Shown here: one piece after another, positions 1-64,000 of the stretch
Numbering within the stretch: the stretch's first letter is position 1
Layout of the letters: the number at the start of each line of letters is the position of its first letter
Assembly (NCBI GenBank): GCA_023213395.1
Contig: CM041465.1
Span: 89,783,741 to 89,847,740, forward strand
From: Cycas panzhihuaensis
Taxonomy: Eukaryota > Plantae > Cycadophyta
Reading direction: 5' to 3'
DNA length: 64,000 bases
Notes under the pieces: generated by a model
Told to the model about the DNA's origin: nothing
Databases searched by the model: none
The model's input: only the letters and a program-made list of their open reading frames with translations
Made by a program: the position numbers and the translations under genes

Positions 1-3000
1 ATATTACATGTGTCCTTTACTTACATTGTGTAAAGGATGTCTTAAACATGTTATGCTTATTTCTTATTTTTCTAGATGAATATACTTATCTTAGGTCACT
101 ACTTCCTTATCCCATTGAGGTAACTTATTATGAGTCTCCCTTTCAAATCACTTGGTTCAATCAGCATAACGAGAAACTTCTATGCATATGCCTTTAAACC
201 CCTTACCTTTAAAAGGTGAGATGTCCCCCTTTAGATACCTCACCCATATTGAATCCAACATAAAGGAGAGAAATTAGAGAGATTAACATGATTACTATAA
301 CCTCTCTCCCAACCAAGACAACCATTTAGAGGATATTGCACCATCTCTCATTCATATGTCCCCTCCTACAAACCTTCCCCCAACTGATGAGTCTAGTTTT
401 CATCAAATTATATAATCATATTAGGAATTCCCCAAGTAACTTGGTCCATCCTTGAATATTCCTATGATTATAAATATCCCTATAAAATCAAGACCACATC
501 CTTCCTTTAAAGACAACTTCCCTAGATTTACCTTGTCATTCTCCTTCTCAGCTTGAAGGCTCTATCTTTAAAGACCTCCTTTATCTTGATCATTCTAAGA
601 ATGATGAGGTAATTCTAGAGCATTTAGCTAAAGCCTCACATAATATCCTATCTAATCATCATAAACTTGGTTTTAACAAGTACTTGTACCCTGATTTACC
701 TTTGGCTAGTTTGAATTAGCCTTCATAATATCCTCTATCTTTTACAAGTCCTACCCCTCCTCACTTCGAGGAAGGGAATGTCATGCTTGTCAAGGAAATA
801 ATAGACATTGATTTATAGATTGGTGACACTCTAAGAATCATTAAAGTTTGAGTAAATTACTCCCCAAAGGAAGCAAAATAACTTAAAGAGCTCTTCCAAT
901 ATCTCACATCAATCTTTACCTAGGATTATAGTCATATGTAGGGCTTTCACCCTAATGTTGTAGTCCACAACATCACTACAATCCCATGATCCAAACCTAA
1001 AAGGCAAAAGAAAAGACCCATTCACCCTCATTTATCTATGATCATTAATCAAGAAGTTAAGAAACTGATAAAAGTGGGCTTTATTGAAAGTATCAACTAT
1101 TTTTAATGGGTGTTTAACATCATTCCCATTACTAAAAAGAATAGATCAATTTGAATATGCATTAGTTTTTATGATATCTATGATATTTGACTAAAGGATA
1201 ATTTCCCTCTCCTATTACTAGATCAAACTTATGACCAAACCACTAGATTTAAGGTTATGTCACTCATGGATAATTTTTTAGGATATAATTAAATTCTTAT
1301 CTACCCTAAAGACTATCATAGGACTATTTTTACAACCCTATGGGCGACATTCACATACAAGGTCATGTTATTTGGATTGAAAAATATTGGAACCACTTAC
1401 CAATAGGAAATGGTTTTCATATTCCATGACCAAATTAGAGTCATAATAGCCATCTACCTAGATGACATGCTTTCCCTATCCTATTATAGGAAAGATCACA
1501 TTTAGGATTTGAGGACCATCTTTAGGTAATATGACAAATATCATTTATGTCTTAATCTAACCAAATATATATTTGTTATCAATTCAGGTAAAATGTTGGG
1601 AAACATAATTTCTCGAGATGGTATTAGAGTGGATCCTAAAAAAATAAGGACCATCATTGAGATGCCCCTCCCATAAAATCAAAATTAATTAAAGTTATTT
1701 CTTGTTAAGTTGGATTTTCTATGACAGTTCATTATAGACTTTGTATTAAATGTCAAGCCTCTCATTGGTCTTCTTAAGAAAGGGGCTTCCTTAAATTGGA
1801 CTATACCTATCTAAAAATCTTTCAAAAGATTAAAGCAACCCTTAGTTTCCAATCTTGTACTTACTCTTCCCCTCTTCAATAAGCCCTTCATCTTATATAC
1901 ATCTTCCATGGAATAATCCCTTGGGAGCATGCTTTCAGAAGAAGATGAATTTGGTAAGGAGTGGGCCATTTACTTTATAAATAAAACTCTCATTGTTATT
2001 GAATTTAACTACTTTCCTTTAGAGAAAAAATGCTTATCTTTGGTTTTTTCCACCAAGAAGCTATACCATTATCTTCTTGTAATGCAACCTCTATTATTAT
2101 GTAGTCTAATCCTATTTGCTTCTTGCTCACCAAGAGAAATCTCAAGGGACGGGCAAGTAAATTGGCACTCCTTTTATAAGAGTTTAACCTTTACATAGTT
2201 AATCATAAATCTAAAAAAAACATGGTAATTTTTGAAATGATAGTAGAAGCACCATTGCAAAATCTTGCTAATGAGACCATCAATGATAGGCTCCCTAACA
2301 AGTAGATCCTTTAGGTGATGTTGTACCTCTATAAGAGGTATGATATAGAGAGATCAAGTCTTATCTCTTAGACCAAACCTTTCCTTATTTCATCTCCTCT
2401 AAGAAAAGGAATGAATAAGGGATACTACTCATTAATACCTACTCCTAGAAGGTATCCTTTATAAGCACTCCTTTAATGGAGTTTTGTTAAGGTGTCTCTC
2501 ATCCTCTAAGGCTCAAACCACCTTAACAGAATGCCATGATGGCATATATGGAGGCCACATTGTTGGTCAGTCGATAGCCCCACATATCCTTTGAATGGGG
2601 TACTATTAGCTATCACTATTTAATGATGCCCATGCTTATATCCAAAAGTATGAAATTTGTCAATTGCACACCACTTTGATACACCAACCTACTTAATCTC
2701 TCAAGTTCATTATTTCTCCATGGCCTTTTTCCTAATGGGGGCTTATCCTTATTGGTCAAATCTACCCACCTCTTTTGAGTGTTCATAAGTTTATATTGAT
2801 TTCCATGAAGTACTTTACTAAGTGAAGTAAAGTCATTATGTTAGTCTCTATAACTAGAAAGATTATTGCCATAGTTATCTTCTAGTACATTATTTACATA
2901 TTCAAGACTTCTCACATTATATCACTGATAATGGAACTCTCTTTTGTAACTCACAGGTAACTAAATTATGTGAAAATTTGCATATTACCCATTACATGTC

Positions 3001-3584
3001 ATCACCTAACCATCTTTAGGCCAATGGTTAAGTTAAAGCCTTCAGTAAGATATTAGTAAGAATTTTGGCTAAGACTATGGCTAACTCCCATCAAGATTGG
3101 AATGTTCAATTATTTATTACATTATAGGCCTATCAAACCTCTATTAGAAATGCAATTAGGATGATGTCATTCTCTTTGATCTATGGCTTTGAATCCATTC
3201 TACTTCTTAAGGTAGAAATTCCATATTTATGTGTTTCTCTGAAACACTTCACTAATGAAGAATGCTAGAGAGAAACATGCCTTTTATAACTAGAAAAAAT
3301 AGATGAAACATGCTTAATTACCTAATAAAATAATCTAACTTCTAAAACTAGAGCTCAAGTACGTCATGATAGGTAGTTTAAGACCTTATAAGTTTCATAT
3401 TAATGACAAGGTACTCAAGCTCTAGTATCTTCATAATAAATAATGAAAGTTCATCCCCAAGTAGGTAGGACATTTTCTTATAATTGAAGATCTTGAGAAT
3501 GGTACATATCATATTTCCACCCTTGACAGTCTTGAGCTTCAAAAGCTGGTCAATTTGCAGTTTCTATGAAGATTTTATGCTTGA
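1..3584 (+). pseudogene. Degenerate Ty3/Gypsy Tat-lineage pol (RT-RNase H-integrase), 5' part outside window
   Basis: Interrupted frames give RT motifs DNFPLLLLDQ, FTYKVMLFGLKNIGTTYQ and YLDDML (~1200-1470). RNase H in ORF 1929-2198 (KEWAIYFINKTL..NYFPLEKKCLSLVFSTKKLYHYL). Integrase CHDGIYGGH (~2530), PWPFS*WG (~2720), ITDNG and ANG*VKA. Frame ends FL*RFYA* at 3584. Confidence 0.9.
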
Positions 3585-4977
3585 AATAAGAACACGTCTA
3601 ACTCCACAAAGAGTATAAACTATGCCTTCAAGACATTCATCTACTAATGGGCCTAAACTATGGTATTTTCCCCCATCCTATAAGATAAACATCCCTAAGT
3701 AATTAGGCTAAAACAATGACTCTAAAATTCATATTATTTAATAAGCTTAAAATATGGTTAATTTTTCACTCTCTCTTTTTTCAAATACCACTTCAACATA
3801 GATATAAGACTTCTCTTTTACTATTTTATTTCTGTAATTAAGTTTGGTACATTTTGTATATGAATCACTCCCAAAAATCATGTAAGGCTATTGTCCCACC
3901 ACAAGACATAGGCATTGTTTATTATACACACTTATTCATACCTCACTTGCTTCAACTAAAGTAATTTATCTAGCCAAAATCTTTTACCCCTCTTAGGCTA
4001 TGTACTTGGGAAGAAAGGGAGTCCTTAGCTTCCATTACCAATGTAATAGTTAGATATAAGTTAAGACAGTCAACTTCTTCCTCTATGTGAGATATCCTAC
4101 TTTTAAGTTCTTTACTAAACAACTTTTGATCTTGACCTACTTCTTCCTCTTACAACCTTACAACTATCTTGGTAGGCTTATACATATTTTACCTTTACTT
4201 GTCCAACCTTTTAGGGTGGTTCCTAATATTTCTCAACTATTCTCCTAAAGTTTATTGTTCATTCTACCATCACCCTTAACACTCTAAGACACTTTGATCT
4301 AGAGATCTTTTAGCTCTTGCGATTCAATCTTTAAGGATTTAGATTTGTGTTTTCTCATTTTCTTGGTTTCATTAAAAACGTCATCCTTGTTGTAGTTGAA
4401 GAGTTTTAATATTTTATGGTTAGGCCAATCATCGATCACCTAAGTTTGTTTCTTCCTTTTTTTCATCATATCTTAGGAAAAACTATGTTATGTATGCCTA
4501 ATTCAACATGACCCTCATATGAACCATTGTATGGAATGACCTAGATAGTAGTAGAAGTTAAAAAAAGAAAAGAAAAGACCCAAAAAAATAAAATAAAAGC
4601 AATCTAAGAAAGATAAATATCCCTTTATATTTCCACCCTCTAATTATCTAGACTAAGTCACATGATAACTTCATCTCCACCTATACTAGTGTAGTTTAGG
4701 TTCATTAGGGTGCATCATTTAGGACCTTCAAATCTAATTATTTAGGCCCACCATAGCCTCAATTATTATTGAAATCTATTTAGAATCGAGTAGTATTTTA
4801 GCTTTATTTGTGTTTAGAGAGTTGTTCTTATGGTGACCAAACCTAACCATGATCCTATCTTCTCTTCATCTTATAGTTGAAACTAAGTTTCTTATATAGG
4901 ACCATTTCCTTGTAAGTTTATTCCTATAACATCCTTATATCTATCATTTTGTCTTTAATTTTTTATCCCTTTTTATC

Positions 4978-5975
4978 ATGCCATTGACCATATATACTGA
5001 TGTAGATAGTCAAGGCAATTTGAGGCCATCTACTATTGCATGGATAGTTTGTGACCAAACGTGCAATGTGTTGACCTTTGCTGGCATGTTTTTACCTCAA
5101 GCAAGTAATAATGAAGCCAAGTATATTTTTATCATAAGAGCTATAACTAATGTTTTATAATTTCATAATGGTTTTATTCTTTTTTTTTAATTCCTAAGTA
5201 GTAGACTTCTAATATGTCAGTACCTATCACATTCATTTATCTTGTTTATGCTCCTTTCATACTCAGGCTTTGGCATTGTTTTCCTATTTCTTATTTATTA
5301 CTATCTAATGTTAGGTAATATGACAACAATGGTTGAAGGCTAAAATTTTGATATATTGGAAACATGATTTCCCCCCCAAACCTTCCTTGGGGGATTCCAA
5401 GAGGGGCGGAAGCCCCTGTTGGCTAGGGGGGTGTGGGGGAGAAATTGTCCCAAAATTTTAGTACTAGAAAGTATATTAAATTATAAAGAGAATCAGGGTC
5501 GTTCGCTCAAAATACCCTAGATTCTACGGTCAAGATTTATGCCTTAAATGACCCTCTCATGTAGCCTGATTTAGGAAATTTTTCATTATGTTTATAGTGT
5601 TCAATGTACTATGAGGAGTTGGGTGGCTAGTTGTTATTGTTGTCAGCACTCTGCTACAAGATTATGTACATTTTCTCCATTCTACAATAATAAAGACCAA
5701 TACCTTTACTGTGTGGATGTTTCCCTAGCACACTGCTAAGGTTTTACCACGTTATATCTAGTGTATATGTGATTCTTGGCTTTCTTATTCATTTTATTAT
5801 TTTATCTCTGGTTTAAGAACTTGCATGTTAATTTTAGTTTTGATTCCTATAACTAGTTGCAAGAATAGTTTACATCTTGTTGGTGGTTTAAGGGTTGGGA
5901 CCTCCTCTTCTCAACATCCAACATATCTCACATAGTTAAAACATTAAAGCTAACTCTCTAGTCTCATATTTTAGA
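4978..5975 (+). pseudogene. Additional archaeal-type RNase HI (aRH) ORF of the Tat element, split by a solo LTR
   Basis: ORF 4978-5160 reads IYTDVDSQGNLRPS..ASNNEAKY (cf. YTDGASRGNPGP..TNNEAEY), followed by NS*VV (DSQLV). Removing the solo LTR 5309-5916 restores FITIQ|HISHS*NIKANSL (cf. HIPRxxNxxADxLA). Confidence 0.8.
5309..5916 (+). mobile_element. Solo LTR, family A
   Basis: TGTT...AACA termini; flanks TCTAA/TCCAA (TSD with one C>T change); homologous to 27916-28572, 45742-46354 and 50217-50852. Confidence 0.9.
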
Positions 5976-6319
5976 GGGCCATTACTCTTAGTATTAAAAT
6001 CGGAGCAAACTAAATTGAATATGCACACACCAATCACAGAAACAAGTACGTAAGGAGATTCAATGGTTAAACCCACCTCAGAATATCGAGTATATTGGAT
6101 CCAAAAAATATTAGAGTACAAATGGTCTTCGGGTATTTATAGATCTGTAAGACCAAAAATATTAAATATCTTTTATATACGTTAGCCCAAACAAATAATG
6201 ATAAAGATTTGTATACAATAATAGAGTACATTTACATTAGTCAGGTAATATTTTAACGTCCCCTCTTAATGTAAATGTTGGTCTTCAAAATTATGAAGTA
6301 TCTAACCTTTGTCCTAGAA

Positions 6320-9300
6320 GGGAGATTCCCCTTGAAGACTAAGCCCCAAATTTACATGAATCTTCAAAAATTGATCTTCAGTAAGGGCCTCCATGAACAT
6401 GTCAATAAGTTACTCCTCACTTGGACAATATTCAACCTACATCTTTCCTAATCCAATTAACTCACATATGTAATGATGATGAATTTTGATGTGCTTCATA
6501 TGTGCATAAAATTCTAGACTCTTTGAAAGTCGAATAGTACTTTAATTATCATTATGGATAATAGGAGTGCTAGATGATACTCTAAGTGTCTCCAAAAGTC
6601 CCTACAACCATACAACTTCCCTTGTACCAACACTTAGACTTTGATACTCTACTTATGTAGAAGATAAGGCCACGGTAGATTGCTAACAGATAAACCTATT
6701 TCTAATGCCTAAAATATATCTTGCAGTTAATTTTTGGTCTTCAGCATCTTCGCCCCAATCAACATCTATATACCCATACAATTTTGCCTTTCCACCATGA
6801 AGGTATTCAATACCTAAACTAAGTGTACCCTTAATATACTTCAAAATCCTCTTTACTGCACTCAAATGTGGCTTTGGGGGAATTTGCATGAAATAAGATA
6901 CTAATCCAATAGCATAGGTAATATCAGGTCTAGTATGAGTTAGATAAATCAAACTCCCTATGATACAATGTCCCATCTATAGCTAGTTTATCCATGTTCT
7001 TTAGAAGTTGAGTGCCTTACATACATGGTGTCCTAGTAGGTTCACAATCCTTCATCCTAAATTTCTCAAGTAGGGATTGAGCATACCTTGTCTACAACAT
7101 CATGATGTAGTCTTTCATCTACCTAATCTCGATTCCTAAGAAGTGATGAAGAGGACCAAGATCTGTCATATCAAAGTTATGACCCAAAGAGGTCTTTGTA
7201 TCTACAATAGTCTTGCTACAATTTCCTATAATAATGTCATCCACATATAAAACAACAAGAACTATTGAAGATGCTCTCTTTCTAATATAAAGACTTGGTT
7301 CAAAATCTATTGTCACAAAACCATCTTCCTTTAATCTGGCATCAATCTATTTATACTAAGCACATAGTGCTTATTTTAGGCCATAAAGAGATTTCTTTAA
7401 GCGACACACTAAATGCTCTTGTTCTTTCTTCACAAAACCTAGAGGTTGGGCCATATAGGTCTTATCTTTTAAGTCTCTATGAAGAAATGTGGAATTTACG
7501 TCCATTTGATGTAACACCTAACCAAATGTAGCTGCTAAAGTAAGGATCAATCAGACCGTTGAAATCTTAGATACTGGTGCAAAAGTCTCTTTATAATTGA
7601 TTCTTTCTTTCTGTTTAAAACCTTGAGCTACAAGTCTAGCTTTATATTTATCTACTTCACCATTGGAGTGATACTTTACCTTGTAGACCCACTTGTAGCA
7701 AACCAAGTTCTTTGAGAGAGAAAGTAGAACTAAATCCCATGTATTATTCTTCATAAGAGAACAAAATTCTTCCACCATTGTAACTTTCAATTGCGGATCT
7801 TCCTTCACTTCTTCAAATGAAATAAAGTCGCAGGAATCATTGGTGTTCATCACTAAGGCTTAACTAGCATGTTGACTCCTTATCCTTCAACCATCTTCTA
7901 GATTTTCAATTGTCATACCAGAATCATCAATGGTTCTTCTTGCCTATAATGGAACATAGGGTGTAGACCATGTTTCATCATGTGATGGATCCTCTATATA
8001 ACTTCCACTAGGTCCTACTTTGATATCATTCTGTGAAATAGGATCATATACCTATAAATCTATTGAATCACGACTCGAAAAAGGTAGAAGTGGAGGATAA
8101 AATATATCTTCAGATGATCTATCAACATGATATGTTATCAACTCATCAAACTTAACATCCCAACTAATCAAGATTTTCTCCCCCTGCGGATCCCAAAGTC
8201 TATAAGCCTTACTCTCTAAAGAGTACCCCACTAAAATACACTTTAAACTCTTGTGATCTAATTTCCTCTAATTTTCGTCTAGGATATGTGCATAAGCAAT
8301 GCACCCAAATACCTTAAAATAGTTAATAGAAGGTTTCTGACTGGTCCAACATTCTTTAGAGGTAATGCCACAAACAACAAAAGTAGGTACCCTATTCAAA
8401 ATATGAATTATTGTTGCCATAGCTTCTGCCCAAAACTTGGGAGGCAAACTCTTACCATATACCATGCACCTCGCTATTTCCATTATGGTATAATTTTTTC
8501 TTTCTGCTACACCATTTTGCTATGGGGTATATGGGACAATAAATTCTTGCTTGATATATTTGGTAAGATAAAGATGATGAAAGGCATTGCTATCATACTC
8601 CTTTCTATTATCACTTCTTAATATCTTAATTTTCATACCGCATTCATTTTCAACACAAGTTTTCCATTCATAAAATCTATCAAATACATCAGACTTATTC
8701 TTTAAAAAGAAAACCTAGGTTTTTCTGTTGAAATCATCCACAAACACAAGTACATAGTGAGCTCTAGAAATAGAAGGATTAGATAATGGATCCATCAAAT
8801 CTATATGGACAAGTCCTAATTTCTCTTTTTCCCTCCAAGCATTATCTTTAGCAAAAGGATAACGATGATGTTTTCCATATATACATCCCTCACAAGCACC
8901 CTTTGAACATTGAATATAAGGTAAACCAATTACCATTTTCAATCAATTTATTAAGTTGATGCTCTCATAGTTAAGATGACCTAATCTTTCATGCCATAAC
9001 TCACTCACATCATAAGCACTGGTAATGAAAATATAAGAATCCTTCTTAGTTTTAAAAGACTCAAACACCCAAAAGTTATCCTGTACTTTCCGAGTAGCAA
9101 CAATAGAGTAGTTTTTCTTTGGATCTCTAACTAGACATTTATCATTGTAGAGCTCTATTTTCATACCTTGCTTGTAGATTTTCCAGGCCGAGAGAAGATT
9201 TAGCTTCATTTGAGGCACATAATAAACACCATCAAATTTTCCACCTACAAGTGAAACGGTTCTAATACCTTCTACAGGCAAAACACTAACATCTCTAAGA

Positions 9301-10249
9301 ATTATGTTAGCATCAATTGAACATGTATCTAAGGCATCAAAAATATGCTTTTGATAAGTGATGTGTTTTTGAGCACCTAAGTCTAGGATCCAATAGTCTT
9401 TCTTTTTATATGACATTGTTGAGGCCTGAATACAATGTGTTGGAACACTTTTTCCTTTCTTATCTTGGCTTACCTTACACTTATCCCATTTCTTTGTCTA
9501 ACAGTTTCTTTCCCTGTGACCATCTTTCTTGTAGTAATTACACCTTCCCATGAACTTCTTCTTTTCACAAGAGGTCTCACCAATCTTCTATGTAGACTTA
9601 CTTTCATGGATTATATCCTTCTTTTGTGTCTTCATTATCAATACCTAATTTGAAACAGATCCATCAAGCATCCCATGATGCTTTAATTTGGCATCTTCGG
9701 ATAAGATCATATTTTTTAACAACTCAAAAGACTCACCTTCCATGGCTTCATCACTACCATAAACAGTATAAAAGGTGGCAAATATAGCTGGTAACTTGGA
9801 TATAATAATGGAAAATAACAAAGCATCATCTATTGAGTTTGTCTTTAGCTCAACCAATCTATTTCTCAAATTAGTAATCTTGTTTAAGAAGGTGCTAATG
9901 TTATTTTCGTCTTCTACTTTTGCACTCAATAATTCCATCATGAGGGCAACATGATGATTAGTCTTCTTTTTCTCAAAAGTCTCACATAGTTTGGTCCAAA
10001 TTTCATATGGGATTTCAAGATTGTGTACTAAAGCTGTTTGATATGGGCCAAAGCTAACTTAAGTAAGTCAACAGCCATAAACTATCTTTCTTCAACATAT
10101 ACATGATCTTTTTCATATAAAGGCAGGTTTAATAAAGGTGACTTAGTGATTCCTCATAGTTGGTTTACCATTAAAACAAGCTCCATGTGTGATTTCCACT
10201 TATTAAAATTATTCCCATTGAACATAACTAATGAAGCAAGCTTCTCCAT
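6320..10249 (-). pseudogene. Copia-1 gag-pol (gag, protease, integrase, RT, RNase H), many stops
   Basis: Starts MEKLASLVMFNGNNFNKWK at 10249. ORF track shows WILDLGA (protease), LWHERLGH and CEGCIYGK (integrase), YKARLVAQG and YVDDI (RT), and [13 protein letters not shown]. Confidence 0.92.
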
Positions 10250-10999
10250 GATTAAATTAAATGAGAAAACAACTTAGAAGTACAACTAAAACCTAGTCAC
10301 CTCTCTTGAATAACAGACTTAAAACCACAACTCAAGATCAAATTAAGCTAAGCAATCTTCAAAACCTGAAACACTTGAACTAAACACACTTAAGTCTGAT
10401 TGTAAAATACAAATGTATAATGCACTCTTGAACCAATGAAATTGTCCTTCTTGTCACCTAAATACCAACTACTTTCAATGGAAGAAATTGCTACCCAAAG
10501 TATACTTCACTTTAATCACTCAAATATTAATCCTCATTAATAAAGTTACTTCTCATATACGTAACTATCAAAGAAAACAACTCAACAAACAACTATCATA
10601 ATCCATAACCTCAACTAATACACCATTCGAAATACCAACTCCAACACCAAAAATTCTGCAAATGCATCTTACCCAAGGGTGCACCAAGAAATTGAAGTAC
10701 TACTCATTTCAAGACTATAACATAGAGTTCAAGGGTTGTACACACAGCAATGTTGATGCAGATGAATCAAGGTTGACACGTCATAGAGTACAATATGCTA
10801 ATTGCAATGATGTAAATATAACAATAATGCAATGTATACACACAGAGACATAGCACTCAAAACGTGCACCGTTAACATGTAAAGATGCACTGCATATATA
10901 CGATAAATGCAAACAGTGAGATAATGAAAACACACTGTATATCCACAAAAAATGCAGATAGTAAGACATAAAAAATGCACTGTATATACATGAAAAAGC

Positions 11000-11280
11000 A
11001 AGTTGTGTAGGTGCTAAATACATGAGATTATTCATAGATAGAGAAGATGCCAAACATGTGAGTGTATACGTAGATAGAGAAGATGCCACACATGTGAGAA
11101 TATACACAGTAAAGATGTCAAGCGCACAAGTGTATATACAAATAGAGAAGATGCCAAACATGTGAGAATATATACAATAAAGACATCAAAATGTGAGTGT
11201 ATACATAGATATAGAAGATTCCAAACACGTGAGAATATACACAGTAAAGACATTAAATGGGTGAGCATATACGCAAACAT
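11000..11280. repeat. Degenerate ~33-36 bp tandem repeat in the Copia-1 leader
   Basis: About 7-8 units resembling GAGAAGATGCCAAACATGTGAG(A/T)(A/G)TATAC..ATA. Confidence 0.8.
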
Positions 11281-12235
11281 GTATGGCTACTTATATGCAG
11301 TGTATACATAGTAGTGAAGAGACAAACTAGGAGATAGGCAACCATACTTTATTCACAGCACAACAACAAACAATGGGCGTAGACTTATATACATTCCAAT
11401 ATTAAATAAAGGTAGCTAAAAATATCTCAATAGTCTCCAAATAATCTATTGATGATGCAATTATAATAAAGGAGAATAGTGGGTTCCTTAGCCAAATAGA
11501 GGAGGAGGGCAATGAAGGGTGACAGAGTGCTATGGTTTATAGATAAAATGCCTCAAGTTTGATTGGACAAATACAAACATTGAAGGTAAAGTGGTTGTCA
11601 ACACAACATACTGACATTCTACAGTAATCCTTAGGTTTAAAATGATGCAAAAACAATAAATATGTATGGACATGTAGAGGAATAGTAGTACATCACTATA
11701 AAGATAGTAGAGCAAGAGGAATAGAGGAATAAAATAAAGTACCTTTAGATGAGACCAGAATAGGGAATCTACAGATCTTTAAGGTCAATTCACCTTCAAA
11801 TCTCTTCTCAAATTTTAAATAAAACTAAGAATAGGGTTGCACCAGCTCTACACGATACCATACTTCTGCACGTCCAACAATCAGATCACGACACCATGTG
11901 GCTCACTTAGTGACATCATACAACCACAAGCTCTGACACCATGTTAAAATTGGAGCAAACCAGATCGAATATGCACACGCCAATCATAGAAATGAGTACA
12001 CAAGGAAATTCAGTGGTTAAACCTACCTCAGAACATCAATTATATTGGATCCAAAAAGCATTAGAGTACAAATGGTCTTTAGGTATTTATAGATCCGTAA
12101 GACCAAAAATATTAAATATCTTTTACATATGTTGGCCCAAACAAATAATGATAAAGATTTGTATACAATAATAGATTATATTTACATTAGTTAGGTAATA
12201 TTTTAACACTTAGCCTTATCCTTTAAAGCTGTAAG

Positions 12236-12322
12236 TAATACTCTATAATGAGTTTAAACTAACTAAACACTCTTTGATGAGTATAAACTAAATGAACACT
12301 CTACGATAAGTATAAACTAAAG
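12236..12322. repeat. Three ~29-bp tandem units, probably Tat 3' region
   Basis: AACACTCT(A/T)(C/T)GAT(G/A)AGTATAAACTAA repeated three times; the same GAGTATAAACTA motif occurs at ~3611, just after integrase. Confidence 0.65.
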
Positions 12323-12482
12323 TGTAAATAACATCAATAAAAATTATAAAAATATTTAAAACATAAAAAACCATACACATAGATCTATATTCATTCATGT
12401 TTATTCATTATAGGGAGAACAAGGGGGGAAGAAATATTAGAGATAATCATGTTCTACACATTTACTAACAAAGAATGAGGAT

Positions 12483-12485
<3 letters not shown>

Positions 12486-12580
<95 letters not shown>

Positions 12581-12606
12581 TATATATATATATATATATA
12601 TATATA
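12486..12606. repeat. (TA)n microsatellite
   Basis: About 60 TA units with one GA interruption. Confidence 0.98.
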
Positions 12607-13199
12607 CATGCATACATATACATATGTGTGTGTAAAAAACCATATGGTATATATGTCATAAGTATAAGGCCATACTCTTATAGCTTCCATGAGCATGTAC
12701 AAATGCTCATAGATGAACTCTCATAGTCACATCTTTATGCCCATGGAGTAGACTCATATCCCTCCCCATTCAAGTCTTTCCTAATATTAACAATCACCCC
12801 TATGATGGTCATCAAGAGCTATCATATCCTCCCTCTGAGCGATGATTGTAGGTGTGACACCTATCACGCCTATGAGGGCCATGCTTAGTCTTCAATATAC
12901 GCTAGCTAATTGATGGAATCTCACATCCACTTACTTGTAGGATGGTCATCATACATAAATGTTGCCTCTATGAAGAAAGTGACATTAAAGCCACCTTCCA
13001 CCCAGGATCTATAACACAAGGAGAATAGAAAGATGTAAATGAGGATGAGAAGGTTAAATTAGTTAAGCCTCCAAAATTAATCTCTTAATATTCATTTATT
13101 ACTTCATATATTACATAAATTATTGCCTCATATATATAGAAAAATAAATAGTCATGAGAGAGACAAGAGGGTATGTAAAAAGTAGGAATGTAAGCCATC

Positions 13200-16100
13200 G
13201 CTAATCCCTGGCTCCATAAGGGTTAGTGATGGATTATATTCCTCTATTCTAAACTTCTAAAGTCTCTCCCTTACATATTTCGATTGTGAAAGGAGGATGT
13301 GGCCTAGATGTTGCTAAACCTTTGTGCCAAGAAAATAGTGAAGTAACCTAAGGTCAATCATCTCAACACTACTATTTAATTCCTCTTAGAGGTATAAAAT
13401 CCACTCTATGTCATTACTAATTATTAGCAATTCATCAATATACAACATAACTAGAGTGATTAAGTTATCTTAGATTTTGATATATAAATTGGGATCTAAG
13501 GATGAACATACAAGTCCATGCTTTTGAAAATACTCATATATCTTCATGTATGAAGTACGAGATAATTGTTTAAATCCATAAAGAGCCTTCTTCAACTTGC
13601 AAACTAGTTGTTCTTTTTCATGAACAACATAGCTGAGAGGTTGATTTAGGTGTACATCTTCCTGTAAGTCACTATTTAAAAAGGTGCTTTTCACGTCTAT
13701 CTAAAAGACAAGCCAATTAAACTAAGTTGTTAATACCAGGATAAGCCTCATGGTGGTCATGTTGGCAACAAGGATAAATGTATCATTATAATTGATGCCA
13801 TTAATCTATTTAAAACCTTTGGCAACCAATAATATTTTTTAGCATTAAATGGATCCATTCACATGATATTTTATTTTATAAATCCAATGGTAATAAATTG
13901 GTTTCTTTCTATTTGGCAACTAAACTAGCTCCTAAGTGTCATTTTGTAAAATACAATCCATTTCCCCATTTATGGTTGCTTTCCACTTTTGGTCTATAAC
14001 AACTTCTTCAAAAGTTGTAGGTTTGAGAGCTAATAATACTTTTGACATTAACATAAAGTTGGTAGATGACATATACTTGGATTACCTCTTAGATTATTGT
14101 GGAGGTGATGGAGCATAAGAGATCATCGATAAGCACCATTTAGGAAGCTACTTTGAAGGAATTATTAAAGTGGATATTGAAGTAGATGCAAAAGGTGTAG
14201 ACAAAGTACTAGGAGTATAGGATGAAGATGATGGCAATTAAACTACAAGAATATTTTATGTAGTAAAAGGAAAAGCAAGAATTACCACATGTTATTCATC
14301 AAAAAATAAAAGTCAAGTCATGTCTAGGTCCTAGTTCTCTTCTAAAACAATAACATCCCAAGATGTATACATTTGTCTAGAAGTAGGATTATAAAGTTTG
14401 TAAGCTTTGCAACCAAGCTAGTAGATAATGAAAGCACATTTTATTATTTTGTCCTTGAATTTCTTTTTTTATTCTTTTAGTATAAGCATATATGTTATAC
14501 ATCTAATGGTGCACAAATGTAACACCATGGGTTTTTAACATCATCAAGCCTCCTCAAGTGTAATATTTAAAATTGACTTAGTTAGAGTTGAATTTATGAG
14601 ATAAGCAGTAGTGCCAAGGGCTTTAGCCTGGAATTGAAGTCTTAAGTTCTTTGCAATAAGAATAGCTTTGTATTTGCTAACCAAGGTCCAATTCATATGC
14701 TCAGTAAATCTATTTTGATGAGGTATGTAAGGGGTAAAAGTTTGTTATTTGATGCCACTATCCTTGCAAAAATGGGTGAATTCTCTAGAAGTGTATTCAC
14801 CTCCATTATCATAATGAAGGATTTTAAGTGGCTTTCCAAATTCCAATTCTATGCCATGTTTAAATTCTCTAAATTTTGTAAATACTTTTGATTTTTGCTT
14901 CAAGAAATAGACCCATATCTTATGAGAATAATCATCAATAAATGTAATAAAATAATTATATCCATTAAATAATTCTTAAGACATAGGTCCACAAATGTCA
15001 AAGTGAATAAGGCCCAATGGATCTTTAACATGCTAAACTCTAGCATTTAATCTGAACATAGCCCAATGATATTTTCCCATGACATAAGCCTCATAAATAC
15101 ATTTAGTCTAGTTAATATTTGGTAATCCATGCACCATATTTAACTTTAAAAGCATATGAAAGCTATTCATATTCAAATGACCAAGGCATTAATTTCATAA
15201 TTGGTCTTTAGGAAGTCTCTAAGAAACAAGTGCCTTTGAAGTAGATTGCTCATTAGTATTAAGGTGGAAGTAGAAGTAGTAGAAGAGGAAGTTAAGTTAC
15301 TACAAGTTCCAATATCATTTTGTAGAAGTACAAGACTTGAAATTCCATCAAGTTTATACAAACCTTGGTCCTCGGAGCTAGAGACAATTAAATTACCATT
15401 CAAATTAGTAATTAAGAATTTCCCAAGGTAACTAAATAAGACATTAAAAGTTTGCTTACTTATTTGGTTGATAGATAAAATATTATATGTCATGACATGG
15501 ACATAGAAAACATTATTAAGGTGATTCTTAATATCATAATCCTTCAAAGAAATGAGAGTATTATCAATCTTGGCAACCTCTAAAATAACATCATCACTAA
15601 ATATTACTCATTCGTCCTATATTAGCCTTATATCTGTGATAAATTTCTAGAATCTATCATGGGATAAGAGGCTCTAGAATCTATCAACCATGATTTATTA
15701 GAATGATACATTATTAATGTAACAAAGAACAAGTTCTACGAATTGGCCATGTGGCCTCCTTATTTTTGGCTTTGATTCTATCTCTAGTTATAATTTATAT
15801 TATGTTGATTACCCTAGGGGCATTCTAGTTTTACCTTCTAGGTCCTTAGTAGTTGTCACATCTATGGTTTTAATTACCCTAAGTTATAGGATGATTCTGG
15901 TGGTGTTGTTATTGCAAATTAACTTTCTTCTTCTTATAATCAAATAAAATGTAACTAGGTTTCCATAATAATAATAAATAAACTAATTAAGATATTGAGG
16001 ACATTGTTAATGATATTGATATGGGTGTTGATTCAAATTCATTAAACTAAACTATTGATTAAGTTGTGAGCATTGTAGTTTCTCTTTATGCCATGTTATT

Positions 16101-16738
16101 AAAGCTATAGTTGAAGAGGAGGCACTTAAATCTCTAAGTTTATTTAAAATGTATTCCTCTTGAATCAAAGGACCTTCAGAAGTATTGAAATCTAATGTGG
16201 TAAAATAATTAAAATAAGATAGACTAGATATAAGAAAATTTTATTCTACTAACAATACATTGGCAATCCAAGATATCAAGTCACCATAATCAAGTGGTTG
16301 TCCTATAACCCTTAATTGGTTCTTGATTGCCTTGATTTGAGTCAGATAAGCTATAATTAATCTTACATATGGTATGGTGAGCACGATAAATCTAGAATTA
16401 TTCTTCCTTTTACATATTGCACAAATTATATCGTAAGCTTTAGTAGAAGTAGTAGCAAGCCTAATATTTTGGTTAACATTATCCTTACAAAAAAGGTATA
16501 AGAAAGAAAGGGCAAGTTCATCAGAGTTATTACAGGAGGCAAAAGCAACAAGATTAGTAGGAATGACAATATCAAGATCATCAATATCTTGAGTCTCTCT
16601 AGGCATGGAAATTTTACTAGAAATATAAGTCCATAGTTTATTTAATATTAGAATATTCTTAACTTGTTTCTTTTAAGCCAAGAACTTATCATTACCTGAT
16701 AATTTAATAGTATTGGTTGTAACCATTTGAAATTCCAT
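13200..16738 (-). pseudogene. Copia-2 gag-pol, truncated within RT
   Basis: Gag starts MEFQMVTTNTIKLSGNDKFLA*KKQV at 16738. Protease WLIDSRA (~15690), integrase FIDDYSHKIWVYFLKQK (~14900), RT VCKLKKALYG and SQSKYVRE..LTLMEPG ending ~13200. Confidence 0.88.
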
Positions 16739-16849
16739 TTTATCTTAAATATATTTCCTATCTACCTAAAGGTTTGTTAATATAGTATCCATAATCTTAA
16801 TATCTCCTTACCTGACTACCAGTAATAATTGAGATAATTTTGTCTAATG

Positions 16850-17196
16850 GCATACATACTTATAAGTAGTAGCTTAAGGACCTTATATACCCAAAGGTAT
16901 GTATGTTCTATTAAAGGCTTTACTACTTCCCTAATATTGTTGACCCACTTATGCCTAATTTATAGCCTAAATAATAGATCCTCATCTAAAGGCACACTTT
17001 TAACTAAGGTACTCATTTTTCCAAGTCTAACATGGTCTCTAAACTCTAAGGTTTATAAGGTATACACTTAAGTCTGCCACTCAATATAGCTAATAGCTAT
17101 TGCCCCCTATATAATACATAGAGATCGAAGAATGATAATAAGATGTGCAGGAGTGGTACCTTCAAGGGGCCTAACCATTCCCTTTGTAGGACTAGT
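16850..17196 (-). ncRNA. Degenerate copy of a conserved pre-gag structured leader domain (homologous to 62985-63400)
   Basis: The reverse complement shares colinear motifs with 62985-63290: GTTAGGnCCCnnGAAGnTACCAC, GTTTRGAGACCA..TAGAC, TGAGTRCCTT, TTAGGC.ATAAAT, AGTGGnnCAACAAT, AAAGCCTT, GGTATATA. Confidence 0.6.
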
Positions 17197-17749
17197 ATTA
17201 TAAGGTTACTTAGTTAGGAAACTATATTTTTAATCTTCTAAGTTTTTTAAAGATTTTGTGATTAAAATTTATTATTTTTTTATGTATATAAAAATAAATA
17301 TATCAAAAATTGAAAAGGCCTCTAAATTTTTGAGAACTACTTGAAATAGATTTTAAAATAGACTAAAAACTACTTAAAATAAGCTAGAAAAGGCTAAAAA
17401 GATTAAAAAATAAAAAACTTTAGAATGAAAATAAATATTAAAAAGGGAATATACTATAAATATTTTGAAATATATAACCTTTTCTTTTGATATGGTAAAA
17501 ATAGAAAGGGTTTAAAAATGGCCCCAACCCTGTTACATAACCTACCTCCCAACTATCATATCTGCCATAACAAGCCCATGGCCTAGCTAACCTCTACCTT
17601 CCCTAACCTTATCTAACATACTCCTACCATGGTAAGTCCATTAGCTAACTCTAATTCCCCATGTGGGGAGTGTTTTCCATATCCTTTTTAACCAGACCTA
17701 AAATCTCTTCTTGGACTACCTCTCTCCATGCCCAGTTCCTCTTATGAGA

Positions 17750-18309
17750 AACCCCCTAATTAGCTAGTTTATTAGCAACGACATTCTCTTCCCTGTAAGT
17801 GTGATATACCTAAACACTCTATCTACACTTTAGGCCATCTTAAATATCTCGGATCATGTTAGTTACTCTCTAATATGGGTCTACCTTACCTCTAAGCATA
17901 TTGATCACATTTAATAAATTCCCTTCAATAATCACCCTATCATAGCCTTCCCCTCAAACCATCTCCACTACCCTCTACATAGCTGCCAACTCTGCCCTGT
18001 GATTTGTTTGCTGCCTGTAATACTCCACAAAAGCCTATTTTACTTCCCTTTCTAATTTCTATAGATGCCTCCTCCACCTACCTCCCTAGGATTGCCTTTA
18101 GCCCCCTTGTCAAAGTTAATTTTCACCTACTTTTCTTGGGGAGGAATCCAGGAGCAATGCCTTCTCAATCCCATAGTGACTTTGGGCCTCCTTATCTCCT
18201 AATTCTCTAATATAATTTCTTCTAATCCTGGGACGAATTTCTCTTCTTTATTTTTAATTGTCTCTACTATTGTAGCATAAACAATCCCATGGAGCCTAAC
18301 TTCATCCAT
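17750..18309 (-). pseudogene. Non-LTR (plant L1)-type RNase H domain inside the Copia-2 leader
   Basis: Minus-strand translation with stops and frameshifts: WIPPQEK*VKINFD.GAKGNPREVGGGGIYRN..TNHRAELAA..GYDRVIIEGNLLNVINML..YREENVVANKLAN, the RVT_3/RNase HI pattern. Confidence 0.8.
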
Positions 18310-20399
18310 CTGTTTCTCCCCTAATATTTTTAAAACTATAAAAAAATAAAACTTAAATAGTGGATGAAAATTAGGGGAAAAATAAATAAGGATACAATCA
18401 AATATTTCTCCTTAATAAAGCTATGAAATCATAATTTAGCATTATAACTCAAGTCTAGATGCTAAGAGGATTAAAATTAGTGCTCATACTACCTAATTTC
18501 ACCAATCCTCTAGTAAATGGCAATAAGATAAATGTAAGAAGGTTGCATGACTTCACACTAAAAATAAATGATGCTATAAATAAATCTCTTGCATCTCCTT
18601 TGACTTCAAGCAATAATAAGATAGATGAATCTTAGTAATAGAGGACAAGAGCTTGAGTATCTTAGTTCTATCCCCAAGTAACATGCTAGTTCAACCTACA
18701 TTCTAATTGATAGGCTACCACAGTAGAGAGATGATAAAAAATAGAGAAATATATTAAATATCTTTGCCATCAAAGTAGTGGTATATGCATTAATGGAAGT
18801 TATGAGATTTAATGTCAAGAGCAATCTTAATATTTTCTTCTTTTCAATAGTAGCTCCTTTCTTCTAGCTAAGAAAGGACCTAAGTAATGATGAATTTCAT
18901 GTCATAAATCATATTTAGTACTAATAAATCAATCAAGAATCATAGTAATTTGAGAATGAATCGCAAGGATAAGTATTAATAACTATTAATTATTTTATCC
19001 AAACCCTAATAATTAATCAGTGAGAAAAAACAAACCTCTAAATCATTCTCATACTTTATAATAAAGAAATTAAACACTTGATTTATTTTCATCCTTGATG
19101 ATAAAGAAATCGAACCCCCAACCAAAGACAAAAACATAGTGTAATTATGAGATAATATGGAGCGTATCTTGGAAATGATACATTTGCTTATGGAGATTCT
19201 TTAGGTACCAAATCCACCCACTTTAGAAACGTTTCTAGGAAGGATTCTTATGTTCTTTAATATTATAATTCTATCACCTTAGAGTTGCTTTAGCTAAGTG
19301 AAGATTTTTGTGGTGACTTGACTTATTATTAATGTAAAAGGGATAATAAGCAACTAATAAATTGGAAAAATATGTGGAACATAACACTCAATGATATTAT
19401 GGCTTCCCTTCAGAACCAAACATGGAATTCTACACTGTTGGGTTTCTTAATTTAAGGTGTGGCCTTACTTGGAAAGATTTTTAGAGGATGCATCAAATGA
19501 AATAGCTACAGAGCTATATGGTCAACTTGCTTTGATACTAAGTGAAAGAAGAGGCATTAAATCCACCTTCCACTAAGGATATGCAATGCAAGGAGAATAA
19601 AAAAATAAAAATGAAGATGAGGACATCAAATTAATTAAGCCTCCAAAATAAATCTATTGGCATTCATTCATTACTTCAGGTATTACATAAGCAATTGCCT
19701 CACATATATACAAAAATGAATAGTTACAAGGGAGGCAAGAAGGTATATGAAGAGTTGATCATGCAAGGTGACTAGCGGCACCTTGTATGATCAATATTAT
19801 ATGTACATTACAATATGGTGTGGATATATGGGACCCCACAAGCATTAGGATCACCACTTACAAGTCATGACTAACCACTAACATAACTTCAAATACATTT
19901 ACAATTTATTTTATCATATTGATTTGATAAAGTAACTAACATGGCTTACTAACATAACTTTATATTTATAAAAGTATAATATATTATACATATCTACTAT
20001 TGAATTAATAAGCATATCATTAATTATTCCATCATTCTCATCCTTAGTAGCCTTTAGTTATGCCTCCCTCACTAATAATTGTGCCTTCAACTCCTAATAC
20101 ACATCTTGAGCTCACATGGTAAGTGCAAAATATCAAATAAGGAAGCCCAATAACTCAGGATCCCCCTCCTACTAAATAGGAGGCTCTCATGGGATGTACA
20201 CATATGGTAGAAGGGCATTAAGGGTCCTCCTCACTAGTGAGACCTTGATTGTCACCTCACATTGCATATAAACATATAGAAGTTAGTCATTTTATTCAAA
20301 AATATAATCAAAAGTCAAAAGTTATTAAAAGAATACAAGAACATGATCTAAATCAACAACATCTAAATATAAATAATTAATTATAGGTACCCACTAGAG

Positions 20400-21625
20400 G
20401 TAGTACAATAACATCAATTGTTGGCTCATGAACCTCTATTGCTCCTTGCTTGCCCACTACCACCTCTTGAGCTCTCTTTGAGCTTTCTTCATGTCGTTAA
20501 TAGGCAAATAAGCTATTGATACTACTATTAGTCACTCTTCCTACCCAAAGGCCTCCTCACCCTCTTCCCTATTACCATCTCCTTCATATTCAGTAGTTGG
20601 CTCACCCTCTCCCTTATCATCATCCCTTATTAACCCAGGAGGGATCACTCTCTATGCGAATGCAGTACCACCTACTCCACAATCACCCTTTGGTACCATG
20701 CCGCATGCTACTCCTCCTCCTCTACCCCTATGTAGAGGTGGGGATCCCTCTACTATGACTCTCTCAATTGCATCAGCCTCATCGTTAGACCATGTAGTCA
20801 TCCTATTAGACAAGTTAGGAATTAACTGGTTCCTTGTCATCCTCTTGAGATGATAGCCATATGTTCTCTTTATCACTACCTCTTATTTGTCATAGACACG
20901 CGATTATATGTGCTAATTATTCATCATAGGGTCCATGATACTTAAGCATCTTCATTATTGGTCTCATCAAGGGGTTACAGTCATATAGCCAACACATTAG
21001 GATATAGTTGTAAGAGAATCCTCCTTCTCCTCACCTATGAATATGGGATAACTACTAGGCCATACTATCAACAATAAAGTGACCCTAATCTATCCAAGTC
21101 TCTACCTCATATTACTTAATTATACTCACCCACTGAGTCAACACACCCATGAAGTTTTATATCTAGGCAACTTGAAACATGATAATATAAGCCAATACAT
21201 TTTGAAGTGCTAAAATCCCATTTACCTCCCTCATCACCTCAAGGGAGATCCTATGAAATCTAAAGTGTCTGGTTGACCTAGTTAAATATGTACTACAAGC
21301 CTATAGAGCCTCCTCCTCCACTATGTGGCTTAATCAGATCTTTTTTCCCTGCTATCTCACTCTTAAGATCCTTCTAATGTCCTTGGTAGTGATCCTAATG
21401 TCCCCTATCCTACACATTAAAATGTTCACTCTTTAGGGACCTATAAACTAATAAAATCCTTAAGAACCTTATACTCAATCATTAGCTAGATGGAGTAGTT
21501 GGCCTTAGCTAGCCCACACTACCTCAAAAGCTACCACTCAGTAACTATCAATACCCTAAGGAATGTCTTGATAGCCCATCCCTCATTCTCCTACATGTTG
21601 ATTCTCTTAATAGGTTGTTAAACAT
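20400..21625 (-). pseudogene. Plant mobile domain (PMD, aminotransferase-like) ORF remnant with Gly/acidic tail
   Basis: LLR*CGL..EYKVLKDFISL*VPKE*TF..GDIRITTKDIRRILRV..QGKKI and D*GHFIV..L..GGFSYNYILMCWLYDCNPLMRP match the PMD pattern W.PET.TF..GE.TITL.DV..ILG..G / WG..GG..LL.W.YE..P..RP. Confidence 0.6.
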
Positions 21626-23150
21626 AAAAATATAACTTCAAGGTAATCTTAGGGAGTAAAAATCTTAAATCAAGAGAAGCACCTAATTTATTCTTATTTT
21701 AAATAAAAATAGAGTGACATAATGAAAAATGTAATAACATATTAAAAAATATGATTACATAGCCAAAAACATAATGAACTAGTTAAAAGCATGACAAGAT
21801 AGACAAAAACTTGATTTTCCTAATTCCTTATTATAAAGATTATATTTTTTACTAGTTCCTTCTATTTTTAATAGGTACTTCGTGTTTTTCATAAATTCTA
21901 CCATATTTTTAGAGAAAATTTAAAAATAATATAAAACACTTTTAGTTGGGAACTTGCCAGATACCATACCACTTATTGTATCCTAGCTGTTTAAATCTAT
22001 TGGTGCTTTCCAATCTTCAAAACAGCTCTCTAAGTCTCCATAATCAAAATCTCAATAGTGAAATTTACCTTTGAATTGTAACTCCTACATGTGAAAATGA
22101 ATTAAGAAAGAACCATTTTTCCTTATAAAATAGCAATCCTCTAATAACAACTAAGTTCCTTATAGCTTCATTCTTCAATAAATTTTATCACGTGTAATTT
22201 AACTTGCATGTTTTAATTTCTCCTATAGATTTTTGTTGTGTTATGTAGTGACTTTTTTCCACCCTCTTTCTCTCTATTAATAGAGCAACCATGTTGAGAT
22301 AGACTTGAAATTAGGCCTAGAGATATATTACCCTTAACCTATCCATGTTTATACTCCATAAAATCCATTTCTCACCTATATTTGAATTCCATGTCCTTTT
22401 TGGCCTTTGGTCCTCCTTTTATTTCATGATCCTCCAAAGCACTACTAATGAGATTAAACTATAGAAACCATACCTCCAAAAATAGGTGTTAAAGATACTA
22501 AACTACAATAATTATAATATAACCCCACCTTTCCTAAGCACTAGTAAGTGGGAACCACCAAAGGGTTAAGTATTGGTGTTAGTTATTAAGATTTATGCAT
22601 GAGTCGCTAAGCCCACTAATAAGATGTAAGGCTACTAGGGCCACTAATAGGAGCATAAGGAAGAAAACAATTTTGTTTCTATTTAAAGGGTCGAATATCA
22701 CTTATGAAAGGGTTGAGTATTATTATCTTTTAAAGAGAAAGTACTTTGGTACTCCCTTTGGTGTTCAATTTATTTATGTATTTTGTTTTCATTAAGGTGA
22801 TATTTGGCATTTATTTCTATTGATCTACATTTGCAAAGTTGATTTTCTAAAAGGAAATGCTCTAATAACCACCCCCTCTAAAATCCCCCTTAACATGATG
22901 GGCAATCTAGTATTAAGTTTGAGTTTGAATGTGACCACACAAAGGGCTTTCTCAAGCTACCTTTATTCCATTTAAATAGAATATTCTTCATCACCTTCAC
23001 ATGTTAGAAACTCATCATCTAATCTGGTCTTTATTTTAGCATAGGAAAAAAAACTCAAGGCATCAAAATTTGAACTTCATTTCAATCCTAAAAGTCGAGT
23101 TACCACCATTAACCATCTTGCTCTCTATCATTAGCAAGAGATTCAGGTGA

Positions 23151-23880
23151 TAAGGGGGCAAATATTTCATAGTAACTAACTCTCTTGGCCTAATTAGGTT
23201 CATGTCTTGGTTTATTTTCTCAAACCACTTAGTAGTTATAATTTCTATTTATGCAATGGATATTACTTAGTTACCATTTAATTATGGGATTTTATTTGGT
23301 TGATTATTTATTAGTGGAAACTTTTGTTAGGGTATGGCTAAATATGTATCATTTTTTTAAGATATGGTATTAATAATACTATCATGTAATTTAATGCTTA
23401 TATCCAATATAGCTTGTAAACCACTCTAAGTTTTCCCTTTTCAATCAGTTTCTCTTTTAACACTATCAAGCTTTACAATTAATTTTAGCCTCATTTTTAT
23501 CACATTTTAGTCTATTCTCTTTGTGTTTTACTCCCTATTAAAGTCATTAATATATTTAGAAGACCTTAGTAAGTCAATTTTGTTAAAGTATGCTTTCTAT
23601 TTCTATCTTTTTGGCCTTCCTAGCTTGTCATATTCTTAACAATACCAAAAATGTGATATTATAAATAAAACATGACAATCTCTTTATTTTTTTATTTTAT
23701 TTATAAAATCATATTTTTTAGTTATTTATCACTCTTTTCTACTGTCATACTCGTAATGTATAAAATAAAATGCTAATTCCTCATCTTTTTTGCTATGATT
23801 TCTACCTAGACTTGAAGTTTTGTATTACCCCACCTACCTTGACTAATTCATGATTATATCACCTTCCTCCATGCAAGATT
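23151..23880 (+). mobile_element. Probable Tat PPT (AAGGGGGCAA) and start of the 3' LTR
   Basis: Tat/Ogre-like PPT at 23152-23161 followed by TATTTC (deaminated TG start) at 23163. No second LTR in the window to confirm. Confidence 0.4.
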
Positions 23881-25879
23881 TGGTTAAGAAAAATTAGTCA
23901 AACTATCAAAGAATTAAAAATAGAGAAGTACATTACATAATAATAAAGTGGATTACACAAATAAATATCATAAAGACATTAACATAATTTGTACATAGCT
24001 TCTAAATAGGTGGAAAACCCCTTTAGGGGAAGAAAAACCACCTTAGAAGTAAATAATTGTATTAACAAAATCTATAGTATATATCATACATAATATGTCC
24101 TTAACTCTCCCTATTTTTAGGAGAGAAAATAGGAACCTTTAAATAGGTTGAGTAAGGCAACTACCCAGTCAACCATTTTTTTAAATTAATATAATATAAT
24201 ACATAAAGTAAATTTCTCTTTAAATTAAAAACATAAGGTAATATTACTTGTTAATATCCCTCTTTAATGATATCTTATATACAAATATGATGAAGACTTT
24301 AACATGTTGATCCCTATTTAATGAAGACTTCATCAATCTTGATTAGTTGGTATAGCTTATCAAACTTGGCTTCTATAAGTAGCTTCATTAAGATATATAT
24401 AACTTAAATATCTATAGGATAATATAGTAAGTGAATGATTTTATCATTTACCAAATTCTAAATAAAGTATTGATGTAGTCCAATGTGTTTTGTTTTAGAA
24501 TAAGCAACAAGATTAGTAGCAATAGAAATAGCACTTTGATCATCAATATTTAAGCCAATAGAAGATAAAAAAAAATTAAGTTCATTTAATAAAAATTTAA
24601 TCTATAATATTTCTTTATTGGTTTCAATAAGAGCTCGATACTCAACTTTAGTTGTAGAAAGTGTTAATAATTAAATCTTTTTGCTTGACCAAGTAATTGG
24701 AGGGGATTTAAAAAAAAAAGATATACCTAACTATATATTTTCTTCCATTGGTATCTACTGTCCAGTCTGAATCTATATAACTAATTAGTTAAAAATGATC
24801 ATTAGGTTGTTGATAAGTTAAACCAAAATGAATTATACCTTTAAGATAGCATAGGATTCTCTTGGTTGCTCTCTAATATGATTCATATGGTTGCTCCATG
24901 AATCTGGAACACAAAGCTATAGGGTAAGAAATATCAGGTCAACTGTGAGTAAGATAAATTAAATTACAAATTAGTTGGTAATATAGAGTTGAGTCAATTG
25001 ATGGTGTAGTATAGTACAGTCAATTTAGTTTAATACTATATAAGGATTGCGACAGGTTTGTAGTCTTCCATATTCAATATCTTTGAAAGATCCAAAACAT
25101 ATTTGGGTTAAGAAATGACAATTTCAATTTTTTTTTTTTTGACAAACTTGAAGTCCTAAAAAATAATGTAGTAGGCCTAAATCTATCATTTTAAATTAAG
25201 ACATTAAGCTAGATTTTAAATTTAAAATATCAAAAGTTAAAGATCTAGCAAGTATAATGTCATGTACATAAAGAATTAAAAAAAGTAATATCATTGTTGT
25301 CTTTCTTAAAGTAAAGATTGGGGTCAGTAATACATTTAGTAAAACCATTATTTAAGAGATATTGATCAATTTTATTGTACAAAGCCCAAGGAGCTTGTTT
25401 GAGTCTATATAAAGATTTCTTTAGTTTGCATATTAAATTAGGATCTGAAATAAAGCCTTGAGGTTACTTCATGTAAATGTACTCTTCTAAGTCTCCATTT
25501 AAAAAGGCATTTTTAACATTCATTTAATGTATATTAAATTTAGTTATGAATGAAATAATAACTTTAATAGTATTCATTTTAACTACAAGATAAAATGTCT
25601 CATTATAGTTTATACCATTAATCTGAGAAAAACCTTTAGCCACTAGACATACTTTATATTTCTTGATGGCACCTTTAGAGTTATATTTTATATGATAGAC
25701 CCATTTACAATCTACCAATTTTTTTCCTAAAGGAAGAGGTACTAAGTCCCAAGATTTGTTTTTAATAAGAGCTTCAAATTCATTTTTCATTGCTTACTGT
25801 CAGACTAGATTTTGACTAGCTTCTTTAAAGGAATTTTAATCAATTTAGGACATTATCTTTACCATAAGAGTAAAGTGAA
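23881..25879 (-). mobile_element. 3' part of a Ty1/Copia element (Copia-3): RT-RNase H, PPT, 3' LTR
   Basis: ORF 25524-25790 (WDLVPLPLGKKLVDCKWVY..LVAKGFSQ); RNase H TKHIGLHQYFI (~24470); PPT at 24257-24264; LTR ~23881-24256. Confidence 0.85.
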
Positions 25880-26156
25880 TATTAGAGATGTAAATCCATA
25901 AGGTAAGAAAAGACATAAATAATAAACAAATTAAAGGATTAAATATGTACAAAAGATAAAATACCTTATAGAAATTATCATTTCTAATTATTGTAATTGG
26001 CACGTATATATAATTATAGTATATTATTATTCAACTATACATGAGAACCATTATAACTACTACATTAACAAATGATACTAATTTAACATTACATAAATGC
26101 GTTAAGAGAGTATCTTAATATTAAATAATTAAATATTATTCTAATACCCCCCTCCC
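25880..26156 (-). mobile_element. 3' LTR (25880-26146) plus PPT (26147-26156) of an element inserted in Copia-3
   Basis: Terminal inverted repeat TATTAGA...TCTAATA; adjacent CCCCCCTCCC reads GGGAGGGGGG on the minus strand; interrupts the Copia-3 frame at GTGAA. Confidence 0.7.
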
Positions 26157-26346
26157 ATAATATTTAATTATTAGTGTCACATCAATGCATACTAAGGATA
26201 GCACGCTTTCATCAAGACAGGAACTATGCATCTTCTTTAAATAAGATAGGCTCCATCCACCTTCTTCACCTATCCTGAAATCTATAATATATCTTGAAAT
26301 TACACCAACCATTTCTTATTGATGTCTATATAAAACAAGCTCCATC

Positions 26347-26845
26347 TAATAGATGTTAATGCATTAAGGTCTTTAGATTAATTATATAAAGGTGACTTTA
26401 GGTTAGCTAAGTCACATAGTTAAATGTAATTTCATTTATATTTAAGTGTAATTTTGAGATTATGTCATTAGGTGAAAAACTCTTTTGGAAACCCTATTGC
26501 ATATCCTCTGATATATAAGATTGAATGTGAAAGGGAGAGCCATAGTTCTTACCTTTTATTTTTTATTTCAATCTTGTTTTCTCTATTTTTCTCTTACTAT
26601 ATGCCATTGGTTTAGTGTAGTGGATTGTGGCAACTAGATCCATCACCCAACAACTAGTATCAAAGTCATTATTGACTACATTTCCCTACTAGGCTTGTAA
26701 GGATCCATTAATACCTCTCATTCATAATTCATGTGAGGTTGAGAGCTTATTTGAGAATCTTATTTTATATTAGAGAGTTTAAAATTATATTATTTTATAT
26801 ATTATTGCATTTGATATATGTGTAGAAATTTCGAGGTAAAAATAA
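26347..26845 (+). mobile_element. Family-B 5' LTR (26347-26652), PBS and ~190 bp of leader, then broken
   Basis: Homologous to 34237-34550 and 49173-49475; PBS TAGTATCAAAGT at 26655; 5' flank is CCATC. Confidence 0.9.
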
Positions 26846-29800
26846 GTCTGAGTATACCTTGATAAAATATTAATTATTATATAATGGTCCACACTAAAAA
26901 TTCTCACATAATTATGGGATTTTCTTAGATTGGTTGGATTTTATTATTGTTTTGTCAAAAAATATGCTTTGATAGTTGCTCCCCTAATAAACTTACTATG
27001 TAAAGATTAGTTTCAACGGTTAGTTGGAATTGATGATGCCTTCAATTATCTAAAAATACTTATGTCTTATACACTAGTCCTCATTACCCCTTATTTGTTA
27101 TAACCTTTTTAGATAAAATGTGATGCCTCTAGAGTTGGGATAGGAGTTATCTTCATATAGAATTTCCATCCCATTCATTTAAAAGCTAGAAGCTCAAAGA
27201 CCATGAGTGTCACTTTTCAACATATCAAAAGGAAATGAGGGTTATTCTTCATGCAGTAGATAAGTAGTATAAATATATACTTAGATCCAAGTTCAGTATT
27301 CTGAATGACCATCATAGTCTCTAACACCTATTAGATCAATTAGTTCTATTCGAGGAATAGGCCAAGTAGGTTAATAGACTTCAATTTTTTACTTTTCTAT
27401 TGCTTATAAAAAGGGCAAGGATAATGTTATTACAAATGCTCTTTTTCATCTTCCCATAGACCCAACCATTCAAGCCATTTCCCTCCTCTAATCCTTTGGC
27501 TAGATGACCTTGTCCATGATACTAAATCCTAGGTTAAATTTTCCACATGGAAAAATAAAGTCCAAAATCATGAAAACTAAGATCTATATAATAATTACCT
27601 TCTATATCAAAATCAAATTTTTGTCCATCTAGCATTATCCTTATCCCTCATATTCGAGTTGAATACCATAATAGTCTTCTTGGTAGTCACTCAGGGTTTG
27701 ATAAAACATACCACCAAATTCAATTAGACTTCTAATGGCCCTACATATAGTCCACCATCCTTATGTATGTCTTAAAATGTAAACCATGCTAATGAAATAA
27801 TGTTGAGAGCAAAACCCAACCTAGCCTCCTTCAATCCTTGAAAATCTCCCAAGATAAATGGTAATACATTGCCATGGATTTTATTAGTAGGTTACCATTA
27901 TCTATAGGATATGACTGCTGATAAGATAAGGTCCCAATAACCTGAAATCGCCACTAAGATCTAAACTATTTTTGTAACTAGTTACGGAAATCAAAACTAA
28001 AATTTAACATGCAAATTCCTAAACCAAAGATAATATAATAAAATGAATAAGAAAACCAAGCATCATATATACACATGATATAATGTGGTAAAACCCTAGT
28101 AGTGTGCTAGGGAAACATCCACATAGGAAAGGTATCGATCTTTATTATCAAGAATAGAGAAATGTATATAATCTATAACAAAGTGCTCACAACAACAACA
28201 ACCAGCCACCCAACTCCTCACAGTACATACAATACATTGAACACCATCAACATAATAAAAAATACTCTAAATTAGGCTACATGAGAGAGTCATACAAGGC
28301 ACAAATCTTGACCATAGAATCTAGGGTATTTTGAGTGAATGACCATGATTCTCTTTACAATTTAATATACTTTCTAGTGCTAGCTTTTTGGGTCAGGGGC
28401 TATCGCTCCCAAACCCCCCCTTTGTAAGGGGCGTTCTACACCCCCCACATCCCCTAGCCAAGGGGGGCTCCCACCACCCTTGGAACCCCCCAAGGAAGGT
28501 TTGGGGCAGAAATTGCACTGCCAACCTATCAAACTCTTAGCCTCCAAACCATTGTTGTTATATTATCTAACAATGACTCAATTTGGATCATCATCAACTA
28601 TAGTATGTTTACTTCTTACTAGTTCATATAATATACAAAGCTCCTTAGTTGGTCAATCTCTACATCTAATTTATCTTTCATCTTCATGGTTTCCCATCCA
28701 CCATAGTCTCTAACTATGATCTAAAATTCATAAGCACATTTTAGCAAGAATATTTTTGGGTATTCAACATTTTTTTTAACATGAGATCATCATATCATCC
28801 CTAAACAAATGGATAATTAGATGTCCTTAATAAAACATTGGAAACATACCTATGTTGTTTTTTATCAGACCATCAAAGCTATTGGACTTCTTGGTTGAAA
28901 CTAATAAAATATTGATATAACTCTTCCCGTCAATCTTCCATTGGGATGACCCCATTTATGGCCTTTTATGGATATCCCCCACCATCACACCACACATTGG
29001 ATACTAATTCTTAAACAATGAGAGCACTACAAAATCTATAAGATATAGATCAAATTTTATGTACTCTTAAACAAAACCTAATAACAGCACAAAATTGAAT
29101 GAAGTAATTAGCTAATAGCCACTAGTATGAGAGAGTATTTATTATGGGTGATTTGGTCTTCCTTCATCTCTAATCTTATAAGTAGCAATCTCCATACCAT
29201 AAGAAATCCCATAAATTAAGCCCTTGCTATTATGGCCCTTAAAAAGTTCTTTTAAGAATAGGTGAAGTTGTCTATACCCTAGACCTTCCCCCTGACTCCA
29301 AAATTCATAGTCTTTTATGTATCCTACTTAAAGAAATATCTCAAAATAGTTGATATCTCATAAACAACCCTTCCCATCCTCCATGAAGAAGGAGTCCTTA
29401 TGATCCCTCTAGTAGGTATTCTGGATTCTCACTAATGCCATATCTGGAATAGAACTATTTTTAAGTACTTAGTGTAGTGGGTTGAATGTGATCTTGATGA
29501 AGTAACTTAGGAATTAAAAGAATTTATCTAGTAACATCCCTACCTTTAGCACTTTGGGAACTCAATGTCTTAGGGAGGGAGACCTATTAAGTAGCATTCC
29601 AAGGTTAATAATACAAAAGCATCTAATCACATGGAGAAGGTTAAGGCTAAATCACAACTATATGAATAAGGAAAGGATAAGGAAAATTATTAATTCATGT
29701 GCACTAGTTGCATATCTCTACCAATGGGAGTTTAGAGCCTATGATGTTGCTAATAGGATATTAGAGTTAGTACCCATTCTTTTCTATATAAGGCCAAGTA

Positions 29801-29998
29801 ATTACAAAAAGAACACACAAACTATTTTATGATCTTCTGAGATCATACGAGAGTACATCTATCTTTTGGTGATCATTAAACGTTCTCGCACTCTATTTGT
29901 TATAATTATGCTTTTGGATTCATAATAAAAGATATTTTGAGCTCTCCAATATTCCTAAAGGTGTTCTTTAAGTGTAACTTATGGATGGGATTATTACA
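26845..29998 (+). mobile_element. Chromovirus (Ty3/Gypsy) 3' half: RNase H, integrase, chromodomain, PPT, 3' LTR
   Basis: FLRLVGFY, CDASRVGIGVIF, YKKGKDNVITNAL, GSHSGFDKTY, IAMDFISRLP; chromodomain KYLV*WV..DEVT*E..FI..HPYL (~29460-29550); PPT AGGGAGGGAG at 29572; LTR 29585-29998. Confidence 0.88.
27916..28572 (-). mobile_element. Solo LTR, family A, inside the chromovirus integrase
   Basis: TG...CA termini; perfect TSD ATGAC; the integrase frame resumes after it (..GYD|SIWII). Confidence 0.93.
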
Positions 29999-32900
29999 TC
30001 ATGTGAATGGTGGGATTATATATGTGTCATATCATTAACATTAAATATTACATATGTGATTAAATCACATATTCCAATATTTTTCCTTAGTGTTTAATAT
30101 CTTTAAATATTAGCCTTTAAGTCCATAATCTATTATTTATTTCATCCTATATAGCTATATCTATAATATGTATCCTATATCATTACTTGTAACCTGTAAT
30201 CATCATGTCATACATGTACTTAGCTCTTATAAGCATTAACTTGTATACATGTGTATAAAACTATATATAGTCATATATGTACCTTAGTGACTAGTTGTGA
30301 ATAACTAACCTATAAATATCAACCATTATTAACCAATATATGAAGTGTTTTCTTGAACATCTATATATATTCACCTATCAAGTGGCTTTCAAATATCATC
30401 AACTATCCATTAAATCAATAATATTAATAAACAAATTGATTACTAGGTCCATATAAAATAATAATCATCTATCAAAATATATGGGCAACCAACCTCTATA
30501 ATCACTAGTTTTTTAGGTAATTATTTTAGATATATGGTTCATCATCTTTTAAAATACTTATTACAAGAGTAACATAATCTTGCCTCTTGCATACAAGTTA
30601 GAATAACACAATTGAGTGTGTTATGCAAGAGTATCTTGTGAAACTTTACTTGTCTCTTATGAATAAGATTTTTGTTTATGTGCGTTATCACTTGTACACT
30701 TCTATAAAGTTTTTTTTGTAATCATTCTTTAATTACATTATCAAATCAAATATCTTAAAATAACTAACTTTAAAAACAAATCAAACTACTTGGCCAATAC
30801 AAGTTAGATGCAACAAGGTAATATTAAAATATGTTTCTATGCCTCCTGTTATACATGGCTAATTAAAATTCTCACTAGCAAATACAAATAAATATCATAA
30901 TTTAACTAGATAATCTCAATAGCTAATTATTAATTGGATAACATCAATAACTAATTTAGTATGCTAATAAATAAATATATGAGACTTTTCTCCTTGTCTC
31001 ACTAATAGATAGAATTTCTCTTATTAACTCCTCACCTCTTTAACATCAATTAAACTAGGCCTTTTATTAAAATATTAGGTGGTAACATCAATCATCAAAT
31101 AGGTATAATCATTATTCATTAAAAAAACTATCCAAATAACCAAGTGATTTGTTATTTAATTAGTGTTGTGTAATTCCACTAGACTAAATATATTAATTTT
31201 AAGGGGGTTTTGCATAACTAACATATTAATAAGTTTTACATATCAATATTATATCAAATATATCTCACTTAATGTATTTTTTAATTATTTTGAGCCTTTA
31301 AATATCATAAATGAGCCTTAAATTTATCACTTTTAAATAAAACTTTCTTTCTCTTTCTCAATCAACTAGAAATATCTTCTTTATCATATTTAGAGCCTTT
31401 CAAAACATTATAATATCTAAAAATTTTCATAAACATGGTTATAGAATGTAATTGTATGAGGTTAAAAGTACTTTTACCAACTTCACCCATTAATATCTTT
31501 ATCATCTACTATCTAAAATATGTCTTGCAATAACTCATTTTAATCATCTCAAAGTTCTCTTTCCAATGCAACTAACAACACTTGATTCTAATATTCTAGT
31601 GAGACGTTATGGTGGAAATATGCTAGTGTATCTTGAAAATTTATGCAATCCTTTAGAAATTAGATTTAAAATTCTAAAGTATTTTTAATTTGATTAATAA
31701 TTTTTATAATTGAAAAAACTTTCAATCTAGTTTAATTTGATTTAGAATCTTCCCCTTTTAATGATAAGCCCTTGGTCTTATGGCTTGCCCATGTGACCAC
31801 CTACTAATCTGGTGGGGCGCTAATAAATTTTAAAATTTTATTAAAAATAATTCAATTTAAAAAATATTTTACAAATTTTTATCCTTTTAAAAAATATACT
31901 ATGTTAAAATTCTCTATAATATCAAATCATTAGGCATTTATAATTTATAGAGCTAATTGATTTTATGGAAATAAGTTAAATGACTATGCCATAAGGCATC
32001 TTTCTCTATGTGGCACAAAGTTTTTTATGGTTAACTCTATATATGGTTTTGTCTATCCATGGAAATTTTTGTGGCTATGATTTGTGCATATAGGCAATTT
32101 ATATTTTTTCTTGAATAGGGCAACTCAGTGGATATTTCTAAGCTTATTCAAATGGGAGGTGATGTTGGGTATTACGCTTCACTTCTTCATTTTACATCAT
32201 AAGACAAGGGTGATGCCATGTTGAATTATCACTAGTAGAGCTAAGACAAGTATGTAGCACATGTTGAATTATTATGATGATGAAATGAAAATATTTGTGA
32301 GGGCATCATCATTATGAAAATTATACACACACACACACACACACATACATTATGGATGTTATTATTATTTAAGGGCATGAGAAAATAAAAATTAATATTA
32401 AGGGCATTATAGATGGTAACTTTACCAAATAGGCTACTCTTTATAATGTACAAACTTGTTACATACTTCATGTCTCACTAATAGGGTACTAACTTCATTC
32501 TAGTAGCAAATCTCTATTTGAGACACTCATAAAGCCCTTTAGAATGGTTTATTAGTGATAATGAATCTTGAAGTAGGACTCTTACAACTGCCTTCATAAA
32601 TGAACTAGAAACTTATCTTCATAACATTCTATCTTGTTGTATCTAGTTATGAGATTATGTGAGATGTTTAGTCTCATAAAATCTTGATCACTTTGTAGGG
32701 GGTAGCCTATTTGGTAAAGTTACTAGTGATAGTTTCTTGTCTCCTCATCACATCATTAGTGGGCTCACATTTTCAAATACTTGGATATTCATGAATATAT
32801 ACATAACATGCTAAAATAACATCCATAATAAATTAAATTAACATACCATTAATTTATTGTCATTCATGCAACTTCATGTATCTTCATCTCTATATGTGGC

Positions 32901-33594
32901 TCTTCATTAATCTTCATCTTTCTCCTATATCTTGGTCACATGTCACTAGCAAAGTTGGCATATTTAGACTATAGGATCATCGTATCCACCTCATAATTGG
33001 CTCTTGTACTAGCTCTATATAGGCTTCTTTCATGTTGCACAAGATCTTTCAACTAACTATGGATTTGATACAATGATAGAATTTATAATTATAATTGTAA
33101 TGCTATATTAGAAATGTATAGTATAACACAATGAAATATATCATGCATGTATGATAATTGAATTATCTCATGAGTATATATACATATGTAAAGGATAAAT
33201 ATGAATGTAAAGTAAGTAACATATAAATCATGCATCATAACTATTATAAGCATTCACCATACCAGAGACACTGAGATTTATATGTGGAAAACTCGGTGTG
33301 GGAAAAATTATAAGAGAAGGTGGAGTTGGGAGCTCCTCTTAATGATCAGAATAATTACATCTCTAGGTCATAGATCATTTTCAAGTTCTCAAGTGGTATG
33401 TGTACATGTTTATATCAAGAGTTACCTCATGAGTATCCTATCATTTCTCTTGACCCTTTTCATCATCTAATAGCATATTTACATAGATATATTTACCTTT
33501 CACATCTCTCAATATATATGAATAATAGGATTGTGTATGTGTCACATCATTAATATTAAACATTACATATGTGATTAAATCACATATTCCAATA
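29999..33594 (-). mobile_element. LTR element D without recognisable gag/pol (non-autonomous-like)
   Basis: 5' LTR 33074-33594 with a PBS-like stretch at 33062-33073; matching 3' LTR fragment 29999-30079 cut by the chromovirus; purine tract at 30080-30088. Confidence 0.6.
32416..32723. mobile_element. MITE-like element with 22-bp terminal inverted repeats
   Basis: GTAACTTTACCAAATAGGCTAC (32416-32437) is the exact reverse complement of 32702-32723; non-coding interior; TSD not resolved. Confidence 0.7.
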
Positions 33595-34236
33595 ATTTCC
33601 TTTGTATTTAACTAAAATAGGTGTAATCATGATTTATTTACCTTTGTTTTTTAGGAATCATTCTTATAGACTCTATTCTCATTGCAAACAACATCTCTGC
33701 TTATGATAATCTTCTTTCTTTTTGGGTTATATAGTTTATAGGCCTTTGATTCTTCTAAATAGCATATAAAGACACACTTTACACATATATATTATGACTT
33801 AATTCTTATTTTATTTGGTATATGGGTGTATGTGATACACCCAAAATTTATTAAATGTTAAATATTTAGTTGATGTTTTAATCATGTTTACTATGTTTTC
33901 TCTTTGTTCATACTAGTGACTACCTTTGTTGTATATCTATTAAGTAAGTAAACCATTGTATTAGCTACTTCATCCTAAAACTCATTTCCAAGTCTAAGTC
34001 TTAAGCACGATTCTTTTTATTTTTATTATAGTTTTATTTCTTTCTCTACTATTCCATTTTATCATGGAGTATATGGATTAGAAAGCTACCTCCTAATCTA
34101 ATGCCTTTAATAAGAAACCTTAAACTCATTTGATATGAATTCTCCCTTATTATTTGATCTTAGGAGAAAAATATAAAGACCACTTTATTTTTCAATCATG
34201 GTCTTGAATTTAATAAGTTTTTCAAATACCTTTTTA

Positions 34237-37200
34237 TGATGGATGTTAATGCATCAAGGTCATTTAATTAATTAGATAAATTATATGAAGGTGACTTTAT
34301 GTTAGCTAAGTTACATAATTAAATGTAATTTCATTTACATTTAAGTGTAATTTTGGGATCATGTCATTAGGTGGAAAACTCCTATGGAAACCCTTATGCA
34401 CATCCTCTAATATATAAGATTGAATGTGAAGGGGAGAGAAATAATTCTCACCTCTTATTTTTACATTCAATCTTATTCTCTCTATTTTATTTTTCTTGTG
34501 TGCCATTGCTTTAGTATAGTAGATTATGGCACTAGATCCTTCACCCAACAATTAGTATCAGAGCTATTGTTGATTACATTTTCCTATTAGGCTTACACAG
34601 ATCCATTGATGTCTCTCACTCATAATTCATATAAGGTTGAGAGCTTATTTGAGAGCTTTATTTTGCATTAAAGAGCTTTAAATTTTATTATTTTATATAT
34701 TATTGTATCTTCTATGTGTCTAGAATTACATAGGTAAAAAAGATTTATTTATGAAGTCATTTGAATGCTGAAACAACTCCAAACTATATTTTAAAAGCCA
34801 AAATTTTGTAAAAACAATTACAGTCTTTGATTTCAATGAAATTTGATATGCAGGGTTGTCTAATCAAGAGGAGTAATTTTATCTTTTGGAGCATCTTCAG
34901 ATTTAACTTGTAATAGCCACATTTGGTTCAAATATATTTTTTATCTATTTAAAAGATCTACTACTAATTTATTTAGTTCTAATTATTTTTTCTAAAATTT
35001 TTTAAGGGTTTTAGTATATTTAAATAAAATATCTATTTTAGATCTGGTCTCATTAAATTTCATTAAGTATTAAGTGTGAATTTCTGCAAAAAATATCCAA
35101 ATTCAAGCATGCAATTTAGGGTATTTTTCCTCAATGAAATTCTTTAAATCTAAGGTTATAATCTAAAAATTTTTTAAGGGCTTTAGTAGATTTGTGTCTC
35201 AAGAAAAATTTGAGACTTATTTCATCAAATTTCATCCACTAGTTAATGAGAATTTTATAGTTTTCTGACAAATGCTAATTTGCTTATTCAACCATGTAGA
35301 AACATTTTGAGGGCATTTCAAGTAATTTCTTAGCCATTTTTTGAGTTATTGTAGAAGGAAATTTTGATGTACATATCGAAATAAAGATTTTGACATATTA
35401 AAGTTTGGATTTTGAGACAATAAATCTGGTAAAAATGTTTTGTGTCTTTTTCAAAAATTTAACTTCACTATCTTATCAAAAATGTCATTCTGAGCACTTT
35501 TTTCTTCTATAATAAATTCAAATTCTATCATCCAGGCCTTCATATTTGTATTTTTTATATAATTCTACCCATTTATTATTATTTATAAATTTTGTGAAAT
35601 AAAATCATAAAATAGGAAAAAATAGCATGCTCTTAGATTTAACAAAATCATTATTTTAGTGGTAAGTTGATCTACTTTTTGGTCTTTTGTGGCTTTTGGA
35701 TTAAAATTTCTAAAATTATATTTAGAAACATTATACTAAAGTAAGGGAAACCTTGGATCAAAAGAAACATCTAGTTCTGCTACTAAAGCTAAAATATTCT
35801 TTCTATTTGTAGAAGGTATAAAGTGAACACATAAAATTGTAATAGCAATAAGCATGCATAGAAGACAAGCAAGTATTTGGCATCTTTCTATTTTATTTTT
35901 AAGTTCAAGTTATTTAAAAATAACTTGCACTCTTTCCTAAAAGGAATCTCATCTATATGTCTTATACCACTATCTTTTGACCTATGTGCACACTCACCTT
36001 AGTTAAAATAGACCATAATTGGCCAAAGTTTGAGCCCTAAGGGAGGTGTTGGTTTCATACAAGGTTTGTTCTTAACTAGAATAATGGTGGAGGGATAGAT
36101 TATCCATACATATGACCTCCAATCAGGGATAATCTTGATAACCACCTAGAAAAACTAAAAACTCTAATCAAGATTAAAATATAATTGATCCAATGTCTAT
36201 CATAGCCATGGGATATACGCGTACCACCTTTTGAGGTTAGGTATATCACTACTCATTAGTGAATGGGATGAGGACTAGCAGTACCTAGGCTCTATGTTGT
36301 CTCAATAATGGTGTAGGTATCATGGGTGAAGGCCCTAATATATATACTAGAATCCTCCTTAGGCATTGACACCTCAACTACTTTGGAATTTAGATAAAGG
36401 TTTGGGTTTAATCATATATCCTACATCACACTTGGTTTTTAGTTGTGTACACCCACATACTAGCTCCTACATGGGTATAATCTTAATTATATGATTACAT
36501 AACACATCATTTATCTTTGTGATCCTTATACTACCATTTGTACATATTATCATTGCCACTTATACATATCATCAAACCCTATTATGTCAGGAGTATTTTC
36601 CATAAATATTAGTGGCTTATTATCATTACTTGTTATTTAATCATATTTCCCCATACTATGACAGGTGTATTAGCCACATGCATTAGTGGCATTTTTATTT
36701 ATTATTTCTTCACTATCTCTTTTACTTCATCATCTTCACTATGTCTTCTAAGTTTAAGTATAACATGAACTTCATCTTGAAAGGGAAAGATAATTGGGAT
36801 CTATGGTATTCTAAAGTCAAGGACACTGCTATATACGAAGGCCTTTGGAGAGCCCATCTATAACGTACACCTATCATCCTTGTGATAACAACAACACCTA
36901 CCTCTAGAGGAACCCCACCTATAGCTCTAACAAATCCTATAGTTAAATTACAATGGCAAATTGGTGATGAGAATATTCGTGTAGGTATTCTATTGGTGAC
37001 TAATCACTTCTTAGAAAATCTAATTGATGAAGAACAATATGATATAACTTGGAAAGTCCTTGAGGTTCTTAAAAAAAAAATTGATGCAAAGTCTAACCTT
37101 GAATTTGTTCATCTAATCTTAAAGATTAACAAGATAAAGATGGAAAAGGGATATGCACCTTAAATAATCAACCTCTTTCAACCAATCAAATAAGTAATAG

Positions 37201-40200
37201 ACAAGAATTTTAAGACCCAATATATTACATGGGTATTCCTCATACAATCATATTTACATATACCTGATTATAAGAACTTGCTTGGGAGTCTTTAATCAAG
37301 TGGAACATTGAAGATGCTTAACTTTGAAACTCTTACAGAGAAGTTTATAAATTTTGATAAGACCTTTCATACTAATTTTGTAACTTTAGATTCTTTTCTA
37401 AATGTAGCTTTTGATGTGGAAGAAGAAGTATATTTCTTAAAGAATTAGGGTCCTTCTTGTGGTAGAGGAAATTACCGGGTAAGGGGTAGAGGATGAGGTA
37501 GAGGAAATTGACCACTATATCAACAAAACCCTCAATAATAGTAACCTATATAGTCTTAAGGCCAAGCGCCATCTTTTAATATAAGACATTTAGGTAAAAC
37601 TAGTAATTTAAGGACTAGGAATCAGATTATCATATGTGAAAGGTATAACAAGAGAGGACACCTTGTAAAGGACTATTGTATACTTACAAACAAGCTACCC
37701 AAGTATCAATAGAAATATAAGGCTCATAATATTGATGAAGCATATGAAGAACAATTTAGTGGTGTAGGTTTTGCTTAAGTATACATCAAAAGACTTGAGG
37801 GATCCTTATCAGTAGAAGCCATTGATCAAACTAAGAGGTATTTTGAATCCCATTGTGGATATGCTACCTGTGATCTTAAATTACTAATGCAAACCCCTCT
37901 TGGAGTTGCAAATGATATAACTTAAAACACCTCCTCATGGATCATGGATACATGAATGACACAACATATGACCTGCAATCATGATCTATATCAAACTTTT
38001 GATTCCAATGTATATGGTGTCATTCACATAGATGATAAATCCCAAGAACCAGTTGAAGGTATTAGAAACATATGCTTGAAACTCTTAGTCTTGAGAGATT
38101 TTTCATTACTTGATGTCTTGTATATTCCTAATCTAAAATAAAACCTACTCTCCTTATCTACTCTTGTCTCTTATGAATTTAATCTTAGTGTTTCCACAAA
38201 TTACTAGACTCTCTAGGTCATTCACCCTCTAACAAATCAAGTGGTCTTTATTAGAGTGCTTACTAGTAAATTATTTAGATTGAATGACTTCCTATTTTCT
38301 AAAACCAACTGTTCTCAAAGCCCTTGTGCTGATGAAGACATTGCCTTTAATACCACTTTAAGACACTCTAAGCTATCCTAAGATGCTCTGTGACATGTTC
38401 ACATGGGCCACATTCATATTAATCAACTTAGAGATCTTTATCACACCCTTCCAAGTCTACCCAAGTTCTCCTCCAAGCCCTTTAAATGCAAATCCTGTAT
38501 TATAGCCAAATCTCATATATAGACTTTTACCGATAGTTAGTGGAAATCAAGTCATCCTCTTCAATTAGCACACTCTGATCTATACAAACTAATGCCCATT
38601 CCATTATTAAAGTAGAAATTATATTACATATACTTCATTGATAATTTTACCAAGAAAGTATGGGTGGTTTTTCTGACCAAGAAAGATGAGGTATTTGGTA
38701 TCCTTAAAGTCTTTAAAACTCATACCAAAAATGAGTCAGGTTATCAGATTAAGTGTCTCTAAATAGATAACAATAGGGAATATATCTCTATTGAGTTTGA
38801 AAACTACCTACGAGATAATGACATCAAGCCTCACACTATAATAGTAGGCACCCCTAACAGAATAGAGTTATCAAGCCATGAATAGGTCTATTATGAATAT
38901 GGCCTGAGCTATGTTGGTTTATAAAAATGTACCTACTTACCTGTGGGTGAAAGCAATTTGGATAAATTTTTACTATATCAATGCTATCAGCCCATCTAAA
39001 GTAGGAACTTCTCCTAATGAAAGTGGACTAGATAGACCCTACTACCTACCACTTCAGACTATTTAGCTCAACATGTTATGCTTATATAGTAGATGGAGAT
39101 AGAAATAAACTCCAGCCCAAGGCCCTTAAAGGCATCTTTATTGTATATCCTAGGGATAAGAAAGGGCACAAGGTCTTTATACCTTCATAGTAAAATATTA
39201 TCATCACTAGAGACATGGTGTTTACTAAAATAAAGGATCAATTATTATGATTTGACTCCAAAATACCAAATTATTATTATTATGGTACTACTTAATATGA
39301 TATACAGATTTTAAACTTTAGGGGTGGAGACACTCAAGAGTTACTCAAACTATTGAAATCTGACAATAGAGCCATGGAGGATAGTAATTGTGACTCTAAA
39401 CTAATGAATGCACATCATACACCACCATTCAAGAACAACAGAGTTGACAAAGGTAAAGTACTTGTAGATGGATCATACTCTCCAAATACATTAATATCCT
39501 CCTTGATAAATATACAAAATGATACTTTTTAGGATCCAAATAAAAACTATGTAATTAGAAAAATGAAGACCTCATTCCTAACTCAAGGTTCTCATGAAGC
39601 CTGTCAGCTAAATAAGGATATATGACCTAATAAGGTAGGCAAAATTAGAACTAGAAGTGCTTACAGAGCTAAGATGCAAAAATCACTCTCCATTAAGCTA
39701 GAATCGATAAAACTACATCTTACATTCAATGAAGAGCCCCTCTTATACCAAGAAGTTGTAAAACACATAGCTTGGGGAGATGCCATAAATGAAGAGTATC
39801 AATCTCTTATTGAAAATAGTACATGGAAGCTCATCGACCTACCACTTGGAAGAAAGATAATTCAAAACAAATGGATGTATGAAAATAAATATAGATCTAA
39901 TGATACCTTTGAAAAATACAAGTGAGGTTGGTATCAAATGGATTTATGTAAAGAGAAGGCATCGACTACATTGAAATTTTTTTACCTATGATTGAGTGGC
40001 TCATAATTAAAACTCTTGTGGCCTTGGCAGCTCAACAAGGCTAGAAGATTCACCAACTTGATTTGAAAATCACATTTCTTAATGGTGATCATGAAGAAGA
40101 AATCTATATGGTTAAACCTGAAGGATTTGAGATTGTTGGTCAAGAGCATAAGGTGTGAAAGCTCAAAAAGTCCTTGTACAGCCTTAAACAAGCCCCTCGT

Positions 40201-41961
40201 GCTTGGTTCATCAAGTTGTCAGAAAGAATAAGGAAACTTGGATATGAGGTTTGTGACTACCAAGATATTGATGCAACATTATTCATAAAATGCTAAAAAA
40301 ATAAAGTCACTTATCTCTTAATCTTTATAGACGATATGCTATATAATGTGGAATAATAAACAGACAATCGACCAACTAAAGAAGGGCTTAGCTAAAACAT
40401 TTAAATTATCTAACCTTGGGTTAATGAAATACTACTTAGGGATTGAAATCACTCAGAAAGATAGCAAAATCTTTCTTTCTCAAGAAAAGTACATTAATGA
40501 TCTTCTAACAAAGTTTCAGTTGGAAGATGCTCGACTTGCAGCCACTCCAATAGAACCTAATACCAAACTAGTAGTTAGCAGTAATGATCAAGAGATAGAT
40601 GTAACACTTTATAGATAACTTATATGGAGTCTCATCTATACTACTAATACAAGATCTGATATTACATACTCTATCGACATTCTTTCTTATTACATGACAA
40701 ATCCTAAGTAGAATCACTGGTAAGTAGTAGTACAAGTGTTGAGGTACCTTAAGATGACTAGCAAATATGGTCTGCTATATGAACCTAATTTAGAGTTTAA
40801 ATTATATGTATATATAAATTCAGACTTTGCCAAAGATAAAGACACAGGGAGATCCATATCCAGGTATACAACATTTCTTAGAACAACACCAATATCATGG
40901 AGATCCATGATAGTAAAAGATAATTATAGACTCAACTACCGAAGTTGAATATATTATTATTTCTAAGACTAAAAAAGAGATGATATGGCTAAGAAAATTA
41001 TTGAGAACATTAAATATCCACATGGCTAAGAATCTTGTATTTCATTATAATACCAAACATATCAATACTAAAGTCCATAGGATTTGAGAACTGGTTCAAG
41101 ATGAAACAATTCAACTAGAATACTTTCCCATAACAAATCAAGTGGTTGATATATTTACTAAACCACTACAAAGAGTGAAGTTTGAATAGTTCAAAAAGTA
41201 GTTGAACCTTCGAGCCTCCATCTCTGACTAATTGGAGGAGATGGTCATAGGATCAACATACTCTGTCTCATTCATAAAAATCCCATGTAGGGGTAGAAGG
41301 ACAATAGTAAGTCTCTACTTTGTCATATTTGTAAAAACCCCTTGTTGGCACATAAGGATAAGGATTATACTAGTCTTAGAAAATTAGAACCTATGAAAAC
41401 CCAAAAGGGTATGGGAGATGACCAAATGGTATATAGGGACTCAACAGATCAAGCTATACATTTAAGTTGCTTGGCTATTAGGTTACATCATAAGCCACTT
41501 TAGCTATTTTGATTTATAAAGGGGGTTATAGATCTTAGAAACTCTATGGGTAGTATTATTTATAATTTTAATATAATAATGAGGCTCAAATAAATACCTC
41601 ATAGAATAGATTTTATCATAATGACCTTTTACTATTAAGGGGAGGATTGATGGATGTTAATCAATCAAGGTTATTAAATTAATTAGATAAATTATATGAA
41701 GGTGACTTTAGGTTAGATAAGTCACATAGTTAAATGCAATATCATTTACATTTAAGTGTGATTTTGGGATCATGTTATTAGGCAAGAAACTTCTCTAAAA
41801 ACTCTAATGCACATCCTTTGATATATAAAAATAAATGTAAAGGGGAGAGAAATAATTCTCACCTCTTATTTTTACTCTCAATCTTATTCTCTCTATTTTT
41901 CTCTTCTTATGTGTCATTGCTTTAGTGTAGTGGATTGTGGAACTAGATCCTTCACCCAACA
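34237..41961 (+). mobile_element. Full-length degenerate Ty1/Copia element B1
   Basis: 314-bp LTRs at 34237-34550 and 41648-41961; TSD TTTTA; PBS TAGTATCAGAGC at 34553; PPT AAGGGGAGGAT at 41637; 2.2 kb leader. Confidence 0.95.
36741..41231 (+). pseudogene. B1 gag-pol
   Basis: Gag FILKGKDNWDLWYSKVK; protease WIMDT; integrase FIDNFTKKVWV; RT TWKLIDLPLGRKIIQNKW and FIDDML; RNase H TKHI..QVVDIFTKPL. Confidence 0.92.
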
Positions 41962-44451
41962 TTTTATTTTTCTTTCAATAACTAAACCCAAGTTCTTTTT
42001 TAGTAAACATCAATCAAACTCATGAAGTACTTTACCTCAAAGAATCACAAGGTATCCATTAAAACATATAGATTTATATGCACCATATTAAGTGGCTCTT
42101 TTACTTTCCAACTTCTTTTTTGAAAAGCTTCTTAATGATTCTTTCTAAGAAAGCATCCTTCATATACTTCTTGCACTCCTTTAATAAAGGGAAGTCCAAT
42201 AGTGTTTTTTTAATTATTATTATTAGAATTAGACTTATAAATTTTAAGTGCCCAATTCTAAGACACCTTAACTATGGTTTTTAGAGATTCACTTGCAGGA
42301 AAAATAAATTTAAACAATCTATCTTAAGTCATGTGCTCTTTATCAACTATGAATACTCTAATTGATTTATCATGAATGATACATTCTCCATTGTAAAACA
42401 CTAGTCTATAGTTCTATCCCATCATTTATCCAATTGAAAAAAGATTATTTTTTAAAGATGGTATGTGTAAAACATCACAAATATTTTTGGTTTCTCTATT
42501 TGTTGCTTTAATTATTACTATGCCTTTTTCCTATCACTTTAGAAAATATTTTTATCTCCAAATATGACCTTCCTCATATAAAAGTCAAGTTTTTTGAACC
42601 ATTTATCTTTATAACACATGTAGATAGCCAGCTAAGATCTATATACAAGCAATCATTTTTGTCATATGTTAACAAAATAGATAGGAATAATTTCTCATTT
42701 TTTTCTTGTTTATCCTATAATTGAATTAGCTTCTTTCCTCTCAAACTCTAGTTTCTTGAAAAATATTAACTTTCTGCATGCCTAAATTATTTGTAATAAC
42801 TACATTGGAAATTGCTCCTACCCCTTCCTCTACTTCTTTGGCTCCAACTTATGCCACATTCTCCAAAATTAGGATAGTTGGCTCTACTTCTTATTCTAAA
42901 ACTCTAATCTCTATCTCTCCAACTTAAGGCATTACCTCTTTAATTTGATGATTGACCTCTCTAAATTGATGTTCCATGTTGATCCCCTCTCATCTTTACC
43001 TTGGTGGTAAATGATTACTCTAAACTTTCATTTGCATTCTTAGTTTTTTCTTCAACTACAAGTTATAAACCATTAAATTCATAAGTTTACATCTTTTAAA
43101 GGTCTTTGGATACTTCTATTCCTTTTTTAATTGTGTCAATTCTTTTAATTTAACCAACACTTCAAAGGATCTTTTAATAATCCTTTACTCAATTATGTCT
43201 TTACCCAATGTTGTCGTTTGATTGATTAAGTCTTTGATTTTAGTGATATAGTCATTTATTGATACACTTGCTAATATTTTGTTGTTTTAAAACTTAGTCC
43301 TTAGATTCTAAAGTTTAGTAATTGCACTTGCTTAAATATTTTCTAATATGTCCCATGTCTCTTTGGTTGTATCAACAACACTAACTCTAAGAATTATACA
43401 TTCTCCCAAAGTTAAAAAGATAATAGAAAGAGATTTGTTATCTTTCTTTTGATTTTTTTTTAACTGATTTAATTGTTTGTTAATGCTTATTTGCCCTAGT
43501 TTTATATATCCATTTTTTACAACAAAACCACAAGTCACATAATCAATAAGGGTTTTTTACGCCTATTCTAATTAGTATAATTTATTCCAAAAATTTTGTT
43601 GTGATAAGATTACCACTTGTATTTACCATGGTTGCACTTGAATGCTAAGCAAGAAATAAAATATAAATTCCTTATAATATGGGATGTAATCAAAATTTTC
43701 AAATGCTAGTAACCCCTCAAAACTTGGGATGCAATAACTACATATAACTCAAGAACACAAGTATCAATGATCCCTTAAAACTTAGGATACAAAACAACCA
43801 TCAAACACATCATATAATCCCTCAAACTTAGGACATTATGCATGGAATAATGCATCAAGAAAAGCTTTATCTCTTTAAAAGATAAGATCACCTTCTATCT
43901 CTTCTTTTGACTATCCCTTATAGTAGGGCCTTTTTTTGTCTTATTTATCTTCATCGCAAATGGGATTAAGCCACTATTAAGAAATGATCATTTTTATTAA
44001 TATAAGAGTACAAAGGCTTTTTTTTTTTGTTTTTGCCTATAATAAAAATATCTTCATTAATCATCTCATAAGATTCTAGAATTTGATATGAATAACATTA
44101 TAAAGCTATCAATACCATGTTTGTATCGAACATATTCTACAATATCAATTTTATAATGGCTTGAAAAAAAAATAAAGAAGGCTTATTGAAATTTATTTTA
44201 AAAACTAATTTTTTATATTTCAAAAAACTATTAACATATGTAGTTTCATATTGGATTGTTTATAGGCATCTATGATTCAAGTTCTCACAGTGAATGGGTT
44301 TGTAATTATTTAGGCAGTCAATTTTGTGAAGAGACTATCATTTTCAAGTATCTGCCTTTTGAGGAAAGATGATATGGTCATTTGGTATACCCTATTTTAT
44401 TCATCCTCTAAAATGATACTCATCTGGTGCATATGCCTTTATATCTATGCA

Positions 44452-44706
44452 ATGGTTAATGATTTCCTTTTTTAGCTTTCCTTACCTCTAAATTTCCTTA
44501 GTATTTTATACTATGAGAAATGATAAACTCTTATTGATACACACTCTATGTTCACACTTATTGAGGTGCATCATAGAGATGCAAATTTTGGATGGTGTTT
44601 CTTTTGATGTGATATTAAGCAAAAGTATTACCATTGTTGGAACCAGTGGTAATGAAAATCTATTATAGTCAAGCTTTTGTATCATTTTTTTGACACTTAA
44701 TTAGGA
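44452..44706 (+). pseudogene. Intronless fragment of a mitochondrial ABC transporter (ATM/ABCB25-type)
   Basis: [34 protein letters not shown], then EMQILDGVSFDVILSKSITIVGTSGN.KSIIVKLLYHFFDT*LG. Matches ATM3-type [35 protein letters not shown] / ERKILDGISF..GKSVAIVGTSGSGKSTILR.LFRFFDT. Confidence 0.85.
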
Positions 44707-45741
44707 GTTTTCACAAAAAATGAATAACACTCATGCTTACAATATGATGGAAACATAGTAATGAAGTAAGATAGCAAATATTTAAGAGGCTCTACTAGGG
44801 TTTCTTCACTTGAATAGTTGTGGCATTGAGATTGCTTCTAAAGAGCTCTTCTCAATGAAAATCTAGGATTTTAGGTGTCTCTAGGTCCAAGATTTTAATT
44901 AGAGAGGTATCTTTTCATTCTCAAGGTTTTTCCAATGGAATTATCATCTCTTATAGTCAAGAATAAAGGTTTTGGTAGCTATGGCTTATAGAAGAGACTA
45001 TTAATTCTTTACTCTCGCATTTAAAGCTAGTTGTTAGGGATTAATATTATATGTGGTTAGAATACTAAAAAGGGTATATATTCTACTCTAGGCATTGATT
45101 TTGCTATGGGTCTCTATTATATTTTATGCACTAGGAACCACTAGATTTTTTAAGAAGTTGAAGACCCTCCCTTCCATATATTTTGCATGACAAAGTGATA
45201 TAGGTTATTATATTAGATCTCTCTGGGGTGATACTACCCTAACATTTGATCAATTACTTTTCTCTATGTCAGATCATGGCTTAAGAATGATTAAGTAAAG
45301 GAAATTATAATTTCTTTATTTCAAGTTAACATTAAGCCATTATTTCATACTTTGGATGGTAATCCATTTAGTCTTTAATTCAATTTAAAAGGTTGTTAAA
45401 TATTATAGTGGTTATAAAAGCTTTTGGTTATTCAAGAGTTCTTTCCTTAAGAGGGTATTAAGCTAAATCAAAGACTATATATAATCATGTATCCTCTCAT
45501 TGGGCTCTATAGTTTTTGGATCCTTATGGATTTTGATTTGGGGTTTTACCAAGGGTGAGCTCTAGGCTAATAGAGCTTGAAGACTACAAATTCCTTTTGA
45601 GGCAATTATATTCTAGTTGAATTACTCAAGATAGTTTTATAGAAACTATCCACTCACTTCACTAAAAACTTCATATTTTGGATAGCATATTTCTAATCAA
45701 CCCCTTTCTATTTACTACTTTTTATATTTTTCTATGGTATC

Positions 45742-46354
45742 TATTGGGTATATGATAATAATGTATAAGAAGGCTAACATTTTGACTTATTTTTGGCATG
45801 GTTTTCCCTACTAACTTTCTCAGGGGGTGCAGGAGGGATTACCTCCCCACTATTGTTGTTAGGGAGTCTAGGGGGGATGGCAATAGCTATGGAGCCTCCT
45901 CTTGGCAAAGGATCAAGGGCAGTACCCCTGAAATAAAATTTTAGGATTCAAAACCTATCAAACAGTAAAGAAAATCATAGTTGTTTATCAAAAGGCCCTA
46001 TATCTGATGGTTAAGATTTTGTACCTTCTTATTATATTCTTCATACAACTCAAATTGGGTTATTTCTTGGTGTTGTTGTTGCTGAGAGACCTCTATGGTA
46101 TCCATTGTATAATTTTCTATTTTTCATAAATAAACATTAATGCCTTTCTTGTGTGGATGTTTCCCTAGCATCCTACTAAGGTTTTACCATGTTAAATATG
46201 ATGTACTTGGTAATGTGTATGCTTTTATGTATGTGTTGAATGATCTCTAGTTTACATACTTGTATTTAGTTATAGTTTTGAATATTATTCTTATTGAAAA
46301 ATAGAATAGATCTTAGTGGATGGTTTGGTTATTTAGAACTAGGTTTTCTCAACA
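45742..46354 (+). mobile_element. Solo LTR, divergent family-A member
   Basis: TATTGGG...TCAACA termini; perfect TSD GTATC; shares TGTGTGGATGTTTCCCTAGCA..CTAAGGTTTTACCA with family A. Confidence 0.88.
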
Positions 46355-46379
46355 GTATCTATATTTTTTTATTAAAATA

Positions 46380-49172
46380 ATCTAAGTTCATCTTTTTAGA
46401 ATAATGAGGGAGGGTGAAAATCCCTCTTGATTATCCTTTAGAGATATTTTAATAGTGATTAAGTGTAATAATCCTATATCCCCATCAAAATCTCTATCTC
46501 TTAAGGATTTATTAAACCAAGATTTGAAAAATTCACCTAATTCAAAATCTAAATTAAATAGATGTTGGAGGAAATCAATTTCAAACCTTAGAATCAAACT
46601 CTTATCATAAACCTTCAAACATGAAGTAGATTATTTAAGTAATAATTCTTTGATATGTAAATTCTTATGAATTTAGCCTTCAAAAGTTGGGCTAAAAAAT
46701 TGGATCAAATATGGATAGGAAATCAAGCTAAAACTCAAAGGAGATATAACATCAAGCTAGGACTAAAGGGCTTTTGTACAACTATTTTTGCTTCTCAGGG
46801 GGATAGGAATAAGGTTTTTGAAGGAGGACCATATTTTATAAACTTATATAGCCTCTTCATGAGGTTTTGGATGCTTGGTTTTGATCTAAGTAGAGAAGAT
46901 CTCCCAATAGCCACTATTTTAGTGTCAAACTCTACTCTCTTCCCCTTGAATTTTAGAATAAGGACATCTTGAAGGAAATTGGTGACTCCCTAGGTTCTTA
47001 TATCAAAGCCTTTAAGATCACTCTATGAAAACATTACATAATCTATATTAAGATTTGTGTTTATATGAACTTATTAGTTCCACCTCCTAAGGTAATTATT
47101 CTTGAGTTTGAAGGTGGGGAATAGGTGTAATAGGTTGATTATAAGTAAATCCCCTTTAAATGTTATGTCTATCATATGTATGTTCATTTGTAAAAATATT
47201 TCTCAAATAACAAGCCTATAAATAATGAGGATATTATAGATCTTGACAGATTTCAAAAAATCAAAGCAAAAATTGTAAAGGTAGTAAAATATAGATGGAA
47301 AAATCTAACCACCCTTCCACTAATACTAATATTTTTTATGCTCTCAAAGTAGAGTATTAGGAAATGAAGCAAATATACTTTAATCTACTTTAGAGATTCA
47401 ACCTATGGCTATGGAATCTCTAAGTACTATTCTTATGAAAGAGTAAAAAAGGATACATGGAGAACCACAGAAGAATATTGATCACTTTGAGTCTCAAGGA
47501 ATTAATAATGTTGAGGGCTTCTATCATGCCTTAGGTACCATGACTCTATACCTAAAGGGTCCTAGGCAGATTAATAACACTTTGTTAGATGGAAAAATAA
47601 ACTCAATTCAAGGAGAAAAAAGTTTCTCCTCTAAATAGGCACACTCATGATCTTATCAATAGCAAACTCACCAAGGATGAAATGGACCTTTCATATCCCA
47701 CTAAAGGATCTTTTATTATGAAGGAAAATAATATGATTAGAATCAAAAAGCTCGAGATGATTACATTAACCAGATACTTGGATCCCTTTAAAAAATTGCT
47801 TTAGAGGGAAGCCCATCATAAATACCCACTCTTGTTTCTTAAGAAAGGGAAACTAATTCAACTAGGATATTGAAGGGGAACAAATCAATTTTAAAAGACA
47901 CTAAAAACCATAAAAGCAAGGAAAAGTTAGATGAAGTTAAGATAGAGTCTATTCAAGCTATAAGATCTAAGGGTACCGGGATTATCAAGTTGGATATTAA
48001 ACCTATTAGTTGTATAATCTAAAGAGAGGAAACTCCCAAATGTAAAAATAGAAGAAAAACAAGTTTAGAGAAACTATTAGATAAGGGACAATTTCTAGTT
48101 GAATTAAGTTTATCCTAGCCTCCTTAGGAGAGTTTTCTCTAGTAAAAAGATAATCCCCAACCATGAGGATATTATCTTAGAAAATTAGAGGATTAAATGT
48201 GGTTACCAAGCAAAGAAATCTCAAAGAAGAATTGTTATGGAAAGACCATACATCTATCTTGTTCAACAAATAAAATTAAATCTAGACAAGATGAACATTA
48301 TACCTTAGAAATTTTAAAGAGGATATGGCATCTTGGCTATAGGTTCTATGGGAGCTTCTAAAGGGATGGCTACCCTAAGGTGTCCTAATTCAGTCCAACT
48401 TATTCATTCTAAAGGAGATAAGAGATGGCTTAATGGGTTGTTTTGCTTCCTTAATTTAAATCTTGTGGTGAATATTACTAACTTATATGCTCCCATTTTC
48501 CTTAATCAAATACTAACCTATTGGGATTCATTTGAAAGGCTTAGGAATTATATAAGAGGCACCCCTTGGATCATTAAAGGGGATTTTGATACCATCCTCT
48601 ATTTAGAAGAAAAGAAAGGTGGTGTTAGAGGTTTAGATCAAGCAAGTATTTCTTTATTATAGTGGATCATAAGACACAAACTTTTGGACATTTTCCCTAG
48701 AGAAGGGTTCTTTACCTAGAATAATCACATAAGTTCTTAGATTATAGAAAGGTTAGATAGGATTTTTATCAATGAAAGCTTGGTGACCTCCAACATTATA
48801 ATGGAATTTGATATTATCAAGGGAAGCAGTTCTAACCATTGGCCTATAGATATTTTAATGACCAAAAAACTCTATATTTAAATTTGAAAATATGTGGCTT
48901 TCACATCCATCTTTTGAGGATAAAGTCAAGCTTTCGTGGAGGGAGGGGGATCCTAGTCATGGACATCACATGTTTAAATTAGAACAAAAACTTAAATACC
49001 TCAAAAATTATATCAATAAATGGAATAGGTTAAGCTTTAGGGACATCTTTAAATAAATAAGAGCTCCTAATTCTAAGATGTCTTTTTTCTAAGAAGAAAT
49101 TATGAAAAGAGAAACCTCTAAACACTTAGCCTCCAAATAAGTCACTCTTTAAAAAGAGATTGATGATCAAGA
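46380..49172 (+). mobile_element. Plant L1 LINE remnant: ORF1 and APE endonuclease part of ORF2; RT missing
   Basis: ORF1 DUF4283-like FASQGDRNKVFEGGPYFI..FW, then KICVYMNL and a degenerate zinc knuckle. ORF2 starts MRILS*KIRGLN at 48163, with ITNLYAP, PWIIKGDFD, ERLDRIF, SNHWP and FKFENMWL. Confidence 0.9.
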
Positions 49173-50216
49173 TGATGGATGTTAATGCATCAAGGTCATT
49201 AGATTAATTATATGAAGGTGACTTTAGGTTAGCTAAGTCACATAGTTAAATGTAATTTCATTTATATTTAAGTGTAATTTTAGGATCATGTCATTAGGTA
49301 AGAAACTCCTTTAGAAACCCTAATGCACATCCTCTAATATATAAAGCTGAATGTGAAAGGGAGAATCATAACTCTCACCTCTCATTTTTGCTCTCAATCT
49401 TATTCTCTATTTACTCTTATTATGTATTATTACTTTAGTGTTGTAGATTGTGGCAACTAGATCCTTCAACCAACAACTATTATCAGAGCCATTGTTGACC
49501 ACATTTCCCCACTAGGCTTGCACAGAGCCATTGATGCCTCTCACTCACAATTCATGTGAGGTTGAGGGCTTATTTGAGAACCTTATTTTGTATTAGAGAG
49601 TTTAAAATTATATTATTTTATATGTTGCTACATTTGATATTTTTGTAAATTTTCAAAGGTGAAAAGACTAATTTTTGAAGCTATTTGGTTGTTGAAACAG
49701 CTCCAGACAACATTGAAGGCCTAAAATTTTATGAAATTTTTGGGCATCTTATATTTTAATGAAATTTGATATGTAGGGTCACCTAGCCAAGATGATCATT
49801 TTTGTCTTCTGGAGCATCTTTAGATTCAACCTACAAATGCTAATTTTAGCTTAAATATGTTTTTTACCCATATAGAAGATCTATTATTAATTTCTTTGGA
49901 TCTAATTAATTTTTGTTGAAATTCTTTAAGGGATTTAGTAGATCTAGGTAAAACATATATTTTGGATTTAGTCCCATTAAATTTTATTGAGTTTTTAAGT
50001 GTAACCTTTTCTAAAAAGAGTCAAAATTCATGGATGAGTGACCTAGGTCACTTTCCTCAATGAAATCTTTTAAATATAAGCTAAAAATCTAAAAATTTTT
50101 AAAGTGATCTAGTAGATTTATGTCTCTGGAGAATTTTGAGATAGATCTCATCAAATTTCATCTATTAGTTAATGAGATCTTTGTAATTTTTTGACAGATG
50201 TTAATTCTACCCATTC

Positions 50217-50852
50217 TGTTGAGAAGACAAGGTCCCAACCCTGAAACCGCCACCAAGAACTAAACTATTCTTGCAACTAGTTATAGAAATTGAAACTAAA
50301 AATTACATTCAAGTTCTTAAACCATAGATAAAACAAAATAAACAAGAAAATCAAACATCACAAATACACCTAATATAACATGGTAAAACCCCAGTAGTAT
50401 GCTAGGGAAACATCTGCATAGGAAAGGTATCGATCTTTATAGTTGTAGAATGGAGAAAATGTACATAATCTTGTAGTAGAGTGCTTACAGCAATAACAAG
50501 TAGCCACCCCCTTAACATAGTACATTGAACACCATCAATATAAATGAAAAATGCCCTAAATCTGGCTACATGAGAGGGTCATCTAAGGCACAAATATCGA
50601 CCATAGAATCTAGGGTATTTTTAGCAAATGACCCTGATTCTCTTTACAATTTAATATACTTTTAGTGCTAATTTTTTAGGTTGGGGGCTATCGCCCCCAA
50701 ACCCCCTCTTTGCGGGGGGTGCTCCACACCCCCCTAGACAAGGAGGGCTCATGCCCCCCTTGGAACCCCCTAAGGAAGGTTTGGAGGGGAAACGGCACTG
50801 CCAACCTATCAAAATTTTAGCCTCCTAACCATTGTTGTCACATTACCCAACA
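50217..50852 (-). mobile_element. Solo LTR, family A, in the B2 leader
   Basis: TG...CA termini; perfect TSD CATTC; the empty site is visible in the B1 leader (~35285). Confidence 0.95.
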
Positions 50853-52196
50853 CATTCAACCCTACAAAAACATTATGAGAGCATTTCAGATAGTTTCTTG
50901 GCCATTTTTAGAGTTGTTACAAAAGGAAAAGCTAATGTACATGTCAAGATGAAGCTTTTTACATACTAAAGTTTGGATTCTAAGATAGTAAATCTGGTAA
51001 GATTCTACTTTTGTGCTTTTTATGGATAAAAATTTTTAATTCCATCATTTAGGCCTCTATATTTGTAATTTTTAGAAGATTTTACCTATTTAATATTATT
51101 TATAAATTTTGTAAAATAAAATCACAAAATAGGACAAAATTAGCATGCTTCTAGATTTTAAAAAATTAGCATTTTAGTAGGAAGTTAATATACTTTTTGG
51201 CCCTTTATGGATTTTGTATTGAAATTTTCAAAAATATATTTAGAAATATTGTACCAAAGTAAGGGAAACCTTAGATCAGAAGCAACATCTGATTCCCTTA
51301 TTAAATCTAGCATGCTCTTTCTATTTCCACACATAGCATAAAGCAATGCATAAAGTAGCAACAATAATAAAGTAAGCATAGAATGCAAACAAGCATTTGG
51401 CATCTTTCTATTTTAGTTTTCAATTCAAGTTATTCAAAAATAACTTACGTTATTTCCTAAAAGGAATCTCATCTGTATGACTTATACCATTAATTCTTGA
51501 TTTGTGCGCATACTTGCCTTAGTTAAAAAAGACCATAGTTGGTTAATGTCTAGGCCTTAAGGAAGGTATAAGTTTCATGTTGGGTCTAGTTTTAACTAGA
51601 ATAGTGGTGGAGGGATAGGTTAGCCACACCTACGGACTCTAATTAGGGATAATCTTGATAACCACCCAAGAAAACTAAAAACTTTAATTAAGATAAAAAT
51701 ATACCCAATTAAATATCCATCATAACTATGGGATACACATGTATTGTTTGATTCTTTAGAGGAGGTATATAGCTACTCACTAGTAAATTAGGTAAGGACT
51801 ATAAGTACCTAGGCTCTATTATGACTTAGATTTCATCATTAAGTATAGGTGTAGGCATCACATGTGAAGGACCTAATACGTATACTAAAATTCCCCTCAG
51901 GCATTGACACCTTAACTACTTTAGACTTGAGATAGAGGTTTGGGTTTTGATCACACATTCTATATCAGACTTGGTTTTTAATTGTGTGCACTCACATGCC
52001 AGCTTATATTTCTATTTGTATACATCATCAAACCCTATTGTGTTAAGAGTATTTACCATAAGTGTTGGTGGCCTATTATCATTGCTTGCTATTAAATCAT
52101 ATTTCCCCCTACTATTCTAGGTGTATTAGCCATACGTATCAATGGTATCTTCATTTACTATTTCTTCACTATCTTTTGTACTTCATTATCTTCACC

Positions 52197-55100
52197 ACGT
52201 CTTCTTAATTCAAGTAGAAAATAAAGTACATTTTAAAAGGGAAAGATAATTAGGATCTATAGTATATTGGAGTCAAGAATGCCACTAAGTATGAAGGACT
52301 TTGAGGAGCCTAGCTATAGTTTACATCTATCATCCCTATGATAGCAACAACACCTGCCTCTAGAGGAATGCCACTTGTAGCTCCAACAAATCCTATATCT
52401 AAATTATAATAAGAAATCGATGATAAGAATATTCATGTAGGTATTCTATTAGTGACTGATCACTCTCTACATAATCTAATTAATGAAGAATAACAAAATA
52501 CAGATTGGAAACTCCTTGAGGTTCTTAAAAAGAATTTTGATACAAAGTCTAATCTTGAATTTATTCATCTAGTCTTAAAGATGAATAAGATTAAGATATA
52601 TAAGGGATGTGCATATGAAACAATTAACCTTCTTAGACCAATCAAATAAATAATAGACAAAGATTTTAAGACCTAATGTATTACATGGGCATTCCTCAAA
52701 TAGTCCTATCTACATATACCTAATTATAAGAACATGCCAGGGAGTTTTCAATCAAGTAGAATATTAAAGACACATAACTTTGAAGTTCTTATAAAGAAGT
52801 TTATAGAATTTGATAAGACCTTTTATACTAATTTTACAACTTCAAATCCTCTTTCGGATGTAGCTTTTGACACGAAAGAAGAAGTATGTTTCTCAAAGAA
52901 TCAAGGTCCCTCTCATCATAGAGGAAATAACTGAGTAAGGGGTAGAGGACAAGGTAGAGGAAATCAGCCACAAGATCAACATAACCCTCAACAATAGTAG
53001 CCTAGACAGTTTCAAGGCTAAGTGCCATCTTTTAATGCAAGACACTTAAGCCAAACCAATACTTTAGGGACAAGAAATCATATTATCATGTGCAAAGGAT
53101 GTAACAAAAAATGACACCTTTTAAAGGATTGTCCTATACCTATATATAAGTTGCCTAAATTTTAATAAAAATACAAGGCTTACAATGTTAATAAAACATG
53201 TGAAGAATAGTTTGTTAGTGCAGGTTTTTCTCAAGCATACGTTCAAAGACTTTAGGGAGAAACTACTAATCAAACAAAGAGGTATTTTGAAGTCCATTGT
53301 GGGTATGCCACTTGTGATCTTGAATCACTAATGCAAATCCCTCTTTGAGTTTTAAATAACATAACTTCAAACACCTCCTCTTGGATCATGGATGTAAGAG
53401 TGATACAACATATAACCTACAATTAGGATCTATATCAAACTTTTAATTCCAATGTATATGGTGTCATTCAAATGGTTGATAAATCCTAATAACTAGTCAA
53501 AGGTATTGGAAACATAAGCCTAAAACTCCTAGGCTTGAGATATTTTATATTACTTAATGTCTTATATATTCCTAATATGAAACAAAACCTACTCTCTTTG
53601 TCCACTCTTCTCTCCCGTGGATTTGATCTTAGTGTTACTGCAAATAACCAAACTCTCCAGGTTGTTCATCCTCCAACAAATCTAGTGGTCTTGACTGAAG
53701 TACTTAGTAATAAATTATTTAGATTAAATGACTCCCCATCTTTTAAAGCCAAATATGCTCAAAACCCTTATGCTAATGAAGACTTTACTTTTAATACCAC
53801 TTTGACACATCCTAAGCTATCCCTGGAAGCTCTTTGGCATGATCACGTAGGCCATGTTTATATTAATTGACTCAAAGATCTTTATCACATACTTTTAGGT
53901 TTGTCCAAGTTCTCCTCTAATCCCTTTAAATGCAAAGCTTATATCATATCCAAATATCATAGATAGCCCTTTACTAATAGGCAATGGAAATCAAGTCATC
54001 CTCTTTAATTGGTACACTCTAATCTATGTAGACCAATGTCCATTCCATCATTGATGCAGAAAATATATTATATATCTTTCATTGATGATTTTACCAAGAA
54101 AGTGTGGGTGGATTTTCTGACCAGGAAAGATAAAGCATTTGGTGTCTTTATATCTTTTAAAGCTCATACTGAAAAGGAGTTAGGTTATCAGATTAAGTAT
54201 CTTTGAACAGATAATAGTGGATGATATGCTTATAATAGGGATTTAAAACATATCTACGAGATAATGGCATCAAACATCATACTACAATAGTAAATGCCCC
54301 CCCACATAATAGATTTGTTGAGAACATGAATAGGTCTATTTTGAATATGGCTTGAGTTATGTTAGTTTATAAAAATGTTCCTGCTTACCTATGGATTAAA
54401 GTAATTTAGATAGTTATTTATTGCATGAGTGTTATCATCCCATCTAAATGAGGAATTTCTCCTAATGAAAAATAGACTAGATGGGCCCCCACTACTTACC
54501 ACTTTAAAATATTTAGCTCAACATGTTATGCCCATATAGTAGATGGAGATAGAAATAAACTCCTACCTAGGTCACTTAAAGGCATCTTTGTCGGATACCC
54601 TATGGACAAGAAAGGGTACAAGGTCTTTATACCTTCACTGTGGAAGACTATTGTCACTAGAGACATGATGTTTGATAAAATATAGGATTAATTATTATAA
54701 TTGGACTCTAAAATATTAAACTTTCATTATTATGATACTACTCAATATGATGTACAAATTCTAAAATTTGGGAGGAAGGACACTTAAGAGTTACACCAAC
54801 TATTAGAATTTGACAATAAAGCTATAAACGGTAGTAGCTCTGATTCTAAATGAATGAGTCTATATCATACAGAACCATTCGAGAATAGGAGAGTTGATAA
54901 AGACAAAGTAGTAGTAGATGGACCATGCTCCCTAGATGTATCAACATCCTTCTCAACAAATATGGAAAATGAACTTTTTTAGGATCCAAACGAAGGCCAT
55001 GTAGTTGGAGAAATAAAGATTTCATTCCCAACTAGAGATTCTGATGAAGTCTACTAAATAAATAAGGTTATATGACCTAATGAGGTAGGCAAAATTGGCA

Positions 55101-56707
55101 CTTAAAGTGCCTACAGAGCCAAGATGTAGGAATCAATTTTCATTGAGTTAGAATCGGTAAAATTGCATTTTGCTCTTAATGAAGATCCCATCCCATACCA
55201 AGAAGCTATAAAACACACATATTAGAGGAATGCCATGAATGAAGAGTATTAATCTTTTATACAAAATAATACATAGGAACTCATTGATCTACCACTTGGA
55301 AGAAGATAGTTCAAAACAAATGGATGTACAAAAATAAATACAAATTTGATGACACCCTTAAAGAATACAAGTTGAGGTTGGTAGTAAAGGGATTCACACA
55401 AAGGGAAGGCATCGACTACACTAAAGTCTTTGCACCTATGATCAATTGGCCCACAATTAGAACTCTTATGGCCTTAGTAGCTTAACAGAGCTAGAAGATT
55501 CACCAACTCAATGTGAAAACTACATTTCTTAATGGTGATCTTGAAGAAGAAATCTACATGGCTCAGCCTAAAGGATTTAAGATTGTTGGTCTAGAACATA
55601 AGCTGTGTAGACTCAAAAAGTGCTTGTACAACCTTAAACAAGCCCCTTGTACTTAGTTCACTAAGTTGTTATAAAGAATAAGGCAACTTGGATATGAGGT
55701 TTATGACTAGCAGGATATTGATGCAAAATTATTCATCAAACACTAAAAAGATAAAGTCACTTATCTCTTAATCCTTGTGGATGATATGCTTATAATAGGG
55801 AATACTGAATAGATAATCAACTAGCTAAAGAAGGACTTAGCTAAAATGTTTGAACTATCTAACCTTAGGTTGATGAAATACTACTTGGGGATTGAAGTCA
55901 CTCAGAAAGATCATAAAATCTTTCTTTCTTAAGAAAAGTACATCAACAATCTTCTAATAAAGTTTCAATTAGAAGATACTTAAACTATAGCCACTCCAAT
56001 GAAATCTAATATCAAACTGATAGCTGATGGTGATGATCAAGATGTAGATGTAATATTTTATAGGTAACATATAGGTAGTCTCATCTATACTACTAATATA
56101 AGACCTGATATTGCACACTCTATTAGATTCTTGCTTGTTATATGATAAATCCTAAGTAGAATGACTGGTAAGCAGTAGTGCAAATGTTGAGGTACTTTAA
56201 GATGACCAGTAAATATGGTCTACTGAATAAACCCAATTCATAGTTCAAACTATACACATATACAGACTTAGACTTTGCTAGAGATAGTTTGGTTATATAA
56301 CATTTCTTAGAACAACACTAATATCATGGATATCTAGACAACATAAGATAGTTATCAATTCAACTATCAAAGTTTAATATATTACTACTTCTGAGACTAG
56401 CAATGAGGTGATATGGCTTAAAAAATTATTAGAAACATTAAATATCACCCTAACAAGTCCTACTAGCCTTCGTGTGGATAATCAATCAGCAATCCACATG
56501 GCAAAAAATCCTATATTTTACGATCATACTAAACTCATAAGTACAAAAGTCTACAAGATTCGAGAACTAGTTTATGGCAGCATAATTCAATTGGAGTACT
56601 ACCCCACAACAGATCAAGTTGTTGATATCTTCACCAAACCACTGTAAAGGGTGAAGTTTGAATAGTTCTATAGGTAGCTTAGCCTTCAGGCCTCCATCTC
56701 TGACTGA
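52197..56707 (+). pseudogene. B2 gag-pol
   Basis: Paralogous to B1; ORF track shows LWHDHVGH, ISFIDDFTKKVWV and RVDNQSAIHMAKNPIFYDHTK..DIFTKPL. Confidence 0.92.
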
Positions 56708-58040
56708 TTAGAGGAGATGACAATAGGATTATCATACTCTATTCCATTTGTCAAAACCCCTTTGTAGGTGTGAAAGAATAAGAGTAAGTCTCTACTTTAT
56801 CCTATTTGTGAAAATCCTTATGTGCACAAAAGGATAATGGTCATACTAGTCTTATAAAATCGAAACCTATGAAAACTTAAAATGGCATGGGAGATGACCA
56901 AATAGTATATGGAGACTCAGTAGATCAAGTTGTATATTTAAGCTTCTTGGCTATCAGGCTATATTAAGAGCCATCTTAATCATTTTAATTTAAGGGGCTA
57001 TAGATCTTTGAAAGTTCATAGGTTTTTATTCCCCGTGAGGGATTTTCCACAAAAGTGTCAATGTAATAATGAGGCTCAAATGAAGACCTCATAGAATAAA
57101 TTTTATTATAATGACCTTTTACCATTAAGGGGGGGATTAATGGATGTTAATGCATCAAGGTCATTAAATTAATTATATGAAGATGACTTTACATTAGCTA
57201 AGTCACATAGTTAAATGTAATTTCATTTACATTTAAGTGTAATTTTGGGACCATATTATTTAGCAAGAAATTCCTTTGGAAACCTTAATACACATCCTCT
57301 AATATATATGGTTGAATGTGAAAGGGAGAGTCATAATTCTTACCTCTCATTTTTGCTCTCAATCTTGTTCTTTCTATTTTTCTCTTATTATGTGCCATTG
57401 TTTTAGTATAGTGGATTATGGTAACTAGATCCTTCACCTAATACCATCCTCTAGATTATATCGCTAATTAATCACTGCGTTTACTAGTTCTATAAGAACC
57501 TACTTTAGATACATGATTATGTCAGCATTTATCAACATCATTCTAGGAACAAGTTAAACTACCTAACTAGACAATTAAGTTGAGTGCAAGAGTAGTGAGT
57601 CCCACCTCTTACTAAATGGCATTTAGTAGTAGCTTCTCTTCATGAAGCCTCTCTTCATGTTCACTAGTAAGCATTCTGCTTGAAGTGTCCAACATTGATC
57701 TCTTCAGTCCTTCTACTATCATTATTTGGCCTATCTAATCCTTTCACTAACGTCGCTTAGAATCTCAAACTTTGAGCTCTTTAAGATTATTGATGATCCT
57801 TAAAGCCTCCATAAATAGTCCCTTCAATATACTTGTTATCTTACTCAAAATAACTATACATCCATCATATAACTTACATGTACTAATAATAGATACATAA
57901 AACATAAGATGTGACTCATGAAATTTATAACATAACTCTCTTAAAAAATATTTTTCTATTTTAACTCAACAGTTCTCTGAAATATGAATTTTAAACTATA
58001 ACTAACTCCTTTGGTGGTAGTTGGCTGAGTTTACATCAGT

Positions 58041-58160
58041 ATTTATATCATCATTCAAATAATATAAGAAATCTGCATATTCAAGTATATATGTAAGCTT
58101 ATGCATGGACCTTTTTAATCCTACTTCAAAAATATTATATGTAATCCTAAGATCCTTATC
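58041..58160 (-). pseudogene. Short fragment resembling cleavage stimulation factor 77 kDa (HAT repeat region)
   Basis: Minus-strand DKDLRITYNIFEVGLKRSMHKLTYILEYADFLYYLNDDIN versus recalled plant CstF77 DKDPKVAHNIFE.GLK..M.EP.YILEYADFL.RLNDDRN. Confidence 0.75.
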
Positions 58161-58304
58161 TGATTATAAAGTGAATGAATTAAATTTCTCCATTATGAAA
58201 CTTTAAAATTTGATAAAACATATAGTCCATCATCAATCATGAACTAACTTTTAAGATTTATTCTTTACTCAAAACCTCACAATCCTTCATAGAATCAATC
58301 TCAA

Positions 58305-59480
58305 TAGTAGATTGAGCAATAATTAATTTTAAGATCTAATTTACAATTACAACAATACCTCCATATATGCCTCTTTATTTTGAAGGATAAATCTTATAAT
58401 TGACTGCCCAAGGAACTAGACCCATACCAGGGGAAAAAAAGGCTATATATAAAACCAATCTAAGAATCACAAGCCAACCATGACTACTTGGATAAACTCC
58501 AATGAACCAATGGCATAAGTGTTGAAGGTAGTAGTACTTGTTATATTTGTAATAAAGTAACTTCCAAGAAATGTCTAGTTTCTAATAGCTCTACAAAAGC
58601 CACACCCAACATTTAAGCAACCATTACAGCTCCAAAGAGATTGGTTACAATCAAGTAGTACTAAATAGGTATATTCTACTTTATCTAATGTTTGATGTAT
58701 TTCAATAGTGGAAATAACAAGTGAGATAAAAATGCCGAATAAACTGGATAGGACTAGGTGTTTTCTTAAACGTTGATCTATAAGATTTAGGCCAAGAATT
58801 AAGCTAAGAGCATTCATTCCTATAACTATTAAGGAGAGAAACAAAGTTGTTTTATTTGAAACAAAACTAACCAACTCCACAATAGTGGGACTATAATATA
58901 TTACAGTATTGATACTAGTAAACTATTGAAATGTTTGAAGACCAACTCTAGTAAGTAAAACAAGCCTTATTTCCTTACTTTTAAAGAAGTCAAAGTATTA
59001 TACTTTTTCTTTCGAGTCCCTTTGTTGAAATTCTTCTTCAATTGTAATAAAAAGTTGATCAATCTCACTGTTCAGATGATGTGGTTCATATATTTTTTTA
59101 AGAATTAGAATAGCTTTAACTTACCTTCATAAAGAGCCAATGTGGAGACTCTGGTAAAAAATAACATCAACATAAGTTGTAGTATAGTAGGCAAACTTAT
59201 TATACCAAGCATCCAATGCTATGACTCTAGTAACTTAGTAAATGCTAGATTTATAAGATAAGATAGAAATTGCCTACAAGTGATCATTAACACATTTGTA
59301 CTCACTAGTGCTCCTCTTGTTTTAGAAGGTGAAGCTTCTACAATGTAAACAAGAGTAGTGATTAATGCCACCCCAACATCTAACCCTACTAGAAGCCTAC
59401 CAAGAATCAAAATATATGGACCTAGTGTAACAGCCATGTAGATTGATCCAATTATTAAAATAACAACAACTAAAAGTTTC
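58305..59480 (-). pseudogene. Intronless, truncated inositol transporter (INT, MFS sugar porter) retrocopy
   Basis: ORF 59219-59437 ([36 protein letters not shown]) and ORF 58575-58880, plus ESPHWLFMK, FQ*FTSINTVIYYSPTIV and GGI..VN*I..LIIAQ, colinear with plant INT proteins. Confidence 0.9.
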
Positions 59481-59697
59481 TATTCCAATGACAAAGGAGT
59501 CACATATAATAGAAGTAGCTCTTTTATGTCACCGTAGAATACACCACCTTGGATGGAAATACCCATGGCCATAGCCTCGTCTAGATTAACACTTTACTCA
59601 ATTACTTACCAAATATCTCTAATACAACTTCTTGAACCTTTACTGAGATCCCTGCATCCTTCAAGCAACTCTTGTAAGGATTTCTCATTCACTCAAT
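59481..59697 (-). pseudogene. Mitochondrial-type HSP70 fragment
   Basis: IE*MRNPYKSCLKDAGISVK|[49 protein letters not shown], versus mtHSP70 ..CLKDAG..VQ.IV.EIFGK.PSKGVNPDEAVAMGAA.QGGIL.GDVKELLLLDVTPLSLGIET. Confidence 0.9.
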
Positions 59698-60689
59698 TGT
59701 TGGGAATAATCCCAATGTTTGTGCACTAGAGCGCTTAGGGCCCCTCAAAGCCACCTTTGAGGGCCCCTAGGGCACCTTGAACTGATTCGTGGCTTGGGAC
59801 CAACCACTCACGTGAGGTACGTATTCACAGATTATTTATTTTTATATTTTTCAAACTAACCTTAATTGTTGTGCGGCTAGGGTGATGGCGCCGACGCCTC
59901 CCGAATCTCTATTTAAGGGTTGGGAATACCTCCACGGTGTTTATTAACACCGCCACTCTTTCGAAATCGCCGTTGTACTCAAGATGAAAGTGTCGTGATG
60001 TCACCTCTGCTCCTCGGCTCCATCATTTGGTATCGAGCTAAGTTGAGCTAGGTTGTCTATTTTTCGATTTTAGTTGCTCAAACGTCCGTTGGAACATAGC
60101 TATATATTTGCTCGTTGAGATTAGCGAGCTCACCGATCTGGAGAAGACGGTTCTGGATTCCATCCACTGTGGAGGAAGATCTCCCGCTCGGAAGTCTGCT
60201 CTTCACACGGAAACCAGGTTCTTCGTTTCATTTTTTTAATTTTTATAAATATTTTGATATATGCTCTTTACTTTGTACTTTGATCTTCTGTACTGGATTA
60301 TTAGCTCTCCTCAGACTCATTGTCTATTTTTTATTTATCATTTGTCTCAGTTGTCTCTCCTTTGATTTGGCTTGTACTTTATACATTGTCTGTTTCGTTG
60401 ATCACCTTTGAGCACCCATTTCAGTTGCGCCCTTTGGCATTCGTTCTGCTTCTTTCATTGTGTCATTGTGTGTTTGCATGCCTTCACCCCGCTCCGTTCT
60501 TTTGCCTATCCTCAGCGAGCCTATTTCTACATACATATTCCGTATTATTCATTATTTGTGCTTGTTATTATATATTCGCGTTCCGTGTGATCTGCATCCC
60601 GTAGCCCTCGCGCCCTCGCACTGTGTCCCCGTCTGTCTCGCCCTGACCTGAGAAGGCCGTCTCCATCTCCGTCTCCCTTCTGCTCTCTG

Positions 60690-61200
60690 TCTCGCTCTGA
60701 GACGCCAAGCTCTGAGACGCCAAGGACCCTGTCTCCGGCCCCTTATCATTTATTGTGCGGCCCCTTATCATTTACTGCGTCTGCGCAGCCTCTTTTTAGT
60801 CCGGGCCGTTGGGTTCGCCCGTCTCTCTTCAGCCTGTGCGAGATCCGTCTGCTCTCTGGCCCCGTTGGGGACGTTCGGCGCGTCTGTTTGTGGGTTTCTC
60901 GTGGTCCCGCCGTTCGGCGCGCTGCGTCGCCCTCATTCGCCTTAGCGCCTTCGATTTGCATCCTTTTGCCCGCCCGTGTGGACGTTCGGCGCGCTGCGTC
61001 GCCCTAGCGTTGCTCATTGCGTCGTACTTGAAGTTTAGCGCCTTCGCCCGCCCGTGTGGACGTTTGGCGCGCTGCGTCGCCCTACCGCCCTTCCCGTTGC
61101 GTCATACTTGAAGTGCACCAGTTTGTGTACTACTCGTTTCATTTATTGCTCTTGCTTGAAGTGCAGCATTTTGTGTACTATTCGTTTCATTTATTGCTCT
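60690..61200 (+). repeat. Cluster of short direct repeats in the young Copia leader
   Basis: CTCTGAGACGCCAAG x2; GGCCCCTTATCATTTA x2; (CGCCCGTGTGGA)CGTTCGGCGCGCTGCGTCGCCCT x3 plus a partial copy; 48-bp CTTGAAGTGCA..TCGTTTCATTTATTGCTCTT x2. Confidence 0.9.
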
Positions 61201-62984
61201 TATTGTAGCTCTTATATTCTTGTATATTTCTGTCCGGTCATTGTATATCTTTACTCTATTTCAGTTATTGCATATATATTGGCACGTTGATTTACGTCAT
61301 TATTTGGCACTTTGTTGTTACAGTTTGAATAATTTTATATTTTTTGTTTTAAAACTTGACGAGCGAGTTCACCCTCCTGGCATCGGAGGTTTTCTGTTAT
61401 CTGAGTGGTCTCGGGTTCAATCCCAGCCCAGTTCAGTTTCAGACTGTTTTTTAAAGAAGTTTTCTCATTTTTAAACCTTATTTTTTTAAATTTTTACTTT
61501 TTCATAGGCTTATTGGCGCATTTTTTGCCATAACTTCCCCCTGGCTCATCGGTTTCAGACGAAACCTATGCCATCAGATCAGAAATTTTCCGTAAATCAA
61601 TTTCGACTGGTCATAAGACCAATTTGGTGCCCATTTGACCTCGTTTCACCCCTTTTAACATTGGACTTTCGAAATTTCAGCGTTTTTTGCATTTTTAATA
61701 AAATCGGTTTTAGAACTAGCTGCTATTTACTTTTGGTAAACTATTTTGTATCCAAATTTTTCTATAAGTAATCTACGTCATATAAACTCTAATACCCATC
61801 TTTTACTTTAATTTTTTGACTTCATTTTCACTAATATTTTAATCGTTAAAATAAGAAATTTAGTTGATTTTGCTGTTTCTTGAACATTCTCCATAAAGAT
61901 ACTTATCACTTTTTCACTATAACTTTTGCAATTTTTATCGATTTCATTTCCATCGAGTTCGTTGGGAAGTGACTCATTTCTCTTCACCGTGATATATTTT
62001 TTCATATATTTTGACATATTTTGCTTATATTTCAAATCGCCTAAAGGTGAGGTATTTTATTGGCCTAAATCGCTTCTTTTACACTGCTTAATATATTCTT
62101 TCAAAATTTTCAATTGGAAGAATATTAATTACTTCATCAATAATATTTGATCATTTGTTCAGCTTTTCTAAGGATTAATTAGTACTTTTATACAAGTTTT
62201 TGCCTACCCTGCTCCTGTTAGGCTCCATAAGGAGGTCCTTTCCTTTGGCTCATTCAAAACGTGACTTATTGGTATCCTTTTTCAAAACCGTCTATCTTAT
62301 TAGATTCACATTTCAGCAATCTACATATTGATAAAATTTTAAGCTATTCTGACCTCATTCAATATCGTTTTCAATCTGTTAAAGTTAAGTATATATATTC
62401 ATCCTAACAAGCTTGTCTTCCTTTCAAAAATTGTAAAGAAAATTCTAGTCCATATTTTCCTTGTTTACTTAAAGTTTTTTGCTTGATCTTTCTACAAGCA
62501 CTTTACATTATTTTGAACAAGTATTTATTTATAAGGCAATACATAAAAGTAGTTCTTAAAAGAAGTTTTTTTACATTGAAGATTTATTATTCATTTGAGA
62601 AATTGGCATCTGTTTGAAAACTATCTATTCTCAAAAAGTTTATTTTTAAATCTTGCATAAGTGAAAAGTTTTTTAGCATCATTACTTCCTTTTTTGATTA
62701 AAAGTGTATCAAAGTTCTTCTTTATTATTGGAAAATATCATCCTTCTTGCACTTATAAAAGAAAAATTGCATTTCTTTTCAAAGGCATCTTATATTTGTT
62801 TGAAGGACATTATATTTTTTTTTTTTAAAAAGCAAAAAGAGTTTTTGTACAAGTTTTCATTTCATCTTGCTTAGAGCATTTTTTTTCTATTATCAAAAGA
62901 ATTTTTCTCTTTCTAAGCAAGACCACATTGCTAAATAGATTAGTTTTCACATTAAATAAGATAAATCGAATTGAATCACACTTT

Positions 62985-63400
62985 TTCCGGCCTTGCAAGG
63001 GCAGTTAGGACCCACGAAGTTACCACCAAGACACGCTAATCGGCCTACTCATATTGGATGAGGACGACCATTAGCCATCAGTGTATACTGGCGGTGAGGT
63101 GCGAACCTTTCTTTTTATGGTGTTTGGAGACCAAGGCTAGACACGGAGAGGGTGAGTGCCTTTGGTTCGAGAACCTTCACCGCTAGATCCGTCGTTAGGC
63201 ATAAATCCGTAGCAGTGGACCAACAATTCGAGGGGTGTCAAAGCCTTCTTAGACCCCACGTCTTGAGGTATATAGAGCCTGGCGCCAAGACTGAGTATAA
63301 AGGGTCCCTGTTTTGCCATCCGTGGGCGCCATTGATGAATAAGAACCGAAGGTTTCAGGAGAAACATAAACTTAGAGCCTAGTAGCCTTTCTAGGTCCTA
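62985..63400 (+). ncRNA. Candidate large structured cis-acting RNA upstream of gag
   Basis: GC-rich island in AT-rich leader with many nested complementary segments (listed in findings) and a homologue at the same position in Copia-2. Confidence 0.65.
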
Positions 63401-63539
63401 GTTCATTTGTTCAAACTTTTGAAAACCTTGGGATATATATATTTGGAGATAATCTCTTTCATTTTAAGTTCTTTCAAATTTTCTACATTCAAATATTTTG
63501 CTATTGCATTTATCATATTTTATACAACCTTAATTTAAA

Positions 63540-64000
63540 ATGACATCTAGTTTTGGGAATATGATTATTCCTAAGTTTGATGGAAATAATTTTCTTAACT
63601 GGAGTAGGAGGATGAGGCCCATCCTCATAGCAAATGAAATGTGGGATATAGTGAGAAATGGTTACAATGACTTAGGATCAAATCCAATCTTGAAAAAGCT
63701 ACATACAAAGAAAATATCAAAAAGATAATGAAGCCTTAGCCCTTATCTTTTGCGCTTTGGAAGATCATGTTTTCCCAGCGTTAGTGAATCCATTAAGTCC
63801 AAAGAGGCTTGGGATACTTTACTGACTTATATCTGAAGGCGCGTCCTCTAAACTACAAAACTTAAGAAGTAAGTTTGAAAATTTACGTATGATGCCTCAT
63901 GAATCAATAAGCGAATTTATGACCAAGATTCAAGACATAGTTAACCAAATGAGGTCCCTTGGGGATACCTTAACCGAACAAAGAGTTGTTGAACGAATCC
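63540..64000 (+). CDS. Copia gag N-terminus, with several apparent 1-nt frameshifts
   Basis: MTSSFGNMIIPKFDGNNFLNWSRRM..MWDIVRNGY; shifted frames continue DNEALALIFCALEDHVFP, EAWD, and KLQNLRSKFENLRM..ESISEFMTKIQDIVNQMRSLGD. Confidence 0.85.

Follow-up and report, generated by a model that had tools for sequence, protein, structure and literature searches.

Two Copia retrotransposons of Cycas panzhihuaensis that differ in their LTRs and in the DNA of their gag genes carry, shortly before gag, a common non-coding block of about 330 nucleotides, and comparison of the two sequences places the homology of this block beyond doubt. The block is conserved and probably constrained. The explanation that we tentatively prefer is that it forms the conserved core of the element's own leader, positioned beside gag and acting in cis on the genomic RNA in the manner of a packaging signal. 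A more solid result than the role of the block is the leader in which one of the two copies lies, which extends over 3.5 kb and is nearly purged of AUG, a sign that ribosomes may reach the start codon of a plant retrotransposon by scanning an unusually long way. Both elements, referred to here as A and B, lie in the window, which is the whole stretch of 64,000 nucleotides that was analysed, and their parts are as follows.

59698 to 60025, + strand: 5' LTR of element A, 328 bp, TG...CA, with TATTTAA at about 59910 (from reading the sequence)
60028 to 60038, + strand: primer-binding site (PBS) of element A, TGGTATCGAGC, after the TT that follows the LTR
60042 to 63539, + strand: untranslated leader of element A, about 3.5 kb, ATG-depleted on the sense strand
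60336 to 61337, + strand: low-copy, cargo-like insert in the leader of A, GC-rich (50% GC) and pyrimidine-rich
62992 to 63322, + strand: conserved block, copy A, about 330 nt (alignment to copy B; nhmmer)
63323 to 63539, + strand: spacer between block and gag of A, unlike that of B, with one weak-context upstream ATG at 63335 (15 codons)
63540 to 64000, + strand: start of gag of A, ATG at 63540, with frameshifts and stops, extending beyond the window end
16850 to 17190, − strand: conserved block, copy B (alignment to copy A), 36% GC
19529 to 19540, − strand: PBS of element B, TAGTATCAAAGC, decayed
12971 to 13183 and 19543 to 19755, − strand: LTR pair of element B, 79% identity

Homology of the block in two Copia elements

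Element A is a young copy, with CpG at 0.7–1.2 of expectation along its length and at 0.74 in its block, and the start of its gag matches DUF4219 (5.6e-8) and Retrotran_gag_2 (5.9e-8) in Pfam. Its LTR begins at 59698, a position which in contigs from other runs coincides with a contig boundary, loose ends and the onset of high-copy depth. The PBS TGGTATCGAGC matches the canonical Copia tRNA-iMet PBS, TGGTATCAGAGC, minus one base. The segment directly upstream of the LTR (59000–59697) contains several pieces that are about 85–90% identical to well-covered contigs, from two runs guessed to be RNA; these matches stop exactly at 59698, and we regard the segment as host-mRNA-like fragments in the leader of a preceding element, the insertion target of A. 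Element B is an old, heavily deaminated copy (CpG observed/expected 0–0.18; 1 CpG in its block against 10.7 expected), with a leader of 2.8 kb and the gag ATG near 16746. The order of PBS, block and gag is identical in A and B.

The first-pass annotation had placed a colinear homologue of the block on the minus strand before the gag of element B, which it named Copia-2, and had seen no likeness between the remaining parts of the two elements; both observations hold. Local alignment of 62992–63322 (+) with 16850–17190 (−) gave a colinear match with a score of 76.5, against 21.5 ± 3.0 for 500 dinucleotide shuffles (maximum 33; z 18.5), and the best score among about 600 other window segments aligned in the same way was 30. 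When element A was compared with element B by nhmmer, the block was the sole match reported (E 9e-5). The LTRs of A and B showed no similarity, and neither did the gag DNA (z 0.5) or the spacers between block and gag (z 0.5). The blocks are 68% identical over 296 aligned bases, in a comparison that rests on two copies of which B is heavily deaminated, and 31 of the 94 differences are C>T or G>A in B, the two commonest classes. Since about one third of the differences thus match CpG loss, the blocks of A and B were more alike when B inserted. As for the best-conserved words named earlier, chance alone is expected to give identical runs of 7–8 bases when two sequences are 68% identical.

In both copies the block has discrete ends. 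In copy A it runs from TG at 62994 to CA at 63318, and the homology between the copies terminates at a common TGCCAT, about 20 nt past the last TATA-like word; from the end of the block to the gag AUG the distance is about 220 nt in A and 105 nt in B. The earlier description of copy A as a GC-rich island some 3 kb into an AT-rich leader and upstream of gag is correct: its GC content is 51%, against 29% in the surrounding leader, the PBS lies at 60028–60038, and the island ends about 220 nt before the ATG at 63540.

A third copy was not found in the window, whether by blastn, by nhmmer with a single sequence or a two-sequence profile, or with covariance model R1 with filters off. A pattern scan for the block gave no match in viral contigs, and in the metagenome one chance match only, on a bacterial contig (L001) beside a ychF-like gene. 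A protein search with the N-terminus of gag returned distant proteins only (at most 46% identity); gag of A was used in searches as unbroken pieces only. In another Copia family TACCACC, CTACTCAT and GGATGAGGAC precede gag, at 36223–36285 (+) and in a duplicate near 51700, in the order in which they occur in the block at 63020–63070. Alignment of the pre-gag region of this family (35980–36480) with the block is not significant, with a z of 3.1 and a best shuffle that outscores the real alignment.

Several possible identities of the block were considered and set aside. Translated comparison of A with B (tblastx) gave nothing and no Pfam domain matches the 76-aa ORFs of A, so that the block is not a protein-coding fragment and an overlapping ORF, named earlier as a trivial explanation of the conservation, does not account for it. 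A tRNA or SINE-like origin is ruled out, ARAGORN calling no tRNA; derivation from the LTR is rejected as well, alignment to the LTR of A yielding AT-rich low-complexity matches only. The block is not a solo LTR or MITE either, there being only two copies in the window and none near the 3' LTR of B. Reading of the sequence at the flanks of copy A revealed no target-site duplication, and the terminal inverted repeat is not retained in B. A search of the whole window against Rfam 15 gave no match at the gathering threshold, with hammerhead, HDV-like, twister and other ribozymes, IRES families, snRNA, SRP and tRNA-like RNAs included, and around copies A and B only chance-level matches appeared (E 1.7–6.2), none of them on the core of the block. 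The suggestion that the block could be a ribozyme thus met with no match to a ribozyme or any other Rfam family.

Folding of the block

The following features within the block are relevant to its possible structure and function.

63088 to 63186, no strand assigned: inverted repeat of copy A (helices H4/H5), CTGGCGGTGA/TCACCGCTAG and CGAACC/GGTTCG
63095 to 63164, + strand: candidate extended hairpin, apical stem 63120–63127 with 63137–63144, loop AGACCAAGG containing GAGACCA
17004 to 17071, − strand: counterpart of the extended hairpin in copy B, covariance model R1 score 97 bits
63221 to 63227, + strand: CAACAAT, conserved in the alignment
63267 to 63275 and 63296 to 63301, + strand: TATA-like words (GGTATATAG and TATAAA), in both copies

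The complementary words from which the first-pass annotation had built a single large closed multibranch domain are all present in copy A, and most of them are recovered by RNAfold. The domain itself did not stand up to comparison with shuffled sequences, the check that had been proposed for it: the minimum free energy of the 416-nt fold is −125.7 kcal/mol, against −125.2 ± 6.5 kcal/mol for dinucleotide shuffles (z −0.08 on the + strand; z −1.1 on the opposite strand). Conservation of the architecture is not seen either, with B retaining 32 of 61 pairs where about 24 are expected by chance from composition and slid controls retain 14–27. The helices that B has lost are H4, H5, H7, H8 and the closing stem; of the terminal complementarity of A that forms this stem, 2 of 9 and 2 of 6 pairs are left. 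The RNAalifold consensus of the two copies over the whole block has a z of −0.7. A large closed structured RNA, demonstrated by covariation, is not supported.

The strongest fold of copy A lies at 63085–63190 and includes the inverted repeat. It is equally strong on the two strands (z −3.5 on +, −3.9 on −), its equivalent in B has a z of −0.4, and the pairs of H4 and H5 left in B are 3 of 10 and 4 of 6, all of which points to a palindrome of copy A at the DNA level rather than to a conserved RNA helix. The two GGCGCC palindromes reported earlier are indeed present in A; they are absent from B, and the first of them is private to A, with position 63281 reading A in every overlapping contig from three runs (i.e. 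G>A). A conserved palindromic loop of the kind used for kissing-loop dimerisation was therefore not found, GGCGCC being absent from B and the G at 63281 private.

More attention is deserved by the extended hairpin at 63095–63164. All 19 of its 19 pairs can form in both A and B, with three two-sided (compensatory) and five one-sided changes, a count made on the same two sequences from which the structure was derived. The change from GTG/CAC to GAG/CTT that had been noted in the part at 63120–63144 is real. The alifold z is −3.2 on the + strand and +0.24 on the − strand, and the hairpin is restricted to the sense strand because it relies on G·U pairs. When 15 segments were scanned on both strands (30 in all), the best result was equalled by 2 of 200 shuffles, which is not significant after correction. 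The predicted hairpin is only suggestive, and we treat it as a lead rather than a finding.

The AUG-depleted leader and the start of gag translation

On the sense strand, ATG occurs 6 times in the 3498 nt of the leader of element A (60042–63539), whereas 500 dinucleotide shuffles gave 44.5 ± 5.4 (minimum 30). None of the other 63 trinucleotides is as depleted (observed/expected 0.14 for ATG, 0.65 for the next lowest), CAT, the complement of ATG, is in slight excess (87 versus 67), and no other stretch of the window, which has a median ATG observed/expected of 1.18, comes near this depletion. The limitation to one strand and one trinucleotide indicates selection and not composition. Also the low-copy insert at 60336–61337 has 1 ATG where 14.5 are expected, and the purge suggests selection, among captured leader sequences, for those without start codons. 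All six upstream ATGs have a pyrimidine at −3, a weak context, whereas the gag ATG has an A at this position. Most simply, ribosomes would scan the LTR-initiated RNA of A from its cap along the whole leader to gag; translation of gag would most likely be cap-dependent, by leaky scanning through the AUG-purged leader. A comparable situation exists in the pregenomic RNA of RTBV, where 900 nt without AUG are thought to permit leaky scanning (PMC5902531). Leader A resembles it in the strong, strand-specific absence of AUG before the main start and in the weak context of the few upstream AUGs; it differs in being about four times longer, in being non-coding, and in belonging to a Copia retrotransposon, and the likeness applies to the leader, not to the block.

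Two short upstream ORFs, one of 4 and then one of 17 codons, are present in R-U5 of A (59984–60051, +), the second starting on an overlapping stop (TGATG) and ending just beyond the PBS. Placed before an AUG-free leader, this pair is a possible reinitiation set-up. In U5 of B a 17-codon upstream ORF also occurs (start tgATGtc, 19626–19573, −), and its likeness to that of A may be a coincidence.

An IRES, or another cap-independent element that bypasses the long leader, was proposed earlier on the premise of a multi-kb leader rich in upstream AUGs, and this premise is contradicted by the 6 ATGs of leader A, against 44.5 ± 5.4. We consider this function very improbable. Like the IRESs of viruses and retroviruses, the block is found upstream of gag in a long leader, in elements whose leaders measure several kb, and leader B as it exists now is full of AUGs (52, without depletion). 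Those AUGs, however, belong to an old and deaminated copy. Leader A, with 6 AUGs instead of 44.5, all in weak context, and a gag AUG with A at −3, shows the signature of scanning and is built for it, so that no IRES is needed in family A. Moreover, in contrast to such IRESs, the block has no global structure signal, and it ends at variable distances from the AUG (220 nt in A, 105 nt in B) with unrelated spacers in between.

The AUG depletion also bears on the main rival to an RNA function, namely that the block is regulatory DNA, either an internal Pol II promoter for a short gag-pol mRNA or an enhancer that serves the LTR promoter through host transcription factors. The block is a GC- and CpG-rich island within AT-rich DNA, it contains CAACAAT, GGTATATAG and TATAAA in sense order with the homology stopping some 20 nt later at TGCCAT, and a start there would imply 5' UTRs with few AUGs, about 220 nt long in A and 105 nt in B. 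The strongest symmetry in A is strand-independent, i.e. a palindrome, and binding of host factors would explain the occurrence of the block in families with unlike Gag proteins. Precedents can be found in the second TATA box of BARE, which gives the translated RNA pool (PMC3735527), in the internal promoter of foamy viruses (PMC5902531), and in a leader enhancer of Drosophila copia, cited in PMC2829016; the block shares with these its position downstream of the LTR start, the TATA-like words and the CpG-rich island. What sets it apart is the AUG-purged leader upstream, which speaks for the LTR transcript as the mRNA: purging the whole 3.5 kb would be pointless if the translated mRNA began at about 63300, and an internal promoter near that position is unnecessary. 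The identical runs of 7–8 bases are at chance level and TATA words are common in DNA of 30% GC, the palindrome is missing from B, and the TATA-bearing half of the block has a lower depth across families than the 5' half in the contigs of other runs. On balance, we judge a DNA-level function rather unlikely.

Variation between copies and the role of the block

Contigs from other runs show that the family of element A is very abundant in one sequenced organism, with a summed contig depth of 20,000–160,000. The peak of about 160,000 falls in the bin 63008–63174, in the 5' half of the block, versus 39,000–65,000 beside it, and delimits a core that is about three times more abundant than the rest of element A.

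63031 to 63162, + strand: most widely common core of the block, at the depth peak, with many contigs breaking at 63031 and 63162

The insert at 60336–61337, on the other hand, has a depth of 0–140 versus 6,000–60,000 in its flanks, and is nearly missing from the run that is so rich in the rest of the element. It contains internal repeats, with GGACGTTCGGCGCGCTGCGTCGCCCT occurring about three times. One DNA contig from another run joins the PBS (60034) to 62016 via 25 unrelated letters. To judge from this joint and from the near-absence of 60336–61337, copies differ in the sequence adjoining the PBS but keep the gag-proximal part fixed. Where the high-copy part of the leader begins, a GC-richer patch (61360–61440, +) has a tRNA-like word, GGTTCAATCCC, at which ARAGORN calls no tRNA. 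Divergence from the window, measured on the longest pieces from two other runs, was as follows.

63195 to 63637 and 63264 to 63822: block, spacer and start of gag, about 6%
61400 to 62456: AT-rich leader, about 14%
LTR/PBS and part of gag: about 5%

The lower divergence of the pre-gag segment suggests constraint, in a rough comparison of pieces that may be of different subfamilies.

These data should also be considered in view of the explanation that the block has no function of its own and, through shared ancestry or as an abundant sequence captured twice, hitch-hikes in both leaders. Its discrete ends in both copies (TG at 62994 to CA at 63318 in A) are like those of a captured unit, the leaders do gather foreign sequence, as seen with the 60336–61337 insert and the 60034/62016 joint, the core is some threefold more abundant than the remainder of the element, and no structural signal is left after correction. 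Against this stand the same position and orientation beside gag in two families, and a divergence of roughly half that of the neighbouring leader in the contigs of other runs. A source was not identified by coding potential, tRNA or Rfam searches; target-site duplications are lacking and the terminal inverted repeat is lost in B. A functionless block is in our opinion an improbable explanation.

The preferred explanation, a conserved leader core with a cis-acting signal, can be envisaged as follows. In Copia elements with a long leader, variable and partly copy-specific sequence would adjoin the PBS, and a segment of about 330 nt with a family-specific spacer would remain by gag. Our inference is that the full-length, LTR-driven RNA carries this segment as a cis-acting signal of the packaging or dimerisation type, which would be composed of local hairpins, with 63095–63164 as the best candidate, and not of one closed domain. 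Packaging and dimerisation signals of retroelements are located between the PBS and gag, and this is where the block is found. The block is the only significant similarity in the 5' regions of A and B, its candidate hairpin is specific to the sense strand, its divergence is low and depth is highest at its core; in addition, the AUG depletion implies that ribosomes scan the LTR transcript through the entire leader, the block included, which we count in favour of an RNA role. Arguments against such a role are that the hairpin fails the correction for 30 scanned segments, that the fold of the whole block gives no signal, and that there are two copies only. A packaging signal is, furthermore, expected to co-evolve with Gag, and the Gags of A and B are very different.

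Known PSI and DIS signals of retroviruses and LTR retrotransposons offer a useful comparison, since conserved signals for packaging/dimerisation are reportedly common to BARE1 and its parasite BARE2 (PMC3735527). The resemblance lies in a non-coding segment between PBS and gag that is common to otherwise differing elements and in which local hairpins are possible. The differences are that the present block is common to families with very different Gag, that it lies 3 kb from the PBS, and that it has no conserved palindromic loop.

LTR retrotransposons are known to recombine during reverse transcription (reviewed in PMC6894440), and the segment may have been transferred between Copia families in this way, as is suggested by its being far more alike than the neighbouring gag. 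A discrete block at the same place that is so much more alike than gag is consistent with exchange by recombination or, alternatively, with very strong constraint. Should it prove to be a cis-acting leader signal common to both families, it would define the least that these very abundant plant Copia elements have to retain beside gag while their leaders gain foreign sequence, and it would offer a handle for finding families that exchange parts. One may go further and picture the block as a mobile leader cassette, exchanged by recombination among unrelated LTR-retrotransposon families, that works via host machinery or RNA signals, sustains gag expression and RNA replication, and leaves room between PBS and gag for several kb of captured, AUG-purged host sequence as cargo. 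This extended proposal is a long shot; if it were true, the element would be organised like a natural retroviral vector.

Other repeats were noted elsewhere in the window. At 26338–57428 one LTR occurs in five copies, 7.4–7.9 kb apart, and alternate internal regions recur as duplicates at a spacing of 15.45 kb; the arrangement is a tandem LTR-internal-LTR array and not a series of separate insertions. Near the 3' side of the neighbour of element B, at 11017–11277, a unit of about 67 nt is present in four tandem copies that are 62–79% alike.
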